Shown here: positions 1-64,000 of the stretch, piece by piece
Position numbering within the stretch: the stretch's first letter is position 1
Layout of the letters: each line of letters opens with the position of its first letter
Source of the DNA: Candidatus Poribacteria bacterium
GTDB taxonomy: Bacteria > Poribacteria > WGA-4E > WGA-3G
Direction of reading: 5' to 3'
Assembly: GCA_965214095.1 (NCBI GenBank)
Contig: OZ243938.1
Location: forward strand, 2,496,001-2,560,000
DNA: 64,000 bases
Translations under genes and position numbers: made by a program
The notes under the pieces: generated by a model
What the model was told of the DNA's origin: nothing
The model's input: the letters and a program-made list of their open reading frames with translations, nothing else
Databases searched by the model: none

Positions 1-90
1 TAAATGCAGGGTTAGTTTTAAGTATTTTCCAAAATAGAGATTTACTAAAAGTTAATACCCAAGCCGGTAGGTGCGGTTTCCTAACCGCAC

Positions 91-1578
91 CATAGGCGTC
101 AATTTAAGGATGCACCAAGACCGATAAGTGTCAACTTTTAATCAGAGGAAGTATAAATTATGAAATAAAACTTCTGTAAAAATGAAAACACCTCATATAT
201 AATGTAGATATAGATTTATTATGGTCTACAAAGAGGTGTTTCCTAATGAATACATTATCACAAGTTCCCAAAGAAATGCAACATATTCTTACAACTATAG
301 CCAATGATGCAGCTCTCAATACAGGTTTTGTCAAAAGAAGTTGTAAACTCAACGGTAGTCGTTTTGCTCAAATACTCATTTGGACTTGGTTAGAAAACCC
401 AGATGCCACCTATACACAACTTGCGCAAACCGCTGGTGTGCTGGGGATTTCAATCTCACGACAAGCCATTGAACAACGATTTACATCTGAAGCAGCAGAG
501 ACCCTGAAAGTTATCCTTGATGCTACTGCGTCCAAGGTTATTTCTGCCGACCCGCAAACGCTTCCGCTCCTTGAAAAGTTCACTGGTGTCTATTTACAAG
601 ATAGTTCTTGGATTACACTCCCTGATGTGCTCCACGAAACTTGGGAAGGTGGAAGCAAAAAGAATAAACCGAACACAGCTGCCGTGAAACTCCACCTGCG
701 TTTTGATAGTGCCACAGGCACTTTTGAACACTTTGAACTGACCAATGGTATCACCGCTGATAGTGCTATTGAAAAGCAGATTGACATGCTACCCGCCGGC
801 AGTTTGCGCCTCGCAGACCTCGGCTATTATTCACTTGATACCTTCAAAAGACTTTCCGATGCAAACGTCTTTTGGATATCACGCTACAAAGTCCAGTGTT
901 TTCTCTATGATGAAACAGGTGACCCTTTTTGTTTGCTAAAATGGCTCAAGAAGGGTTCTAATAACTTCAAGGACAAACAAATCTTTATAGGTAAAAACAA
1001 GCGTCTCAAAGCACGATTAGTTGTTCAAAGACTTTCAGAAACAGAAACCCAACAGCGTATTAAGGAGATAAAACATCGTGCAAAGCGGAAGTATACGAAA
1101 CCTTCACCAAAACGACTTCAGCTCGCAAGATGGAATATCTACATTACTAATATAAAAGTAGACCATCTGACTGCTGAACAGATTTGTGCTGTCGCACGCA
1201 TCCGATGGCAGGTTGAGTTGATGTTCAAGTGCTTCAAAAGCATTGGAAAAGTTGATACCTCCCGTAGCGACAAGCCATATAGAATCTTATGTGAGTTATA
1301 TGCAAAACTCATCGTCGCAATTATGCGGCACTGGATCATGTTAAGGGTCGGTTGGCGATGTCTAAAACATAGTCTAACAAAAACAGCAGAACTTATTAGC
1401 ACCTTCGCACGCACACTTGCAATAGGTTTCCGCAAGTCTATAATGTCTTTTCGGCAAACTTTTGATGAAATAAAACACGCTTTCCAAAATGGGTGCTACA
1501 TTGAGAGACGTGCTAATAGAGACACAACATTAGAACACCTTGAAAATGCAGCAAAAAATCACTAAATTGACGCCTATG
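91..1578 (+). mobile_element. IS4-family insertion sequence, 1488 bp, perfect 16-bp TIRs, flanked by a 20-bp direct repeat
   Basis: TIR CATAGGCGTCAATTTA (91-106) / TAAATTGACGCCTATG (1563-1578). GTGCGGTTTCCTAACCGCAC on both sides (71-90, 1579-1598). Encloses a transposase ORF. Confidence 0.95.
246..1565 (+). CDS. IS4-family DDE transposase
   Basis: Motifs YLQDSS, RLADLGYY and RWQVELMFKCFK (YREK-like, with A in place of Y). Stop codon lies in the right TIR. Confidence 0.93.
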   Translation: MNTLSQVPKEMQHILTTIANDAALNTGFVKRSCKLNGSRFAQILIWTWLENPDATYTQLAQTAGVLGISISRQAIEQRFTSEAAETLKVILDATASKVISADPQTLPLLEKFTGVYLQDSSWITLPDVLHETWEGGSKKNKPNTAAVKLHLRFDSATGTFEHFELTNGITADSAIEKQIDMLPAGSLRLADLGYYSLDTFKRLSDANVFWISRYKVQCFLYDETGDPFCLLKWLKKGSNNFKDKQIFIGKNKRLKARLVVQRLSETETQQRIKEIKHRAKRKYTKPSPKRLQLARWNIYITNIKVDHLTAEQICAVARIRWQVELMFKCFKSIGKVDTSRSDKPYRILCELYAKLIVAIMRHWIMLRVGWRCLKHSLTKTAELISTFARTLAIGFRKSIMSFRQTFDEIKHAFQNGCYIERRANRDTTLEHLENAAKNH

Positions 1579-1763
1579 GTGCGGTTTCCTAACCGCACCG
1601 GAACCCACAAGAAAACTGACTATGAAAGGTTTTATCACAAAGTCGCCAGAATATGCGTGTGGTATTTTGCATTGGTTAGGAAACCGCACCTACCAGCTTG
1701 AGGCATTTAGCATTTGTGAAAAAATACAAGAAAAACCGAAAACTAAATAACCCCCTCTGCATA

Positions 1764-2003
1764 CAGGGTTATTTAGTTTTCGGTAATTCTGATAGATTTG
1801 TTCACATATCAATATAATGCAATGCAAAGTAGTAGGCGCACTCCGTGTGCCGTATACATTAGAACACAATATAGACGGCACACGGAGTGTGCCTACTACC
1901 ATGAACATTTATGAAGAAAAGGAGAGTGGATCTAAACACGACTCACAATATAAACTTTCAGTCATGCCGTTCAGTTGATATTTCTTAAAACTAAATAACC
2001 CTG
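1764..2003. mobile_element. MITE, 240 bp, 17-bp TIR, 9-bp TSD, carrying an inverted REP doublet
   Basis: CAGGGTTATTTAGTTTT / AAAACTAAATAACCCTG. CTCTGCATA at 1755-1763 and 2004-2012. REPs at 1829-1853 and 1875-1899. Confidence 0.9.
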
Positions 2004-2021
2004 CTCTGCATATAATCTCTC

Positions 2022-2050
2022 TTGACAAAATAACACATATACATTATACT
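2022..2050 (+). promoter_or_regulatory. sigma70 promoter for the helicase operon
   Basis: TTGACA-N17-TATACT, 30 bp upstream of ATG 2081. Confidence 0.8.
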
Positions 2051-2080
2051 ACATGATAAATTCATAGTGTAGAGGGTTAG

Positions 2081-4534
2081 ATGGAGTATAAAGGGTTAAC
2101 GTTGGATCTATTTCAAGAGGAAGCGATTGAAGCGATAAATCGAGAACAATCAGTATTAGTTACTGCTCCTACGGGTGCTGGTAAAACACTCATCGCAGAA
2201 TACGCAGTTGAGAAATGTCTTGAGACGAACAGACGCGTTATTTATACTGCACCGATTAAAGCACTAAGCAATCAAAAATATAGAGACTTTCAAGCCGAAT
2301 ATGATGATAAAATCGGTATTGTCACTGGGGACGTAGTCTTAAATCCGTTTGCGCAAGTCCTATTGATGACGACCGAGATATTTCGAAATACAATCTTTGA
2401 TGATATAGACAGATTACAAGATGTGTCTTATGTTATCTTTGATGAAATACACTATATCAATGACATTGAACGTGGTACGGTATGGGAAGAGAGCATTATA
2501 TTTGCCCCGCAGCATATCAAGTTTGTTTCCCTGAGTGCGACGATTCCGAATATCGCCTCCTTTGCCGAATGGATGCAAAGTGTCCGGGATATTGACATCA
2601 AAGTCATTGAAGAGTTGGAACGTCCTGTTCCATTAGAACACCACACATATTTCAACGGATTCGGTATAGGAAAAGTAGATCATCTGCGCGATCTACGATT
2701 TGTTTTAAAACGTGAGAAGCGGCAACGTGAGAAAATGAGATGGAGTGATGATAAATCTGCTGAAAAAAATAAAAGTAAAGAGTCAAATACAAAACGGACA
2801 GAAATACCAAAAGAGATAATTAATGTCGATTTAATACCCTATCTCCAGAAAAAGAGACGACTTCCGTGTCTCTATTTTTGTTTTAGTCGAAAGAAGTGTG
2901 AAGCTAACGCCAAAAATTATGCTCTTTACACTAAACGTAATTTGCTTGATGAAGAGAAGCAGAAACAGATTTTGGAGATGTTTGATAAACTTTGCGCACA
3001 ATATGATATTGATGAAGAGAGCGTGATTAACGATTTTCGGAAACTCATCGCCTGTGGAATTGCCTATCATCACGCGGGCATGTTACCAACACTCAAAGAA
3101 GTTGTAGAACGGTTGTTCACTTCAGGATTAATTCAACTTCTGTTCACGACTGAGACGTTTGCTGTAGGGATCAATATGCCTGCATGTACAGTAGTCTTTG
3201 ATAGTCTTGAGAAATTTGATGGAGTTAGTTTCCGTTACCTTCAAGCACGTGAATATCATCAGATGGCAGGTCGGGCAGGTAGACGTGGGATTGATCCTGT
3301 TGGCTATGTGTACGCAACGGTTGATCCGATGTATGCTACCTTATCGGATGTCCAAAAAGCCGTTTCTGATAAGATAGAACCGATCGCAAGTCAATTCAAC
3401 CTTTCATATTCCAGTATCCTCAACCTATACGAGAAATATGGTGATGACATATATGATGTATACACGATGAGTTTGAGCAACTATCAGAATAAAAAACGGA
3501 TCACAGATCTCAATGCACATATTGAACAATTAGAAAAAGAACTTGAATCCTTACCTGTTCCTGTCTGTATCCATGACAACATCAACGGTATGAAACAGAT
3601 TGAGAAATATTATCGCCACAAGCGAAGAAATAATCAGAAACGTGACAACATACATGCAGAGATAACAATGGCAAAATCTCGCTCTTCACGGAATAAATCC
3701 AAAAAAGCACGAAATAAAAAGTTGAAATTAGAATATAATAAGTTGAATAACCTGCAAAAAGAACTGAACACTAATCTCTGCCATGACTGTTACAAGAAGG
3801 AAGAATGCTCTGAAAGGTACCAAGCAATCAGAAAAATGGGAGAGAATATAATTAAAAGAAAAAACCGACAGACAAATGTAGAGGATTATCAACGTAATCA
3901 GATAGCAGCGCGGCTTAGTGTACTTGAAACACTCGGATATATTGAAGAATTGACGCTTCTGCCACGCGGTATTACTGCAACAAATATCTACGGTTATGAA
4001 TTGCAATTGACACAACTCCTCTTTAGCGGATTTTTTGAAAGGTTGAATGAGGATGAAATTAATTGTCTGATCATAGCAATCGTTTCTGAACCACGGAAAG
4101 ATGGTTATTACAAGAAAATAAAAGATAAAAGGATGTTGTCAATAATTGGTGCTGCGATGAACGAAGTTACTGATGTTCAACGTGTAGAAAATCAGCATAA
4201 CGCTTCAGATTTAACACCGCTGTTGGAATTGCATTTATGTTCTGCGATGTGGGCTTGGAGTCGGGGTTGCGAGTTTGATGATTTATATAAATATGCGGAT
4301 CTTGATCCGGGAGATTTTGTGAGATCATTTCGGCTTGTGATTGATCAACTACGTCAAATCCGGCGCGCAACGCCAACACACACGGCTCTTGTTGATAAGT
4401 TAAATCGTTGTATTGGTAAAATAAATCGTGATGTTGTTGATGCTGAACGTCAACTGCGAATTGGACAGGAAGAACCGTCTGAAAATGAAGAGGAAACCAA
4501 ATTAGAACAGAATAAAGGAGAAATTCATGGATAA
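2081..4534 (+). CDS. Ski2/HelY-like SF2 DExH RNA helicase
   Basis: APTGAGKT, PIKALSNQK, DEIH, SAT, HHAGML, QMAGRAGRRG. Coiled-coil/Cys insertion and DSHCT-like C-terminus. Confidence 0.92.
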   Translation: MEYKGLTLDLFQEEAIEAINREQSVLVTAPTGAGKTLIAEYAVEKCLETNRRVIYTAPIKALSNQKYRDFQAEYDDKIGIVTGDVVLNPFAQVLLMTTEIFRNTIFDDIDRLQDVSYVIFDEIHYINDIERGTVWEESIIFAPQHIKFVSLSATIPNIASFAEWMQSVRDIDIKVIEELERPVPLEHHTYFNGFGIGKVDHLRDLRFVLKREKRQREKMRWSDDKSAEKNKSKESNTKRTEIPKEIINVDLIPYLQKKRRLPCLYFCFSRKKCEANAKNYALYTKRNLLDEEKQKQILEMFDKLCAQYDIDEESVINDFRKLIACGIAYHHAGMLPTLKEVVERLFTSGLIQLLFTTETFAVGINMPACTVVFDSLEKFDGVSFRYLQAREYHQMAGRAGRRGIDPVGYVYATVDPMYATLSDVQKAVSDKIEPIASQFNLSYSSILNLYEKYGDDIYDVYTMSLSNYQNKKRITDLNAHIEQLEKELESLPVPVCIHDNINGMKQIEKYYRHKRRNNQKRDNIHAEITMAKSRSSRNKSKKARNKKLKLEYNKLNNLQKELNTNLCHDCYKKEECSERYQAIRKMGENIIKRKNRQTNVEDYQRNQIAARLSVLETLGYIEELTLLPRGITATNIYGYELQLTQLLFSGFFERLNEDEINCLIIAIVSEPRKDGYYKKIKDKRMLSIIGAAMNEVTDVQRVENQHNASDLTPLLELHLCSAMWAWSRGCEFDDLYKYADLDPGDFVRSFRLVIDQLRQIRRATPTHTALVDKLNRCIGKINRDVVDAERQLRIGQEEPSENEEETKLEQNKGEIHG

Positions 4535-5069
4535 TAAAGATTTTGACTTAAAAGGATCAATCATTGTCCGATCTGCTACAGAGGACGATGCTGGTAATTT
4601 ACAAACACATTGCTTCACAGACAAATCTAAAGAAGAGATAGTTGAAGAATTAAAGGCTGACTTGGCTTCTGATAGTCAAACGACCCGTCTTGTTGCTGAT
4701 TCCAGCGGATATGCTGTCGGTCATATCTCTGTGAAAAAGCATCCGTTGGATGATACGGTTGGACAGATTAACAATCTGGCAGTATCAGGTCCATTCCGTC
4801 TCTTAGGGGTTGCAGACCATCTTATTGATGCTGCCGAGGCAGCAGCTGCTGAAAACGGTTTGACTATCATCGAAATTGAACTTACACCTTCTGATAAGTC
4901 TGTCATTCAAAGGTATAAAGATTGGGGATTCTCTGAAAAACCTATAGTCACACTTCAAAAGTCTGTAGGTGCTGAGGTGGAGGAAACCGTTGAAGAAGAG
5001 ACTGAACCAGAGACTGAAACTGAGGAAACTGATGACGCATCTGTAGAACAGCCACAACTATTGGAATAG
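4527..5069 (+). CDS. GNAT acetyltransferase with acidic tail
   Basis: LAVSGPFRLLGVADHLI motif A and YKDWGF. Overlaps the helicase stop. Confidence 0.75.
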   Translation: MDNKDFDLKGSIIVRSATEDDAGNLQTHCFTDKSKEEIVEELKADLASDSQTTRLVADSSGYAVGHISVKKHPLDDTVGQINNLAVSGPFRLLGVADHLIDAAEAAAAENGLTIIEIELTPSDKSVIQRYKDWGFSEKPIVTLQKSVGAEVEETVEEETEPETETEETDDASVEQPQLLE

Positions 5070-5106
5070 GTTGATGCTTGTAAAGTTAATGTGTGATTAA
5101 TCACAC

Positions 5107-5209
5107 TATAGTGAATTATAAATATAAGTTGACACTTCCGACCCACGGTAGACGAGGTTTCCTAACCTCGCTGATGCAGAGTGTTCAAGTAATTTCAAAA
5201 TCTACTATA
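5107..5209 (+). mobile_element. TA-ended MITE family A, copy 1, with central GTAG REP hairpin
   Basis: TATAGTGAATT...AATCTACTATA. Near-identical copies at 6138, 15291 and 23369. Confidence 0.88.
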
Positions 5210-5228
5210 CATAATTTTAAGGTAGGAA

Positions 5229-6134
5229 TTGATGAAGCGGTATTTGATAAACATTTTTCTTTCTTTAGGAATTGTCTTTCTAATTGCAAGTTGTGGGAAT
5301 CAGAATGAACATCTTGCGAAAGGCAAAGAATTAATAAAATCGGATAAACGTCGGAAAGAGGAACGCGCTGTCCGTGAGTTCAAACTTGCCATTCAACAGG
5401 AGAGTGACAATGCTGAAGCACATTACCTACTCGGTTTCTACGATTCACAGGACTTCTACGAAGCTAATCAACCTGAATGGCATCAAGCATCTATTGCACA
5501 GAGAGGACAACACATGTTCAAGGCGTATCAGAATAAGTCTCGGGAATACCTTGAAATCTTGGTCTTTGATACTCTACGGGACGATGATGTTAATGTGCAA
5601 AACGCAGCGTTAGAGGCATTGACGTTAGTTTATCAACAACAAGGTGATCGCAAACAACTACTCAATCAACTTGAGAAAGCAATTAAGTCCAAAGATAATC
5701 GTGACAGACACGATGCACATTGGGTGATGTCAAACATCGGTAAATCCGATCCAACAACGATGGTACCCATTTTGGTCGATCTGTTGCAACACAATCAGAT
5801 GGGAACGCGTCTGAATGCTGTGAAGGCACTTGGTGAAATTGGCAGCGAAAAAGCAATTTCTGTGCTTGCAGAATTGATTGAATCGGGTTCAGCAAAACGT
5901 GAAGGAGATCGTGAGGTTGCAGAGGTAAGACAGATGGCAGTTGCTGCATTGGGAAAAATCGGTGGAAAAGCCGTTCCTGAACTTGTCAAAATCACACAAA
6001 ACAAAGGTTCTTCGCTTCGAGTTGATGCAATCCGAGCATTATCTTCACTCGGTGATGAAAAAGCTGTGCAGCCACTATTGGATGCTTTAAAAGAGAAAAG
6101 CAGCAGAGAGATCGTTGTTAATTTGGGAAGATAA
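5229..6134 (+). CDS. Lipoprotein with TPR-like segment and HEAT repeats
   Basis: Lipobox LIASC, AEAHYLLG, repeated AVxALGxIG units. Confidence 0.8.
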   Translation: MMKRYLINIFLSLGIVFLIASCGNQNEHLAKGKELIKSDKRRKEERAVREFKLAIQQESDNAEAHYLLGFYDSQDFYEANQPEWHQASIAQRGQHMFKAYQNKSREYLEILVFDTLRDDDVNVQNAALEALTLVYQQQGDRKQLLNQLEKAIKSKDNRDRHDAHWVMSNIGKSDPTTMVPILVDLLQHNQMGTRLNAVKALGEIGSEKAISVLAELIESGSAKREGDREVAEVRQMAVAALGKIGGKAVPELVKITQNKGSSLRVDAIRALSSLGDEKAVQPLLDALKEKSSREIVVNLGR

Positions 6135-6137
6135 CAT

Positions 6138-6238
6138 TATAGTGATATAAATATAAGTTGACACTTTCGACCCACGGTAGGCGAGGTTTCCTAACCTCGC
6201 CGATGCAGAGTGTGCAAGTAATTTCAAAATCTACTATA
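6138..6238 (+). mobile_element. MITE family A, copy 2
   Basis: Near-identical to 5107-5209, with a 2-bp deletion. Confidence 0.88.
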
Positions 6239-6255
6239 CTATATCGCCAAAAGGA

Positions 6256-7686
6256 ATGAGAATGTCTAAGAATATATTGTTGGTTTTATTCTATATCATC
6301 GTGCTTGTTGCCCTCGGGTGTGATAATGTCTATTACGATGAACACTTGAAAATGGAAGTACAACAACTTGATAGCGATCTTGAAAACCGATGGTCTACTA
6401 CAGGCGTTGTTGTAAGTTCTATCACAACGAACGGTCCTGCCGAAAAAGCGAATCTCGTAGAAGGTGAACTCATTTCTTATGTAATTGGGGAATATCCTAT
6501 TCAGAATGCAAATGACTTCAATAAAGCAGTCAAAAAAGCAATGGAAGACGACAATAACATGCTACTCTATCTCAAAGATAAGAAACCAATTCGTATTGCA
6601 ACACGGAAATTGGGGGATAAAGTTGGTTTAGAGGTAGAGAATGTTGACGTTGTTCGCATTAAGAATATTATGTCTGGAACACCCGCTGCAAATACCGGTA
6701 TCATTCAAGTCGGTGATATTGTTGAAAAGATTGTGGATGAAAGGAAAATTCAAGGTTTAGATGATTACAAAAAATCTGTGAATGAGTTTGTAGAATTAAA
6801 TGCAGCACTTACTTTCCGTACAACTGAACTGATTGGCGTAAAAATCGCTGCTGTTACTGCACTCGGCAATTTAGGCGATGCTCGCGCCATCGATCCGTTG
6901 ATTAACATACTAAAGAACACCCGTGAACTCGCTCTTCGTAAAGCTGCTGCGCGGAGTTTAGAACGGCTTGTAGCATTGAGTGAACTCAGTCCACTCTTTC
7001 AGCAATTCCAAGAACAAGATTTAAATCAACTCCCCGCAAATACACTTGATAGTGAGCACCTCGCATCCGCAGAGATCCTGGGATTACTGCTTATAGACGT
7101 TAAAGCAAATACAGCGACACTTGAAGCACCTTTCGGAATTCAATTCCGCCACCGATCTGAAGCACTACATCAGAAGGTCAATGAAGGGCAACTTGTGGAA
7201 CTCACAGAACAATATATCCAAAAGGTATATGAACCCGAACAAGAAATTCGACGCGCGTGTCTCTCTATGATTGCAAACCTTAAACCTGTATCTGCCATTG
7301 AACCACTTGTTCAAGTGCTCAGGGATGAGGACGAAATACCCGGTATCCGATTCCAAGCGGGGTTAGGGTTGAGTCGGATCGGCACACCAGCAATTGATGC
7401 ATTGATCGCAGCGTTTAATGAGACAGATGCCACAGCACAAGACATCGCCGCATCAGCACTTGGTAATATCGGTGGAACACAAACACGCGACTTCCTCATA
7501 ACTGCTTTGGAAACTACAAGCAATCCCGCAACACAATTAACGCTTGTGGATGCAATTGCAAAAATTGGTGATGAACCGTCGCTAAGTGCACTTGAACGCC
7601 AGAGACAACGTTTTCAAGGAGATAATTCCGCTATCCGTATCTTTCTTGATGAGGTATTTAGCAGCTTGACAACATCATCAGAATAG
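6256..7686 (+). CDS. Lipoprotein with two PDZ-like domains and HEAT repeats
   Basis: Lipobox VALGC. GVVVSSITTNGPAEKANLVEGELI and IMSGTPAANTGIIQVGDIV (PDZ). ALGNLGDARAIDPL (HEAT). Confidence 0.78.
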   Translation: MRMSKNILLVLFYIIVLVALGCDNVYYDEHLKMEVQQLDSDLENRWSTTGVVVSSITTNGPAEKANLVEGELISYVIGEYPIQNANDFNKAVKKAMEDDNNMLLYLKDKKPIRIATRKLGDKVGLEVENVDVVRIKNIMSGTPAANTGIIQVGDIVEKIVDERKIQGLDDYKKSVNEFVELNAALTFRTTELIGVKIAAVTALGNLGDARAIDPLINILKNTRELALRKAAARSLERLVALSELSPLFQQFQEQDLNQLPANTLDSEHLASAEILGLLLIDVKANTATLEAPFGIQFRHRSEALHQKVNEGQLVELTEQYIQKVYEPEQEIRRACLSMIANLKPVSAIEPLVQVLRDEDEIPGIRFQAGLGLSRIGTPAIDALIAAFNETDATAQDIAASALGNIGGTQTRDFLITALETTSNPATQLTLVDAIAKIGDEPSLSALERQRQRFQGDNSAIRIFLDEVFSSLTTSSE

Positions 7687-7689
7687 CCA

Positions 7690-7926
7690 CTAGTGGAGTG
7701 TCCATTCTAAAATTACGGGTATGTGATTTGGAAGAGGGCGAGGTGACCTCACCCCTACGATCATATTACCCTTAAAATAAAGGTAGACAGAACACTAGTG
7801 GAGTGTCCATTCTTATATTGTAGGTCGGGTAGAGGCACGAAACCCGACTTTATTGATGATAAATGGATGCATGTCGGGTAGAGGAACGAAACCCGACCTA
7901 CAAGATTAGTGTAGACAGAACACCAG
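7690..7926. mobile_element. Two tandem CTAG-bounded MITE-like units, each with REP hairpins
   Basis: CTAGTGGAGTGTCCATTCT at 7690 and 7795. Both end TAGACAGAACAC(T/C)AG and carry different internal GTAG hairpins. Confidence 0.7.
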
Positions 7927-7934
7927 TTTCTATT

Positions 7935-8071
7935 TATAGTGAAATCTGAAATTAACAATACACTTTACATTTAGAAAAACGCGTTTGTAGTCGCGCAATT
8001 CATTGCGCCTCTTACATTATATAAATAAGTAATTGGGATAGTATGTCTCATTAATTGTCCGTTTTACCATA
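7935..8071. mobile_element. TA-ended MITE-like element with REP GTAGTCGCGCAATTCATTGCGC
   Basis: TATAGTGAAAT...TTTTACCATA ends. Related internal sequence near 48453-48560. Confidence 0.6.
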
Positions 8072-8153
8072 GTCAGCAATCTTTGTATACCAACTATATT
8101 CAGTTATGAAGTCTGATCCTACGAAACAAAGAAATGTCTGATCATTAAGACTT

Positions 8154-9002
8154 ATGAAAATTGGACTGATCTCAGACTTGCATACTGATTCTACTGATGC
8201 AAATAGGGCAATCGTTCCCCACATTATCAACGTTGTTAGAAATGCTAATCTTGATGTTTTTGTCCTTGCAGGTGATATAACCCCCAACTTATCTGAATTT
8301 TACGAAATACTCGGTGAATTTGCTAATGCAGATTTGACCTGCCAGAAGTTGTTTGTACCGGGAAACCATGATATTTGGGTCGGTAAAAATGCAAACATGA
8401 CCAGTGAACAAAAATGTGGTGTAATTTCAGAAATATGTCAAGACCATGGGTTTCATTCCCTTATAGATACACCTTATGTGGTTGATAAGATAGGTTTCTG
8501 CGGTACAATCGGTTGGTATGATTATACGTTTGCTTCGGATGCGATTGACTATTCAACTGAACAGTATGCGGAAAAACAGTTGATGAGATCAGTCTGGAGC
8601 GATAAACTATATGCGAAATGGAGTGATACAGACGAGAATATAGCACACCGATTTGAGAAAGAACTTGAGCAACAGATCCATTCTGTAAAGAACACAGTGC
8701 AACATATCATCGTTGTGACGCATCACGTTCCTTTTCGTGAGTGTATACGGTATCGTGGGGAATTGCCTTGGGATTATTTCCGTGCGTTTATGGGAAGTGA
8801 AGGTCTTGGCAGGATATGTTTACAGGAACCGTTGGTCTCACACATCCTCTTTGGTCACACACATTATGTTGTCAACCAACAGGTTGAGAACGTTAGGGCA
8901 ATCTGTGCACCAATCGGTTATCTGCATGAAATACCATTAGAAGAACTTCAGGCTTTTGCTGAACAAAGATTTACCTGTTTCTCTTTATCAAATGAATCCT
9001 AA
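8154..9002 (+). CDS. Calcineurin-like metallophosphoesterase
   Basis: DLH, GD, GNHD, HH and GHTH motifs. Confidence 0.9.
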   Translation: MKIGLISDLHTDSTDANRAIVPHIINVVRNANLDVFVLAGDITPNLSEFYEILGEFANADLTCQKLFVPGNHDIWVGKNANMTSEQKCGVISEICQDHGFHSLIDTPYVVDKIGFCGTIGWYDYTFASDAIDYSTEQYAEKQLMRSVWSDKLYAKWSDTDENIAHRFEKELEQQIHSVKNTVQHIIVVTHHVPFRECIRYRGELPWDYFRAFMGSEGLGRICLQEPLVSHILFGHTHYVVNQQVENVRAICAPIGYLHEIPLEELQAFAEQRFTCFSLSNES

Positions 9003-9026
9003 AAAAGAAATATACAGGAGAACATA

Positions 9027-9386
9027 ATGGATATAACGTTAACAAATAGTAACGAAGCTGGAGCACTTGAATTTCCATGGGGTGCAATAAAATGGTTATG
9101 TAACGATCAGATTGATCCAGAAGCAGAGATGACATTCGGTGTTGTCTACATTAATGCAGGTGAAGGAAATCCCACCCATTACCATCCGAACTGTGAGGAG
9201 TTGATCTATGTGTTATCTGGTGAATGCGACCATAAATTGGGAGATGAGACAATTCCGCTCAGACCCGGTATGATGTTGCGTATTCCGCGCAACGTCAAAC
9301 ACAATGCTGTCAACACAGGATGGCAACCCGTGACGATGATTATCTGCTATTCTGACGCTGATAGACAGACCGTTTTCTGTGAATAA
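9027..9386 (+). CDS. Cupin domain protein
   Basis: HYHPNCEE and PRNVKH cupin motifs. Confidence 0.88.
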   Translation: MDITLTNSNEAGALEFPWGAIKWLCNDQIDPEAEMTFGVVYINAGEGNPTHYHPNCEELIYVLSGECDHKLGDETIPLRPGMMLRIPRNVKHNAVNTGWQPVTMIICYSDADRQTVFCE

Positions 9387-9405
9387 GGAGAGGATGTGAT
9401 ACATT

Positions 9406-10095
9406 ATGTCTGAAGAAACAAGGTGCAAAGTAAAAATCTGCGGCATAACATCAATCCACGATGCATGTCTTGCTGCTGATGCTGGTGCAGATTACATCGG
9501 TGTATTGGTTGACGTTACAGCATCTGAACGAACGATGAAAACGACACAAGCAGTAGAAATCGCAAGTGGTAGTCCTATTCCAACGGTATTGTTGCTATAC
9601 AACCGCACAACATCCGATATACAAGACGCAGTCTCACAAATACAACCTTTTGCGGTGCAACTGCTTGGACAGGAAACACCTGAACAGGTTGAGGAACTCA
9701 AACGTGATGCCACATGTCAATTCTGGAAATCTGTCTATCTCCCTGCAGGAAGTCCAGAAAATGTTGATAGATCAGCAGTACATGCACAAATGCAAGCATA
9801 CTGCAATGCTGGTGCGGATTATCTCCTGTTTGATACAGTTGACATTAGCGTAAATCCACCTCGCTATGGTGGTACGGGTAAAAGATATGATTGGGGACTT
9901 GCTGCAGAACTTATTTCTGAAAGTCCATTGCCTGTTTTCTTAGCGGGAGGGATTCGTCCCAATAATGTTAAAGCTGCTATTGAAAACATAAACCCTTACG
10001 GGATAGATCTCTGTTCTGGTGTAGAAGCATCAAAAGGTGTTAAAGACAAACAAAAACTTGATCACCTTATGGAACAAGTGGGAAATACCAATTGA
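9406..10095 (+). CDS. trpF: Phosphoribosylanthranilate isomerase-like protein
   Basis: VKICGIT, GADYIG, GGTG..DW, LAGGI, IDLCSGVE. Confidence 0.85.
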   Translation: MSEETRCKVKICGITSIHDACLAADAGADYIGVLVDVTASERTMKTTQAVEIASGSPIPTVLLLYNRTTSDIQDAVSQIQPFAVQLLGQETPEQVEELKRDATCQFWKSVYLPAGSPENVDRSAVHAQMQAYCNAGADYLLFDTVDISVNPPRYGGTGKRYDWGLAAELISESPLPVFLAGGIRPNNVKAAIENINPYGIDLCSGVEASKGVKDKQKLDHLMEQVGNTN

Positions 10096-10232
10096 AAGAA
10101 TGTGGGTTTCAATTCATAAAACTCTTGAAATCAGACAGGATAATAAGATATACTGATAGCGTGTTTACGATGTGAAAAACGCGAATTTCCTGAGTATATT
10201 ACAAACTATTTTCATAACCTAAGGAGACTTTC

Positions 10233-11000
10233 ATGAAGATTAATGCATTTCAGTTGATTATTATATTTCTTATTATAGGCGTAATTTCTATTTTCGCACC
10301 TTCTGTGGTTCTTGCAGATGCACACGAGACGGAAGGTGAGATGGCACCCGAAGCCGAAGCAATGGAAGAAAAACCGGGTGTGTCAGGATGGTTCCAGATT
10401 GACATTGATAGTTTAGGCAGCTATTTCTTGATTGGCGCGAGCCATCCAGTCGGTGGTATCTCAATCGCTTCAAATATTTATGTAAATGAAAAACACGACT
10501 ATAATTTTGTAGATGGTAGTCACAGTCACAGATACTTAGGTGAATTTGATCTCGGCGTGACAGTTCCTGTTGTATCTTCTGATAGTTTATCATTAGCATT
10601 GCAGCCGATGGTAGGTATTGGTTTCGATTATACTGGAGCAGATGGACCTCATGCACTTTATCCACAGGTTTTTGCTTTCCTTAATGCAGGTGATTTCTTC
10701 CTCTTCCACTGGACCATCAGTACGTTCTATTCCATATTTGAGGAAGATAGTATTGATGAATTATACAATCGAACTTATCTTACCTATTCTCTGAATGATA
10801 CGATTGCAATTGGACCTCAGGTTGAATCAGTTCTCGGCCTTGGAGAAATGGGGGACTTGTGGGCATTCAATTTGGGGGCACGTCTCAATATCGCCTACGG
10901 CACAGCGAATTCGCTTGGAATATATGTCGGTTATGAAACAAAGAAAGGTGATGATGAAACGGGACTTACTGGTAGAATGAACTTTACCCGTTTCTGGTAG
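10233..11000 (+). CDS. Putative outer-membrane beta-barrel protein (paralog 1)
   Basis: Signal peptide, alternating amphipathic strands, C-terminal Trp (RMNFTRFW). Colinear with 12784-13521. Confidence 0.7.
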   Translation: MKINAFQLIIIFLIIGVISIFAPSVVLADAHETEGEMAPEAEAMEEKPGVSGWFQIDIDSLGSYFLIGASHPVGGISIASNIYVNEKHDYNFVDGSHSHRYLGEFDLGVTVPVVSSDSLSLALQPMVGIGFDYTGADGPHALYPQVFAFLNAGDFFLFHWTISTFYSIFEEDSIDELYNRTYLTYSLNDTIAIGPQVESVLGLGEMGDLWAFNLGARLNIAYGTANSLGIYVGYETKKGDDETGLTGRMNFTRFW

Positions 11001-11010
11001 CAAAAATTTG

Positions 11011-11043
11011 AATAGAGGCGCGGTTTTCCATCGCGTCTCTATT
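11011..11043. terminator. Hairpin between convergent genes
   Basis: AATAGAGGCGCG...CGCGTCTCTATT. Confidence 0.6.
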
Positions 11044-12469
11044 TGCTTAATAGATAAATATGTATCGTCCTATCCTTAGCCCGTGAGAATGCAGGGAATG
11101 TCTCTACCATGCGTCCTCTCTGACGAATCCAATTACGGACTGCCTTATCCGCATCAAAAACGTTAAAATTTGCAACGTCAACGATAAACCACAGACGTTC
11201 CATCTGAGCAGATTCCCACTTCTCTTCAAAACCTTCCTTATCATCTAACAACTCTCCAACATAAACTATTTCCATTTCCATTTCCGGCAGATAAAATACT
11301 CCCATTCGCGGTTCCGAAAGGACTATCTTATCTGTTGATTGCTTCTGCATTTCAACAAATTCGAATGCTTCTCTCCATTTAGGTCGCCCACCATTTTCAT
11401 TTTGATAATAGAGATAATCCTGTGATAACAACACAAGGATAAGCAGAGAAGGTAAAAGTGCTTTAAATAGATTGTGTCTGTTTGAACCCATAGCATCCCA
11501 GACTTGTTCACAGGTAACTGCAGCAAGAATGAAATACGCGGGAGTTGTCCAAAACAGATAATAACCAGCAACATTCTGCAGTTGAGATGCGATCAATAGT
11601 AGTCCCAAAGGCACACCCGCAAAACAGATTAAAAACCTTGTAGAACGGTTCTGCCAATTTACAATAGCACCAAAAAATGCAGCAACGGCAATCGGTATGC
11701 TAACTCCCTGAACGATTGTTAGTATCACATAAAGAGGACTACGTCCCCATTCATTGTGTCCCCATCCTGATGAAATATAACCACGAACTTGTGGTAGTAC
11801 CAGCATGAGCACAGGAACGGTAAACGGAAGGAAGAATATAATAAGATTGACTAACCTTTTTCTGTTACGATTTTCTAAGAGTTGCAATATGGCATAGGCA
11901 GCCAACGCAGGAACAATCGCTGTAGCCAAGAGATGGGATAAAATAAGACAGATACTGGAAAAGAGAGCACCTATAGTTAGAAGTGTTGAATCCTTATCAA
12001 AGGAGCGGTAGAAAAACCAAGCTGCCAACGCACCAAACAGAAAGGTGAGGATGTATGAACGCGCATTTTGCGACCAGAACAGATGCCAGTTTGACAAGGC
12101 AACAAAAACCGATGCAAATAAACCAACTCTATTGTTGTATAAAGTTTTACCCAAACTAAAGACTATCGGTATTGATATAATACCCACGATACAGAAGATA
12201 AGACGACTATTCCACTCACTACCTCCATCAAATATAAAAGACAGGTTTTCACCCAAAATTACAGAAAACTTCGCTGCAATATAAGGAATTGGATTAATAG
12301 GAGAATTATTGAGAGAGAAAGCTTTTGCATCAAGTACGGTAAGCACTTCATCAATCCAAAAACTCCACTTACCAAGATGCCAAAATCGTAGGAGTGCACC
12401 GATACTGACGATACAGACAAGTAATATATGCTTATTTTTTAGGCAGTTTTGTGATGAAAATTTCAGCAT
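11039..12469 (-). CDS. GT-C (ArnT/PMT family 39-like) membrane glycosyltransferase
   Basis: LRFWHLGKWSFWIDE, SRL, WSQNARSY, many TM segments. Confidence 0.82.
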   Translation of the reverse strand: MLKFSSQNCLKNKHILLVCIVSIGALLRFWHLGKWSFWIDEVLTVLDAKAFSLNNSPINPIPYIAAKFSVILGENLSFIFDGGSEWNSRLIFCIVGIISIPIVFSLGKTLYNNRVGLFASVFVALSNWHLFWSQNARSYILTFLFGALAAWFFYRSFDKDSTLLTIGALFSSICLILSHLLATAIVPALAAYAILQLLENRNRKRLVNLIIFFLPFTVPVLMLVLPQVRGYISSGWGHNEWGRSPLYVILTIVQGVSIPIAVAAFFGAIVNWQNRSTRFLICFAGVPLGLLLIASQLQNVAGYYLFWTTPAYFILAAVTCEQVWDAMGSNRHNLFKALLPSLLILVLLSQDYLYYQNENGGRPKWREAFEFVEMQKQSTDKIVLSEPRMGVFYLPEMEMEIVYVGELLDDKEGFEEKWESAQMERLWFIVDVANFNVFDADKAVRNWIRQRGRMVETFPAFSRAKDRTIHIYLLSK

Positions 12470-12624
12470 TTTTACCAGAAACCAATCTGTATAAACTATG
12501 GTATATCGCTATCTGTATATAGTTTAGAGATAAAATCTTATGAAAGGGGATACATAAGGATAAAACTACTGTTTATCTTATCTATAAGACATCTCAACAT
12601 AGTAAAATACCCTTATACGCTTAA

Positions 12625-12641
12625 TTGGCACACATATTGCT
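12625..12641 (+). promoter_or_regulatory. sigma54 (-24/-12) promoter upstream of the porin-amt genes
   Basis: TTGGCAC-ACATA-TTGCT, an exact match to TGGCAC-N5-TTGCW. Confidence 0.82.
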
Positions 12642-12783
12642 TTAACACAAGCAGTGCAACTAAGCACAGATTTTATCATAGGTTGATGTCAGAATCAAGC
12701 ATAAGCGTTCACAAACTGGCATAAACTCTCTTTTTGCACGATGAAAATACGTGCTGGAATTAAATAAATCTAAGGAGATTTAA

Positions 12784-13521
12784 ATGAAAATTAAAGCATT
12801 TTGGTTACCTGTATTACTTGCAATAGTTGGTATGCTCGCAGTTGGTAGCGTTCCGATGGTTTACGCTGACGCACACGGAGCGGGTGAAGAGATGGAAATG
12901 GAAATGGAAGAGGAATCAGGTATTGGCGGTTGGTTCCGTACCGATACTGATAGTCTTGGAACACAAATCTGGTTTGGTGGTAGTTATCCTGCTGGAAGTG
13001 TATCTATAGATAGCGACATATATGTTGTTGGAACTTTCGCAGAATTCGACCTTGGAATTGGAATTCCAGTTGTTGATGACGAATCAATGTCACTTACTTT
13101 CCTGCCGATGGTAGGTATTGGATTTGATTATGCATCAGCGAACGGTCCTAATTCTATAATTGCACCGCAGCTGTTTACTTATCTTACTGCTGGGTCCATC
13201 TATTTTGAATCTTGGATTCAAGGCTTCTTCAATACTTCATTTGATTATGGAGATGATTCATTATATACACGAGATTTTATCCTCTATTCAGTGACGGATA
13301 ATATCGCTATCGGTCCACAGGTAGAAGTTAGTCTCACCCTAAGTGGTTTAGAGGAAGAAACCGAAACAGGTTTGAGTAGTTTGGTAGTTGGTGGACGGAT
13401 CAATATGGCTTACGGTGAAAACAATACGCTCGGTCTGTTTGTCGGTCTTGAAACCCAAATGGAAGAAGATTCGGAAGATTCAGGACTTACCGGTAGAATG
13501 ACATTTGTTCGTACTTGGTAG
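12784..13521 (+). CDS. Putative outer-membrane beta-barrel protein (paralog 2), upstream of amt
   Basis: Signal peptide and C-terminal RMTFVRTW. Shares GWF..D.DSLG, EFDLG, PMVGIGFDY, IAIGPQVE and GLTGRM with paralog 1. Confidence 0.72.
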   Translation: MKIKAFWLPVLLAIVGMLAVGSVPMVYADAHGAGEEMEMEMEEESGIGGWFRTDTDSLGTQIWFGGSYPAGSVSIDSDIYVVGTFAEFDLGIGIPVVDDESMSLTFLPMVGIGFDYASANGPNSIIAPQLFTYLTAGSIYFESWIQGFFNTSFDYGDDSLYTRDFILYSVTDNIAIGPQVEVSLTLSGLEEETETGLSSLVVGGRINMAYGENNTLGLFVGLETQMEEDSEDSGLTGRMTFVRTW

Positions 13522-13531
13522 TTAATTGTAT

Positions 13532-13610
13532 AAAAACAGCAACCGTGCTGTTTTATCTATAGAATACATCGCGAATCTATGGTATACAACACTATTATGG
13601 ATTCGCGATG
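13532..13610 (+). terminator. Two intercistronic hairpins
   Basis: AAAACAGC-aaccgt-GCTGTTTT, then CATCGCGAATC...GATTCGCGATG. Confidence 0.6.
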
Positions 13611-13695
13611 AAACAATATATCATTCAACGTATAACATCTCTCAGTTCTTCAAAGTATTAAAAAGCAGTTTTATTGAAAATATAGGAGATATTAA

Positions 13696-15075
13696 ATGAC
13701 AAAAAAGGTTATTGTAACAATCTTTGTCCTCACCTGCTTGGTTAGTATTAACGTCTTTGCTCTCAACGGGTTGATAGAAGGTGATGACGGAACACTCACA
13801 AAGGTTGAGGATTCAAAGTATATGGGAGACACACTATGGGTGCTGGTCGCTGCATTTCTTGTATTCTTTATGCAGGCTGGTTTCGCTATGGTGGAGTCTG
13901 GGTTCACACGGGCAAAAAATGCTGTTAACATTCTCATGAAAAACTTGATGGACTTCTCAATGGGGTCAATCGCTTATTGGGCAATCGGCTTTGCAATAAT
14001 GTTCGGTGCGGGTAATGCGTTCATGGGAACAAGTGGTTGGTTTGTTCCTTCCGAAGAACTTTCTGCTGGCGCAGCAGCCAGTTCCAGTGTGTTTAGTTCG
14101 TTAGAATGGAGTTCTGTGCCAACCTATGCAGCGTGGTTATTCCAACTTGTATTCGCCGCAACAGCAGCAACTATCGTTTCTGGTGCAATGGCAGAACGGA
14201 CACAGTTCAAGAGTTATCTTATTTATAGTGTATTTATCACAGGTCTCATCTATCCCGTAGTCGGTCACTGGGTTTGGGGTGGCGGTTGGTTATCAAGTTT
14301 AGGTATGTCTGACTTTGCTGGTTCAACCGTTGTTCATTCAACAGGTGGTTGGCTTGCATTGACAGGTGCTATCGTCTTAGGGCCACGTCTTGGCAAATAT
14401 GATGGCGAAGGCAAACCGAGACCGATTGCTGGTCACAATCTACCACTTGCAGCACTCGGTGTCTTTATTCTCTGGCTCGGTTGGTTCGGATTCAATCCGG
14501 GTAGTCAGATGGGGGCAGATGCATTAGATATTTCCAAAATTGCAGTTACAACGAATATCGCAGCTGCAGCAGGTGCTATTACGGCAATGATTACCGCTTG
14601 GATAATGCTTGGTAAACCCGATGCAGGTATGTCGCTCAACGGTGCCCTCGCAGGGTTGGTAACTATTACCGCAGGTTGTGCTTCTGTTAGTCCGACATCC
14701 GCTGCGATAATGGGAGCAATTGGTGGAATCGTCGTTGTTCTAAGCGTCTTGTTGATTGAAAATCTACGTATTGATGATCCGGTCGGTGCTATTTCAGTTC
14801 ACGGAACGTGTGGCGCATTAGGCACACTACTCCTTGGATTCTTTGATAGTTCATCCGGAGTTTTCTTTGGCGGTGGATTTGAACTTCTATGGGCACAGTT
14901 CGTTGGTGTCGTTGCTGTTTTGGCATGGTGTCTCGTTACAGGCTTTATCCTCTTCTATGCAATCAAAGCAGCCACAGGCTTACGTGTTACACAAGAGCAA
15001 GAACAAGCTGGACTTGACTATGAAGAACATGGTGCAAGTGCATATCCAGACTTCAATGTCTCTTCAATACGTTAG
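13696..15075 (+). CDS. amt: Ammonium transporter (FFMQAGF / Amt1-type)
   Basis: FFMQAGFAMVESG, DFAGSTVVH, WFGFNPGS, DDPVGAISVHG. Confidence 0.96.
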   Translation: MTKKVIVTIFVLTCLVSINVFALNGLIEGDDGTLTKVEDSKYMGDTLWVLVAAFLVFFMQAGFAMVESGFTRAKNAVNILMKNLMDFSMGSIAYWAIGFAIMFGAGNAFMGTSGWFVPSEELSAGAAASSSVFSSLEWSSVPTYAAWLFQLVFAATAATIVSGAMAERTQFKSYLIYSVFITGLIYPVVGHWVWGGGWLSSLGMSDFAGSTVVHSTGGWLALTGAIVLGPRLGKYDGEGKPRPIAGHNLPLAALGVFILWLGWFGFNPGSQMGADALDISKIAVTTNIAAAAGAITAMITAWIMLGKPDAGMSLNGALAGLVTITAGCASVSPTSAAIMGAIGGIVVVLSVLLIENLRIDDPVGAISVHGTCGALGTLLLGFFDSSSGVFFGGGFELLWAQFVGVVAVLAWCLVTGFILFYAIKAATGLRVTQEQEQAGLDYEEHGASAYPDFNVSSIR

Positions 15076-15290
15076 TGATTTTTTAGAAAACCTTCAATAT
15101 TTAGGTTAAGGTTACAAATCAATTAGGTTCGCCCACAGGAAGTCTAACATATCCCTGAGTTATACATCCTGACATGTGGGCGTTCCTATCTTACTGTCTA
15201 CAGTATGCCATTGCAATTGCTTGATACCAACACCATGTTTTGATAAAATGCTTTACCAATACTTGAAGAATTGAGATTTTTGAGAGAAGT

Positions 15291-15393
15291 TATAGTGAAT
15301 TATAAATATAAGTTGACACTTTCGGCCCACGGTAGGCGAGGTTTCCTAACCTCGCCGATGCAGAGTGTTCAACTAATTTCAAAATCTACTATA
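15291..15393 (+). mobile_element. MITE family A, copy 3
   Basis: Near-identical to the other copies. Confidence 0.88.
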
Positions 15394-15507
15394 ACAAGTT
15401 AATCTAATTTTGCGTAATGAATAGGAAATGATAGATTGGCAATGTTGTCAATCTTTATGGTTACAATAAACAAGCAAAATTGCTTGTAAGAACAAAGGAG
15501 GCTAAAG

Positions 15508-16956
15508 ATGCCACAACGAAGTGCATCGCATTGGACAAAGAAGCGTTTTAGTTATCCACTAATTGGAACGCTTATACTAATATTACTAATATCTGGTGTG
15601 TTGAGTCTCATGTCAACTTATGATGTGTTTGCAGACCAACATGAAACAACTGAAATGGAGTCAGAAGCACCTTCTGAAGAGGCTGAGGATGAAGATGCCG
15701 CAGAAGCAGAATCTGCTATAGATTCTGGTGATACTGCGTGGATGCTTACCTCAACAGCCCTTGTGTTGTTTATGACTATTCCCGGACTTGCCCTTTTCTA
15801 TGGTGGACTTGTGCGTGTCCAAAATGTCCTCTCTGTATTGATGCAATGCTTTGCATTGACAGGGATAATCACGATTATTTGGATTGTCTGTGGGTATAGT
15901 CTGGCATTCAATACCGCAGGTATGGAGGCTGGGAAAATAACATTTAACTCATTCGTTGGTGGATTAGGAACGATTTTCTTGAAAGGTGTTACCACAAGCA
16001 GTGAAAGTGGAACTATCCCTGAAACCGTTTTTATTGTCTTCCAAATGACATTTGCAATTATCACCCCCGCATTGATTGCCGGTGCATTCGCAGAACGGAT
16101 GAAGTTTTCTGCTATGCTCATTTTCTCTGTTTTATGGTCAATAATCGTTTATGCACCACTATGCCACATGGCATGGGCAGGAGACGGCTCTTTGTTTGGT
16201 GATGTTATTGGAGCAAAAGACTTTGCGGGTGGTAACGTAGTTCATATTAATGCAGGTATCGCGGCATTAGTTGCTGCAATATTAGTCGGAAAACGTCTCG
16301 GTTATCAGACAACAGCAATGCCACCGCATAGTTTGACGATTACCGTCGTCGGTGCGTCAATGCTGTGGGTAGGTTGGTTTGGATTCAATGCTGGTAGTCA
16401 ACTTGCAGCCGATGGAGGTGCTGGTATGGCTATGCTTGTTACACAAGTTTCAACAGCTACCGCAGCAATTACATGGATGTTTATTGAATGGATCAAACAC
16501 GGTAAACCAAGTGTTCTCGGTATTGTTACGGGTGCTGTTGGCGGTTTGGTTGCAATCACACCTGCATCGGGTACAGTTGGTCCAATGGGGGCACTCGTTA
16601 TCGGATTCGCATCTGGAGCCGTCTGTTTCTGGGGTGCTACCAGTTTGAAATCGAAACTCGGTTATGACGATTCATTGGATGCGTTTGGTGTTCACGGGAT
16701 CGGTGGAATTGTCGGTGCACTCTTGACTGGTGTTTTCACAGCAAGCGCATTAGGCGGTGCTGGTATGGATGTCAGTATCGGTGTGCAGGTTTGGAAACAG
16801 TTCCTTAGCATTGTTATTACTATCGTTTGGAGTGGTCTGCTTTCATTTATTATCCTTAAAATCGTTGACGCTATTGTTGGCTTACGCGTTGAAGAGGATG
16901 ATGAACGGATGGGTCTTGACCTATCGCAGCACAATGAACGTGGTTATAACCTATAA
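15508..16956 (+). CDS. amtB: Ammonium transporter AmtB-type with acidic N-terminal extension
   Basis: FMTIPGLALFYGG, DFAGGNVVHINAG, WFGFNAGS, DDSLDAFGVHG. Confidence 0.96.
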   Translation: MPQRSASHWTKKRFSYPLIGTLILILLISGVLSLMSTYDVFADQHETTEMESEAPSEEAEDEDAAEAESAIDSGDTAWMLTSTALVLFMTIPGLALFYGGLVRVQNVLSVLMQCFALTGIITIIWIVCGYSLAFNTAGMEAGKITFNSFVGGLGTIFLKGVTTSSESGTIPETVFIVFQMTFAIITPALIAGAFAERMKFSAMLIFSVLWSIIVYAPLCHMAWAGDGSLFGDVIGAKDFAGGNVVHINAGIAALVAAILVGKRLGYQTTAMPPHSLTITVVGASMLWVGWFGFNAGSQLAADGGAGMAMLVTQVSTATAAITWMFIEWIKHGKPSVLGIVTGAVGGLVAITPASGTVGPMGALVIGFASGAVCFWGATSLKSKLGYDDSLDAFGVHGIGGIVGALLTGVFTASALGGAGMDVSIGVQVWKQFLSIVITIVWSGLLSFIILKIVDAIVGLRVEEDDERMGLDLSQHNERGYNL

Positions 16957-17037
16957 CAATTCTATACATTGTAGGGCGGGGTCTCTGTGCCCCGCCATGT
17001 TTTATCATACGGTTAGAATTTTGTCAGTCCAAACTCT

Positions 17038-17266
17038 TATGGTCAAAACCATAATTATTTACACACTACGGTAGGTTCGGTTTCCTAACCGAACCATGGG
17101 CGTCAATTTAGTGTAAATTAGGCGTTTTCCCCAGGACGGTAGGTTCGGTTTCCTAACCGAACCGGATCCTACGCGAGAACCTCTATGAAGGTATTTGGCA
17201 CAAAGACGGTTCGGTTAGGAAACCGCATCTACCGGGAGTGTGCACGGATTTTTACATTTCACTATA
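17038..17266. mobile_element. TA-ended MITE family B with three REPs and a relic IS4 end
   Basis: AAAACCATAATTATTTACA...TTTTTACATTTCACTATA shared with 47472-47608. CATGGGCGTCAATTTAGTG at 17095-17113. Confidence 0.8.
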
Positions 17267-17273
17267 AACTAAT

Positions 17274-19283
17274 CTATTCTTCCACTATCCTCCCGGCTAT
17301 TTCAGCATCTGGCATTATATCCTTCCTAACAAGTAGATTCTGTTTTACACCAAGATTTTTATATACATCTTCAATCCATGATGTGTTGAATACATCTCCA
17401 GTGTTATGAATAATCAAATTACGTGGTGCGACAAGTGTTCCTGCTGTGCGGAAATCGCCTACTCTACGCAAACTCGGAATCGGTAAATTATTCAGATATG
17501 CCTCTTGGTTCGTGTTTTCCAACTGTGCTGCATCAACGATGACGTTCTTAATATTCGTGAATCCTGCAGCAAGCAGTGCCCACAAACCTGCATTGCCTAT
17601 TCCGATGAGGCTAACCTCAGAAACATCGCCTCTGGTTGTAAAATAGAGCAGTGTTGTTACAATGTCCTGAATACGCAACGCTGCTGTTGTTCGGTTATAG
17701 GTAGTGAAGTAATTCGTCTCTTCTGATCTCTCATAGTCTCCATGTTCGCCTGTTTCAAACACATCAATAATTAGCACTTTACGATCAGCATTTATCAACT
17801 CTTTGATTATTGGTATAGGTTGTCCTGTTTCAGGATCAATCAATTTTTCTTTTCCTTCGGGATGCACAACGACAACAACTGGATCGTGTCCAACTAAAGG
17901 TTCGGTACGAAATAGAATGGCAGGAATTGCATCACCTACTCCTTCCCTTCCAATGACAACATGACGCGCAGAAAAGTCTGGGTGATAAGTTGTGGGAAAA
18001 GCACCTTCTGGTTCCACAAGTGTTATCTCACTGCTATCTGGCAAGTGTAATCCAAGGGAGTGTTGTAAAGCACTTCCCATTTCTTCTTTAAACTGATGAT
18101 GTTCATCTTCATTTGTCGGTTTACGTTTCTCAATTGCTTTGTTAGATAACATCGTCCAAGCACGTAGGATGTCGTCCTGTTTCAATGCATGCTCTGGTAT
18201 ATCTCGATCAGAGAAAACCAATAGATCTTCATCGGATTCAACTTCATAAGGTGCTTCTTTATATTTGGATGTGCCATCATCATTAAGAAACCATTTCGCG
18301 AACCATGCATATACTGCTTCACGGCTTTCTTTATTGTAGTTGTGTTCTGCGTCTACTTGAACTTGATGGACCTTATCTTCTGCATCAAAATGTGCATAAA
18401 TGCTTCGGATAGCGGGATACTCTACAGTTGGTGTATTTGATGTCCAATCACCTGTGCAAGACACAAGCAGTAGAGGACGTGGTGCCATCAATGCACCTAT
18501 CTCAAGATTACTGCCTTCCAACCGCAAATTCGGTGCGTTTTCACATAGACAACCACCCTGCATCGTTGCAGAAATCATATTGACAGGTGCTGAGACCTTG
18601 ATACGTTCATCAACAGCGGTTAGAATGAAAGTCTGTGATCCACCACCCGATGCGCCTGTACATCCGATACGTTCTTTGTCCACATCAGGCAAGTCTTGTA
18701 AGAAATCAATGGCACTTATCCCATTCTGAAGTTGCAGTCCCATTGCACTCAATCCCCATAATGCTTCTTTCGCACCACCATAACGATGTTCTATCTGCTT
18801 GCCGCTGTCGTTGTAACCTATCATATCATAAGCAAAGATGACATAACCCTGTTTAGCGAAATTGATACATCTGCCAGGAATTGAACCACGTTCTATATCT
18901 TCTAACCGTCCACGTCCCCAATGTCCATGTGGACTTACAATGGCTGGGAATGGTCCGGTTTTTCCTTTTGGACGATAGAGATTTCCTGTTGTGAAGAAAC
19001 CGGGGAAGGGTTCAAAATGCACCCTTTCTACGGTATAATCTTCCCGTTCAATTTTTCCAAAGATTTGTGCGTTGATAGGCGTTGGTTCATGGGATGGTAT
19101 CAAACCGTTTGCTACGCGTATCTGTTGCCGTAGCACTTCGGCTTTTCCAGTCCACTCCTCTTTGGTGTAGTTTGGAAAGGTGTAAGGAGTGTTTAGATCG
19201 CGTGATGCGGCACCCCGTGCATCGTTGACAGTTTGTGATTGGTCGGTGAAAACATGTGCAAGTTCGTGGTGTTGTTCAGCCAT
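17274..19283 (-). CDS. Acetylxylan-esterase-like alpha/beta hydrolase (tandem domains)
   Basis: PHGHW, GASGGG nucleophile elbow, GGCLCENAP, EHNY. Second domain is degenerate. Confidence 0.82.
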   Translation of the reverse strand: MAEQHHELAHVFTDQSQTVNDARGAASRDLNTPYTFPNYTKEEWTGKAEVLRQQIRVANGLIPSHEPTPINAQIFGKIEREDYTVERVHFEPFPGFFTTGNLYRPKGKTGPFPAIVSPHGHWGRGRLEDIERGSIPGRCINFAKQGYVIFAYDMIGYNDSGKQIEHRYGGAKEALWGLSAMGLQLQNGISAIDFLQDLPDVDKERIGCTGASGGGSQTFILTAVDERIKVSAPVNMISATMQGGCLCENAPNLRLEGSNLEIGALMAPRPLLLVSCTGDWTSNTPTVEYPAIRSIYAHFDAEDKVHQVQVDAEHNYNKESREAVYAWFAKWFLNDDGTSKYKEAPYEVESDEDLLVFSDRDIPEHALKQDDILRAWTMLSNKAIEKRKPTNEDEHHQFKEEMGSALQHSLGLHLPDSSEITLVEPEGAFPTTYHPDFSARHVVIGREGVGDAIPAILFRTEPLVGHDPVVVVVHPEGKEKLIDPETGQPIPIIKELINADRKVLIIDVFETGEHGDYERSEETNYFTTYNRTTAALRIQDIVTTLLYFTTRGDVSEVSLIGIGNAGLWALLAAGFTNIKNVIVDAAQLENTNQEAYLNNLPIPSLRRVGDFRTAGTLVAPRNLIIHNTGDVFNTSWIEDVYKNLGVKQNLLVRKDIMPDAEIAGRIVEE

Positions 19284-19300
19284 TATAATTACCTCTGTTC

Positions 19301-19705
19301 CTAAGTTGACTCTGATTCAGCCAATTGTGTCTGTTCATTTGCGAATTTCGAAATTTCCCTTTCTCCAGTGGGTTCGATGTAAGATGACATGTCTTCATCT
19401 ATTTTTGGTTCAATTGAAAGTCGACATCCAAGCGCAGTAAGAATAGTTGCAAGTGTATCAATCCGTGGTGCTTTCTCACATGAGAGTGTTTTTGAGAGCA
19501 TTTCCTCATCTATGCCGGTTTTCTTGGCAAGTTCAGCAATCCCACCCTGCGATTCTACAAATGTTCTAAGTGCCAACAAAAATACAGTAGTGTCCCTATC
19601 AATTTGGTATTCTTCCATTGCGAATTGGATATAGTCACATGCAGCATCCCAGTCGATGGCAAGTTGTTCTATTACTATCTCTCGCCATTTTCGGTATTTT
19701 CTCAT
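19301..19705 (-). CDS. HTH antitoxin (addiction module antidote type)
   Basis: GGIAELAKKTGI...LS..KAPRIDTL. Overlaps the toxin stop. Confidence 0.82.
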   Translation of the reverse strand: MRKYRKWREIVIEQLAIDWDAACDYIQFAMEEYQIDRDTTVFLLALRTFVESQGGIAELAKKTGIDEEMLSKTLSCEKAPRIDTLATILTALGCRLSIEPKIDEDMSSYIEPTGEREISKFANEQTQLAESEST

Positions 19706-20040
19706 CGCTGTTCCTCCTTATATTCTAACCAATAGGTTTTCGCGCGTTGGATGTCCCGTGTTTGTGTTGACTTATCCCCGCCACAGAGCAAAAGGACGAT
19801 TGTTCTATCCACTTCACCAAAGTAGATGCGATAACCTGGTCCAAAATGCAGCCGCAGCTCAAAGATGCCGCTACCAATAGATCCGCAATCGCCTAAATTT
19901 CCTTTTTCAAGCCGGTCAAGTCGTCTTCGAATTCTGGTTTGTGTTCTTACATCTCGAATTGTGTTAAACCATTCCGTGAAAGGTTCACGCCCGTTTTGCG
20001 TTCGGTAGGTTTCTATTTCCCGTGGCTGTATGTTATGCAT
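19702..20040 (-). CDS. RelE/HigB-like toxin (addiction module killer type)
   Basis: GNLGD...IFELRLHFGPGYRIYF...LLLCGGDKSTQ. ATG at 20040 preferred. Confidence 0.9.
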   Translation of the reverse strand: MHNIQPREIETYRTQNGREPFTEWFNTIRDVRTQTRIRRRLDRLEKGNLGDCGSIGSGIFELRLHFGPGYRIYFGEVDRTIVLLLCGGDKSTQTRDIQRAKTYWLEYKEEQR

Positions 20041-20069
20041 TAATGATTTCTTTATGTAGCACAAACTTT

Positions 20070-20184
20070 ATGAAGATTAATTTATTAAACGGGTAATTCT
20101 CATTTACCCAAACCCGGTAGGTGCGGTTTCCTAACCGCACTGGACTTCTCAAGGAAATTACCTGATTTATTTCTTAATCTTCAT
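20070..20184. mobile_element. MITE with ATGAAGATTAA TIRs, carrying a REP and inserted in another REP
   Basis: ATGAAGATTAA / TTAATCTTCAT. Internal GTAGGTGCGGTTTCCTAACCGCAC at 20117-20140. Flanks are the arms CACAAACT / AGTTTGTG. Confidence 0.72.
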
Positions 20185-20476
20185 TCAGTTTGTGTCATAA
20201 GGACGCAAACTAAAAGTTCACGCTACAAAATATTGGCTAATTATCAGTCCTTTTCACTAAAAACAGAGTTTCCATGTCTAAAACTTATAGGTAGCAACTT
20301 GGGTTAAAATAATATAACAGAATTCTTTACGATTATCAACCAAATAGAAATGAACTGGTGTGTTAAGATTTTTGCGCAAATACGACTGTACCATCTTATA
20401 GAGTCTAAAAACGTTAATACTATTCGCGCATTTAGCAATACATAAAGTTTTATAAGATACGTTCCAGACTGTTTTG

Positions 20477-22630
20477 TTAATCTATATTCGTCCAATGTTC
20501 GGTAGGTTCATCTAAATCAGCAAGAACCTTTGTGCCAACTTCAAGATATTTGCCATTGAGCATCACAAATTTGTCTCCACGCAAAAACAGAAATTCTCCC
20601 TTAAATTCAATCTCTTGTTCAGAATCAGAAGTTGACATCTCAGCATAGCCATCGTCTGAGATGAGAAATATATCTATTACACCATCGGATTTGACCGTAA
20701 AACCTGTAGCCAATACATCTTCATCAGCACTGACAGAAATTGATTGAACCGTCGGGGTTTCTTCAACATCAGGTTTCATAGGTAGCAGCACAACATTCAG
20801 GACGGTTGGTAGTTCACGTTGTGAGGAAAAAGTCAACACCTTGCCATCTAAGTGAATGGATAGATCTTCAGCTTTTGCAGCACCGATAAAGATATTGCTT
20901 AATCCTGAATCCTGCGTCCATACCTGCTTCTCATTCTGCATGATGTGAGGTGTGGTAAGGTTAAAAATCTGTTCCAGCGAATGTTCTCCTTCACCGAGAA
21001 CGGTATCATGAAGAATATAATATTCACCCTTCACATAAAAAATAGAACGTTTGTGATGATATTCCGATGCCTTATACCAACCTTCAACATAATCATAGGC
21101 AACCGTTGCAATCCAATGTGTATCTGGGTCAGGAATTATTCCGGTTTCTATTGGTTGTCGTTTTCCATCAATCAGAATCACGCTAAATGACTTGTTTGTT
21201 CCTAACGTTTCATCACCGCTGTTTCTCTCAAGGTTGTGTGTAATGAGTTGCCGTCCATGTCCGGACAACACAAAACTCAACTTATCTTCGTATCCCAGTT
21301 TTCCCAGAGGACCACTGTCAAAACACAGATATTGTGCCTCACTTTCCCAACTATCCCTCATAACATAGTAACCAGTATAAGGCAATGCGTGTGAAAACAC
21401 CTTTTGTTCACTATCTTTCATAATTACATCACCAATATCGTCTTTCTTAACAAAGTCTAACTTGTCTGTGACGTTATCAGTAACAAATGGTGGGAATGAC
21501 AGATCGGGTTGACTAAGGTATATGCAGGCTTTCGTCTGTTCGGCTAAAGACTTCTTCATCTCTGCGATATTCTCATGATAGACGTGCTGTTGCGTTTTTT
21601 CGTAAGTATGTAGAAATCTGGAAAAATCTGACATTGCTTCGGCTTGTGAACACAGCAATAGGTCTTTATGAAAACCGTCAGGATAGAAGAACGTGTTTTC
21701 TATCCATTTGTAGCGACGAAATGCGAACCAGAGTAGTTGTTCACTAATACGAAATTCTGGAAAGAGAAACGCAGCAATACCGATTTCTGTTGTCGCATAA
21801 ATTGGCGGTGTCGGATAAATGGAGAGTTTTAGCAGACAATTGAGATACTGTTTTGAAGAAATAAAATCATTGGTTTTTTCTATATCTGATGTGAGTTCAA
21901 GAGTCTCTATAAAATTCACACGAAACTTTGTATACTCAGATTTTGCAGTAGATAAGTCCTCTTGTAAATATGCAGATTTTACATCTCCTAATCCATCCAA
22001 TTCCAAATTAAGATACTCAAAAAACTCATTATCACTTAGTGGAAACTTTAGACAATTGGAATGTACCAAATTATAATTAAGCGTTGTGTTATAGCATTCA
22101 ATTGCAGTTTGCAAGAGGGGTAAATTGAGCGTATCTGCAAGCTGAAATGCCGCTGTTATCGGCTGTAGGATATGTGAATCGGATGGTGAAGGTGACGCAT
22201 CGCTAAGATTTATCGCAATGCGACCAAACCCAGAAAGTCGCCAAAGTTCGGATTGGGGTAGTCCATTGCATACACAACTTGCCAATGCCAACGCACTTGC
22301 AGCTGCGAGTCTTTCACGTGCTGTTAGCGCATCGGTATATGTATAGAGATATTCTATATGTTCTAAAAGTATTTTTGCTAACGCTTCCCATTCCGTTTTA
22401 TCAAGAGTTTCGTGTGAAGCGATTGCAAGTGCTTCAATTACCCGTGCAGCCACAGATTCCAACTGCCAAGCGGGATGTTGTCCAGCAAATTCAACAGGTG
22501 TGGCGTTTGCTTCAGCAAAGGTAGTAAGTTCTTCAAAATCGGCAATTGGTTCAAATTGGCTGATTATCGGTAACTTTCGTTTTGCGAGTTCTGATGCTAA
22601 CAACGCAACATATTCGGAGTGTACTGTCAT
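20477..22630 (-). CDS. Heparinase II/III-like protein (possibly inactive)
   Basis: LPYTGYYVMRDSW, FDSGP, DKLSFVL, HKRSIFYV. Start moved to ATG 22630. Confidence 0.72.
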   Translation of the reverse strand: MTVHSEYVALLASELAKRKLPIISQFEPIADFEELTTFAEANATPVEFAGQHPAWQLESVAARVIEALAIASHETLDKTEWEALAKILLEHIEYLYTYTDALTARERLAAASALALASCVCNGLPQSELWRLSGFGRIAINLSDASPSPSDSHILQPITAAFQLADTLNLPLLQTAIECYNTTLNYNLVHSNCLKFPLSDNEFFEYLNLELDGLGDVKSAYLQEDLSTAKSEYTKFRVNFIETLELTSDIEKTNDFISSKQYLNCLLKLSIYPTPPIYATTEIGIAAFLFPEFRISEQLLWFAFRRYKWIENTFFYPDGFHKDLLLCSQAEAMSDFSRFLHTYEKTQQHVYHENIAEMKKSLAEQTKACIYLSQPDLSFPPFVTDNVTDKLDFVKKDDIGDVIMKDSEQKVFSHALPYTGYYVMRDSWESEAQYLCFDSGPLGKLGYEDKLSFVLSGHGRQLITHNLERNSGDETLGTNKSFSVILIDGKRQPIETGIIPDPDTHWIATVAYDYVEGWYKASEYHHKRSIFYVKGEYYILHDTVLGEGEHSLEQIFNLTTPHIMQNEKQVWTQDSGLSNIFIGAAKAEDLSIHLDGKVLTFSSQRELPTVLNVVLLPMKPDVEETPTVQSISVSADEDVLATGFTVKSDGVIDIFLISDDGYAEMSTSDSEQEIEFKGEFLFLRGDKFVMLNGKYLEVGTKVLADLDEPTEHWTNID

Positions 22631-23075
22631 AAATTCGCCTAATCCCAAAGGCTTTCAATTGTCAAAATTAAATCAGGTTATATCATATATGTCATGTCTT
22701 TTACACTCGTCTGATGTCGGATACCGTATTATATCAACACAGATCATGAAGTGCGCCTTAGCAACACAGCCAGATCAGAAATAACCCTTGTTACAACCGC
22801 ATTTAACCCTCTTTTTTCGCGAAGGTTTTTGTTATCATTTTTTCCAAAAACACCAAATTATAATGCAATTAATGCAAAATGTTTTTAAGGATACCATATT
22901 TTCAACCCAAAACACAACATAACATCCTGTAAGGTCTGTTCTTGCATTTGAAGCAACCTTTTCACTCTTTGAGTAATTTATAACCTAACTCATAAATCGT
23001 AGATGGGGTTTCAAACCACGATTTACCGGACACTCGATCAGGTGATTTCGGACAAATTGCATTTATGAAACACGC

Positions 23076-23194
23076 TGTAGTAAAGTTTAGAATTAAAAAG
23101 ACATTTCAATGCACTTGCAAGCACCACAAGTCCCGTAGGGGCGAGGTTTCCTCGCCCTCTGAGACGTGTCCTATTAATTGTAAATTCCACTATA
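23076..23194. mobile_element. TA-ended MITE-like element with REP GTAGGGGCGAGGTTTCCTCGCCC
   Basis: TGTAGTAAAGTTTAGAATTAA...TTAATTGTAAATTCCACTATA imperfect TIRs. Confidence 0.62.
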
Positions 23195-23364
23195 GTTTTA
23201 GCTTTTTCTGCTCTATTTCATTACAAACGTTAATGGTTTTGAGATACGATATGGTAGTAGGCACGCTCCGCGTGCCGTCCACACAGATTGGGTTACGGCA
23301 CACCGAGTGTGCCTACTACTATGCATCACTACAATTCCATAATGCAGGTTAATTCTAAAAGCTA
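23193..23364. repeat. Degenerate CAGGG-family element with inverted REP doublet
   Basis: GTAGTAGGCACGCTCCGCGTGCCGT plus an inverted copy. Shares TATTTCATTACAAACGT with 53389-53502. Confidence 0.65.
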
Positions 23365-23368
23365 CCAT

Positions 23369-23471
23369 TATAGTGAATTATAAATATAAGTTGACACTTT
23401 CGCCCCACGGTAGGCGAGGTTTCCTAACCTCGCCGATGCAGAGTGTTCAAGTAATTTCAAAATCTACTATA
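23369..23471 (+). mobile_element. MITE family A, copy 4
   Basis: Near-identical to the other copies. Confidence 0.88.
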
Positions 23472-23563
23472 ATGCTTCTATCCGTATATTTTTATGCGTT
23501 TTTACCTGTTAATGTGATATACTAAATTATTATGAAATCAATTCAAGACCAAAGGAAATAAGC

Positions 23564-24373
23564 ATGATTCAAGTAGTAGTTAACGGTGCATGTGGACGGA
23601 TGGGGAGATTAATTACACAAGGTGTCGCACAACAAGACGATATGCAGCTTGTTGGTGCAACTGAATACGCTGCACATCCAGAAATTGGTGCTGATGTTGG
23701 AGTCGTAGCAGGTATCGGTGAACTCGGTATTGTAATCACAAGCGATCTCAAAGATGTGATTGCAGATGCTGATGTTGCAATTGAATTTTCAACTCCCGAT
23801 GCATCATTAGAACATCTTAGACAAGTTGTAGATGCAGATAAGGCAATAGTTCTTGCAACGACAGGATTCAACGCAGACGAATTAGCAGAAGTCCATAAAC
23901 TTGCTTCAAAAATAAAATGTGTCATGGCACCGAATATGAGCCTTGGTGTGAACGTCATGATTCAGGCTTTGGAATTGGTTGCAAAGGCACTTGGCGATGA
24001 TTATGATATTGAAGTAATTGAAGCACATCACAATCATAAAGCAGATTCTCCGAGTGGCACAGCACTGAGGTTAGCAGAGACAGTCGCCGCAGCCGTTGGA
24101 CGTGATTTGGATGAAGTGGGTATCTATGGTCGCCACGGTATCATCGGTCCGCGTCCGGAAAAACAGATTGGTATACATGCTATTCGTGGTGGAGACATTG
24201 CGGGGGATCACACTGTCATGTTTGCAACAGAAGGTGAAACACTCAGTGTAGTACACCGAGCACATAGTCCAGAGGCGTTTGCAAAAGGTGCTATCCGTGC
24301 CGCGAGATGGGTGGTAGATGCCCCCCGAGGATTACACGATGTTAGCGAAGTCCTTTTCGGTAAAAAGCAATAA
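23564..24373 (+). CDS. dapB: 4-hydroxy-tetrahydrodipicolinate reductase
   Basis: GACGRMG, APNMSLGVN, EAHHNHKADSPSGTA. Confidence 0.96.
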   Translation: MIQVVVNGACGRMGRLITQGVAQQDDMQLVGATEYAAHPEIGADVGVVAGIGELGIVITSDLKDVIADADVAIEFSTPDASLEHLRQVVDADKAIVLATTGFNADELAEVHKLASKIKCVMAPNMSLGVNVMIQALELVAKALGDDYDIEVIEAHHNHKADSPSGTALRLAETVAAAVGRDLDEVGIYGRHGIIGPRPEKQIGIHAIRGGDIAGDHTVMFATEGETLSVVHRAHSPEAFAKGAIRAARWVVDAPRGLHDVSEVLFGKKQ

Positions 24374-26405
24374 GTCCGCAAATAGAATACTTACATGTCT
24401 CTTCCTGTTACATCTTGTCGCAATTTTATCAGTTCTCGGATGCCAAAACACACCGAAACACACTATAGGTATATGGAAAACAGTTTTAGAAGGAGACTGG
24501 AGTGCACGGCTATATGATGTCCATTTTATCTCTGAAACACATGGATGGGCAGTAGGCAATTCAGTCGGGTTAGTATCAGATCACAACATCAATGAATCCG
24601 ATAATTCCTACACCGATGGTGCAGAGAGTATTATCCTGCATACTGAGGACGGAGGAAAAAATTGGCATAAACAACATAGTACAGTTTTTGGAAATCCACT
24701 GAGGAAAGTGTTCTTTCGCAATAGTAAGGAAGGATGGTCTGTTGGTGAAGGCGGTGTTATTATACGGACAACCGATGGTGGAAAAACGTGGCTAAGGATT
24801 GAATCAGGAACAGAACACGATTTACACGGTCTCTATATCGGGAAAGAAACCTGCTGGATAGTTGGGGATTGGGGGACACTCCTCAAATCAGTAGACGGTG
24901 GAAAAACTTATGAAATCCTTGGAACCAGTTTTGGAAGAAAATCAATAAAAGGGATTCAGTTTATTGATAACACAAACGGTTGGATTATCACCTATAGTAC
25001 ACCGAATGACTCAGAGAATTCAGGTTATATCTACCACACCCAGAATGGTGGACAGACATGGAAAGAACAATTCAAAACCAAATCCGCACTCTTCAGTCTA
25101 CATTTCATTGATAGGATGATGGGTTGGGTTGTCGGTGATAGACGGAGCATCTATGTAACAACCGACGGTGGACAAACTTGGAGATTCCTCACAGAAGGAA
25201 GCAACCAACGACACACTGAAAAATACGGACAACCCGAATATCTTGGCAATGAACCATTACACACCTTTACGCTCTATGATGTTGACTTTGCTGACAATCA
25301 GCACGGGTGGATTGTGGGAGATTTGGGTGTAATTCTCCATATTGCATCAGGTGTGAAGAAAGATGGCAGCCGTCTATGGAAACACCAACGTGGTGGTCCG
25401 CGTTTTCACAACAGTGCCGATGCACTCTTATTAGGTGTTGACTTTGTTTCTCATAAACTCGGTTGGGCAGTTGGTGAAAACGGAACGATATTGCATACAC
25501 GCAACGGTGGTATAACATGGGATTCCCAATCAAGTCCAACACATCTACTTTTTGATATATGCATCACTGCAGACAATAAGGGATATGTCGTGGGGGATCG
25601 AGGTGCCATTTTACAAACAGAGGATAGCGGTTCTAATTGGCAACCCCAGGATAGCAGAACTACTGAGTGCTTCGGAGGGACGCACTTTGTAACACCGAAA
25701 AAGGGGTGGGCAGTTGCAGAAGCAGGTGTGATTTTACACACAACAAACGGTGGTGTAGTTTGGCAACGGCAAACCTCTAACACAGAACAAGACCTACTTG
25801 CCGTGTTCTTTGTTGATGAAAATACAGGTTGGTGTGTAGGGAGTACGGGGGAAATAGTACATACTTCCAATGGCGGAAAAACTTGGTCTCAACAAAAAAG
25901 TGGTGTTTCATTTAACCTATTTGATATTCATTTTACGTCTAAAACTGAAGGATGGGTAGTAGGGTTATTTGGAACGCTTTTATACACGAATGATGGCGGT
26001 AAACGGTGGCAACTTTCTACACTCACACGCGAACTCAAGAGAATGAACACTATGCAGAATGCATGGTTAAACGCTGTCTATTTTGTGACTTCACAAATAG
26101 GATGGGTGGTCGGTGTGGATGGTTTGATATTTCACACCAATGATGGTGGCAAAAGTTGGACACGACAAAATAGCAATACGTTAAACTTTCTCTACGATGT
26201 GTTTTTTATCTCAAAAGAAGAAGGATGGATTGTAGGAAAAGAAGGACTTGTTTTACATACAAAAGATGGGGGGACGAACTGGAGACCCCAAAGAACAAAT
26301 ACACGAACAGACCTAACGGCTATACACATGAGCAGTCCCAACTCAGGATTAGTTACAGGACAAGGTGGAACTATTCTAAAATATGAGGTGCTTGAACTCG
26401 AATAA
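24318..26405 (+). CDS. YCF48/BNR-repeat beta-propeller lipoprotein
   Basis: Many GW.VG..G.ILHT.DGG.TW repeats and lipobox VLGC. Start uncertain. Confidence 0.88.
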   Translation: MPPEDYTMLAKSFSVKSNKSANRILTCLFLLHLVAILSVLGCQNTPKHTIGIWKTVLEGDWSARLYDVHFISETHGWAVGNSVGLVSDHNINESDNSYTDGAESIILHTEDGGKNWHKQHSTVFGNPLRKVFFRNSKEGWSVGEGGVIIRTTDGGKTWLRIESGTEHDLHGLYIGKETCWIVGDWGTLLKSVDGGKTYEILGTSFGRKSIKGIQFIDNTNGWIITYSTPNDSENSGYIYHTQNGGQTWKEQFKTKSALFSLHFIDRMMGWVVGDRRSIYVTTDGGQTWRFLTEGSNQRHTEKYGQPEYLGNEPLHTFTLYDVDFADNQHGWIVGDLGVILHIASGVKKDGSRLWKHQRGGPRFHNSADALLLGVDFVSHKLGWAVGENGTILHTRNGGITWDSQSSPTHLLFDICITADNKGYVVGDRGAILQTEDSGSNWQPQDSRTTECFGGTHFVTPKKGWAVAEAGVILHTTNGGVVWQRQTSNTEQDLLAVFFVDENTGWCVGSTGEIVHTSNGGKTWSQQKSGVSFNLFDIHFTSKTEGWVVGLFGTLLYTNDGGKRWQLSTLTRELKRMNTMQNAWLNAVYFVTSQIGWVVGVDGLIFHTNDGGKSWTRQNSNTLNFLYDVFFISKEEGWIVGKEGLVLHTKDGGTNWRPQRTNTRTDLTAIHMSSPNSGLVTGQGGTILKYEVLELE

Positions 26406-26417
26406 GGAAATAGAATT

Positions 26418-27161
26418 ATGACTGGTGAACAAAAATATCTATTTGATTTACAAGGGTACATTGTCTTGAAAGATGTTGTGCCTCCTAATGTCGTTGAGGC
26501 ATGCAACGCGGTGCTTGACAAGTATGAAAACATGAACCCAAGTGATTACCCGAACCCATTATGCTTGGGTACGGAACGTACTGAAAAAGAACTCTACATA
26601 TCAAATATTTTGGAAGCAGACAGTGCCTTGAATGCACTCGTTGATATTCCTGAAGTGCTCAATGTAGTTGCGGGGGTAACCGGTGGACCGTATCGCCTAA
26701 ACCATACCTATACAATATATCGCTGGGGTGGTGGTTATACCGGTTTGCACATGCATGGAACACCTATTATTCCAAAGTGTCAGTATCACTGCAGAAATGG
26801 TGAGATGGTATCTACTTTAACCAAGGCAGTATTTCCTATGCTTGATTGTGGTGTAGATGACGGTTGTTTCGCTGTTATCCCAGGCGCACATAAGAGCAAC
26901 TTTCCGAAACCGTGGGGAAGTCATCCAGATGAAAACCCTGTGCTGATGCCCATTCCCGCTAAAGCAGGGGATGCAATCATTTTCACCGAAGCACTTACAC
27001 ACGGATCCGTCATCAATGTATCAGAAAAACCGCGCAGAACACTCTACTACTGTTATAGCGTAGGTTATATGCCCGATTGGGGTGGTCAAGGTTTGCATTT
27101 CAGTCCCAACGTCATGAACCAACTTAATGAAACACAACAAGCTATCTTACATCTTAAATAA
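26418..27161 (+). CDS. Phytanoyl-CoA dioxygenase (PhyH) family protein
   Basis: FDLQGYIVL, VIPGAHK, AGDAIIFTEALTHGS, RRTL. Confidence 0.85.
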   Translation: MTGEQKYLFDLQGYIVLKDVVPPNVVEACNAVLDKYENMNPSDYPNPLCLGTERTEKELYISNILEADSALNALVDIPEVLNVVAGVTGGPYRLNHTYTIYRWGGGYTGLHMHGTPIIPKCQYHCRNGEMVSTLTKAVFPMLDCGVDDGCFAVIPGAHKSNFPKPWGSHPDENPVLMPIPAKAGDAIIFTEALTHGSVINVSEKPRRTLYYCYSVGYMPDWGGQGLHFSPNVMNQLNETQQAILHLK

Positions 27162-27179
27162 TAAGGAAAGGACATTACT

Positions 27180-28358
27180 TTGATTACAATTGCAGAACGG
27201 TTACAAAAACTTCCACCCTATCTTTTTGTGGATTTACGACAAAAAATGATGGCCGCCAAAGAACGAGGCGTTGATGTCATCAGCCTTGGAATCGGCGATC
27301 CTGATTTTCCTACACCCGACCCGGTAGTGCAAACTTTATGTAGCTCAATACAAGACACTGAAGACCCTGATAGACATCGTTACGGATGTGATAGTCCTGT
27401 AACAGAATTTCCGCAGGCTGTGAGTGCGTTCTATCAAAATCGCTTTGGTGTTTCCTTAGAAGAGAATCAGATCGTTACGACACTCGGTAGCAAAGATGCA
27501 ATTGTCAAAATGGCATTAGGCATATTAAATCCTGGGGATATAGGTATTGCTGCAAGTCCAGGATATCCAACATATAACATCGGACATGTATTTGCAAGTG
27601 CAACCACATACTATGCTCCGATCTTAAGATCAAACGATTTCTATGTTGACTTTGATGCTATTCCTGTTGAGGTGAAACGTCTTGCCAAAGTTCTTTGGAT
27701 TAACTATCCAAACAATCCTACTACGGCAGTTGCTGATTTAGACTTTTTCAAACGGGCAGTTGAATTTGGCAGACAGAACAACATACTCATCGCGCATGAC
27801 AACGCATACAGTGAAAATACCTATGATGGATACAAATCACCAAGCATACTTCAAGTGGATGGAGCCGATGAAGTCGCCGTTGAATTCTTTTCATTGAGCA
27901 AAGCATTCAATATGACAGGGTGGCGATTAGGATTTGTCGTCGGTAATGCTACTGCTGTTGAAGCTGTGAAAAAGGTAAAGGACAATATTGACAACGGTTC
28001 ATTACGCGCATTACAATTCTCAGGAGCAAAGGCACTTTCAATCGCAGACGATGTTACATCACAACTCAATAACATATATCAAAAACGTAGAGACACAGTG
28101 GTTGATGCACTAAAACAGAGTGGGTGGTCTATTGAAAAACCGAAAGCAACTATGTATGTATGGGCACCAGTACCAGAACGTTTTGACGGTTCAAGTCGAG
28201 CTTTTGCTACTGCGCTCCTTGAAGATGCGGGTGTCGTTGTAACTCCCGGACTCGGTTATGGACAATGGAGTGAAGGTTATTTCAGGATTTCATTGACATA
28301 TCCGGACAATGTAATTGAAGAAGCGATTACGCGAATTAGAGATTTTTCCTCACAATAA
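27180..28358 (+). CDS. dapL: LL-diaminopimelate aminotransferase (class I/II)
   Basis: LPPYLF, LGIGDPD, NYPNNPT, HDNAYSE, SLSKAFNMTGWRLG. Same strand run as dapB. Confidence 0.82.
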   Translation: MITIAERLQKLPPYLFVDLRQKMMAAKERGVDVISLGIGDPDFPTPDPVVQTLCSSIQDTEDPDRHRYGCDSPVTEFPQAVSAFYQNRFGVSLEENQIVTTLGSKDAIVKMALGILNPGDIGIAASPGYPTYNIGHVFASATTYYAPILRSNDFYVDFDAIPVEVKRLAKVLWINYPNNPTTAVADLDFFKRAVEFGRQNNILIAHDNAYSENTYDGYKSPSILQVDGADEVAVEFFSLSKAFNMTGWRLGFVVGNATAVEAVKKVKDNIDNGSLRALQFSGAKALSIADDVTSQLNNIYQKRRDTVVDALKQSGWSIEKPKATMYVWAPVPERFDGSSRAFATALLEDAGVVVTPGLGYGQWSEGYFRISLTYPDNVIEEAITRIRDFSSQ

Positions 28359-28360
28359 AC

Positions 28361-31300
28361 ATGAGGTGGTTTATTTTGATTCGATTGCTAAAATTTGTTC
28401 ACATTTTATCATTGATTTTCTGCATTAATATTGTTGAATACGCTGCAGCATTTGAACAGATGAAAAGTTACACTGTGGCAGATGGGTTGGTAGGTCCTAT
28501 AGTACCTATTATTTATCAAGATAGTCGCGGTGTGCTTTGGTTTGGTTCAGATAGAGGAGGTGTCAGCAAATATGACGGAAGTAGTTTTGTGCCATATACT
28601 GAGATTGTTCATAATGAGCAAACTGAGGAGTTCCACGGCAGAACCAAAACTATTGTTGAGGATAAGTGGGGGTATATTTGGTGTTTGAGTCAACATCCTG
28701 CTGAAGGTAGCGGTGTTGTGAGTCGGTACAATGGAAAAACTTTTGAATATATCACAGATGGAAATTGTCTGACAGTAGATAATAGTGGAGATATTTGGGT
28801 TGGTAAAGACAATGCATTTACACGTTATAAATCACTAAGCATTCAAGACCTGCCACAAGCCTTTCCACAGACTATTACCGGTGTTTCCGTTGCCATAATA
28901 AATGTTATTTTTCAAAGTAAAGATGACACATACTGGATAGGTGGCCACGATGCAAATGGGGCACTTATTATGAAGTTCCAAACTGATGTGAGTATGTGGC
29001 AAATTAAGAACTTGGAACGGATGGAAAATATCCCAAGTGTGCCAAAAGATCGCGAAGTACAGGTAATTATGCAAGACCGGAATGATCTGCTTTGGTTTGG
29101 GGGACAATCACTACTATTTAGTTATGATGGAAATGAATTCAAGGACATACTTAGGACATCTACAGAAACACAGAATAGAAGTGTAAAGTTACAAACTGCT
29201 AATGACCGGAATGTAACGGTAAAGAGCGATGTATATGGAAGAATATGGTTTAGTGATAACCGACAGGTGAGTTGGTGGAATGGTAATACACTAAATCGCT
29301 TTAGAAGAATTACGCCAGATTCAAACCAATATATCAACATGCAAGGTTCCTTTGAAATTGAAGATGCTTGGAACAATCTATGGTTTGCAACTGAAATGGG
29401 AGCTCATGCATACAATACGAAGTATTTTGAAAATGAAATCAACAATCTTTTTCAATTGGATGAATCACAAACTGTTTCCACAGAACTACAACAGAAAGTA
29501 TACGGCGTTGACCATGGACTTGGTAGTGACAATATATTCACAATCTATGAATCTTTGGACGGTAAAATCTGGTTCGGTCATGACAACGGTGTGACGACTT
29601 TTGAACAGAAACCGGTCATTGTAAACCACACCACCCGAACAATACTAGGCAGCAATAGTGTCAGATTGTTGGAATCAGATAGCACTGGAACCCTATGGCT
29701 AAGCATTCCTGGCGGCGTAGCACAGTATCTTGAAAATGATGAGTTACTCACACAACACAATCTAACAAACTTTGCTTATAAAACCGAGTCATTCAGTATT
29801 GAGATTAGATTTGATAACAATCCGAATTTAAGTAGACGCGCAGAAATATCACACATTTTTGAAGCAGACGGTTATATCTGGTTTCTTGATAAACCTATTC
29901 TGCTACAAGATCCATTTACCGTTTACAGAATCTTCCGTTATAAAGATAAGAAATTTGAAAGGCATTCACTTCTTATACAGGCTGATATCGGTCCAGGTGG
30001 GGAAAAAATTTACATTAATTCAGAACCAATTGTTACTTCAAGAAAAGACCCCTGGATTGTATTAGGTGGATGGGTTTTCCTTCCGAGAAGAGACGGGCTG
30101 CACCGTCTTTTATCAGATGGGAAAATACGAAGAACATCATTTAATTCAACAGAATCATTAACCTCACCACCTGCAGCAGTAACTGCCCTCCACACTGACA
30201 AACAAGGTAGATTATGGTGTTATTATGACAATAGAGATGTTAAACGATTCTCAAATATAAGGATTAATGCAAATTACGTGGGAGGCAATATCCATACCGA
30301 AGTACTGCAACTCAAATCTGTAATTCCTGCTATAGGGAATTCTACAGAAAATGTAGTTCAATGGTTCTACAATATTGAGAGTGGACAGTTAATGTATTGG
30401 CAGAATCCTGACATCATAAATACATTGACTGAACTTCCCGGAGCAGCAAGTGGGGCACCGCTTCTGACTATTCACAACACTCCTTCTTCTCAAGACGAAT
30501 CAGAATCAGCCACTTTAGTTTTTCACGATAGTATTAAAACATATCAAGGGACAGAATTGAGAAACGCTGTTACTGTGGCAATTGAAAAGGTAAACGGTTC
30601 AATCACATCCTCTGATGGTGATCTTTGGTTAGCAACATCACAAGGAGCAATTCGGTATAATGGACAGGAAGCCATAACATATACAACAACAACTGACCAT
30701 TTCCTTGTAGATGACTTACGTGATGTGCATGAAGACCGGTGGGGTAATATATGGTTTGCTACATGGGGTGGTGGCGTTGTCAGATATGATGGCAGTTCAT
30801 TCCAATCTGTTACCACCAAGGACGGTCTCATTCACAATAATGTGTCAAGTATCCATGCGGCAAACGAAAAGGAATTGTGGTTTGGTACTGAAGGCGGTGC
30901 AACGCAGTATCGGGCAAATCTTGGGGCATTACCGTTTTGTCGTATCGTTTCTGTTGACGCAGGTAAGTCATTCACCGAACCGTTTAGTTTAGAAGCAGGC
31001 AATCAGAAAATTACTGAAATTACAGAACTGCTTCCAGCACGCCTTAAAAACATGACTATTCACTTTCAAGGTGTTAACCCGCTTAGAGATGAAATGGAAT
31101 ATAGATTTAGGTTAATTGGGCTTGATGACATTGCATGGACGCGCATTTCGTCTGATACGGAGCAATCTGTTAGTGAAACAACTTTAGGTAACGAAGTAAA
31201 GCAATTCTATCAACCACAACAAGTAGGGGAAGATGGGAGTTTGCCACATATCCGTTATGAAGGCCTAAAATCAGGGAATTATACCTTTTTGATAAAGGCG

Positions 31301-32245
31301 TTTCGTAAAGGGTGGCCCTATACACAACAACCAGCGGTCCTAAATTTTACCATTGACCAACCAATTTGGTCTCGCTGGCGTAATTATCTACCAACTTTGA
31401 TTTTTGTGGCAGCAGTTGGTTCATTGCTCTTTAGATTGATTGTTAATAGAAGACATACCGCTCAGTTACGCCTTGAAATGCGGGAAAAAGAAGAGGCGGA
31501 AGTTCAACGGATACGCGCGGAGTTGAATGAAGCACAAAATATACAAATGGCTCTCCTACCAATAGAAGCACCGGATACAAGTGATTTTGATATTTCTGGC
31601 AGATCTATTCCAGCAACACAAGTCGGAGGAGATTTTTTCGACTATGTGACGGTGGCAAACGGACAAACTGCAATCGCTGTCGCTGATGCCGCTGGAAAAG
31701 GTATACGTGGCGCAATGAATGCTGTGTTGACAAACGGCATGTTACACGAAGTCGCACGCTATAAATCTGAGGCTGATGTCATATTGACCGATCTCAATGC
31801 TGGCTTGTCACCACGTATGTATGGTCCCAGTTTTATCGCACTCAACCTAGCAGTCCTAGATGAATCCGGGAAAAGCGTTGATTATGCAAACGGTGGACAA
31901 CCTTATCCTATTCTCAAAAGAGGAGATCAAATCATTGAAATTGAAATTGCCGATCTTCCTCTGGGAAGTAGGAAAAACGTCGAATATGAATCTACTACAT
32001 TTGACTTAAATGAGGGTGAATTTTTGGTCTTCCATTCCGATGGTTTGATTGAAGCACTCAACGCACAACAAGATATGTACGGAACAGAAAGACTAAACGA
32101 TCTGATCGCAAATATCCCAAGCGAAAGTAGTGCTGAAGAAATGATACAGCATATATTTGATGATGTGCAGGAATTTGTTCAGGAAGCAGAACAATATGAT
32201 GATATGACGCTTGTAGTTCTCAAGCGGATATCGGTGCCTGAATAA
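28361..32245 (+). CDS. Membrane sensor: two-component-type beta-propeller + Y_Y_Y-like + SpoIIE/PP2C phosphatase
   Basis: DGL / D..G.IWF repeats, LKSGNYTFLIKA, one TM helix, VGGDFFD, ADAAGKG, SDGLIEA, QYDDMT. Confidence 0.88.
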   Translation: MRWFILIRLLKFVHILSLIFCINIVEYAAAFEQMKSYTVADGLVGPIVPIIYQDSRGVLWFGSDRGGVSKYDGSSFVPYTEIVHNEQTEEFHGRTKTIVEDKWGYIWCLSQHPAEGSGVVSRYNGKTFEYITDGNCLTVDNSGDIWVGKDNAFTRYKSLSIQDLPQAFPQTITGVSVAIINVIFQSKDDTYWIGGHDANGALIMKFQTDVSMWQIKNLERMENIPSVPKDREVQVIMQDRNDLLWFGGQSLLFSYDGNEFKDILRTSTETQNRSVKLQTANDRNVTVKSDVYGRIWFSDNRQVSWWNGNTLNRFRRITPDSNQYINMQGSFEIEDAWNNLWFATEMGAHAYNTKYFENEINNLFQLDESQTVSTELQQKVYGVDHGLGSDNIFTIYESLDGKIWFGHDNGVTTFEQKPVIVNHTTRTILGSNSVRLLESDSTGTLWLSIPGGVAQYLENDELLTQHNLTNFAYKTESFSIEIRFDNNPNLSRRAEISHIFEADGYIWFLDKPILLQDPFTVYRIFRYKDKKFERHSLLIQADIGPGGEKIYINSEPIVTSRKDPWIVLGGWVFLPRRDGLHRLLSDGKIRRTSFNSTESLTSPPAAVTALHTDKQGRLWCYYDNRDVKRFSNIRINANYVGGNIHTEVLQLKSVIPAIGNSTENVVQWFYNIESGQLMYWQNPDIINTLTELPGAASGAPLLTIHNTPSSQDESESATLVFHDSIKTYQGTELRNAVTVAIEKVNGSITSSDGDLWLATSQGAIRYNGQEAITYTTTTDHFLVDDLRDVHEDRWGNIWFATWGGGVVRYDGSSFQSVTTKDGLIHNNVSSIHAANEKELWFGTEGGATQYRANLGALPFCRIVSVDAGKSFTEPFSLEAGNQKITEITELLPARLKNMTIHFQGVNPLRDEMEYRFRLIGLDDIAWTRISSDTEQSVSETTLGNEVKQFYQPQQVGEDGSLPHIRYEGLKSGNYTFLIKAFRKGWPYTQQPAVLNFTIDQPIWSRWRNYLPTLIFVAAVGSLLFRLIVNRRHTAQLRLEMREKEEAEVQRIRAELNEAQNIQMALLPIEAPDTSDFDISGRSIPATQVGGDFFDYVTVANGQTAIAVADAAGKGIRGAMNAVLTNGMLHEVARYKSEADVILTDLNAGLSPRMYGPSFIALNLAVLDESGKSVDYANGGQPYPILKRGDQIIEIEIADLPLGSRKNVEYESTTFDLNEGEFLVFHSDGLIEALNAQQDMYGTERLNDLIANIPSESSAEEMIQHIFDDVQEFVQEAEQYDDMTLVVLKRISVPE

Positions 32246-32265
32246 TTGGATTAGATCATCAACAA

Positions 32266-34182
32266 CTATGCATTTCTAAAATCTATCACTGTTTGCCGAT
32301 ATTCTTCTGGCAAACCAATATCAAACCGTCGTCCTTTCACAACATACCCAGAAAAACCATCTGCCTTTCGCAAATCGTCCAAACAAGATGTGAGTTGAAA
32401 TTCGCCACGTTCACGAAAGTTGTGTTCAATATTCTGTTCAAGGAAACCAAATACCTGCGGTTCAATCACATAAATTCCAAATACTGTGAGGAAACTATCA
32501 TCATCCATACCATCTACATGTAAATGTTCCCTTGCGTATTCAGGATCAGGTTTTTCATAAAACTCAGTTACCGATAGCATTGATTCTTCACTCCATATTC
32601 CTGTGACACACCCAAAGTTAGACAGTTCATCTATCGGTGTCTCCTTCAACCCGACAACACTATGTCCTACCCGTTCGTAAGCATCTAAGACCTGTTTTGC
32701 ACAGGAATATGCTTCATCGGAGGCGTACAGATGATCCCCTAACATCAATAGGAACGGTTCCCCGTTGACCCAATCTTTAGCACAGTAGACAGCGTGTCCG
32801 AACCCTTCCTGAACATCTTGTGTAACAAACGATATACGACTACCCAATTCTATTAGATAGTCACAGTATGCTTTATTTTCCTTGCTCAGTTTGTTATAGT
32901 GTTCAATACGCGGTGGCGTTTTGAAATAGGATTCAAATAGATCAATATCTCTACTTTGAACAATAAGACATACTTCCTCAATACCCGCATTGACTGCTTC
33001 TTCAACGATTGCCATAATGGCTGGCTTCGCACGACCCGTCCGGTCTATAACCGGAAATAGTTCCTTTTTCATTGCTTTTGAAGCAGGGAAAAGGCGGGTG
33101 CCAAATCCAGCTGCTGGGATAACCGCCTTACGCACATGCTTACTTGCTTCAACGACTAATTTCAGACAGGACATCTGCAGATCACGTTCTATAATCTCAA
33201 TTACTTTCCGCTGACACTCTTCATCTTTTACGATAAATTGTGCAGTGCCATCACCTTGAGAACCGACCCCTTTGCCACCCCAGATATAAGGTTGTATCGG
33301 TTCATAGTTGAGCACTTTATGAAGAACGGGAGCTGTCAATTGCGAAGGACAAGCAGGAATCAAGTGTTCATCAAACTCATGCTGTGCGCGTGTCATTAAC
33401 TTGCCAACAGTCTCTGCATTCCCAGTTCTAAGTGCTTCATAGGCAGATTGTGTGATCTCTTTACTCAATGGACCGAGAAAGTGCTGCACTTTATTCTGTA
33501 AGTCATTTTCAGCAAAAGGGTAACAGTGATTCAACTGATTAAGTATCAGCCGCGTATCTTTTCCAACACCCAAGTCAACAATGACCATGTATAGATTTGA
33601 TGGCACACTGAATTCTCTGACATTAATGTTATCCCCATCAAAAACCATGAGGATAGGATGTTGATAAGCACATCCTTGGTCCATCCTACCACAACGCGAA
33701 GGTGTCTTGATCTCACCTTGATAAGCACATTCCATTTCCCCGCGTGTTGTCATCTTTAAATCGTATATCCGATTAAATGCCCGTGCAACTAACACGCAGA
33801 TTGCTGCACTAGAGGATAGTCCTTTTTTCACAGGCAAATCTGTCAGATAGTTATCTATTTCTAATCCTTGGACGCGATAATTTGTCAGAATTTGGTATGC
33901 GACACCTGCAGCATAACTGAAAAAACTGCCTTTTTCAGCTTCTTCAAGTAAAGCAGCGGGTTCCATCGGTAATGTAAAAGGACCGTGACGTGTCCCATCG
34001 CTCAGACTGGTTTTCAAAATAAGACTTGTTGGATGAGGTTGCACTTCGGCATAGACCCCTTGATTTGTGCTTGTGATGAGGGTATACCCTTTTTCAAGTT
34101 CAGCATTCGTTCGCCTATGCCCACCAGCCCAATCACTGTGTTCTCCGAAGAGGCATATCCGTCCTGGAACAAAAAGTTTCAT
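32266..34182 (-). CDS. Bifunctional GHMP sugar kinase / GalU-type nucleotidyltransferase
   Basis: N-terminal PGRICLFGEHSD and PVKKGLSSSAA. C-terminal KAVIPAAGFGTR...KELFPV, GFGHAV, GEFQLT. Confidence 0.88.
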   Translation of the reverse strand: MKLFVPGRICLFGEHSDWAGGHRRTNAELEKGYTLITSTNQGVYAEVQPHPTSLILKTSLSDGTRHGPFTLPMEPAALLEEAEKGSFFSYAAGVAYQILTNYRVQGLEIDNYLTDLPVKKGLSSSAAICVLVARAFNRIYDLKMTTRGEMECAYQGEIKTPSRCGRMDQGCAYQHPILMVFDGDNINVREFSVPSNLYMVIVDLGVGKDTRLILNQLNHCYPFAENDLQNKVQHFLGPLSKEITQSAYEALRTGNAETVGKLMTRAQHEFDEHLIPACPSQLTAPVLHKVLNYEPIQPYIWGGKGVGSQGDGTAQFIVKDEECQRKVIEIIERDLQMSCLKLVVEASKHVRKAVIPAAGFGTRLFPASKAMKKELFPVIDRTGRAKPAIMAIVEEAVNAGIEEVCLIVQSRDIDLFESYFKTPPRIEHYNKLSKENKAYCDYLIELGSRISFVTQDVQEGFGHAVYCAKDWVNGEPFLLMLGDHLYASDEAYSCAKQVLDAYERVGHSVVGLKETPIDELSNFGCVTGIWSEESMLSVTEFYEKPDPEYAREHLHVDGMDDDSFLTVFGIYVIEPQVFGFLEQNIEHNFRERGEFQLTSCLDDLRKADGFSGYVVKGRRFDIGLPEEYRQTVIDFRNA

Positions 34183-34312
34183 TATGCGTCCTTATTGATT
34201 TTATTTGAGATAATGTTCAAATCTTCTTATGTATATTATATTATGAATATCTGCTATGGTCAAGATGACTTTAAATCTAATTCCTAAGAAAATGATACAT
34301 ATATGACAACAA

Positions 34313-36643
34313 CTAAGGCTTCTGCTTTCTTGTCCACTGACACCGATTTACCCAAACTTGTGCTTCATGCACATCTCCCAATGAGAGTGACTTATCTGCA
34401 GCAATATCAGAATATATCCTCTCTGCAATGGCATAATCCTTCCTACGATAGGCGTTCATCCCTAACAACTGAAGCGATTCTATACGGATTAAATTGGGAA
34501 TCTTACTTTGTCCCTTACCGCCACCCAAGTCTAATGCATGATGTAAATATTGTGTGCTCAGTTCCCATTCCTTTTCCTGATGAAGTAGTTCTCCCGCCAA
34601 ATAATTGGTTAACCAACTATTCGGTTCAGAACGAATTATTCGCAACAGTAACACCATTTTTGTTCCACTATAAGTGCGACTAAGACTGTTGTTACGGATA
34701 AGCACCCTACTCAACCGATTTCTGGATTCTGCAGAAAAACTATCCGAGAGTGCTGCAATCCGTTTTAATATGCTCTTTTCTGTTGATTCGCGTATAGTAA
34801 ACGTAGAAGCTTGATTATAGGTCATCAATGCATCTTCAATATCCCCTTGAAGCCAATAGATGTCTCCAAGCAACTGTGCTGCTTCTGCTCTAAATTGCGA
34901 ATTCTTATCCAATATGATGCGCTTTGCTATTGAAATTGTAGATTGATAATTGCCTGTGTGAAAGGTGCTATACATTAATCCACGTGTGTTTCTTGCATTT
35001 TCAGGTTCATAAGACAACAATTTTTGGAATGATTCTATAGCGGATACGTAATCTTGACGATAATATGCACTCCAAGCATCATTTCGCAATGATGCCATTT
35101 CATGCGCACACACCTGTTCAAATATGCCACCACGTCTTAGTCGTTGTGTAGCGTAGTTTAGTTCATCTTCTTCCAGCGAAACTTCATTTCTTAAATATAA
35201 ACGCCATTCTCCCTCTAAGTCATGTTGATCCTTTCCATAAGTTTTTGACAAATTTCCAGTTGGAAATGCCTTTTTACACTTTTCAATTCCGTATCTATCA
35301 ATCAGGTAGCGTACAAATGATCCTGCCATCAAGTAACTTCGCGATCCAGCATGTTTCCAAAAACCGAGACTCATGACACTCGAAAGTTGCGGCGCGACAT
35401 TTAATTCTTGCATTGCCTTTGCCCACTGATGAACGGTTAATTTATCTTCTTCCCAATCCGCAGCGACAGCAACCCCTTCATGCATTCCAACATTCAGACT
35501 AACTTTCCAAGGTGACCAGTCCGCAGTTAGCACATGTGCAAGTTCATGTTTTAGGACTGGATGTGGGAAACCGAGAGAATGAACGTGAAAACCGTAGCCG
35601 AAAGGATCCTCAACGAATGTATTTCCAGCACCAATCAGTTGTTTTTTCTGTTCAGGTGAAACATATAAATAGACACGAACCTTACGCGAATTTTCTGTCT
35701 GTAAATACTCTGACAGTTGTGCATAACGGAATTCACAATCGTCTGCAAATAAGTCAATCTCGTTTTCAAGTTCTCTACTATAGAAGAGTTCAAAGTGTTC
35801 CGTTTCCCTATAACCCCCTAAAGATTCAGCAATGTCATGACGTGACGGACGAATCCCTATCATTCCAGAATAGAGTTCAATTCCCACTATTGCCAATACC
35901 ATCAAAGACAATGTAGCGACACGCAAAAGGGAGAACTGTGAAGACTTTATGAGTCTCCGCCATCTCAGTTTAGGAAGCAGAGCTGTTGTTCTGTTTACTT
36001 CACACGTAAAAACTGAAATAGTTAAAAAGACTAACCCCCATAATATTGTTTCTGCTCGCGAAATCAGTAAGGTAGAGGTGATTGAGATGACGAAATCATA
36101 AATCGGACCAGGAAAATAACCGAGTATTGGGTGAAAAGCAAATACAGGAGGATGAAAGATAAGGTTTGTGATTGTAGGAACACACGACACAATGAGAAAA
36201 GTCAGGTATGCTAAATAAGCAAGCCAACGTCTTTGTATCCATAGATTAAAAAATATACCTGCAGCAGTTACTGTAAAACAACTTATTATTGGTAATATAA
36301 GGTAAAGGAGAAAGCCTTCTATGATATTGCAATTTTTGATGCGTATAGCATTTGCAAGAATAATAATTAGTGGAATTAATAGTAATATGGCGTTTGATTT
36401 AAGTGCCCGATAGAGACATCTCAGAATTATGCTGTGTGATGATCCAGCAAGTTCGTCAGGATCCTTTTTCATCACCTGTAATTCTGTCATCGCTACATGC
36501 GCACCAGCAAATGCTATGAAAAGTGTGATGACTGCACAAAACTCAAAAGCGAGAAGATTAAACAGCGGTACTGTAGCAAGCACCAATGTCAAAACACTGA
36601 TAGATAGTATCCATAACCAATATGAAAATGTTCTATTTATCAT
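34313..36643 (-). CDS. Multi-TM protein with HEXXH (peptidase MA) domain and TPR repeats
   Basis: About 7 N-terminal TM segments, HELAH followed by EGVA, SY..AGSFVRYL, TPR-like helices. Confidence 0.75.
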   Translation of the reverse strand: MINRTFSYWLWILSISVLTLVLATVPLFNLLAFEFCAVITLFIAFAGAHVAMTELQVMKKDPDELAGSSHSIILRCLYRALKSNAILLLIPLIIILANAIRIKNCNIIEGFLLYLILPIISCFTVTAAGIFFNLWIQRRWLAYLAYLTFLIVSCVPTITNLIFHPPVFAFHPILGYFPGPIYDFVISITSTLLISRAETILWGLVFLTISVFTCEVNRTTALLPKLRWRRLIKSSQFSLLRVATLSLMVLAIVGIELYSGMIGIRPSRHDIAESLGGYRETEHFELFYSRELENEIDLFADDCEFRYAQLSEYLQTENSRKVRVYLYVSPEQKKQLIGAGNTFVEDPFGYGFHVHSLGFPHPVLKHELAHVLTADWSPWKVSLNVGMHEGVAVAADWEEDKLTVHQWAKAMQELNVAPQLSSVMSLGFWKHAGSRSYLMAGSFVRYLIDRYGIEKCKKAFPTGNLSKTYGKDQHDLEGEWRLYLRNEVSLEEDELNYATQRLRRGGIFEQVCAHEMASLRNDAWSAYYRQDYVSAIESFQKLLSYEPENARNTRGLMYSTFHTGNYQSTISIAKRIILDKNSQFRAEAAQLLGDIYWLQGDIEDALMTYNQASTFTIRESTEKSILKRIAALSDSFSAESRNRLSRVLIRNNSLSRTYSGTKMVLLLRIIRSEPNSWLTNYLAGELLHQEKEWELSTQYLHHALDLGGGKGQSKIPNLIRIESLQLLGMNAYRRKDYAIAERIYSDIAADKSLSLGDVHEAQVWVNRCQWTRKQKP

Positions 36644-36811
36644 AGGGATTTTGGGGCGTTATTGTTGCATTGCTTTAAGGACTGTGTATATTCTCATATT
36701 GATGATTACAACTGATTAAATCAACTTATATTGGAATTAACCATTCTATATGAATCACTATGTATCTGTCAATTGAAATTCAAAGCAGATTTCAAGATTC
36801 CAACTTTTATC

Positions 36812-36840
36812 TTGACTTTAAATAAAATATTTGATACTAT
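36812..36840 (+). promoter_or_regulatory. sigma70 promoter for the TCA cluster
   Basis: TTGACT-N17-TACTAT with extended TG. Confidence 0.65.
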
Positions 36841-36995
36841 ATTTTAAGACGTAAAACAATCAGTCAGTAAACTTTCATAACCAATGGAATCTGAATGCCT
36901 TACCGTTACAGCGCAACCCAAGATAAACATGCAGGCTGCGTTATAGGGTAGTTATGTGTTTTTGGACTAATCAGATTCTGTACGAAGGAGATTTC

Positions 36996-38555
36996 ATGTT
37001 GAATAAGAATATGGAGGCGAAACAGGAATCGGTGATTAGAAAAATCCTTTCTGAAGTTCCCGCAGCCTCTACGTACTCCCCTGTAAATGAGGCAATAGAG
37101 AAGGCAACAGATTTGGGGGAGAACACAATAGCGGCAGCACTCAATGGTTTCAGTTCTATGCCACAATCTACAAATGTTTTCGCGAACCCCGTTTTACACA
37201 AGGCTGCCGTAGACTGTAAGGACGCACAGATAACACTGAATATCAGAAGTTTCGCAATTCGCGGGGTCGTTTCAGAGAGTGAGATTATTGAAAACAAACT
37301 TAGTCCTGCGTCCGTTATTTTTGTAGGTCTTTTTGGTAGAAAACCTGAAAAAGACGCTAAAGGTATAGATGAAGAGAATGTTTTTTCAGAACTAATCAAT
37401 AGTAATTTCTATAAGTTTACTGAACTTGAGAGAGAAGGACTAACAGGTAAACAAAGTCTCATCACTCAGGTCGCAGAGTTCGTAAAATCCTTCCCAGATG
37501 CCGGTCCAGAAGCAGCTATCCAACATTTCTCAACACTACGTAAATTAAGTGAACCGAATCAGCAAGGAATTAAAGGAACAAGAGATCCAGCGGATCTGTT
37601 GTTAGAACTCATTGATACACACATGGAAAACGTTGCTGTAGGGACAGTATCTGTTTTCATGCGTCACCAGTTGAGAGAAAGCAATGCACTGCACCCACAA
37701 GTGCTGGCAATGCGTGCAAATGACCTTATTTCTAAACATCAAGAAAGTGGTAAGACCGCCTTCGAAACATGTTATAGTCTCCTTTTAGGTAGAGAAGCAA
37801 GTGCTGTTGAAGCAAATATCTTAGAACGGATGGGAATCATACAAACACACCACGGTTCTGCTGGTTCAAACGTTGTTGCCCGTTATCTTGCATCTTTGTA
37901 TGCTGGTGCCGTTTCCGATTTCTTTGTTGCATCGCAGATGGCTTTAGATGGAGACCGTCATTTTGGTGCTATTCATGATATGACAGCATTTATCAATGAA
38001 ATTGAACCGCTTGATACTGATGCAAGAGAAACAGCAATTCGTGAACGGATGCGGAGTGCACTTCCAACATTTGGACATCCTATGATCGCTGCTGCTGGTA
38101 GATCCGATGAAATTCAGCAAGACCCAAGACCCGCAATCTATTTCAACCCATTCATTGATGCAGTTGAAAAGGGAGAGATTCAACTGAGTGATAGACAGAA
38201 AAAACGTTTAGCAATTATGCAACGTTTATATCAGATCGCTTTTGTTGAAGGCGTTGTACGTACTGGTCGTGAAGACGAACCCCCACTCCGTCTAACTCCT
38301 AACACTGACTTCGGGGGATGGGCAGTTCAAGAAGGTCTGGACATCTATGAAAGCGATAGGACATTCCTTACATACATCTTCCGCGGATTTGGTTGGATTA
38401 TGGATGCACGGGAACAACTCCAATTGAAAATTATCCGTCCAGTCATTCCACCAGACCCAGAGATTGTTCCCAAACCCTCCGATGATACGACAATCGCAAA
38501 TGAAGTTGTTGCATTACACAATCGGATGGCAGGTGCTGAGATTTTTGACCAATAA
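36996..38555 (+). CDS. Divergent citrate-synthase-superfamily protein
   Basis: HHGSAGS, GDRHFGA, PTFGHP, DPR, PNTDF, FRGFGW. Directly upstream of icd. RBS AAGGAG before ATG 36996. Confidence 0.75.
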   Translation: MLNKNMEAKQESVIRKILSEVPAASTYSPVNEAIEKATDLGENTIAAALNGFSSMPQSTNVFANPVLHKAAVDCKDAQITLNIRSFAIRGVVSESEIIENKLSPASVIFVGLFGRKPEKDAKGIDEENVFSELINSNFYKFTELEREGLTGKQSLITQVAEFVKSFPDAGPEAAIQHFSTLRKLSEPNQQGIKGTRDPADLLLELIDTHMENVAVGTVSVFMRHQLRESNALHPQVLAMRANDLISKHQESGKTAFETCYSLLLGREASAVEANILERMGIIQTHHGSAGSNVVARYLASLYAGAVSDFFVASQMALDGDRHFGAIHDMTAFINEIEPLDTDARETAIRERMRSALPTFGHPMIAAAGRSDEIQQDPRPAIYFNPFIDAVEKGEIQLSDRQKKRLAIMQRLYQIAFVEGVVRTGREDEPPLRLTPNTDFGGWAVQEGLDIYESDRTFLTYIFRGFGWIMDAREQLQLKIIRPVIPPDPEIVPKPSDDTTIANEVVALHNRMAGAEIFDQ

Positions 38556-38623
38556 AGATTTTCTCCTTCATTATTCCCTATAACACCTTATAGATACTCC
38601 GTGTGAATCAGAGAGGAATCAAA

Positions 38624-39871
38624 GTGATTGAATTTGACCAATTAAAAGTACCGACAACCGGTGAGAAAATTGAGACATCCAGCGGACAGATGGTTGTCCC
38701 AGATAACCCCATCATACCTGTTATTGAAGGCGACGGTATCGGACGAGACATCATGAAAACGACACGTCGTGTCGTTGATGCTGCTGTTCAAAGTGCTTAT
38801 GATGGTGAGAAGCAGATCGTTTGGTTTGATGTGTATGCTGGTGAAAACGCCATGGATAAATACAATGAATGGCTGCCACAAGATACCTTCAACGCGATTG
38901 AGCATTTCCGTGTGGCACTAAAAGGACCACTAACAACCCCTGTCGGCGGTGGATTTCGCAGTTTGAACGTAACACTACGTCAAGTGCTTGAACTCTATGC
39001 GTGTGTGCGTCCTGTCCGTTATTTTCAAGGTGTCCCCGCGCCTGTTACGCATCCAGAAAAGATGGATGTTGTCATATTCCGTGAGAATACCGAAGATGTC
39101 TACGCAGGTATTGAATGGGAACAAGGCACACCTGAAGTGAAAAAGGTTATTGACCTGCTTCGCACTGAAATGGGTGTTGAAATTCGTGAAGACTCTGGCG
39201 TTGGCATCAAACCGATAAGCATTTTCGCAACGAAACGGCTGACACGCATGGCAATTCAATACGCTATTGAACACGGTAGACGTAGTGTAACCTTTGTCCA
39301 CAAAGGCAATATCATGAAGTTCACTGAAGGTGCGTTCTGCGCGTGGGGATATGAACTCGCTAAAGAGGAATTTGCGGACACAACGATTACAGAAGCAGAG
39401 CTTTATGACGAATATGATGGGAACGTCCCAGAAGGTAAAATAATCGTCAATGACCGAATTGCCGATAGCATGTTACAGCAGATTTTAACCCGTACCGATG
39501 AATACGATGTGATTGTTACACCGAATTTGAATGGTGATTATTTGTCAGATGCAGCAGCAGCACAGGTCGGTGGGATCGGCATGGCACCGGGTGGTAATCT
39601 CAACGATGAAGTCGCACTCTTTGAAGCAACACACGGTACAGCACCGAAATATACTGATCAAGATGTCGTCAACCCGGGTTCACTCATCCTTTCTGCCGTG
39701 ATGATGTTAGAACATATCAATTGGCAGGAAGCCGCAGACCTGATTATCAGTGGACTTGAGAAGACTATTCTCCAAAAGAAAGTCACCTATGATCTGGAAC
39801 GGTTGATGGAGGGTGCAACGAAAGTTCGCACATCTGAATTCGGTGCAGCAATTATTGAAAACTTTCGGTAA
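38624..39871 (+). CDS. icd: NADP-type isocitrate dehydrogenase
   Basis: [51 protein letters not shown]. Confidence 0.97.
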
Positions 39872-39905
39872 AAACATCCTGTTACGGTTTACGAGAGAAC
39901 AACAG

Positions 39906-40043
39906 ATGTCATTGAAAACAAAAATAATACTTAGTGTAGGTTTGCTGGCTGGCATTGGTTTTGTAATGGTGTATGTGCTTTATTATCTTCACAAACGGAT
40001 TTTGGAAGAAGTTATCGCAATTCGTGAGCATGTTGAGAAGTAG
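39906..40043 (+). CDS. Small single-TM protein (45 aa)
   Basis: MSLKTKIILSVGLLAGIGFVMVYVLYYL... after icd, with purine-rich upstream sequence. Confidence 0.45.
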   Translation: MSLKTKIILSVGLLAGIGFVMVYVLYYLHKRILEEVIAIREHVEK

Positions 40044-40133
40044 GAAAATAATCATGAATTGGGACCAAATAGTTGAAAAAATCACAGCAGACCGAAACAG
40101 AACCTGAAAATAGAAAGCAGCAACCGGTACAGG

Positions 40134-41630
40134 ATGCACAAAATGTCAAATAACCTACAAATCCCATTCAATTTTGATGAAAAAGAGATATTAAACAGAC
40201 AATTGCCCCCTAAAGGTTATAAAGGTTTTGCCAACTTCCACAAATATTGGGGGAAAAAACCTGCCGAAGTGTGGCGATTCCTAATAGAAAAACTGACTGT
40301 ATCCAACGATATCGTTTTAGACCCCTTCATTGGATCGGGACTAATTGCAAAAGAATGTGTTGATAACAATTGTCGGTTCATCGGTTTTGATGTCAATCCA
40401 ATTAGCATAGAATTAACAAAACTCTATTTACACCCTCCAGATTATATAGATTTAGCTAAGGCAGTTTATGGAATGGAAAGTGATATTAAATCGCAAATCA
40501 ATTCAATGTATGAATTATCAGATGGCGTTATAGCGACACATTTCTTATGGAACAATAATCAGATAAAGCGAGTTTGGACAAAAAGTGGTAGGAAAAGGGT
40601 TGAACTTACCCCAACTCAGTTAGAAATTGAAAATCTCCAAAATATAGAAGAATACCAACCAGTAAGAATTAGAGAACTCCAGTTGTTTGACAATTCAAGA
40701 ATAAATTCAAAAAAAGCATTCTCTGCAAAAACACTTTTTACTCCAAGAGCATTGAGAGCAATTGACATAATTAAAGGTGAGATTGAAAAGCATTCTGGTG
40801 ACTTAAAAAGAGCGTTGATGTTAATATTATCAGCGTCGGTGGGTCAAATGTCAAAAATGGTTTTTGCTGTTTCAAACAGGGGGAAAACCAAGGGAATTGA
40901 AACAAACAATGTTGAAGTTGGGAGTTGGGTAGTTGGATATTGGTGTCCCGCGCAGCACTTTGAGATAAACGCATGGAACTGTTATTTAACTAAAGCCACC
41001 AAATTGTTAAAAGCTGTCGAAGAAGGTCGACAGCTAAAATCTGCTACAATTTCAACATCTCTAGCCGATTTCCTAAATAAAGAAAGAACCGCTTATGTCC
41101 AGCAAGGTGATTCTGAACAACTTCTAAAAGATATACCATCATCGTCCATTAACCTTATATTAACAGACCCACCACATGGAGATAGAATTCCCTATTTAGA
41201 ACTTAGTGAGATGTGGAACAGCATCATAGGATTAGATTCTAACTATGAAGAGGAACTCGTTGTTTCAAATGCAAAGGATCGTGGAAAAGATGTTAAATTG
41301 TATAATGAAAAATTATCTGCCATTTTTTACCAATGTGCTCGAGTTTTAAAAAAAAATGGTGTAATGGCAATTCTGTTTAACACCCGATCTGAGTGTCATT
41401 GGCAAAGTTTCCGAGAATTGGAGGAAACTACAGGATTAACATATATTGGATGTTATCCAAGTGCATATTCTGCTGGTTCTGTCCTACAGGATAATAGAAA
41501 GGGTGGATTAAAATCAGATTTCGTTCTGTTGTATGGAAACAAGATTAGCGAGGAAAAACGTCTTGAAACCGTAGAAGATTTTAACGATGTCAAGGATTGG
41601 ACAACCCTCTATCCTCTAGAAAGTGATTGA
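40134..41630 (+). CDS. Amino-DNA methyltransferase of a type II R-M system
   Basis: HKYWGKKP, motif I DPFIGSG near the N-terminus, motif IV TDPPH near the C-terminus. Confidence 0.88.
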   Translation: MHKMSNNLQIPFNFDEKEILNRQLPPKGYKGFANFHKYWGKKPAEVWRFLIEKLTVSNDIVLDPFIGSGLIAKECVDNNCRFIGFDVNPISIELTKLYLHPPDYIDLAKAVYGMESDIKSQINSMYELSDGVIATHFLWNNNQIKRVWTKSGRKRVELTPTQLEIENLQNIEEYQPVRIRELQLFDNSRINSKKAFSAKTLFTPRALRAIDIIKGEIEKHSGDLKRALMLILSASVGQMSKMVFAVSNRGKTKGIETNNVEVGSWVVGYWCPAQHFEINAWNCYLTKATKLLKAVEEGRQLKSATISTSLADFLNKERTAYVQQGDSEQLLKDIPSSSINLILTDPPHGDRIPYLELSEMWNSIIGLDSNYEEELVVSNAKDRGKDVKLYNEKLSAIFYQCARVLKKNGVMAILFNTRSECHWQSFRELEETTGLTYIGCYPSAYSAGSVLQDNRKGGLKSDFVLLYGNKISEEKRLETVEDFNDVKDWTTLYPLESD

Positions 41631-42724
41631 AAATGTTGGATTTTAGTACTGCTGTGAGTATGTTCAAAAATGATAGAATTCGTGAACTCTCATCAACAGA
41701 TGAAGGAATGCAATTTTTAAAGCTCCGTTCACTTTCACGAAAAGAACAACTTGATTACCTGATCAATAAATTTGATGTAGATATAGGGAGTAACAAGACA
41801 AACAATGAAAAGTTGAGAATAATCTTTGAATCTGATTTACGTTCAGAAAAAATAGACGACACTATTCAAGAATTGTTTGAAAAAGAACGGAAAACTCGTC
41901 GTGAAAGCGAGCCGCAATTGATAAATCAGTTGTACAAAGTTCAGTCTTTTGGGTGGGGAGGATTACATCAGAACAGTTTAGAAACAACTATTGTAAATAG
42001 GTATGTGAAGAAGATAACTTCTTATGATTCATTGTCTGATGCAATAGAAAATGATCTACACAAAAGTTTACGTGCCTACGTATTAGCATCATGGTATAAC
42101 CATTGGACTTCTATCATTATTGAAGATATTTTTAAAGAACATGTGAATGTAATTCCTGCAGTAGGACAGATAAAGAAAATCGACTTTTTTGTTAATAACA
42201 AACCTTATGACTTAAAAGTAACTTATTTACCTGAAGGCTACATTAAGGGTTATCGGAAGGAAAGCGGGTTACGTCCTGAGTTGACCTTAATGAAAAATTT
42301 AGCGCGAGAATTAAATATTGGTTTTGATACTACTGTTTCTGAGTCTGTTTTAATTCCTGATTTATGGCATAAACTTGACGATAATCCAAGTGAAAGTGCT
42401 CGTGGATTGATAAATGAATTACAAACATGTAGGGAAGAGTTATTAAACATCTCCATTGCGAATCCTGTATTACTTGGACAATGGTTTTATGAAAATCAGG
42501 GTGTGCGGCGTTTTGATGCTTCAAACCGATTATTCTTGGTGCTGGTAGATAAAACTAACTTTTTTGAATCTTGGAAATTAAAAAGAGCCAGACCTTTGAT
42601 AGTACAACATGTAAACGAATATCTGAAGAAATCGAATATAGATGTAGGTTTTCAACTTGATTTCAATTGGGAAGGAGAAACTTACTCAACTGAAGCTGAT
42701 GTGATTTTTGTTGTCAAACAATAA
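41627..42724 (+). CDS. Probable type II restriction endonuclease (PD-(D/E)XK)
   Basis: Overlaps the MTase stop. E..F...KKIDFF....YDLK catalytic-like motif. Confidence 0.7.
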   Translation: MKMLDFSTAVSMFKNDRIRELSSTDEGMQFLKLRSLSRKEQLDYLINKFDVDIGSNKTNNEKLRIIFESDLRSEKIDDTIQELFEKERKTRRESEPQLINQLYKVQSFGWGGLHQNSLETTIVNRYVKKITSYDSLSDAIENDLHKSLRAYVLASWYNHWTSIIIEDIFKEHVNVIPAVGQIKKIDFFVNNKPYDLKVTYLPEGYIKGYRKESGLRPELTLMKNLARELNIGFDTTVSESVLIPDLWHKLDDNPSESARGLINELQTCREELLNISIANPVLLGQWFYENQGVRRFDASNRLFLVLVDKTNFFESWKLKRARPLIVQHVNEYLKKSNIDVGFQLDFNWEGETYSTEADVIFVVKQ

Positions 42725-42757
42725 CGTTAAGCAAAAAGATACAGAACGGAGGAAGAA

Positions 42758-43684
42758 GTGGCAAGAAAGAAAATTAGTGTAATTGGTGCAGGAAACGTCG
42801 GCGCGACAGCAGCATTCCTTATCGCACAGAAGCAGCTGGGTGATGTCGTCATGATTGACATCGTTGATGGCGTGCCGCAAGGTAAAGCACTGGATATGGC
42901 GGAAATGGGTCCGGTAGAACTGTTTGACGCTGCGATTAGTGGTGACCTTGATTATTCCGCAACCGCTAACTCAGATTTAGTGATTATCACATCGGGTTCT
43001 CCACGCAAACCGGGTATGACACGCGAAGACCTATTACAAACAAACGCGAATATCGTTGGGAGTGTCACAGAAAATGTGGTGAAGCATTCACCAAACACAA
43101 TCCTATTAATGCTCACTAACCCGCTTGACATCATGACATACCATGCGTGGAAGGTATCAGGATTTCCCTCACATCGCGTTGTAGGACAAGCAGGTGTGTT
43201 GGACTCAGCACGGTTCCGTTATTTCATTTCGTTAGAACTTGGGGTATCTGTAGAAGACATCCATGCACTCGTTCTTGGTGGACACGGTGATACGATGGTG
43301 CCATTACCACGTTATACTACTGTCAACGGTATTCCAATTCCACAGTTGATACCAGAAGATCGTATTGAAGCAATGGCACAACGCACACGTGATGGCGGTG
43401 CCGAGGTTGTCAACTTGCTCAAAACGAGTGGGTACTATGCTGCGGGAGCATCGTTAGCACAGATGGCAGAAGCGATTATTTTGGATAAGAAACGACTACT
43501 CCCATGTTCTGCACATCTTACAGGACAATACGGTATCAATGACCTCTATATCGGCGTTCCAATTAAATTAGGTGCGAATGGCATTGAAGAGATCCTTGAG
43601 ATCGAATTGACAGATGATGAATTGAATGCCTTGCAAACATCAGCAAATACTTATCGCGAGGGGATTGCGTTGTTGGAGTACTAA
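42758..43684 (+). CDS. mdh: Malate dehydrogenase (LDH-like)
   Basis: GAGNVG, PRKPGMTREDLL, LDSAR, LGGHGD. Confidence 0.96.
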   Translation: MARKKISVIGAGNVGATAAFLIAQKQLGDVVMIDIVDGVPQGKALDMAEMGPVELFDAAISGDLDYSATANSDLVIITSGSPRKPGMTREDLLQTNANIVGSVTENVVKHSPNTILLMLTNPLDIMTYHAWKVSGFPSHRVVGQAGVLDSARFRYFISLELGVSVEDIHALVLGGHGDTMVPLPRYTTVNGIPIPQLIPEDRIEAMAQRTRDGGAEVVNLLKTSGYYAAGASLAQMAEAIILDKKRLLPCSAHLTGQYGINDLYIGVPIKLGANGIEEILEIELTDDELNALQTSANTYREGIALLEY

Positions 43685-43812
43685 GCAGTCTGACGCGCAT
43701 TCAGTAATTCAGGTAATCCCGTTGCTTGATACGAACTAATGGGATTTAGAAATCGAAAATATCTTGTTTCTTGTAATTATGTCATGCTATGATAATTGCA
43801 AGGAGGCAAAAC

Positions 43813-44025
43813 ATGGAACAAGTCTATACCGCTCAAATTCAACATCGTGGTGAATGGTGGATCGGATGGATACGCGAAATATCCGGTGTGAATTGTCAAG
43901 AAAGAACCCGAGAAGAATTGTTAGAAACACTGAAAATCACGTTGCGTGAAGCCTTAGAACTTGAAGCAGAAGAAGCTGCACAACAAATTGAAGATGAGTA
44001 TGAGTTGGTCAAGATCGCTGTATGA
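43813..44025 (+). CDS. hicB: HicB-like antitoxin (short, no DNA-binding domain)
   Basis: WWIGWIREISGVNCQERTREE. AGGAGG RBS before ATG 43813. Confidence 0.82.
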   Translation: MEQVYTAQIQHRGEWWIGWIREISGVNCQERTREELLETLKITLREALELEAEEAAQQIEDEYELVKIAV

Positions 44026-44207
44026 AACTTAGACAGTTGATTCGACATCTCAAGAAACACGGATGTTACTTGATTCGTGAAGGTAGTAAACATTCGTGGT
44101 GGGGTAATGCGGATACAGGTGCTCGTACTGCTGTTCCAAGACATACTGAAATTGACAATAGACTTGCTAAGAAAATCTGTAAAGATTTAGGCATTCCACG
44201 ACTATAA
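44022..44207 (+). CDS. hicA: HicA-like toxin
   Basis: REGSKH and VPRHTEI motifs. Confidence 0.88.
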   Translation: MKLRQLIRHLKKHGCYLIREGSKHSWWGNADTGARTAVPRHTEIDNRLAKKICKDLGIPRL

Positions 44208-44430
44208 TACAGATTTACAACGATATTGATTGACTAGTCGCACACTACTAAGAGGTCCAGGAAAAGATGCGACGGTCTGACAAATATAAATTCGCAGATT
44301 TACCAAGTAAAAATCTGAAATTCCCAGAATCTGTGGATTTTGAAGTTGATAATTGGTGTGGTTAGGTGCTTGGCAGACTTATCGTAAACGGATTGCGTTG
44401 TTGGGTTACTAAAGATTTTGATTAAGAGAT

Positions 44431-44475
44431 TGCCCCCGTACTTAGTTCCTATAAAAGGTTTCTAGTACGAGGGCA
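44431..44475 (-). terminator. Hairpin downstream of dnaK
   Basis: TGCCCCCGTACT...AGTACGAGGGCA. Confidence 0.55.
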
Positions 44476-44490
44476 TTCTAATTTCCTGTC

Positions 44491-46410
44491 TTATTCCTTC
44501 TTCTCTTCATCTTCGTCAACAACTTCGTATTCAGCGTCAACGACATCCTCAGGTGGCGTATCTTCTGAAGGAACATCTTCAGGAGTAGCACCCTGTTCGG
44601 CATCGGCTGTCTGTTGATAAAGTTGCGCTGATGCCTCATGCCAAATCTGCATCAATTCATCTGTAGCAGATTTTATCTCCTCGTTGTTGTTTGTTTCAAG
44701 TGCCTGCTTGACCCGTTCAACACCTGCATTGACTTTTTCCTTCGTAGCATCATCCACCTTATCCCCAAATTCCTTCAGGTTTTTCTCAGTTTCATAGACT
44801 AAAGAGTCAGCACGGTTGCGAGTTTCAACTTCTTCCCGTTTCTGTTTATCCTCTTCCGCGTGTGATTCGGCATCTTTCACCATCTGATCAATTTCTGCAT
44901 CAGAGAGACCGGAGGAAGCAGTAATCGTGATTTTCTGCTCCTTACCTGTTGCCGTATCCTTAGCCGAGACATTCAGAATACCGTTGGCATCAATATCAAA
45001 GGTAACATCAATTTGCGGCATACCTCTGGGAGCGGGTGGAATATCGCTCAGACGGAATCGACCAATTGTTTTGTTATAAACTGCCTGCTCCCGTTCACCT
45101 TGAAGCACATGCACATCAACAGAAGTCTGGTTGTCTTCAGCAGTTGTGAACTTTTCAGATTTCTTTGTTGGAATGGTCGTATTCTTTTCTATCAACCGCG
45201 TAAAAATACCACCAAGTGTTTCAATACCAAGTGAAAGCGGGGTTACATCTAATAGAAGGATATCTTTTACTTCCTCATCACCAGCAAGCACACCACCCTG
45301 AATTGCTGCGCCTACAGCAACGACTTCATCAGGATTGACACCTTTATGCGGTTCTTTACCGAATAGTTGCTCCACTGCTTCTTGCACTTTCGGCATACGT
45401 GTCTGTCCACCTACAAGTATAACTTCGTCAATATCGGAGGGTTGCATCTCAGCATCAGCCAGTGCTTGTTTGCACGGTGTCAGAGAACGTTGAACTAACT
45501 CATCAGTGATTTGTTCAAGTTTCGCGCGTGTCAGTGTCAAATTGAGGTGCTTGGGACCACTTGCATCGCTTGTAATAAACGGCAGATTAATATCTGTTTG
45601 CGGCGTGCTGGAGAGTTCACATTTTGCTGTTTCTGCTGCCTCTTTAAGACGTTGGAGTGCCATCTGATCACCACGCAAGTCAATCCCTTGACTACTGAGA
45701 AACTCTTGTGCCATCCAATCAATAATCGTTTGGTCAAAATCATCACCACCGAGGTGAGTATCTCCGTTTGTGCTTTTCACTTCAAAAACACCATCACCGA
45801 TTTCCAAAATAGAAATATCAAACGTGCCACCACCAAGGTCGTAGACAGCGATTTTCTTGTCACCTTCATTTTGCAACCCATAAGCAAGTGAAGCAGCAGT
45901 CGGTTCGTTGATTATCCGTAACACTTCTAAACCGGCGATCTTACCGGAATCCGCTGTAGCTTGACGTTGGGAATCATTGAAGTAAGCAGGCACGGTGATA
46001 ACTGCTTGTGTAACTTCATTCCCAAGATATGCCTCCGCGGTTTCTTTCATTTTCCGCAGAACCATTGCTGAGATTTCTGGTGGAGAATACTCTTTACCAT
46101 CAATGTTAACAGCAACATCACCATCTTTATCACTTTTTAATTCATAAGGCACGCGGGAAGCATCATCCCCAAGTTCATTATATTTTCGTCCCATGAACCG
46201 TTTTATTGAAAAAATTGTATTTTCGGGATTTGTGATAGCTTGTCTTTTGGCTACTTGTCCGACCGGACGCTCACCCTCTTTCGTAAAACCGACAATTGAG
46301 GGAGTCGTCCGATTGCCTTCCGCGTTTTCAATAACCTTCGCATCGCCACTTTCTAAAACGGCAACGCATGAATTTGTCGTTCCTAAATCAATTCCAATTA
46401 CTTTACTCAT
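44491..46410 (-). CDS. dnaK: Hsp70 chaperone
   Basis: [32 protein letters not shown] tail. Start at MSKVIG. Confidence 0.98.
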
Positions 46411-46467
46411 TATTGTCTCCATCAGTATAATAAATATATAGTTTGTATAATTTGATAAAATTATAAG

Positions 46468-46484
46468 TGCAATTTCTGTGCCAA
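46468..46484 (-). promoter_or_regulatory. sigma54 promoter upstream of dnaK
   Basis: Minus-strand TTGGCAC-AGAAA-TTGCA, 57 bp before the ATG. Confidence 0.8.
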
Positions 46485-46569
46485 CATTTATGCTAGCAAA
46501 TGAGGGTTAAGTTAGGGAAGTAAGTCAATATGGCAGTTTTAATCGTAATGATGATACAAAATATGTCTG

Positions 46570-47379
46570 TCAATATGACACATCTTGAATTTGATACTTC
46601 TGTTTAAGGCTGCCCCAAGTCGTTGGCAATTTATCGTCTGGGTCAACCGACAACAATCTATCAATACCTTTCTGAACCAATTGCACCTCTTTTTGGGTAA
46701 GTCCACGGTTGTAAATAGCAAACTCATCCATATCCCCGTTATAGTAACGATTCAAATTAGGTGGGTCTTCAGTGCCAAGCAGCAGATGGGCTTCAACAGG
46801 CACTAATTCACTTTTTTGTCGTGGATGGTCTATTAACACCTCACCATCAAGATAGACCGTCCACCATTCATTACTCTGAAAGGAAACAGCAACGTGTTGC
46901 CATTTATCCTTGACTATTCTGACTGGACTTCTCTCAGGCACCTGCCGTCCATTTGACAACTTCCATCCCATCCATATATATCCATCTGGATGGAGAAGCA
47001 CCTCAAAATATTCCTCTACATCCGGTCCCTTAGCTGCTATAAGTTGCCATTCACCAGGTCCTTTGACTAAGGTAGGTCGGATCCATGCACATACAGTTAT
47101 GCCTTCGGTAAATAGAAATTGATGGGAATGGAAAACCCGTACAATTCCGTTTTCTCCACCGAAATTAAGTCCTTTACCGTATTTACCATCGGTCCAACTC
47201 GTGTCTCCTTCTAATTTTCCTTCCTGTCCGTTTCCAGATAGATCTGTGACGGTTTCACCCTGTCCATCTTCAAAACCGAAATAAACCACTAAGCCTTCCA
47301 CTTCCGCCGCTACACAGTCAATTTGATAACTCGCTACCATACATAGTATTAAGAGAAAGAGAATGATAAGGTTTCGCAT
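46570..47379 (-). CDS. Secreted LamG/concanavalin-like protein with C-terminal KLPTTWGSLK motif
   Basis: Signal peptide, DLSGNG, WQHVA, YLDG, GDMDEFAIYNRGL. Confidence 0.88.
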   Translation of the reverse strand: MRNLIILFLLILCMVASYQIDCVAAEVEGLVVYFGFEDGQGETVTDLSGNGQEGKLEGDTSWTDGKYGKGLNFGGENGIVRVFHSHQFLFTEGITVCAWIRPTLVKGPGEWQLIAAKGPDVEEYFEVLLHPDGYIWMGWKLSNGRQVPERSPVRIVKDKWQHVAVSFQSNEWWTVYLDGEVLIDHPRQKSELVPVEAHLLLGTEDPPNLNRYYNGDMDEFAIYNRGLTQKEVQLVQKGIDRLLSVDPDDKLPTTWGSLKQKYQIQDVSY

Positions 47380-47471
47380 AAGTTGCTCCTGTGTTTAATC
47401 GGAACGATGGGTTGTATGATGTGGATACATTACATCTAACTACATTGTAAGGTGGGTCTCTGTGTCAGCCT

Positions 47472-47608
47472 TATAGTAAAACCATAATTATTTACATACT
47501 ACGGTAGGTTCGGTTTCCTAACCGAACCGGTGTTTGTTCAGTCTCATAGATGCGGTTAGGAAACCGCATCTACCGGGGAGTGTGCACGTATTTTTACATT
47601 TCACTATA
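47472..47608. mobile_element. MITE family B, intact copy, with inverted REP doublet
   Basis: TATAGTAAAACC...TTTCACTATA. Lies inside another degenerate REP pair. Confidence 0.82.
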
Positions 47609-47674
47609 ATTTCCACCTATCAGACATAATAAGGCACAGAGATCCTACTCTACAAATGATTTATGAGTTACGAT

Positions 47675-48397
47675 CTAAGCAAATGGGAATGTGCCTTGGT
47701 ATCCGCGGGGTCTTGAAACATGCCATACACCATCATACATCGGTGTAACCTGATAATGGCAAACGACATTGCTCCGTTCCATATCGTCTCTTTCCTTTGC
47801 ACCTTGATGCGGCATGTGATTAATGAACACAACACAATCCCCTGCCTTCGGGTACAAGATTGCGTGTTCTTGTGATTCACACCATTCTTCAAATTTAGGA
47901 CGATCTAACGGATACAGATGCGGTGGTTCGTTGATATGACCACCCTTTACGAACTTAAGATGTCCATCGCCTGGACCGTTGTCTTGAAAATAGTAAGTAG
48001 TATTAATCCCCGCTGGTGCCATTGCAAACGGATGTTCTTCAACATACCGCTTTTCATGCCAATACCCGTAAAAGTCCATGTGCCATTCCTGTAGGTAAGG
48101 ACCTGGATTGATATGGGCACGCAAACTACGGAGTTGACACTGCTTACCCATCAGTCCTTCAAGATATGGTCGTACACTTGGATGTCCGACAAGTGGGGCA
48201 TAAGTATCAGGTTCACGATCAAGCAGGGAATCAAACCACATGTTGCCTACGGCGTTCAAACCTTCTTCCCAACCTTGTTCACGGGCATAATTCACTCGTT
48301 GACGTATATTTTCGGTTTCTTCCTGTGACAACGCACCTTCTATTAAGATATAACCGTCTTCCAATAGTTGTGCGACGTTAGCTTTATTATCTTCCAT
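47675..48397 (-). CDS. PhyH-family Fe/2OG dioxygenase
   Basis: EDGYILI, WHMD, KAGDCVVF...HQG, RS. Confidence 0.86.
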   Translation of the reverse strand: MEDNKANVAQLLEDGYILIEGALSQEETENIRQRVNYAREQGWEEGLNAVGNMWFDSLLDREPDTYAPLVGHPSVRPYLEGLMGKQCQLRSLRAHINPGPYLQEWHMDFYGYWHEKRYVEEHPFAMAPAGINTTYYFQDNGPGDGHLKFVKGGHINEPPHLYPLDRPKFEEWCESQEHAILYPKAGDCVVFINHMPHQGAKERDDMERSNVVCHYQVTPMYDGVWHVSRPRGYQGTFPFA

Positions 48398-48639
48398 GGT
48401 TCATCTCCTTTTGAAGATTCAGCGTTATACCATCTCCAATTGAACACTTCTCATTAACAAAATATGCATTCGTAGTCGCGCAATTCATTACGCCTCGGAC
48501 ATTTTACATTACACATTATATATGAAAATACAATTCGGGCAATATGTTTCATTAATTGTTTGGTATAAATCGGGGTTAGAAACCCCTCCTACAAATAACA
48601 AGTAGCAACTTGGACTAAAAAAGTTTTCTTTAGCAAGTG

Positions 48640-50640
48640 TTATTCATTAAATTCCGATGCAACAAGAACAAGATCCTGAATGTTGACTTTACCATCACCA
48701 TTGACATCTGTAGCATATTCACCCATCTGACCAAAGTCTGCTGCAACCAACACCAAATCTTGAATGTTGACAACACCGTCCTCGTTGATATCTGCTATGT
48801 GTCTTTCTGGTTCAGTGGGTGTGGGTCCTATTCCCCACAAATAAAGAGTACCGTTCGCTCTGCCAATTGCGAGAGTCTGTCCATACGGACTGAATGACAA
48901 ACTCCTTATGCCATTATTATATCCCGTGAGTGTTCGTTTATGTTCAGTTGTTTCTGCATTCCACAAATAGATATCGCCATCCGATCCGCCGCTTACCAGC
49001 GTTTTCCCATCAGGACTGAACGTCACAGTGTCAACCTGACCCGTATGTCCTATGAGTAAGTTGTGGAATTTACCGGTCTTAACATCCCACAAACGGACAG
49101 TATCGTCCCAGCTTGCACTTGCAAGTGTCTGTCCATCCGGACTGAACGATACATTCCTAACCGAATCTGCATGACCTCTGAGTGTGTATTTCTCTTTCCC
49201 CGTATTTACATCTAACAAGTGGATTGTAGCACCTGGACGTGAAATTGCAAATTGCTGCAGATCTGGACTGAACGCGACAAAACCATGGAAACGGTTTCCA
49301 TGAAAACGACCAAGTTCGGTGAATGTGTGTTGGACAGCACCTGTTTTAACATCCCATAATAGGATAGTGCCATTCGCATCCAAAATTGCAACGAGTTGTT
49401 CATCCTGCTTGAACGATATTAATATTGCTCGATCATCTAACTCAAGAGTGTAGAGGATTTCACCCGTACTAATATCCAGCAAACGTACAGTGGAATCTGA
49501 TCCTGCAATAGCCACCGTCTGACCACCCGGACTGAAAGAAACCGTATTCCCCATGAGTGTATGTCGGATGTCGCCAGTTTTGATATTCCAAAGACTGATG
49601 ACACCTGAATTTACGCTTGCGAGAGTCTCTCCATCCGGACTGTACGACATCTCCCAGACGCTACTACTATGTCCAGTGAGCGTATTTCGGAGTTCACCTG
49701 TACTAACATCCCAAATACGGATAGCACTATTCTGAGGACTCACACCAGCCAACGACAACCCATCTGGACTAAACGATACACTACTGACACTATATATATC
49801 TCCTATGAGTATCTTTCGAGGCTGAAAAGTACTAACATCCCATATAACGACATTGTCGTTTAGATCTCCAGCTGCAAGTGTTTGTCCATCTGGACTGAAC
49901 GATATAGTAAAGATCCAATCCGAACCCGTGGTGATAGCGTTGTCAAGTTCACCTGTCTGAACGTCCCACATAAGAATGTTTTTGTCCAAACCACCACTGG
50001 CGAGTATTTGTCCATCCGGACTGAACGATACGCTATGGACACTCTTTGGATGTTTTGTGAGTTCGTGTTGGAGCTCACCGGTTTTTACATCCCACAGTTT
50101 CACAACAGCGTCCGACCCACCACTTGCGAGTGTTTGTCCATCTGGACTGAATAATACTGTTCTGACATTATTTTCTGGATGCGCTTCAAGTGTGTAGATA
50201 ATTTCATCTGTTCTAACATCCCATATATGAATCAAGCCATTTGAACTCGCAACGGCGACAATTTGTCCATTTGGACTGATTGATACATCTATCAAAACAG
50301 CATTTGTTTTCAGTTCAAGTGTGTTGTGGAGTTCACCGGTGCTAACATCCCATAAAAGAATAAGCTTGTAAGAATCCAAACAAACGAGTCTTTCTCCATC
50401 AGAACTGAACGCTATATCTGTTATGGCACGAGGATGCTCTATCAGGTCTGGGGGTTCGTCTGTCTGCGTAGGATAGAGCCAAACGCCAAGACCACCAGCA
50501 ACCGCTAAAATCTGTCCATCTGGTGAATATGCGACTTCGCTGGCACTACCTTTATTGAGACGTACAATTTCTTCTGCAAAACTATGCGTAAGAAAACTAA
50601 ATAAAACTATGAGTGTGAAGAAAACATGTTTGAATTGCAT
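48640..50640 (-). CDS. Secreted WD40-repeat protein with C-terminal dockerin-like domain
   Basis: Many FSPDGQTLAS...WDV repeats, two DxNxDGxVNIQDLVLVA repeats, GGAGG RBS before ATG 50640. Confidence 0.92.
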   Translation of the reverse strand: MQFKHVFFTLIVLFSFLTHSFAEEIVRLNKGSASEVAYSPDGQILAVAGGLGVWLYPTQTDEPPDLIEHPRAITDIAFSSDGERLVCLDSYKLILLWDVSTGELHNTLELKTNAVLIDVSISPNGQIVAVASSNGLIHIWDVRTDEIIYTLEAHPENNVRTVLFSPDGQTLASGGSDAVVKLWDVKTGELQHELTKHPKSVHSVSFSPDGQILASGGLDKNILMWDVQTGELDNAITTGSDWIFTISFSPDGQTLAAGDLNDNVVIWDVSTFQPRKILIGDIYSVSSVSFSPDGLSLAGVSPQNSAIRIWDVSTGELRNTLTGHSSSVWEMSYSPDGETLASVNSGVISLWNIKTGDIRHTLMGNTVSFSPGGQTVAIAGSDSTVRLLDISTGEILYTLELDDRAILISFKQDEQLVAILDANGTILLWDVKTGAVQHTFTELGRFHGNRFHGFVAFSPDLQQFAISRPGATIHLLDVNTGKEKYTLRGHADSVRNVSFSPDGQTLASASWDDTVRLWDVKTGKFHNLLIGHTGQVDTVTFSPDGKTLVSGGSDGDIYLWNAETTEHKRTLTGYNNGIRSLSFSPYGQTLAIGRANGTLYLWGIGPTPTEPERHIADINEDGVVNIQDLVLVAADFGQMGEYATDVNGDGKVNIQDLVLVASEFNE

Positions 50641-50860
50641 CTTAGATACCTCCTGAGAAATACCGTATATTGCTTCAAGTGGAATATACGACAGGACTTC
50701 TGTCCTAAATCTATTATGCGTTATAAATACTAACGGGTTATGTCCCAAACTTCAAAGTTCTCCCCACTTACCCTTCTAAAACAATTAGCGTGACATCCTC
50801 AATGAATGCCATCAGTACAACAACAGTCTAAAAGTCTTTGCGTAGTTGACTTACTACACA

Positions 50861-51583
50861 TTAACTAAGCGGTTCTAAAGGTTGTGAATGTCCAAAGACA
50901 GGTTTCGGTGCATCTCCAAGTGCTGCCCATCGCGCAGCATTCGCTATGACAAGCCGAACATTCTCATCGTAATAGATAGGATAGGTTTCATGACCTGGAC
51001 GGAAATAAAATATCTTTCCTCTACCACGATAGTAGCAACAACCACTCCTGAATACTTCACCACCGGGGAACCAACTAATAAAAACAAGCGTATCAGGTTC
51101 TGGCACGTCAAACGGTTCACCATACATTTCGGCATGTTCTATTTCAAAGTACTCGTCCAATCCTTCAACAATCGGGTGTCCATGTTCTATCACCCAGATA
51201 CGTTCCTTCTCTGCAGCCTCTCTCCATTTGAGACTACATGAAGTACCCATCAAGCGGATAAAAGGTTTGGAATAGTGTCCAGAGTGTAGCACAATAAGTC
51301 CCATTCCCTGTAGCACCCGTGCTTTCACCTTATCAGCAATTGCATCCTCAACAGCACCGTGTGCAGCGTGTCCCCACCATATCAGTACATCCGTTTTTTC
51401 CAGTACTGCGTCAGTTAAACCGTGTTCAGGTTCATCTAACGTAGCGGTTAACGTTTCAATGCCGTGTTCACTTAATCCATCGGCAATAGCGTTATGAATA
51501 CCTTTCGGATAAAGCTTTTTGATAGTTTCGTTCGTTTTTTCATGTCTAAATTCGTTCCAAACTGTAACTAAAGGTTGTGACAT
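50861..51583 (-). CDS. ThuA-like (trehalose utilisation) protein
   Basis: [32 protein letters not shown]. Confidence 0.9.
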
Positions 51584-51593
51584 AAGTTTCTCC

Positions 51594-52787
51594 TTAAAAT
51601 TCTATTTCTGTTTCCACTGCTTCATCATAATCAACACCCTCGACCTCAAATCCAAAGAGGTTCCGAAAACGTCGTCTGTAGCCAGCATAATCAGAGAGTT
51701 CATGGAAATTGTCAGTATTAATTTTATCCCACCTTTCAGTAACCGCATCGGTCACATCCTGCCGTAATTCTCTGTCATCCAAACGAATGTAACGATCATT
51801 ATCAAGCTGCGGTTTTAATCCAGGACCAAGATATTCAGAGAATAACCGCTGCATCTGTCCAATCGGTGCCTCATTGATACCTTCTGCATTCATAATATCA
51901 TATAATATACTGATATAAAGCGGGACAACAGGAATCGCTGCAGACGCTTGCGTAACAACCGCTTTGTTAACCGAAATATACGCATTACCACCGAATTGAT
52001 TTGCAAGTTGTTCATCAAGCGCGTCAACACGGGCTTTCAAATCATCTTTCGCCTTACCGATGGTGCCGTCTCGGTAAATGGACCAGGTTAATGCACTGCC
52101 GATATAGGTATACGCAACAACCTTTACTTCTGAGGCAAGCAATTCTGCATCTGCTAAAGCAGTAATCCACATCTCCAAGTCTTCGCCACCCATCACTGCA
52201 ATTGTATCGGCAATTTCTGTATCGTTTGCGGGTTCAATCGTTACTGGTACGACGATTTCGTTGTTTAGGTCAATTGTCTTTCCAGTATACGGTTCACCAA
52301 TAGGTTTTAGTTCAGAATTATGCGTTTCACCTGTGCGAGGATGGGTTCGGCGCGGGGCAGCGATGCTATACACAAGTATATCTACTTTACCAAAATTTGC
52401 TTTGAATTGTTCAATAGCTTCCTGCTTCACCTCATCAGAAAATGCATCTCCGTTGATGCTTTCAGCAGAAAAGCCATCTTGTTGTGCTTGTTGATGAAAG
52501 GCGACGGTATTGTAATAACCAGCAGATGCAGTACGTCGTTCATCTGCAGGACGTTCATAGAGAAGTCCTAACGTCTTCGCGCCGTATCCCCACGTCAATG
52601 CAATGCGAGAAGCGAGTCCATAACCCGTTGAAGCACCAACAACAAGCGCGTTCATACCGGTGTTTTTATGGGTAGTGTTCTCTTTTATTAATCCTATCTG
52701 GTTTTGAACATTCGATAGACACCCAGCAGGATGTGCATTCGTACAGATGAAACCACGAATCCGTGGTTTAACAATTTGAACTGCCAT
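51594..52787 (-). CDS. fabV: Enoyl-ACP / trans-2-enoyl-CoA reductase
   Basis: [44 protein letters not shown]. Confidence 0.93.
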
Positions 52788-52808
52788 TATATCCTTCTTT
52801 ATTAAGGG

Positions 52809-53270
52809 TTAGTCCTCAATTTCTACGACCATCTCAACTTCAACAGGAATCCCGCCGGGTAATTGCACCATACCAACTGCGGAACGCGCATGTTTGCCTT
52901 TATCACCGAATACTTCTACAAGTAGATCTGATACACCATTGACAACAGCAGGTTGATCCGTGAAATCCGCTGATGAGTTGACAAAACCGACAACCTTCAC
53001 AACACGTTTAATCCGATCCAAATTGCCTAATGCATGTTTGAGTGTGCTTATCAGACCGAGTCCAACTTGACGCGCAGATTCATACCCTTCCTCAATGGTG
53101 GCATCTGTTCCGAGTTGACTTTGATATATTTTTCCCTCACCTGTGCCGGGTCCGTGCCCAGATGTAAAAATCAGATTTCCTGTTTGAACTGTGGTAACAT
53201 AATTGGCTACGGGTATAGCAGGCTCGGGTAATTCTATTCCCAATTCTTCAAGCCGTTTCTCTATTTTCAT
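52809..53270 (-). CDS. RidA/YjgF-family protein
   Basis: PVANY, SGHGP, VVNGVSDL, HARSAVG. Confidence 0.9.
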   Translation of the reverse strand: MKIEKRLEELGIELPEPAIPVANYVTTVQTGNLIFTSGHGPGTGEGKIYQSQLGTDATIEEGYESARQVGLGLISTLKHALGNLDRIKRVVKVVGFVNSSADFTDQPAVVNGVSDLLVEVFGDKGKHARSAVGMVQLPGGIPVEVEMVVEIED

Positions 53271-53388
53271 GTAATATATATCTCCAAAATAGGTTCATAA
53301 ATTAATATTTTGCAAATAAGAACATTTGCAGCAGTTTGTATTATTAAATAGGTTTTAAGTGATTTTGTCAAGGGAATTTGTTTCCCAT

Positions 53389-53502
53389 CAGGGTTATTCA
53401 GTTTTCGATTTTTCTACTGTATTTCATTACAAACGTGAATTGATCTGAGATACGGTTTTGCTTGTAAATACGACATGGTAGTAGGCACGCTCCGCGTGCC
53501 GT
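53389..53502. repeat. Truncated CAGGG-TIR MITE with REP
   Basis: CAGGGTTATTCAGTTTT followed by GTAGTAGGCACGCTCCGCGTGCCGT. Confidence 0.65.
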
Positions 53503-53750
53503 CCACAAGATCAAAGCATCTCAATAGATTATACTACCACAACGGGGACAATTTCATATAAAGAAATACTTGATGAGAGACGTAGCCAATGTTGGCACAT
53601 AATATATTTATGCACACCCCTCAATTAGTTGATGTAGGTTCCCAACCGCACACATCACAATATTCAACCATTGATCAAGTCCATTATATTTTGCTCAATC
53701 CCCAATTTATCCTTGCCAACATAAACAAATATTGTTATCCTCTTATTACA

Positions 53751-55226
53751 ATGAAAAAACAAGTTGGACAGGTCTTTACACCACTAAATTGGGCAGAATG
53801 GCTCATCAATAAATGGAACATCTTTGATGCATGGATTGATGGCGCACATGTATGCGACCCGACTGCAGGACAAGGGGTATTCGCGCTTGCCATGCTCCAT
53901 ATAGCACGAAATAGAGGGATCCCTATCACATCAGAACGCCTATCTCGAATCACACTCATTGAGAAGATTCCAACACATCTCAAACAGTTCAAAAGAAAAG
54001 TCAAAAGAGAATTTAACATCGACTTTCCAGACACACAAGTTTTCTGTAAGGATATAATCACCGAAAAGCATGATGAGAAATACGATATCCTTATAGGAAA
54101 CCCGCCTTGGGCAAATTTCGGGGATTTACCTGCAGCCTACAAAAAAGTAATTAAACCCTTTTTCATTCAAGAGGGATTAGTCGACGATAAGCAACAGTTG
54201 CTTTTAGGTTCTTCTCGTGTTGATATAGCAGCATTAGTCTTGAAGGTTGTTATAGGTAAACTACTCAAACAGAACGGATTAGGATATTTCTATCTACCTA
54301 CATCTCTCTTTTTCGGTGAAAGTGCGCATAAAGGATTTAGAAATTACAAGGCTGATCACCGACATTTCGCGATTGATAATGTTTATGAATTCTCAACAAC
54401 TAAGGTCTTTGAAGGTGTCAGCACATCATACTGTTGTGCCAGAATTCAAGGTGATAAAAAACAGAAATTCCCTGTTACATATAACAGAGAATCGAAAGTG
54501 AATTGGGTTGAATACAAAGCAGTACCATTTGAAAATCAAAACGACCCGTGGCGGATCGTGCAAAACATAGATGAACTCAAGACAGATAATTCACTTGAAA
54601 TCAGATTAACTCCTGAACAAAAGCCACGGCAAGGCGTGAATACATGCGGCGCGAATAATATCTTTATTTATGATCATAAACCATCACATTTACCAGAACA
54701 TTTGCTATTTCCACTCGCAACAAAAGAGATATGGCGGCAAGACACATCCTCACCACACAGATGGATTGTGTTACCCTACTGTCGGGAAACAGGAAAACCG
54801 CTTACACACGAGCAAATCCAAAAGTATGATACATTGTGCAGCTACCTACAAGATTTCAGAGATGTACTACGAAACAGGAAAGGGACAATGCTGCAAGCGT
54901 TTATTAGTAGAGGGAATTGGTGGGCAATGCTTGGTGTTGGACTCTATTCGTTTGCACCATTTAAGGTAATGTGGGAAGCGTATGGAAGAAACAAATTTAA
55001 CCCAATGGTTTTAAGCAGCGTAGATGGACAGGTGTGGCAAGGTAATCAAGCGATGCACGCATTCATACCGTGTTGGTCTGAGGAAAACGCACACAAAATA
55101 AAAATTGCACTTGAGAACCCAGAAATACTAAAATTGTTACGTCAACTTAATGGGGGCGGAAAATGCAACTGGGCACAACCCGGGAAGATAAAGAAATTGT
55201 TGTCATTTTTAGAGGTAGATGAGTAA
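53751..55226 (+). CDS. Orphan N6-adenine DNA methyltransferase (gamma class, TaqI/Eco57I-like)
   Basis: GQVFTP, DPTAGQGVF, ILIGNPPW. No adjacent nuclease. Confidence 0.85.
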   Translation: MKKQVGQVFTPLNWAEWLINKWNIFDAWIDGAHVCDPTAGQGVFALAMLHIARNRGIPITSERLSRITLIEKIPTHLKQFKRKVKREFNIDFPDTQVFCKDIITEKHDEKYDILIGNPPWANFGDLPAAYKKVIKPFFIQEGLVDDKQQLLLGSSRVDIAALVLKVVIGKLLKQNGLGYFYLPTSLFFGESAHKGFRNYKADHRHFAIDNVYEFSTTKVFEGVSTSYCCARIQGDKKQKFPVTYNRESKVNWVEYKAVPFENQNDPWRIVQNIDELKTDNSLEIRLTPEQKPRQGVNTCGANNIFIYDHKPSHLPEHLLFPLATKEIWRQDTSSPHRWIVLPYCRETGKPLTHEQIQKYDTLCSYLQDFRDVLRNRKGTMLQAFISRGNWWAMLGVGLYSFAPFKVMWEAYGRNKFNPMVLSSVDGQVWQGNQAMHAFIPCWSEENAHKIKIALENPEILKLLRQLNGGGKCNWAQPGKIKKLLSFLEVDE

Positions 55227-55267
55227 CCCATACTGAAGCCTTACTCTTCAGAAATGGTGTAATAAAC

Positions 55268-55296
55268 TTGCCTGTCGCTACGTTCATTGCTATAAT
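55268..55296 (+). promoter_or_regulatory. sigma70 promoter, probable leaderless uppP transcript
   Basis: TTGCCT-N17-TATAAT with extended TG. ATG lies 7 nt downstream. Confidence 0.7.
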
Positions 55297-55303
55297 GAAC
55301 ATT

Positions 55304-56155
55304 ATGACATTACTTGAAGCAGTTCTACTTGGCATTTTGCAAGGGCTAACCGAATTCCTCCCCGTAAGTAGTTCAGGACACCTCGTCTTAGCACAAGAGT
55401 TCCTGGGATTGGAAGAACACCTCGTATTTTTTGATGTGATGCTACATTTAGGTACACTGTTTGCTGTGATTGTCGCGTATCGCAGTGCATTAGGGAAATT
55501 AGTAGGCGTAGGACTGTCAACTCTTGCAAATGGACAGTTTTATCAAAAGCCAATCACAACAGTCAACACATCAATTGAACTCAGATTTATATGGTTAATC
55601 CTACTTGGAATGATTCCAACCGGCATCATCGCACTGTTGTTCAAATCAGAATTGGAGTCCTTCTTTGATGATGTGCAACTTGTCAGCATCATGCTAATCG
55701 TCACAGGTGTTATTCTTCAGTTACCACGACTTCGCAAACAAGATGCAGAAAACGCTGATCCCGCTCCAGACAAAATCCAAACATGGCAGGCTACACTCAT
55801 TGGAATCGCCCAAGGAGGTGCAATTACACCCGGTATCTCTCGCTCCGGCACAACAATATCATTAGCACTATTTATGGGAATTCCAGCGAAAACCGCGGCA
55901 GAATACTCATTCCTTCTCTCAATCCCAGCAATACTCGGGGCAGTAGTGTTAAAAATTCCGGATATTGGCGGCACACACATCCCCTATCACATTTTAGCTG
56001 CGGGCATGCTCGCTTCATTCGTTGTAGGTTATGTTGCCTTACGGCTTCTATTGGCAGTGTTGAATCGTGGAAAATTCTCTCTCTTTTCTTATTACTGCGT
56101 GGCTTTGGGACTCATCTCGCTCTATGTTTCCACCTTCGTTGCTCCAATCCAATAG
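55304..56155 (+). CDS. uppP: Undecaprenyl-diphosphate phosphatase
   Basis: QGLTEFLPVSSSGH, PGISRSG, AEYSFLLSIP. Confidence 0.95.
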   Translation: MTLLEAVLLGILQGLTEFLPVSSSGHLVLAQEFLGLEEHLVFFDVMLHLGTLFAVIVAYRSALGKLVGVGLSTLANGQFYQKPITTVNTSIELRFIWLILLGMIPTGIIALLFKSELESFFDDVQLVSIMLIVTGVILQLPRLRKQDAENADPAPDKIQTWQATLIGIAQGGAITPGISRSGTTISLALFMGIPAKTAAEYSFLLSIPAILGAVVLKIPDIGGTHIPYHILAAGMLASFVVGYVALRLLLAVLNRGKFSLFSYYCVALGLISLYVSTFVAPIQ

Positions 56156-56820
56156 GTTGAGACACATCCAAAAACTCTCTTATTGTGATGAAGGACATCC
56201 ACTGTCAAACCAATATCTTTTAGTAGTTTACATATCTTCTTGTCGTTTTGCAGTGTGTTTCGAATCAACTTTTTACCAGTGCATCTATAGATCAAACTGG
56301 CAAGATACATCTGCAATGGCTTCAGTCTAAAACGCTTGAGGTAACGTAGCGGAAAACCAAACCCATGACCAGAAATCGCAAGCATACCACCCGGTTTCAG
56401 AACACGCGCAAGTTCCGATAACGCCACCTTGTCATCAGGCACATGCGGCATCACAAGGAAACAGGTAACTAAGTCAAAAGTGGCATCATCAAATGGCAAG
56501 AGTGGAAGTGAAGCACAAATCAAGGAAGTGAATGTTGAAGAAGGTGGAATTAATACATCAATTTTTGAACGACCAATGGTTAAGAATCTCTCATCAATAT
56601 CAACACCGACAAGAAGTTTCGGTTTTCCCGCAGACAAGGCAACGAGATGATTTCCAGGTCCGCAACCGACATCCAGTACACTTTTATCTGTCGTCTCAAC
56701 ATCAAGCGCGTCAAGTTGTTGCTGTGTTTTACCTGTTTCCAATTCAAGATAAGCATTCTGAATATAGGCACGGTGCCATTTCGTTAGTTCGTTATTTTCC
56801 ATAGAATAGAATTTATCCAT
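56122..56820 (-). CDS. Class I SAM-dependent methyltransferase
   Basis: LDVGCGPG, LPFDDATFD, RVLKPGG. Start may be 56802. Confidence 0.88.
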   Translation of the reverse strand: MDKFYSMENNELTKWHRAYIQNAYLELETGKTQQQLDALDVETTDKSVLDVGCGPGNHLVALSAGKPKLLVGVDIDERFLTIGRSKIDVLIPPSSTFTSLICASLPLLPFDDATFDLVTCFLVMPHVPDDKVALSELARVLKPGGMLAISGHGFGFPLRYLKRFRLKPLQMYLASLIYRCTGKKLIRNTLQNDKKICKLLKDIGLTVDVLHHNKRVFGCVSTYWIGATKVET

Positions 56821-57689
56821 TTCGCAAACCGTTGCGGAATTGCTGTCAACTCCGCACGAAAACGGATGAGTCCAGCATCATCACTGACCGGGATTGCCTT
56901 CAGTTCGTACGGAGAAGTATCAATTATATTCCACCCAATATCAGACGTGCGTGCAGAACGAAATCCACCAGATTTGACAATCTCAATCTCGCGTTCAGAA
57001 TAGTCGCCATTCGGATAACTAAAATGAAGACACTCCTTATCCAAGAGTTCCTCTAAATCCACTTTGCTGCCAAGTATCTCCTGTTTACATTCTATATCAT
57101 TACAATTGGGTAAAATCGGATGAAATTGGGTGTGTGGTTGAAAATCCACAGAATCCATCATCTGCTGCATTTCATCTATATTCAGTGCCTGCCTATCCTG
57201 ATACTCCTTTTCAGGTTCAAAATCTGCTGTATCCTTCAGATGTGCTAATCTTTCTACATTGGGCAACCTTTTCAGTCGTTCTTTTTCCCTTTTAGTTTGT
57301 TTAGGTATTCTAAACCAGAAATATCGATGTGTATTGATTATCTGTGTGCAGACATAGACCGTCGGACGGATACGGTACTGCTTGACTACGGGCAAAAGTG
57401 CGAAATTTCCCGAATGTCCATCGTCTATCGTGATCACTACACTTTTCGGAGGCACTTCAGAAAAGTCATTGTTATGAATAGCTGACACAAACGTGTCTAA
57501 TGAGATGATTCTGTAATGACGCGAGAGATACGCAAGATGTTTGGCAAACACACCGGGTGAGACATCGTGATATAAGAGAATTGCGACCTTACTTTGACAA
57601 ATCCATCGGACAAGCAACGGAATACCGAATAAGCAGATCAAAACTGAAACACTGTTTTTGATAAAGTTCGCGAATCGGTTAGGTGCCAT
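56784..57689 (-). CDS. Polysaccharide deacetylase (CE4)
   Basis: LLYH, TIDDG, HTQFH, FSYPNG. Confidence 0.9.
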   Translation of the reverse strand: MAPNRFANFIKNSVSVLICLFGIPLLVRWICQSKVAILLYHDVSPGVFAKHLAYLSRHYRIISLDTFVSAIHNNDFSEVPPKSVVITIDDGHSGNFALLPVVKQYRIRPTVYVCTQIINTHRYFWFRIPKQTKREKERLKRLPNVERLAHLKDTADFEPEKEYQDRQALNIDEMQQMMDSVDFQPHTQFHPILPNCNDIECKQEILGSKVDLEELLDKECLHFSYPNGDYSEREIEIVKSGGFRSARTSDIGWNIIDTSPYELKAIPVSDDAGLIRFRAELTAIPQRFAKWINSILWKITN

Positions 57690-58788
57690 TTTTTTCTAAA
57701 AAACTGTGATAAATCTTTTCTAATCTTTGTATAGATTCCGCAGTGTTGAACTTTTGCTCAATAGTTGTGCGGGCATTTTTGCCTAATTCACTTGCAAACT
57801 CAGGTCCTGACAGAATGCGATGTAATGCTGATGCTAACGCTTCTGAATCTTGGGCAGGAACTCGTATACCGTTCTTGTCCGTTTCTATAAGGTCTCTAAT
57901 GCCACCCACATCCGAGGCAATGCACGGCATACCAATACCCATCGCCTCTATCAATGCATTCGGTGAACCTTCATGTAACGATGGAAGCACAAAAACATCC
58001 GATTTCAATAACTCAGAATACACATCCTCACAAAACCCAGGGAACATGATCTTATCCGTTAGATTATGTTCAGCAGTAAGTGTGCGAAGTTCTGACTCAA
58101 GTTCACCATCACCGAGAAACGCACATCGCCACTGAACACCTTTTTGGTTCAGCAAACCCAACGCCTCAATCAAATAACGATGCCCCTTTTCTGGTGCGAA
58201 TCTACCTACGCAAACAATTGACTTCTCTTCGGCATTATCTTTCTGCTTCTGAGACCACACTTGAGTAGGTAATTCCAATATATTGGGAATGCTAATAATA
58301 TATCTATTTGGATAGAGTTGGAGAAGGTTTCGTTGGATCTGTTCTGAATTCGTCAACAGGCAATCTGCGGTATTGTATATTACTTTTTCAGTCCACCAGA
58401 GTCTTAATTTGTCATATCTTGTCTGATAATCACCCCGTTGCGATGCAATGAACGGAATATCTCCCCACAATCCGAATTTACATGAAATACCACAAAGGAA
58501 ATTAGAATACCACAACCAACTATGAACGATGTCCGGTTCAACTGCCTTGACAATCCCACCCAGTGAAAACGCTTTTTCTATCAGTTTCCAACGACTATTC
58601 TTACCGGCAAGTATAGTGACATCACTCACACAAGGGAGCGCGGTAAGTTCACCAAAACGTTCCCCTTCCGCACGACTCAGCACAACATGCACATCATATC
58701 GGTCAGGAGTAAAATGTGCCAACGTCTTGAGCAATTGAGATTCAGCACCATCTTTTGTCATAGAATCAATGACATAGAGAATTCGCAT
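57679..58788 (-). CDS. GT4 glycosyltransferase
   Basis: GRFAPEKG, FVLPSLHEGSPNALIEAM. Confidence 0.92.
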   Translation of the reverse strand: MRILYVIDSMTKDGAESQLLKTLAHFTPDRYDVHVVLSRAEGERFGELTALPCVSDVTILAGKNSRWKLIEKAFSLGGIVKAVEPDIVHSWLWYSNFLCGISCKFGLWGDIPFIASQRGDYQTRYDKLRLWWTEKVIYNTADCLLTNSEQIQRNLLQLYPNRYIISIPNILELPTQVWSQKQKDNAEEKSIVCVGRFAPEKGHRYLIEALGLLNQKGVQWRCAFLGDGELESELRTLTAEHNLTDKIMFPGFCEDVYSELLKSDVFVLPSLHEGSPNALIEAMGIGMPCIASDVGGIRDLIETDKNGIRVPAQDSEALASALHRILSGPEFASELGKNARTTIEQKFNTAESIQRLEKIYHSFLEKNGT

Positions 58789-58797
58789 TTTGAGATA

Positions 58798-60294
58798 TTA
58801 CCAATACGTATAAAGCAGCACTTCTGACAAGATAAGCTGGAAAACCAACATACCCCCAACCCAATACAAATCTGAACGCGGTCGTGCTGTGAGATAATTC
58901 GCAACAGGAATAACGAAAAACGGCACCATGAAAATCCAGATACGCTCCACTTCCATCGTAAACCATGACGAAAATGTGAAATAGAAAAGTGTTATTACAA
59001 AACCGATAACAAAAGTATCTGTTTTTTCAAGGTTCAAAATCCAAGAAATCCATCTTTGATTACCTGATGTGTTGTTCTGCTGTAATTCCCGCACAGATGC
59101 GAACAGTTGATGTCCCCAAATAACTGTAATCGGAAGACCCACACAAATCAGGAATGCAAACAAGTTAGCAAAACTGAGATGAAGATAACGATCAAAACTT
59201 TCAAAACCGCTACCCATACCTGCTTCATCCTTTTTGATCGCTGCCCAAAGTGCATCAAACGGTTGAAAACCTGTAACCACATATAGTAACAGGTAGAAAC
59301 CGACAAATCCTGTTGCAGCAAACGCTAATACCTTCAAGTATTGCCTAAATTTACTCCGTTCCAATAATGCAACTACACATAGAAATACCCCAACAACCAC
59401 CGTCGCATAAGTCATAAACATACCAAAGGCAAGTGAAATCCCTGTCAACAAACTATAGGGACGGAACGTATCCAACGCAATATCAGGTGAAGTTTCCCGT
59501 TCTCTCGCTTCGTAAAACAGATAAAGGCTAAGAATCGGGAACACACTAAAGGGACCATCCATAGATGTCGTAGTGAACATCACAAAGTTTGGCGTGATAA
59601 GGAAAAGCAGTAAGGCATAAAGTGCTACCTTCTCACCGTAAAGCCGTTCACTCAGTTTATAGAACGGTATCACGACTATCGCGGTAAAAAGAACTGATAT
59701 TAATGATGCCGATAAAAGATTGTATCCGAAGAATTTGCTAACAAACCATAAAAAGACTACACCACCGGGCGGGTGTGTTCGTGTGTGTCCTGCAAAGGTA
59801 TCAAACAATTCTTTCTTGCTGAAATCACGTAGAAATACACCGAGTCCCAATTCTTCAATATGTGGCACATCCGCATAATACTCTTGTCCCGATCGCGTGT
59901 AAGGTTCAAGTAGAGCTGAAATCCGTATAGGTTCTTCTTCAGTTCCTATTTCACGAAACCCATCAATCTGTGCAACACTTATATTGATAGCAATGAAACA
60001 GACTACCGAAATCAATATCAACTGACGAGAATTAATGCTATTCGGTAGGATATATCTATAGCAAAGATAGAGGAAACCGATACAGATTATAAGTGCGGGG
60101 AAAATCCACAAACTCAGGTCAAGTTGAGGGATAGCGTAAAGCGGGACAAAATGTCTGCTATAGTTGATGGCACCGAGGTCAAGTCCTGGCTCCCGCATGA
60201 TTGCTTTCAATATTATATGATATAATATGAAAAACAGCGCGAGGATACTTGTTTGTCCAGCAATAGTTCGTAACGCTCTTTGCAGATATTGCAT
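58798..60294 (-). CDS. GT-C-type multi-TM glycosyltransferase-like protein
   Basis: THPPG motif, many TM segments, EVERIW. Heads the GT4/deacetylase operon. Confidence 0.7.
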   Translation of the reverse strand: MQYLQRALRTIAGQTSILALFFILYHIILKAIMREPGLDLGAINYSRHFVPLYAIPQLDLSLWIFPALIICIGFLYLCYRYILPNSINSRQLILISVVCFIAINISVAQIDGFREIGTEEEPIRISALLEPYTRSGQEYYADVPHIEELGLGVFLRDFSKKELFDTFAGHTRTHPPGGVVFLWFVSKFFGYNLLSASLISVLFTAIVVIPFYKLSERLYGEKVALYALLLFLITPNFVMFTTTSMDGPFSVFPILSLYLFYEARERETSPDIALDTFRPYSLLTGISLAFGMFMTYATVVVGVFLCVVALLERSKFRQYLKVLAFAATGFVGFYLLLYVVTGFQPFDALWAAIKKDEAGMGSGFESFDRYLHLSFANLFAFLICVGLPITVIWGHQLFASVRELQQNNTSGNQRWISWILNLEKTDTFVIGFVITLFYFTFSSWFTMEVERIWIFMVPFFVIPVANYLTARPRSDLYWVGGMLVFQLILSEVLLYTYW

Positions 60295-60377
60295 TCGTTT
60301 TATGTGGTAAGATCAGAGTAGTATAATTTTCTATTTTAGCAGGTTTATTGGGGTGTGTAAAGTTTTTGAGAATATTG

Positions 60378-60394
60378 AAAACTAAATAACCCTG
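60378..60394. repeat. Isolated TIR of the CAGGG MITE family
   Basis: AAAACTAAATAACCCTG, identical to 1987-2003. Confidence 0.65.
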
Positions 60395-60486
60395 CAATTT
60401 AGATTGCTTTATTGTATAAAATATATGATACTAAGACTCTAATGTTTAGACTGTTAATCAACAATATCGGAAAGTTGTAACATTGA

Positions 60487-60654
60487 AATTTCAGTGGAGG
60501 GGTTCGTGGAAAATACGCCGAAAGATACCACGCCGACAAAAACCTGATCCGTCTAGACCCGGATGTCGCAAAGGTATTTCCCGATGCCCAAACTGTGAAT
60601 GAAGCGTTGAGGGCGTTGGCAAAAATCATTTTGATGCATCAGAACACGGAATGA
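60487..60654 (+). pseudogene. 5'-truncated small antitoxin-like gene (BrnT-partner type)
   Basis: My translation FSGGVRGKYAERY...LDPDVAKVFPDAQTVNEALRAL is preceded by an in-frame TGA and has no start. Confidence 0.65.
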
Positions 60655-60699
60655 AGCATCAAGTCCAACATTTCCCGTCTTCAGTGATATTAAAAGAAA

Positions 60700-61812
60700 T
60701 TATGACTCAGAAACCTGCAGCTCCAAAGCTGCATCTAATAACGCATTAGCCAAAAACTGCGGATTAACCTCATCTTTCCCCCGAAATGTCCGCACACGTT
60801 CACCATTCACCTTTAGCACAGCCAATTCTTTCCCACCAAGATGGATACCGAGTTTTGCATTGCGCGTTTCACCAGGACCGTTCACCTCACACCCCATCAC
60901 TGCTACGGGGATATTGATTCCGTTTTTCTCCAATAGCTCCTCTGCCACTGCAACGATATCTTCATAACCCGCAGTAGGGTCACCGCGTCCACAGAACGGA
61001 CAAGAGATAACATCTAATATATCCTCAGCCATACCGAGAGCACGCAGCAGTTCCTTCGCAGTCAAGACTTCTTCCACAGGATCACCCGTGATTGAGATCC
61101 GGATCGTATCTCCGATACCTTCTAACAATAACGTACCGATACCGAGTGTGGATTTGACATGTGCGCGCCGCGGTGTTCCCGCTTCCGTTACCCCAAGATG
61201 CAACGGATACCGCACCTTTGCAGAAAGCAATCTATTTGCCTCTATCATCCGAATCGGATCACTGGATTTAACAGAGATAGCAATATCCGTAAAGTCGTGT
61301 TCTTCGCAGATATTGACATGTCGCATCGCGCTTTCTACCAACGCCTCTGCTGTCGGTGAAGGATACTTCTCCAACAAGTCTTTTTCAAGCGATCCCTCGT
61401 TAACACCAATACGTATAGGAATGTTCGCTGCTTTGGCAGCAGACAATACCTGAGCAATCCTTTCCTCACTACCAATGTTACCCGGATTAATGCGAACCTT
61501 TGCAACACCTGCATCTACAGCATCCAACGCGTATCGGTAGTTGAAATGGATGTCCGACACAATTGGCACTGGGGAACGTTTGACTATTTCACTGAGTGCT
61601 TTCGCGTCCTTTTCTTCTGGTACTGCAACACGAACAATCTGCGCACCTGCTTCTGTACACCGTTCCACTTGTGCTAAAGTCGCATCAACGTCGTGCGTCA
61701 ACGTCGTCGTCATCGTCTGAATGGAGATCGGATTACCGCCACCTATTGTCACGTTACCAACTTGGATGGTTCGCGTCGGTTTCCGATTATCAATTTGTAT
61801 CAACTCTTTCAT
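60700..61812 (-). CDS. ispG: HMBPP synthase
   Basis: SDIHF, RINPGNIG, PLHLGVTEAG, SCPFCGR, MGCEVNGPGE. Confidence 0.96.
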   Translation of the reverse strand: MKELIQIDNRKPTRTIQVGNVTIGGGNPISIQTMTTTLTHDVDATLAQVERCTEAGAQIVRVAVPEEKDAKALSEIVKRSPVPIVSDIHFNYRYALDAVDAGVAKVRINPGNIGSEERIAQVLSAAKAANIPIRIGVNEGSLEKDLLEKYPSPTAEALVESAMRHVNICEEHDFTDIAISVKSSDPIRMIEANRLLSAKVRYPLHLGVTEAGTPRRAHVKSTLGIGTLLLEGIGDTIRISITGDPVEEVLTAKELLRALGMAEDILDVISCPFCGRGDPTAGYEDIVAVAEELLEKNGINIPVAVMGCEVNGPGETRNAKLGIHLGGKELAVLKVNGERVRTFRGKDEVNPQFLANALLDAALELQVSES

Positions 61813-61874
61813 AATTTTGTTGCTAACGGTTTCCGTTTATCGGTTGTCAGTTAATGTTTGTACCTCGTCTTAGT

Positions 61875-62975
61875 TTAAACAAGCGATGTAAGCACCTCAA
61901 TGAAACGTTCATTTTCCTCCTGCCTACCAATCGTCACCCGAATTGCATTGGGAAAACCGTAACTTGCCATGCCACGCACAATAACCCCTTTCTTCATCAT
62001 TGCATCTACAAAATCCGCACCCGTTTGGTTGACAAACACCATAATAAAATTCCCCTCTGTCTTGATATAACGAAGACCCAATTTGTCAAATGCAGCATAA
62101 AGGAAAGTTTTACCAATTTCATTCAATTCTTTGCTTTTCTTGACATAATCGGTATCTTTGAGTGCTGCACGTGCCGCTGCTTGTGCTATCGCATTACAGT
62201 TAAACGGTTGACGGACAGGATTTATCATTGTAATGATGGATGGTGGAGCAATTCCATAACCTACCCGCAAACCTGCAAGACCGTAAATCTTGGAAAAAGT
62301 TCGGGTGATAATGAAGTTACGATCCTCCATCACATAAGGCAACGTATGCGGATAGTCGGGATTTACAACATATTCATAATACGCTTCGTCAAACACGACC
62401 AAGACATTCTCAGGGACTTGTGCCATAAACTGTGCGGTTTCCGCCGCGGTAACCATTGTACCAGTAGGATTGTTCGGATTTGCAATGAAGATGACCTTCG
62501 TTTTATCGGTAATTGCCGATGCCATTGATGACAAGTGGTGTGTATCGTTCTGCATCGGAACAACAACAGCAGTTGCCCCAGAAACCTGTGCCACATGTTC
62601 ATAAACAACGAAAGCACCCTCTGCGTAAATCACCTCGTCACCAGGTCTGAGGTAGGTTTCACCGACAAGTGTCAGCACCTCGTTTGATCCATTCGTCAAA
62701 ATCAGACGGTCTTCGGTAACGCCAAGGTGTTTCGCCAAATCTGATTTGAGATAAAAGCCATTTCCATCAGGATAAAAATGCACCTGTTTGGCACTTTCAT
62801 CAATTGCTTGCAACGCTAACGGTGAGGGACCTAGCGGGTTTTCATTTGATGCTAACTTGATTATATTAGAGATACCGAGTTCACGTTTTACTTCTTCAAT
62901 CGGTTTCCCACCCTGATATGCTTCGAGCGTTTCAATACCGGGATTCGGTGTTAATGTCTTCTGTGTTGTATTCAC
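61875..62975 (-). CDS. hisC: Histidinol-phosphate aminotransferase
   Basis: KLASNENPLG, NPNNPTG, DEAYYE, RTFSKIYGLAGLRVGY. Confidence 0.95.
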   Translation of the reverse strand: MNTTQKTLTPNPGIETLEAYQGGKPIEEVKRELGISNIIKLASNENPLGPSPLALQAIDESAKQVHFYPDGNGFYLKSDLAKHLGVTEDRLILTNGSNEVLTLVGETYLRPGDEVIYAEGAFVVYEHVAQVSGATAVVVPMQNDTHHLSSMASAITDKTKVIFIANPNNPTGTMVTAAETAQFMAQVPENVLVVFDEAYYEYVVNPDYPHTLPYVMEDRNFIITRTFSKIYGLAGLRVGYGIAPPSIITMINPVRQPFNCNAIAQAAARAALKDTDYVKKSKELNEIGKTFLYAAFDKLGLRYIKTEGNFIMVFVNQTGADFVDAMMKKGVIVRGMASYGFPNAIRVTIGRQEENERFIEVLTSLV

Positions 62976-63170
62976 GTGTTTCCAATTTTAAATGTATTAC
63001 AGTATTCAATCATTGAATAATAGTATAGCATAGTTCACCGTTTTTTTTCACAGCAAAATATGTCTTTACAAGGATTGAAGTGCCATCGATTCTTTAGACC
63101 ATTATTTCGTAAAGTTAAGACAAGTATTCATTTTCAAATTCAATAAGTGTGAACTCAAAGCAAGTAACAT

Positions 63171-63365
63171 CTAAGAATCGTTGAAAGTCACTCGAAAATT
63201 TATTGTTGAATATGCTAAATTACGAAAACCTAAATGGGTTTCTTTGAGTTTATCATAACTCAGAACGAGTCTGCGGTAAGTATCTGGTTTCCAATCGAAA
63301 GTTCGTTCCACTTTATATCGGTCTCTGTAGATTACTTTATCAAACCAACGAAACGGACGAGCAAT
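63171..63365 (-). pseudogene. IS5-family transposase C-terminal remnant
   Basis: My translation RPFRWFDKVIYRDRYKVERTFDWKPDTYRRLVLSYDKLKETHLGFRNLA matches the IS5 pattern Y..R..VERTF.W...RRL..RY. Confidence 0.7.
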
Positions 63366-63491
63366 GACAAAAAGTGGAAAAATAGGACATAAATAAACTC
63401 TTGTTTTACCCTATTGGACAGTATTCTTATGTTTTACTCAATATGAGTTCAATCTTTTCAATACATTTTGGTTCATACTGACCAAGGACTA

Positions 63492-64000
63492 CTAATCCAC
63501 TGACACAGAAGCAAGTTTCCAAAACAGAATCGTACCGTCCAAACTCGCACTCACCAATGTCTTTCCATCCGGACTAAACGTAACACTATAAACACTATTG
63601 GTATGTCCATCAAACTTAGTAATTGGATGGTAGTTCTCAGTATCCCACAGCATTACAGTGCCCTCAATACTTCCACTTGCTAACATTTTTCCATCTGGAC
63701 TGAACGCAATGCCGTTAATCAGAGTCTGATGATCTGTGATTTTCATAAGATATTCACCTGTTTTGGCATTCCATAAATGAATTGAAGCGTCCCCGCTTCC
63801 GACTGCAAGCGTTTCACCATCAGGACTGAAAGCTAATTTCTCAACACCATAATTAATATCTGTTCTCAATGTCCGAATATATTCACGTGTTACCACATCC
63901 CACAGACATACTGTTTTGTCTCGACTCCCACTTGCGATTAACTTTCCATCTGGACTAAACAGAACACTAAGTACTTCACCTGTATGCCTTTTAAGTGTTT
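63492..64000 (-). CDS. WD40-repeat protein (3' part, runs off the window)
   Basis: FSPDG..LA repeats continue to the window edge. Confidence 0.88.
   Translation of the reverse strand, partial: TLKRHTGEVLSVLFSPDGKLIASGSRDKTVCLWDVVTREYIRTLRTDINYGVEKLAFSPDGETLAVGSGDASIHLWNAKTGEYLMKITDHQTLINGIAFSPDGKMLASGSIEGTVMLWDTENYHPITKFDGHTNSVYSVTFSPDGKTLVSASLDGTILFWKLASVSVD

What the first reader, a model, noticed from the sequence alone, without database searches (positions are those of the whole stretch)
67..1599. IS4 element that inserts into a REP hairpin and duplicates the whole 20-bp hairpin
Seen: perfect 16-bp TIRs are flanked on both sides by GTGCGGTT-TCCT-AACCGCAC, which is exactly an 8-bp stem with a 4-nt loop. 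The element's own terminal C and G restore the ninth base pair, so both junctions are complete hairpins. An empty single copy of the same 20-mer, with similar upstream context (ACCCAA..CCGGTAG), sits at 20121-20140. Known: IS4-family duplications are usually about 8-13 bp, and REP targeting is described for elements such as IS1397 (IS3) and IS621 (IS110). Inference: this DDE transposase cuts at the base of an extruded hairpin or cruciform (20-nt stagger), so it is structure-guided and regenerates and multiplies its own target.
Basis: partly seen in the sequence, partly recalled or inferred. Interest (0 to 1): 0.88.

Follow-up and report, generated by a model that had tools for sequence, protein, structure and literature searches.

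The report
IS231-like element making 20-bp duplications
A jumping gene of the IS4 family in a Poribacteria genome duplicates about 20 bases of its target, twice the family norm, and lands mostly in one small palindromic repeat, but it makes the same duplication at sites that cannot fold, so the folded shape is not required.

Summary
Window 91-1578 is a 1488-bp IS with perfect 16-bp inverted ends and one 439-aa IS4-family DDE transposase. It is flanked by two identical copies of the 20-nt hairpin GTGCGGTT-TCCT-AACCGCAC. The genome holds 13 full copies, and all 13 have exact 20-bp duplications. Ten sit at the same position of this hairpin family (431 copies genome-wide) and three sit at non-palindromic sites. 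A 171-bp MITE with the same ends shows mostly 20-bp duplications (a few 19 or 21), also at unfoldable sites. Fourteen of 14 unoccupied paralogues of the host repeat carry one hairpin. So the 20 bp is a true target duplication set by the enzyme, not by hairpin extrusion. Relatives in other Poribacteria give 17-20 bp, and two Chloroflexota plasmid elements give 19 and 20. These form a well-supported clade apart from IS231B and from relatives that make 11-bp GGG-N5-CCC duplications. I read it as an IS231-related lineage whose stagger grew from about one to about two helical turns and which prefers palindromic G...C targets. Structure guidance is not supported. REP targeting by IS4 members is already known; the long duplication appears unreported.

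The parts
12..1753 (.). Host repeat (here called MITE-B, about 250 bp without the IS), a multicopy element that carries a doublet of inverted hairpins. The IS sits in its left hairpin.
   Evidence: In one search, window 12-90 and 1579-1753 align to 14 other genomic copies that lack the IS. Examples of unoccupied copies are shown.
67..70 (+). GTAG tag (ggtaG) immediately 5' of the hairpin, as in GTAG-type REPs.
   Evidence: Sequence. The same tag precedes the hairpins listed. The definition of GTAG REPs comes from PMC3733652 (passages).
71..90 (+). Left copy of the 20-bp target-site duplication, a complete hairpin (8-bp stem, TCCT loop).
91..106 (+). Left terminal inverted repeat CATAGGCGTCAATTTA. 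The first 20 nt fit the IS231-subgroup end signature CAT-------AA--TAA---.
   Evidence: The signature comes from Table 1 of PMC2266710.
91..1578 (+). Complete insertion sequence, 1488 bp, one of 13 full-length copies in the genome.
   Evidence: 13 full-length blastn hits, 98.3-100% identity.
246..1565 (+). Transposase gene, 439 aa, IS4-family DDE enzyme. The catalytic residues are D119, D191 and E324. R320 and K331 of the YREK motif are present, and the Tyr position holds Ala317. The stop codon TAA is the first 3 nt of the right inverted repeat.
   Evidence: invariant columns. AF2 model with pLDDT 77; best PDB fold match is Tn5 transposase 1muh_A, E 5.6e-10.
1563..1578 (-). Right terminal inverted repeat, an exact complement of 91-106.
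1579..1598 (+). Right copy of the 20-bp target-site duplication, a complete hairpin.
1670..1689 (-). Degenerate second, inverted hairpin of the doublet (CATTGGTTAGGAAACCGCAC), followed by ctacc.
   Evidence: compared with intact doublets.
20121..20140 (+). Unoccupied single copy of the same 20-mer in another repeat context. Two other copies of that context are occupied, at C1 1455897 and C1 2742881, in opposite orientations.

Best explanation
This is an active or recently active IS231-related member of the IS4 family. Its transposase attacks the two target strands about 20 bp apart, roughly two helical turns instead of one, so repair of the gaps duplicates 20 bp. The spacing is a property of the enzyme lineage: 20 bp, rarely 19 or 21, in this genome, and 17-20 bp in sister lineages. 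It is not a property of the target's fold. As proposed generally for cut-and-paste DDE transposons, target choice looks like a weak palindromic motif at the two cut sites (g|G[T/G][G/T] ... [A/C][A/C]C|c). Its 11-bp-duplicating relatives use the counterpart GGG-N5-CCC. An abundant GTAG-tagged 20-nt palindrome (431 copies) fits this motif exactly, so most surviving insertions sit at one fixed register of it and duplicate the whole hairpin. A 171-bp MITE has the same ends and so is presumably moved by the same enzyme. It carries two copies of that hairpin, so each MITE jump adds new targets, and the duplicated hairpins are hit again. What is shown: the element's anatomy, the family assignment, that the duplication is a true TSD, its length at palindromic and non-palindromic sites, the preference, the re-use, and the clade distribution. 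What is inferred: that the stagger reflects the geometry of the synaptic complex on duplex DNA, that recognition is by sequence half-sites, and that the MITE is mobilised by this transposase.
For: (1) 13 of 13 IS copies have exact 20-bp DRs whose sequences co-vary on both sides (GTG..CAC, GTT..AAC and three unrelated sequences). (2) 14 of 14 unoccupied paralogues carry one hairpin. (3) Among 37 elements with a scorable DR in this genome, 32 have 20 bp, 4 have 19 bp and 1 has 21 bp. Twenty lie in the hairpin and 17 elsewhere. The IS at C1 4200153 and the MITE at C1 5144650 have flanks that rule out any other length. (4) Nine non-hairpin 20-bp targets are no more self-complementary than random 20-mers. 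(5) There are 431 hairpin 20-mers against 0 in a reversed-genome control, so 10 of 13 hits at one register is far above chance. (6) The 171-bp MITE has the same inverted ends and two internal inverted hairpins. Of 90 hairpin doublets, 31 have both IS-type ends. (7) Five of 5 tip-to-tip gaps are 19-20 nt. (8) Relatives were checked. The 90% and 84% identity lineages give 20 bp, including the non-REP site L003. The 57% and 55% lineages give 19-20 bp, including non-REP sites L016 and L081. The 49% lineage gives 18 bp in 8 of 9 copies. The 47-48% lineage gives 17 bp. Chloroflexota plasmid elements give 19 and 20 bp at non-REP sites. (9) Distant relatives at 26-30% identity give 11 bp, two of them GGG-N5-CCC, matching IS231A's published motif (PMC2577343 Table 1). 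(10) The tree has a 100/99-supported split between 12 long-TSD-clade rows and 5 rows that include IS231B.
Against: No biochemistry exists, so the stagger is inferred from genomic scars only. Lengths of 17, 18, 19 and 20 bp in sister lineages are hard to fit to one rigid B-DNA geometry, because each base pair rotates the second site by about 34 degrees. Target bending or some structural recognition may therefore be involved. In genome G001, IS copies of 1451 bp, which I take to be one IS, give 19 bp in 19-nt REP variants (3 of 3) and 20 bp in 20-nt variants (4 of 4). There the cuts follow the palindrome's ends rather than a fixed distance. One copy in a sister genome, L023, does not follow this. 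Because the element ends in C...G and preferred targets are flanked by G and C, many junctions are ambiguous by 1 nt on each side. The preference could be inflated by purifying selection against genic insertions. IS orientation relative to the hairpin loop is biased 9:1, which a purely symmetric half-site model does not predict.
Confidence: 0.75

Rival explanations
1. Structure-guided targeting. The transposase recognises the palindrome as an extruded hairpin or cruciform and cuts at fixed places on the stems. The duplication is then whatever lies between those cuts and follows hairpin length.
For: Ten of 13 IS copies and 10 of 24 MITE copies sit at one symmetric register of a perfect 8-9-bp stem with a 4-nt loop. 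The two main hairpin variants differ by a compensatory pair, GTG..CAC in 82 copies and GTT..AAC in 264 copies. In G001 the duplication is 19 bp in 19-nt REP variants and 20 bp in 20-nt variants, including a hairpin with a 3-nt loop (L086, 19 bp). Sister lineages give 17-20 bp, always starting and ending inside REP stems.
Against: The same 20-bp duplication occurs at sites that cannot fold and in Chloroflexota relatives at non-REP sites. In the other REP type, MITE copies with this element's ends take off-centre windows (C1 5180447 and 2932150). Cuts lie 3-4 bp inside 7-11-bp stems in relatives, not at the junction. Imperfect stems are used (L004, L006 and C1 3684192). From general knowledge, 8-9-bp G+C-rich stems with 4-nt loops extrude poorly. 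The 19/20 co-variation is equally explained by half-site reading with 1 bp of play, as in IS231 (10-12 bp, PMC2266710).
Confidence: 0.13
2. The preference for hairpins is mostly survivorship. The enzyme inserts nearly at random with a 20-bp stagger, and only insertions into neutral repeats persist.
For: All data are fixed genomic copies. Non-hairpin sites are 17 of 37, so the specificity is not absolute. The hairpins lie in repeats that are likely neutral.
Against: Selection cannot place 20 of 20 hairpin insertions at the identical nucleotide register. The hairpins make up only about 8.6 kb of 5.2 Mb, a small part of all non-coding DNA. Non-hairpin targets still begin with G in 15 of 17 cases and end with C in 14 of 17.
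Confidence: 0.1
3. The 20-mers are not a duplication. Either the hairpin is part of the element's ends (a 36-bp inverted repeat) or the element landed between two pre-existing tandem REPs.
For: Because the 20-mer is palindromic except for its loop, the inverted repeat can formally be extended to 36 bp with 4 mismatches. Tandem hairpins without an element do exist (C1 2301980 and 2712983).
Against: The flanking 20-mers differ between copies and always match within a copy, including three unrelated sequences. Fourteen of 14 unoccupied paralogues have a single hairpin. The loop is in direct, not inverted, orientation on the two sides.
Confidence: 0.02

Closest known systems
IS231 subgroup of the IS4 family (IS231A, IS231B of the Bacillus cereus group)
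   Same: It has a single-ORF DDE transposase. Its 5'-CAT ends fit CAT-------AA--TAA--- exactly (against PMC2266710 Table 1). It prefers a palindromic staggered-cut target with G at the start and C at the end; for IS231A this is GGGNNNNNCCC (PMC2577343 Table 1). The duplication length has slight play. Non-autonomous derivatives carry the same ends. IS231B is the nearest named hit (27% identity, E 3e-36).
   Different: The duplication is 17-21 bp against 10-12 bp. Identity to IS231B is only 27-28%, and the element lies on the other side of a 100/99-supported split. The transposase is shorter (439 against about 480 aa) and lacks a stretch of about 17 aa. The hosts are Poribacteria and Chloroflexota. 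The Tyr of YREK is replaced in many members.
ISRm22 (IS4 family) and other REP-targeting IS elements (ISPsy8, ISPa11, ISPpu9/10, ISRm19; IS1397 and IS621 by recall)
   Same: All or nearly all copies are inserted at one exact position of a REP palindrome, at or around its symmetry axis (PMC1525189, abstract and passages).
   Different: Those elements split the REP and duplicate 0-6 bp. This one duplicates the entire hairpin core, leaving two intact copies, and it also uses non-REP sites with the same stagger.
IS1634 and IS1549 (long direct repeats)
   Same: They are IS4-related DDE elements whose duplications are much longer than one helical turn (PMC2266710).
   Different: Their repeats vary from 8 to 514 bp from copy to copy. 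Here the length is fixed within 1 bp per lineage. NCBIfam scores IS1634 far below its cut-off (29 bits against 100).
Cas1-family integrases (casposases, CRISPR adaptation)
   Same: In how it works: staggered attack on both sides of a defined, often palindromic unit of about 14-36 bp, which is then duplicated whole. The listings name casposon papers, including a 22-bp TSD. The rest is recalled.
   Different: The enzyme fold is unrelated (Cas1, not RNase H-like DDE), so this is an analogy only.
REPINs and GTAG-tagged REPs
   Same: The target is a high-copy 20-nt palindrome with a GTAG tag on one side. It usually occurs as two inverted copies about 65 bp apart (82 such pairs), like REP doublets (PMC3733652 passages; PMC3337134 abstract in the listing).
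   Different: No REP-associated tyrosine transposase was found. All 5 Y1 transposase hits are of IS200 type, none reaches the RAYT cut-off, and none lies within 1.5 kb of a hairpin. A third of the doublets are bounded by the DDE element's own inverted repeats.
P-element palindromic target-site model
   Same: The terminal nucleotides of the inverted repeats restore the palindromic target motif at both junctions (PMC2577343 abstract). Here the terminal C and G restore the ninth pair.
   Different: That is a eukaryotic element with an 8-bp duplication.

Membership tests
IS4 family | DDE transposase of the DDE_Tnp_1 / IS4 type encoded by a single ORF without a frameshift | tested here: met
   Pfam PF01609 E 1.9e-22. 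NCBIfam transpos_IS4_1 scores 195.9 bits against a cut-off of 115. There is one 439-aa ORF.
IS4 family | Conserved D, D, E catalytic residues | tested here: met
   D119, D191 and E324 are invariant across 11 and across 42 aligned sequences.
IS4 family | Y-(2)-R-(3)-E-(6)-K signature | tested here: not met
   R320, E324 and K331 are present, but the Tyr position is Ala317. Among 120 relatives the position holds A in 44, V in 43, Y in 10 and another residue in 12, and the motif was not found in 11. Tyr is kept in some long-TSD members.
IS4 family | Tn5-transposase-like fold | tested here: met
   AF2 model with pLDDT 77.2. The top 5 Foldseek PDB hits are Tn5 transposase, E 5.6e-10 to 3.4e-8, TM 0.42-0.45. 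A sequence-only PDB search found nothing at E<=1.
IS4 family | Target duplication of about one helical turn (7-13 bp) | tested here: not met
   The duplication is 20 bp in 13 of 13 IS copies and 17-20 bp in relatives.
IS231 subgroup | End signature CAT-------AA--TAA--- | tested here: met
   CATAGGCGTCAATTTAAGGA against Table 1 of PMC2266710.
IS231 subgroup | 10-12 bp duplication | tested here: not met
IS231 subgroup | Transposases close to IS231 (many pairs above 50% identity) and clustering with it | tested here: not met
   Identity to IS231B is 27-28%. The element is separated from IS231B by a 100/99 branch. The tree is unrooted and has 17 rows of my choosing.
REP (GTAG type) | Short palindrome in high copy number with a GTAG tag at one end | tested here: met
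   431 copies. ggtag precedes the stem in the copies shown.
REP (GTAG type) / REPIN | Association with a RAYT tyrosine transposase | tested here: not met
   PF01797 gives 5 hits, none within 1.5 kb of a hairpin. They score as IS200 (126 bits) and not as RAYT (28 bits against a cut-off of 80). NF047646 gives 0 hits over its cut-off. The assembly is 94% complete.
MITE derived from this IS | Small non-coding element with the IS's inverted ends and the same duplication | tested here: met
   About 171 bp with the same 16-nt ends. Of 24 copies with a DR, 19 have 20 bp. Mobilisation by this transposase is inferred.

The most novel reading that the evidence does not exclude
A whole clade of IS231-related transposases in Poribacteria and Chloroflexota has re-spaced its target attack to about two helical turns. 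In REP targets the cuts are anchored on the palindrome's arms rather than by distance: 19 or 20 bp according to the REP variant in one genome, and 17-20 bp across lineages. On this reading the enzyme treats the palindrome as a structural unit, either as a cruciform or as a sharply deformed duplex. Together with a MITE that carries two copies of the target, this forms a self-amplifying system in which the transposon manufactures and spreads its own landing pads.
Probability: 0.17. Interest if true: 0.8.

Novelty: new variant of a known kind. Interest (0 to 1): 0.55.

Why it matters
A duplication length of about one helical turn is treated as a hallmark of the IS4 family and is used to separate it from neighbouring families (PMC2266710). 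A coherent clade with 17-21 bp shows that the spacing of the two strand-transfer sites can evolve within one fold, by nearly a full turn. That makes the geometry of target capture in Tn5-like transposases directly testable, by comparing close relatives that give 11, 17, 18, 19 and 20 bp. Practically, annotation pipelines that look for 8-13-bp repeats will mis-call the ends of these elements. The hairpins would then be annotated as part of the IS or as independent REPs. The link between an IS, a MITE that carries the preferred target, and re-use of duplicated targets also offers a concrete route by which small palindromic repeats can multiply without a RAYT.

Tried and rejected
Orthologous empty site. 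I searched 20 relatives with the right-flank DNA. The helicase gene is conserved at 70-86% identity, but the upstream intergenic region does not align in the five loci compared (L097-L100 and L103). No true empty allele was obtained, and I relied on 14 paralogues.

Reads. Contigs of runs X7, X8 and X10 show a joint 70->1579 that skips 1508 bases with 20 letters shared. The contig differs at 6 of 86 bases, so it is most likely a paralogue and not a polymorphic empty allele. I draw nothing from depth.

Tyr of YREK as the cause of the long stagger. Rejected, because Tyr is kept in the CBDCOJ (19 bp), OZ242381 (18 bp) and Chlorohelix (20 bp) elements.

RAYT as the mover of the hairpins. Not found.

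IS231B control for the duplication-finding script. The flanks of the plasmid copy were inverted rather than direct, so no clean DR could be read. The 10-12 bp and 11 bp figures for IS231 come from the papers.

Other unscorable loci. L045 (7 bp?), L047, L044 and L049 gave unclear or no DRs. L010, L013 and L028 have no DR, and L017 has inverted flanking hairpins. I read these as recombination between copies but did not test it.

One search counts only element pairs that passed my DR score filter. Of the 41 short inverted-end pairs, 22 showed a clear 19-20-bp DR by my count (10 exact 20 bp, 10 with 1-3 mismatches, 2 exact 19 bp). The other 19 did not. Some of those were rescued as 19- or 21-bp DRs, and some are mis-paired nested ends.

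Named homologues. None of the 120 best database hits carries a name.

Literature. Searches found no DDE insertion sequence with a 17-22-bp duplication. The hits were genomic-island att repeats, LINE/SINE elements and casposons. The additional files of PMC2266710, or ISfinder entries for Herpetosiphon or Chlorohelix elements, may already list such lengths.
Full report
**The observation.** A 1488-bp element lies at 91-1578, with perfect 16-bp inverted ends (CATAGGCGTCAATTTA). On both sides it carries the 20-mer GTGCGGTTTCCTAACCGCAC, at 71-90 and 1579-1598. The 20-mer has an 8-bp stem and a TCCT loop. The element's terminal C and G pair with the native g (position 70) and c (position 1599), giving a ninth pair at each junction. 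The single copy at 20121-20140 exists. The only long ORF is 246-1565 (439 aa). It is an IS4-family DDE transposase by NCBIfam transpos_IS4_1 (E 9e-58, 195.9 bits against a cut-off of 115) and Pfam DDE_Tnp_1. D119, D191 and E324 are invariant in alignments. An AlphaFold model (pLDDT 77) finds Tn5 transposase as its five best PDB fold matches (E 5.6e-10).

**Is the 20-mer a target duplication?** The whole genome holds 13 full-length copies at 98.3-100% identity (5.2-Mb chromosome, 41% G+C). All 13 have an exact 20-bp direct repeat abutting the ends, and the repeat sequence changes from copy to copy.
- Four copies have GTGCGG..CCGCAC.
- Five have GTTCGG..CCGAAC.
- One has an imperfect stem.
- Three have unrelated, non-palindromic 20-mers (C1 4200153, 4402194, 4267269).

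The window's copy sits inside a multicopy repeat of about 250 bp. When the left and right flanks are aligned separately to the genome, 14 of 14 unoccupied copies of that repeat show the two alignments overlapping by exactly 20 bp, which is a single hairpin. This rules out a pre-existing tandem REP and a hairpin belonging to the element's ends. At C1 4200153 the bases outside the repeat (t and a) differ from the element's terminal G and C. The element therefore ends exactly CATAGG...CCTATG, and the duplication there is exactly 20 bp.

**More insertion events.** The 16-nt end occurs 163 times with up to 2 mismatches. Most occurrences belong to a MITE of about 171 bp. Among 37 elements that passed my repeat-score filter, 32 have 20-bp duplications, 4 have 19 bp and 1 has 21 bp. 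Twenty lie in the hairpin and 17 elsewhere. Pairs without a repeat were dropped by the filter; details are in Tried and rejected. Nine non-hairpin 20-bp targets have 1.9 of 7 inner positions self-complementary, against 1.76 +/- 1.14 for random genomic 20-mers, so they cannot fold. Two MITE copies landed in a different REP type and took off-centre 20- and 21-bp windows (C1 5180447 and 2932150). In this genome, then, the length is set by the enzyme and not by the hairpin.

**The target.** The genome has 431 20-mers within 3 mismatches of GTTCGGTTTCCTAACCGAAC, against 0 in a reversed-genome control. Of these, 264 are exact GTT..AAC and 82 are exact GTG..CAC, a compensatory pair. Together they cover about 0.17% of the genome, yet 10 of 13 IS copies hit them, all at the same register. 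That is targeting, not chance, and selection alone cannot fix a register. The hairpins carry a GTAG tag on one side and mostly occur as inverted doublets about 65 bp apart (82 pairs). They therefore look like GTAG-type REPs or REPINs (PMC3733652, passages). No RAYT was found. Five Y1 transposase genes score as IS200, none reaches the RAYT cut-off, and none lies within 1.5 kb of a hairpin. Instead, 31 of 90 doublets are bounded on both sides by the IS-type ends, 27 on one side and 32 on neither. The 171-bp MITE consists of the two ends around a doublet, so it carries two copies of the preferred target.

Duplicated targets are re-used. The only gaps of 0-60 nt between a right tip and the next left tip are 19 nt (1 case) and 20 nt (4 cases). 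IS-MITE pairs sharing one hairpin are also seen in relatives (L002, L005, L015, L021).

**Relatives.** The element's relatives are in Candidatus Poribacteria genomes. Duplication lengths, with transposase identity to the query in brackets, were:

| Lineage (identity) | Duplication |
|---|---|
| CAXXTN (90%) | 20 bp in 5 of 5 IS copies, including the non-REP site L003 |
| OY282386 (84%) | 20 bp |
| CBDCOJ (57%) | 19 bp in 3 of 4; L010 has none |
| OZ250160 (55%) | 19 bp in 5 of 5, including non-REP L016 |
| OZ244616 = G001 (55%) | 19 bp in 8 and 20 bp in 9 of 17 elements |
| OZ242381 (49%) | 18 bp in 8 of 9 |
| two JAJ contigs (47-48%) | 17 bp |

In the 47-57% lineages the usual target is another GTAG-tagged REP (GTCGGGT...ACCCGAC), and the cuts lie 3-4 bp inside its stem, not at the base.

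In G001, IS copies of 1451 bp, which I take to be one IS, give 19 bp in 19-nt REP variants (3 of 3), 20 bp in 20-nt variants (4 of 4), and 19 bp at a non-REP site. L023 in the sister genome gives 19 bp in a 20-nt variant. This is the one result that favours 'the duplication follows the palindrome'. It is equally what a half-site reader with 1 bp of play would do, as IS231 does (10-12 bp, PMC2266710 Table 1).

Two Chloroflexota plasmid elements at 34-35% identity have 19-bp (Herpetosiphon) and 20-bp (Ca. Chlorohelix) duplications at non-REP sites. More distant relatives at 26-30% identity, from Prolixibacteraceae and Clostridium, have 11 bp. Two of those are GGGTTAGACCC and GGGTCAGACCC, which match the GGGNNNNNCCC motif published for IS231A (PMC2577343 Table 1). 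A maximum-likelihood tree of 17 transposases that I chose has a 100/99-supported split (unrooted). On one side are 12 rows from Poribacteria and Chloroflexota; I measured duplications of 17-20 bp at seven of these loci, and P0002 corresponds to the 90% lineage (20 bp). On the other side are 5 rows that include IS231B and the 11-bp elements.

**Comparison with what is known.** The ends fit the IS231-subgroup signature CAT-------AA--TAA--- exactly (PMC2266710 Table 1), and IS231B is the nearest named hit (27%). That paper treats a duplication of about one helical turn (7-13 bp) and the YREK motif as family hallmarks. Here the duplication is about two turns, and the Tyr is Ala in this copy. The Tyr is variable in the clade: among 120 relatives it is A in 44, V in 43 and Y in 10, and it is kept in some long-duplication members. 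So it is not the cause of the long stagger.

REP targeting by an IS4-family member is already in print. ISRm22 has 9 of 9 copies in REPs, at the palindrome axis, with 6-bp repeats (PMC1525189, passages). Restoration of a palindromic target motif by the transposon's terminal bases is described for the P element (PMC2577343 abstract). IS1634 and IS1549 make long repeats, but these vary from 8 to 514 bp (PMC2266710). I found no DDE insertion sequence with a fixed 17-22-bp duplication in four full-text searches. ISfinder and the supplementary files could not be checked.

**Verdict.** This is an IS4-family, IS231-related element with a real and unusual 20-bp duplication, a strong preference for one REP hairpin, and re-use of the duplicated target. 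The proposed mechanism, cutting at the base of an extruded hairpin so that the structure sets the stagger, is not supported, because the same stagger appears at sites that cannot fold and across a clade that uses other targets. The most likely mechanism is a synaptic complex whose two active sites engage duplex target DNA about two turns apart and read a short palindromic motif at each cut. I put this at 0.75. The range of 17-20 bp among close lineages and the 19/20 co-variation in G001 leave some room for structural or deformation-based recognition, about 0.13.

I rate it a new variant of a known kind, of moderate interest. It gives a natural series of closely related Tn5-like enzymes with different target spacings. 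It also gives an example of a MITE that spreads its transposase's preferred landing site.

Noticed in passing
G000 C1, e.g. 1338913-1339083, 2057070-2057240, 3675017-3675187; window 17075-17228 (truncated copy): A MITE family of about 171 bp has the IS's inverted ends around a doublet of the target hairpin, so each copy carries two landing sites. The window copy at 17095 has only its left end, abutting a hairpin, and merges into another repeat. This suggests a deletion between hairpins.
   Followed up: partly
window 12-1753; G000 C1 539573, 2765742, 2857544 and 11 more: A second repeat family of about 250 bp has ends like TATTTAGTTTT...AAAACTAAATA and also carries the hairpin doublet in its centre. 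The doublet core (..CCAGGCCGGTAG-hairpin-spacer-hairpin-CTACCGGCCTGG..) recurs inside at least three different larger repeats, as if it were itself mobile or repeatedly captured.
   Followed up: partly
G000 C1, the 10 hairpin-inserted IS copies: IS orientation relative to the hairpin is biased. In 9 of 10 copies the transposase-upstream end lies next to the GTAG-tagged side (loop read as TCCT). In the 90% relative the count is 3 of 4. A symmetric palindromic-target model predicts no bias.
   Followed up: no
L017 (JAKZUG010000369.1) and L028 (OZ242381.1): The two hairpins flanking the IS are in inverted rather than direct orientation (one is the reverse complement of the other). This is what inversion by recombination between two oppositely oriented IS copies would produce.
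   Followed up: no
G000 C1 1492263, 4972884, 3080288: Three MITE copies sit at the same 20-bp site (GTGTATAGAAAAATGTGC.C) inside another repeat flanked by GCCCCAGCGGGGC palindromes. This is a second recurrent target that is not itself a hairpin.
   Followed up: no
G000 C1 2057225-2057414 and 3662239-3662600: There are tandem arrays. Right-end-like 16-mers repeat every 58 bp (4 copies), and hairpin doublets repeat every 120 bp (3 copies).
   Followed up: no
G000 C1 3241967, 3245371, 3248745, 3252178: The left-end motif CATAAGCGTCAATTTA recurs four times at intervals of about 3.4 kb in the same orientation. This may be a tandem 3.4-kb duplication that carries a solo end.
   Followed up: no
G000 contig C2 (32,066 bp): This contig has 64% G+C against 41% for the chromosome. 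It may be a binning contaminant or a foreign replicon.
   Followed up: no
G001 (OZ244616.1), whole chromosome: There are 391 sites within 2 mismatches of the 18-nt end motif, against 0 in the control. Many have the G000-type end (CATAGGCG) although this genome's own full-length IS has CATAGGTG. MITEs may outlive or cross-use transposase lineages.
   Followed up: no
G000 C1 81623, 2170036, 2385609, 4230081, 2666075: There are five IS200-type Y1 transposase genes (four of 141 aa, one shorter) and no RAYT-type gene, despite two GTAG-tagged REP families in the genome.
   Followed up: partly
window 2081-4534: An 817-aa ORF starts with a DEAD/DEAH-helicase-like motif (GAGKT, DEIH, by eye). It is conserved at 70-86% nucleotide identity in genus relatives, while its upstream intergenic region is not.
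   Followed up: no

Follow-up and report, generated by a model that had tools for sequence, protein, structure and literature searches.

In the textbook account, ammonium uptake is an affair of the inner membrane only, carried out by Amt together with GlnK, and to our knowledge the crossing of the outer membrane by NH4+ at nanomolar to micromolar levels has hardly been studied. TorF proteins typically head sigma-54/NtrC-controlled (glnK-)amtB operons, and NlmA of Herbaspirillum is presumably a member of this TorF/Gcw_chp family. KdgM, NanC and VhGalP carry acidic sugars via a basic lumen, and the barrels of OprP and PhoE are 16- to 18-stranded. The nlmA-glnK-amtB operon of Herbaspirillum is NtrC-dependent according to the available portion of its description (PMC3023670), and the part of the Kuenenia report at hand describes a BBP2 porin that is induced by ammonium limitation (PMC7438415). 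Here we describe a Poribacteria locus in which a gene for a predicted 12-stranded barrel, betaB, precedes two Amt genes (Table 1). The window referred to below is the whole stretch of DNA that was analysed (64,000 nucleotides).

Table 1. Features of the betaA to amtB region, numbered from the first nucleotide of the window
Feature	Position	Strand	Description
Sigma-70-like promoter candidate of betaA	10125-10154	+	TTGAAA-N18-TATACT, 10/12 consensus positions
betaA	10233-11000	+	255-aa barrel paralog; 14-residue His-rich insertion between strands 3 and 4
PMT_2-type membrane glycosyltransferase	11039-12469	-	divergent from betaB; PF13231 E 4.8e-10; conserved neighbour only
Sigma-54 (-24/-12) promoter motif TGGCACACATATTGCT	12626-12641	+	exact match; 142 nt before betaB start codon
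betaB	12784-13521	+	245 aa, exported, strongly acidic, predicted 12-stranded beta-barrel
betaB-amt1 spacer	13535-13610	+	short hairpin with T-rich tail (13535-13560); 18-bp perfect hairpin (13567-13610)
amt1	13696-15075	+	ammonium transporter, marine-subtype-like; PF00909 E 5.4e-129
105-nt dispersed repeat, inverted ends (MITE-like)	15289-15394		inserted between amt1 and amtB
amtB-type transporter	15508-16956	+	PF00909 E 6.8e-117; acidic N-terminal extension (…FADQHETTEMESE…)
Intrinsic-terminator-like hairpin GGCGGGG…CCCCGCC + T run	16975-16996	+	19 nt past amtB stop; 8 pairs, 7 G-C

The initial annotation had described the head gene as coding for an exported beta-strand protein of ~245 aa that ends in Trp, followed by an Amt1-type and an AmtB-type transporter, both with the twin His, and by no GlnK; each of these points was borne out. 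By their PF00909 matches and a twin-His pair, both transporter genes are assigned from sequence to the Amt/MEP/Rh ammonium transporters. The top NCBIfam model for amt1 was TIGR00836 amt (444.1 bits, over the cut-off), followed by the marine-subtype model TIGR03644 (434.8 bits, under the cut-off of 514), and that for the amtB-type gene was the AmtB model NF007947 (457 bits, cut-off 657). The amtB-type product matched E. coli AmtB (2nuu) with E 3e-114, and the His of 'VVHINA' and that of 'FGVHG' are both conserved; the Amt1 motifs read 'VVHSTGG' and 'SVHGTCG', and we take the twin His of both transporters to be His168 and His318. These are the only Amt genes in the whole genome, and both stand behind betaB. 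The single PII gene of the genome (C1:4061039-4061356) adjoins glnA, and there is none near betaB-amt1-amtB, either here or in any of the 80 related Poribacteria loci.

An AF2 model of betaB (pLDDT 82.6, pTM 0.73) gave a 12-stranded beta-barrel, which agrees with the barrel fold that had been put forward as a check. The model matched VhGalP (8xua; VIA Z 17.9, rmsd 2.9 over 179 residues), KdgM (4pr7; VIA Z 17.0) and NanC (2wjr; VIA Z 15.8), with rmsd of 2.8-3.6 over 161-179 aligned residues across the three and sequence identity of 6-11%. The N-terminus of betaB is signal-peptide-like (...VPMVYA followed by DAHG) and the C-terminus reads ...FVRTW; together with the 12 modelled strands, the signal-like start and the C-terminal aromatic residue mark betaB as a predicted outer-membrane beta-barrel of the BAM-substrate type, and it would thus be located in the outer membrane. 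The genome has nine matches to Omp85/BamA-family genes. Mature betaB has 36 acidic versus 5 basic residues, and net charge was negative in all 62 family members examined. In the predicted barrel, nearly all conserved positions fall in the lumen-facing register (10 acidic, 4 basic), and acidic and aromatic side chains make up most of the conserved residues that point inward.

The family had been called uncharacterised, and betaB does lie outside every curated family in Pfam and NCBIfam. Neither betaA nor betaB matched Pfam at E <= 0.01, and the Pfam KdgM model matched neither of them, nor any of 34 distant members at E <= 1; membership of the KdgM/NanC porin family is therefore not supported by sequence, although the modelled fold has the 12 strands of that family. 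The nearest family by language-model features was DUF6733 (PF20507; 0.97, 191/256 shared), which is uncharacterised and found mostly in Bacteroidota. Several distant members (4 of 34, then 5 of 18) gave weak DUF6733 HMM matches to the same profile region, the best scoring 25.2 bits; no member tested reached the cut-off of 27 bits and betaA and betaB had no match, so we do not assign the family to DUF6733. DUF6733 was not found in the genome, and our literature search turned up no publication that names it. The TorF/Gcw_chp models PF09694 and TIGR02001 likewise gave no match to betaB (Pfam; NCBIfam at E <= 0.1), and the only match of this type in the genome (13.6 bits) lies at another place. 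Judged by HMM models alone, betaB is not a TorF/Gcw_chp porin; it nevertheless has a TorF-like context, heading an amt operon with a sigma-54 motif, but without glnK.

An exact sigma-54 motif had been placed at 12625-12641; the match itself begins one nucleotide later, and the T at 12625 directly precedes TGGCACACATATTGCT. The exact pattern TGGCAC-N5-TTGCW occurs twice in the window versus 0.06 times expected, a count reached in none of 100 shuffles. Of the 80 Poribacteria loci, 75 have TGGCAC-N5-TTGC ahead of betaB; four of the other five carry a TGGCAT variant, and the fifth has only 406 nt of upstream sequence available. The conserved block around the motif reaches AATTGGCAC...TTGCTTTAA. 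By contrast, no sigma-54 motif was found before amt1 (0/69 loci) or before amtB (0/80 loci). The genome contains rpoN and NtrC-like activators, with eight strong PF00158 genes. Exact -24/-12 spacing, conservation, and the presence of rpoN and activators together identify the sequence before betaB as a putative sigma-54 promoter. The glnA-PII genes likewise carry a sigma-54-like motif. In this genome dnaK, groES and clpB have sigma-54 motifs ahead of them as well; such a motif by itself is therefore no sign of nitrogen control, and no conserved upstream activator site was found before betaB. With these points in mind, we infer nitrogen control of betaB-amt1-amtB.

The beta-strand paralog noted 1.8 kb upstream of betaB is betaA, which shares 41% identity with betaB (E 5e-61) and reaches 347.5 bits with the family profile; a profile search of the whole genome returned these two barrel genes only. 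The TTGAAA-N18-TATACT sequence reported before betaA is present, and identical hexamers stand ahead of betaA in 13 of 52 rows, of which the window is one; this motif is not significant alone (13 such matches in the region versus 18.1 in shuffles). A sigma-54 motif was found ahead of betaA in just 1 of 52 loci. The initial annotation had envisaged one nitrogen-regulated and one differently regulated copy. Conservation of the sigma-54 motif before betaB only is consistent with that picture; as the motif also occurs at chaperone genes, the nitrogen part is putative.

The three genes are probably co-transcribed. A 1370-nt contig from an RNA library of a relative covers 12520-13896, bridging the betaB-amt1 spacer, and the hairpin after amtB is the strongest terminator-like site within 10000-17300 and the only strong one. 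The 174-nt spacer between betaB and amt1 has an MFE of -43.4 kcal/mol (z -5.85). Spacers between betaB and amt are structured in most loci, mostly without a T-tract, and a few are just 34-54 nt long. In a mechanical scan, 14 of 81 rows had a terminator-like hairpin with a T-tract at some point of the spacer; apart from the window, only its close relatives L027 and L030 had one directly 3' of the betaB stop. The MITE-like repeat has ~164 further matches in the genome; the RNA contig of a relative skips 15283-15414, and many RNA contigs have only the MITE-like piece in common. Two observations were counted against a single unit, namely the short hairpin with a T-rich tail 3' of betaB taken with the breaks of RNA contigs within the spacer in 3 of 4 RNA runs, and a sigma-70-like site ahead of amtB (15221-15249).

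In all 80 related Poribacteria loci, the gene directly 3' of betaB is an Amt gene. The genes form a syntenic block (metallophosphoesterase, cupin, trpF, betaA, PMT_2, betaB, amt1, amtB, hydrolase), and because the whole block is syntenic, the 80 loci are kin and not independent cases. The PMT_2-type gene is present in 79 of the 80, and it also adjoins amt1-amtB-glnK in G019, with no barrel gene there. Two sister Poribacteria families, f2 and f3, have amt-glnK without a barrel; their single barrel copies group with betaA in a quick tree (SH-aLRT 100).

Outside the synteny block, a barrel gene with an adjacent Amt gene was found in 3 of 26 loci (L103, L104, L106), many loci being too short to judge. 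The proposed linkage of the family to amt therefore holds throughout the 80 Poribacteria loci and in three beyond the block, but not for the betaA-like copies of f2 and f3, which sit away from amt (3/3 loci checked), nor for members with other neighbours: in L107, L110 and L112 the barrel gene belongs to the operon of an ABC importer (ATPase, permease, barrel, NMT1/THI5-type binding protein, DAO, ThiG), and in L113 and L118 it adjoins a BBP2 porin. Such neighbours, together with the position of betaA and of the f2 and f3 copies away from amt, would fit a small outer-membrane channel without specificity for ammonium, from a family serving various small solutes (amines, thiamine precursors, other cations) and recruited beside whichever importer needs it. 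The nearest solved folds, which are substrate-specific channels for very different solutes, are consistent with this explanation. We nevertheless consider it rather unlikely, since the members paired with Amt fall in three separate places of the quick tree, the predicted lumen is conserved and strongly acidic, and within the amt unit the sigma-54 motif stands solely before the barrel gene, and not before betaA.

The synteny of the entire nine-gene block across the phylum family also leaves room for adjacency to amt being inherited without functional meaning, in which case the barrel would be no transport channel and might instead serve as an anchor in the outer membrane, act as an enzyme or take part in envelope stress. 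Twelve strands are also found in autotransporter domains, LpxR and OMPLA (lower-scoring matches to the betaB model, Z 11-15), and the chaperone genes of this genome also appear, from their motifs, to be sigma-54-driven. However, the top folds by Z are channels, only 19 tail residues stand ahead of the barrel, passenger and catalytic domains are absent, the conserved polar residues are predicted to point inward, and Amt adjacency recurs outside Poribacteria, all of which makes a non-channel role improbable. The tail itself (DAHGAGEEMEMEMEEES) is disordered, beginning with Asp-Ala-His and continuing Glu/Met-rich, and could suggest that betaB handles metal cations (Cu or Ni) via the X-X-His motif at its mature N-terminus and the Glu/Met-rich stretch, recalling PcoB-type copper proteins of the outer membrane. 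Consistent with such a role, His31 is invariant and Asp29 nearly so in 28 sequences, and PcoB (7pge) matches betaB structurally (Foldseek E 4e-6, VIA Z 14.6). By contrast, the genome encodes at least 13 further exported proteins that, like the AmtB-type transporter, have Ala followed by D-x-H after the signal peptide, so the motif is apparently a trait of the secretome and not specific to betaB; relatives outside Poribacteria lack D-x-H, and there are no metal genes near the locus. We regard metal handling as very improbable.

On balance, we lean slightly towards the view that betaB is regulated by nitrogen, heads a betaB-amt1-amtB unit and forms an outer-membrane channel which favours cations and serves Amt; we consider it a good candidate for taking ammonium across the outer membrane. 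Under this model, signal-peptide cleavage would leave a small barrel of 12 strands, built like KdgM and NanC, in the outer membrane, with its short acidic tail reaching into the periplasm. The three genes would form one unit from the sigma-54 promoter to the terminator past amtB, such that in nitrogen shortage an NtrC-like activator would fire and the pore and both inner-membrane ammonium transporters would be made together, allowing scarce NH4+ to pass through betaB and thereby cross both membranes. This Poribacteria family has the operon with the barrel and without glnK, and the sister families have amt-glnK without the barrel; betaA would be an older, differently regulated paralog. The earlier interpretation of an outer-membrane channel feeding Amt is thus partly supported. 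A stronger version, which we put forward only tentatively, is that the family consists of outer-membrane channels dedicated to ammonium and selective for cations, whose acidic/aromatic lumen and acidic periplasmic tail gather NH4+ and pass it on to Amt, and that in one Poribacteria family the amt operon gained the barrel as its first gene along with loss of the GlnK brake.

If the stronger version is true, this would be the first dedicated outer-membrane ammonium channel defined, and ammonium entry would come to be controlled at the level of transcription, by way of access across the outer membrane, instead of by plugging Amt after translation. As symbionts of sponges, Poribacteria are abundant and uncultured, and they live on the waste ammonium of their hosts. 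Several unrelated small barrel families stand ahead of amt, with NlmA in Herbaspirillum and an uncurated family common to Poribacteria and Myxococcota-like bacteria, and the independent recruitment of such families before amt argues that the outer-membrane step matters. Since betaB is small and monomer-like, its expression and bilayer assays on it should pose little difficulty.

Set beside the described systems, betaB resembles the small monomeric substrate-specific porins KdgM, NanC and VhGalP in its predicted 12-stranded, ~200-residue barrel and in adjoining uptake genes, which in those three cases are the genes served; unlike them, it is strongly acidic and sits with Amt. In common with OprP/PhoE-type starvation porins and, in the portion of the source available, the Kuenenia BBP2 porin, the proposed arrangement is an outer-membrane pore induced with an inner-membrane uptake system; the Kuenenia porin differs, as far as that portion goes, in being a BBP2-type barrel that is not co-operonic with Amt (PMC7438415). 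Like nlmA-glnK-amtB, as given in the available part of its description (PMC3023670), the locus has a gene for a small exported or membrane protein, of unproven role in both cases, heading an amt operon that is induced by nitrogen limitation, an induction that at betaB would follow from the putative promoter. The betaB operon differs from nlmA-glnK-amtB in having two Amt genes in place of glnK-amtB and a first gene that matches neither PF09694 nor TIGR02001.

Rereading the window sequence bore out the gene order, coordinates, promoter motifs and paired histidines of the initial annotation, the twin His being retained in the products of both ammonium transporter genes, amt1 and the AmtB-type gene. 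The barrel genes betaA and betaB are the only members of their family in the genome (5.25 Mb, 94% complete; named relatives all Candidatus Poribacteria), and the two transporter genes are its only Amt genes. The absence of GlnK from the locus was likewise upheld: the genome encodes a single PII gene, which adjoins glnA, 1.5 Mb from the locus.

Features of the betaB-amt locus, with the second sigma-54 motif of the window
Feature	Coordinates	Strand	Description
sigma-70-like motif	10125-10154		TTGAAA-N18-TATACT, upstream of betaA
betaA	10233-11000	+	255 aa; paralog of betaB, 41% identical, E 5e-61
PMT_2-type membrane glycosyltransferase	11039-12469		divergent, between betaA and betaB
sigma-54 motif	12626-12641		TGGCACACATATTGCT, upstream of betaB
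betaB	12784-13521	+	245 aa; barrel gene
amt1	13696-15075	+	PF00909; best score on TIGR00836 amt, marine-subtype model second
MITE-like repeat	15289-15394		105 nt, inverted ends; between amt1 and amtB
AmtB-type transporter	15508-16956	+	PF00909; best score on AmtB model
terminator	16975-16996		sole strong terminator, after amtB
second dispersed repeat	17037-17236		~170-200 nt; between amtB and convergent hydrolase gene
dnaK	44491-46422	-	identity confirmed (NF001413, 1030 bits)
second exact sigma-54 motif	46468-46483	-	TGGCACAGAAATTGCA, 45 nt upstream of dnaK start

Neither betaA nor betaB matched Pfam or NCBIfam. An AlphaFold2 model of the betaB product built from 28 sequences (pLDDT 82.6, pTM 0.73) consists of a signal helix, disordered residues 22-44 and 12 strands spanning residues 48-244, and Foldseek searches with it matched outer-membrane barrels only, in agreement with the barrel fold proposed initially. 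In a structural search against representatives, the top matches were small 12-stranded channels, with VhGalP the best (Z 17.9, rmsd 2.9 over 179), followed by KdgM (17.0), a COG4313 channel (16.4), intimin (15.9), NanC (15.8), FapF (15.6) and PcoB (14.6). The protein ends in RTW and Omp85/BamA-family genes are encoded in the genome; betaB presumably sits in the outer membrane. When its strands were split by register, nearly all positions conserved at 90% or more fell on the polar, presumably inward side, where many aromatic residues occur alongside 10 acidic and 4 basic ones. The mature protein has 36 acidic versus 5 basic residues, and net charge was negative in all 62 family members examined.

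Exact matches to TGGCAC-N5-TTGCW occur twice in the window, against 0.06 expected. The one preceding betaB, already recognized in the initial annotation, is well conserved: TGGCAC-N5-TTGC precedes betaB in 75 of 80 Poribacteria loci and TGGCAT in 4 more, the last locus having only 406 nt of upstream sequence, and the conserved block around it reaches AATTGGCAC...TTGCTTTAA. A relaxed motif was found upstream of betaA in 1/52 loci and before neither amt1 (0/69) nor amtB (0/80), indicating that any sigma-54 control of the amt genes must run via betaB. Motif-anchored upstream stacks gave no block common to all loci that could mark an activator site. In L042, L053, L065, L082 and other loci, the stretch from the PMT_2 start to the promoter contains clade-specific repeats, as 7-nt GTTATCA/GTTAGCA arrays and paired CTGACAACTGA words; they are absent in the window's clade. 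A 12-mer common to the betaB and glnA upstream regions was set aside as an activator site because it overlaps the conserved PMT_2 gene start. An Rfam search of 9900-17400 (E <= 1) gave only a chance-level L13 leader match outside the operon, and the 142-nt betaB leader is thus without a known RNA element.

The genome encodes rpoN and 8 strong sigma-54 activators; with scores of 479 and 471 bits, two of these stay below the cut-off of the NtrC model (558.6). Strict sigma-54 motifs number 39 genome-wide, against 3.5 expected from composition, and many fall within WD40-repeat genes. Intergenic strict motifs precede dnaK and, elsewhere in the genome, ORFs read by eye as GroES and ClpB, indicating that sigma-54 serves several regulons; expression of heat-shock chaperones may thus depend on sigma-54 in this Poribacterium. 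The glnA-PII operon has TGGCATAGACATTGCA ~118 nt upstream, a sigma-54-like motif that would fit a nitrogen regulon including betaB-amt, and we infer that the betaB-amt genes are under nitrogen control.

The three genes of the cluster are probably co-transcribed. In a few loci the spacer between betaB and the following amt gene is only 34-54 nt long; in the others it measures 87-604 nt, most often 115-223 nt. Most spacers are strongly folded with no T-tract. The betaB-amt1 spacer of the window (z -5.85) contains two hairpins, a short one with a T-rich tail and one of 18 bp. Contigs from four metatranscriptome runs of one study, from relatives 92-99% alike, weakly indicate expression, given possible DNA carry-over. 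One contig of a close relative spans 12520-13896, starting upstream of the sigma-54 motif and crossing betaB into amt1, and in the remaining three runs contigs break in the betaB-amt1 spacer; because these are assembled contigs of a single study, transcript starts and levels are not readable from them. The deepest-covered piece in the four RNA libraries was the 105-nt repeat between amt1 and amtB, joined to many different flanks. This element has ~164 further genome matches (roughly 92-98% identity among the matches listed), and a relative lacks it at this site. The second repeat has ~700 blastn matches in the genome.

Within Poribacteria, an Amt gene lies directly 3' of betaB in 80/80 loci, either as betaB, amt1, amtB (69 loci) or with amtB alone (11 loci), and PII is encoded in none of the 80 fetched flanks. 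Synteny among them extends over a block of nine genes, and they therefore represent kin rather than independent evidence. One of them, L032, from a complete chromosome, has its AmtB-type gene split into two ORFs (8635-9096 and 9144-10052), which may reflect a frameshift or a broken gene. The barrel family is present in 108 of 121 genomes of the phylum: 80/81 in the window's family, f1 (mostly two copies), 8/9 in f2 and 18/19 in f3 (mostly one copy), 1/3 in f4 and 0/8 in f5-f8. In a quick tree (SH-aLRT support, midpoint root), the single f2 and f3 copies group with betaA, and in the 3/3 f2/f3 loci checked they lie away from amt. An Amt gene followed by a 112-aa PII gene was found in 4/5 non-f1 genomes checked. 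Especially informative on the alternation of barrel and GlnK is the f2 genome G019 (L140/L145), where a divergent PMT_2 gene and a TGGCAT-N5-TTGCG motif are followed by amt1-amtB-glnK with no barrel. By contrast, the f1 locus is headed by betaB and has no glnK, so that the PMT_2/amt1-amtB locus has two forms within one order. A candidate barrel remnant in the PMT_2-amt1 spacer of G019 was rejected (tblastn E 0.14 and 7.3, non-collinear).

Searching 1.84 billion representatives with the family profile recovered just 159 proteins at E <= 0.001, counted at 50% identity. Distant members have Ala/Pro/Glu-rich linkers where the Poribacteria proteins have their tail, and their last residue is W or F; those with a named source are from Kofleriaceae, Polyangiaceae, Myxococcales and one cultured Sorangium. 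Several members score narrowly below threshold on DUF6733 (best 25.2 bits, cut-off 27), a protein-language-model atlas places betaB closest to Bacteroidota DUF6733 clusters (0.97), and the term DUF6733 occurs in no paper of the literature searched; the family is thus uncurated and at most a distant sister of uncharacterised DUF6733. A family search for DUF6733 had no match in this genome, nor in any control genome, and so carries low weight.

More telling than the kin loci on the proposed linkage to amt are metagenome loci outside the Poribacteria block. A scan with 11 sequences of distant members yielded 28 loci. Two of these repeat the block, which leaves 26, many of them spanning just 1-2 kb. 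Amt lies beside the barrel in 3 of the 26: L103 (PII, HPP, Amt, two further ORFs, one of them FlpD, then the barrel), L104 (barrel divergent with AmtB) and L106 (barrel, then Amt). Their barrels are scattered in the quick tree, two near the base and one within a high-GC clade. However, on three contigs (L107, L110 and L112; GC 0.41) the barrel sits inside an ABC-importer operon, between permease and binding protein (ATPase, permease, barrel, NMT1/THI5-type binding protein, DAO, ThiG), in L113 and L118 it precedes a BBP2 porin, and in L097, L101 and L117 no nitrogen genes surround it. These contexts argue against a strict family tie to Amt. The ABC-importer arrangement hints at an outer-membrane partner for thiamine-precursor uptake.

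The initial interpretation, a porin family feeding Amt, is partly supported: for betaB by its predicted barrel, acidity, position, conserved promoter and lack of GlnK, but not as a family-wide association. Overall, we lean towards betaB being an ammonium channel, with ammonium passage suggested by these features; that it is a broader small-solute channel seems rather unlikely, and other readings rank lower. Among them, a role in metal handling is a minor alternative suggested by the X-X-His motif. The products of betaA, betaB and the AmtB-type gene, and at least 13 others, have signal-peptide-like N-termini that continue as Ala followed by D-x-H-(E/D/G), for example DNHE, DSHD, DDHQ, DEHP and DQHA, giving a putative mature N-terminus of X-X-His, often with acidic residues next. 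Such N-termini look far above chance in this genome, and that they are common among its exported proteins weakens the metal idea.

Literature searches returned nothing relevant on TorF with amtB, nor, among the matches listed, on a putative porin with an ammonium transporter, nitrogen limitation and sigma-54. The published analogue of betaB-amt1-amtB is nlmA-glnK-amtB of Herbaspirillum seropedicae, reported as NtrC-dependent and induced 21-fold in nitrogen limitation (PMC3023670). Two porins described as induced by nitrogen limitation, a Kuenenia BBP2 protein (PMC7438415) and Pelagibacter OmpU (PMC3870248), have been suggested to admit ammonium. betaB did not match TorF models; its locus follows the same logic as the TorF type but lacks GlnK, and its barrel is of another family or one only very distantly related.
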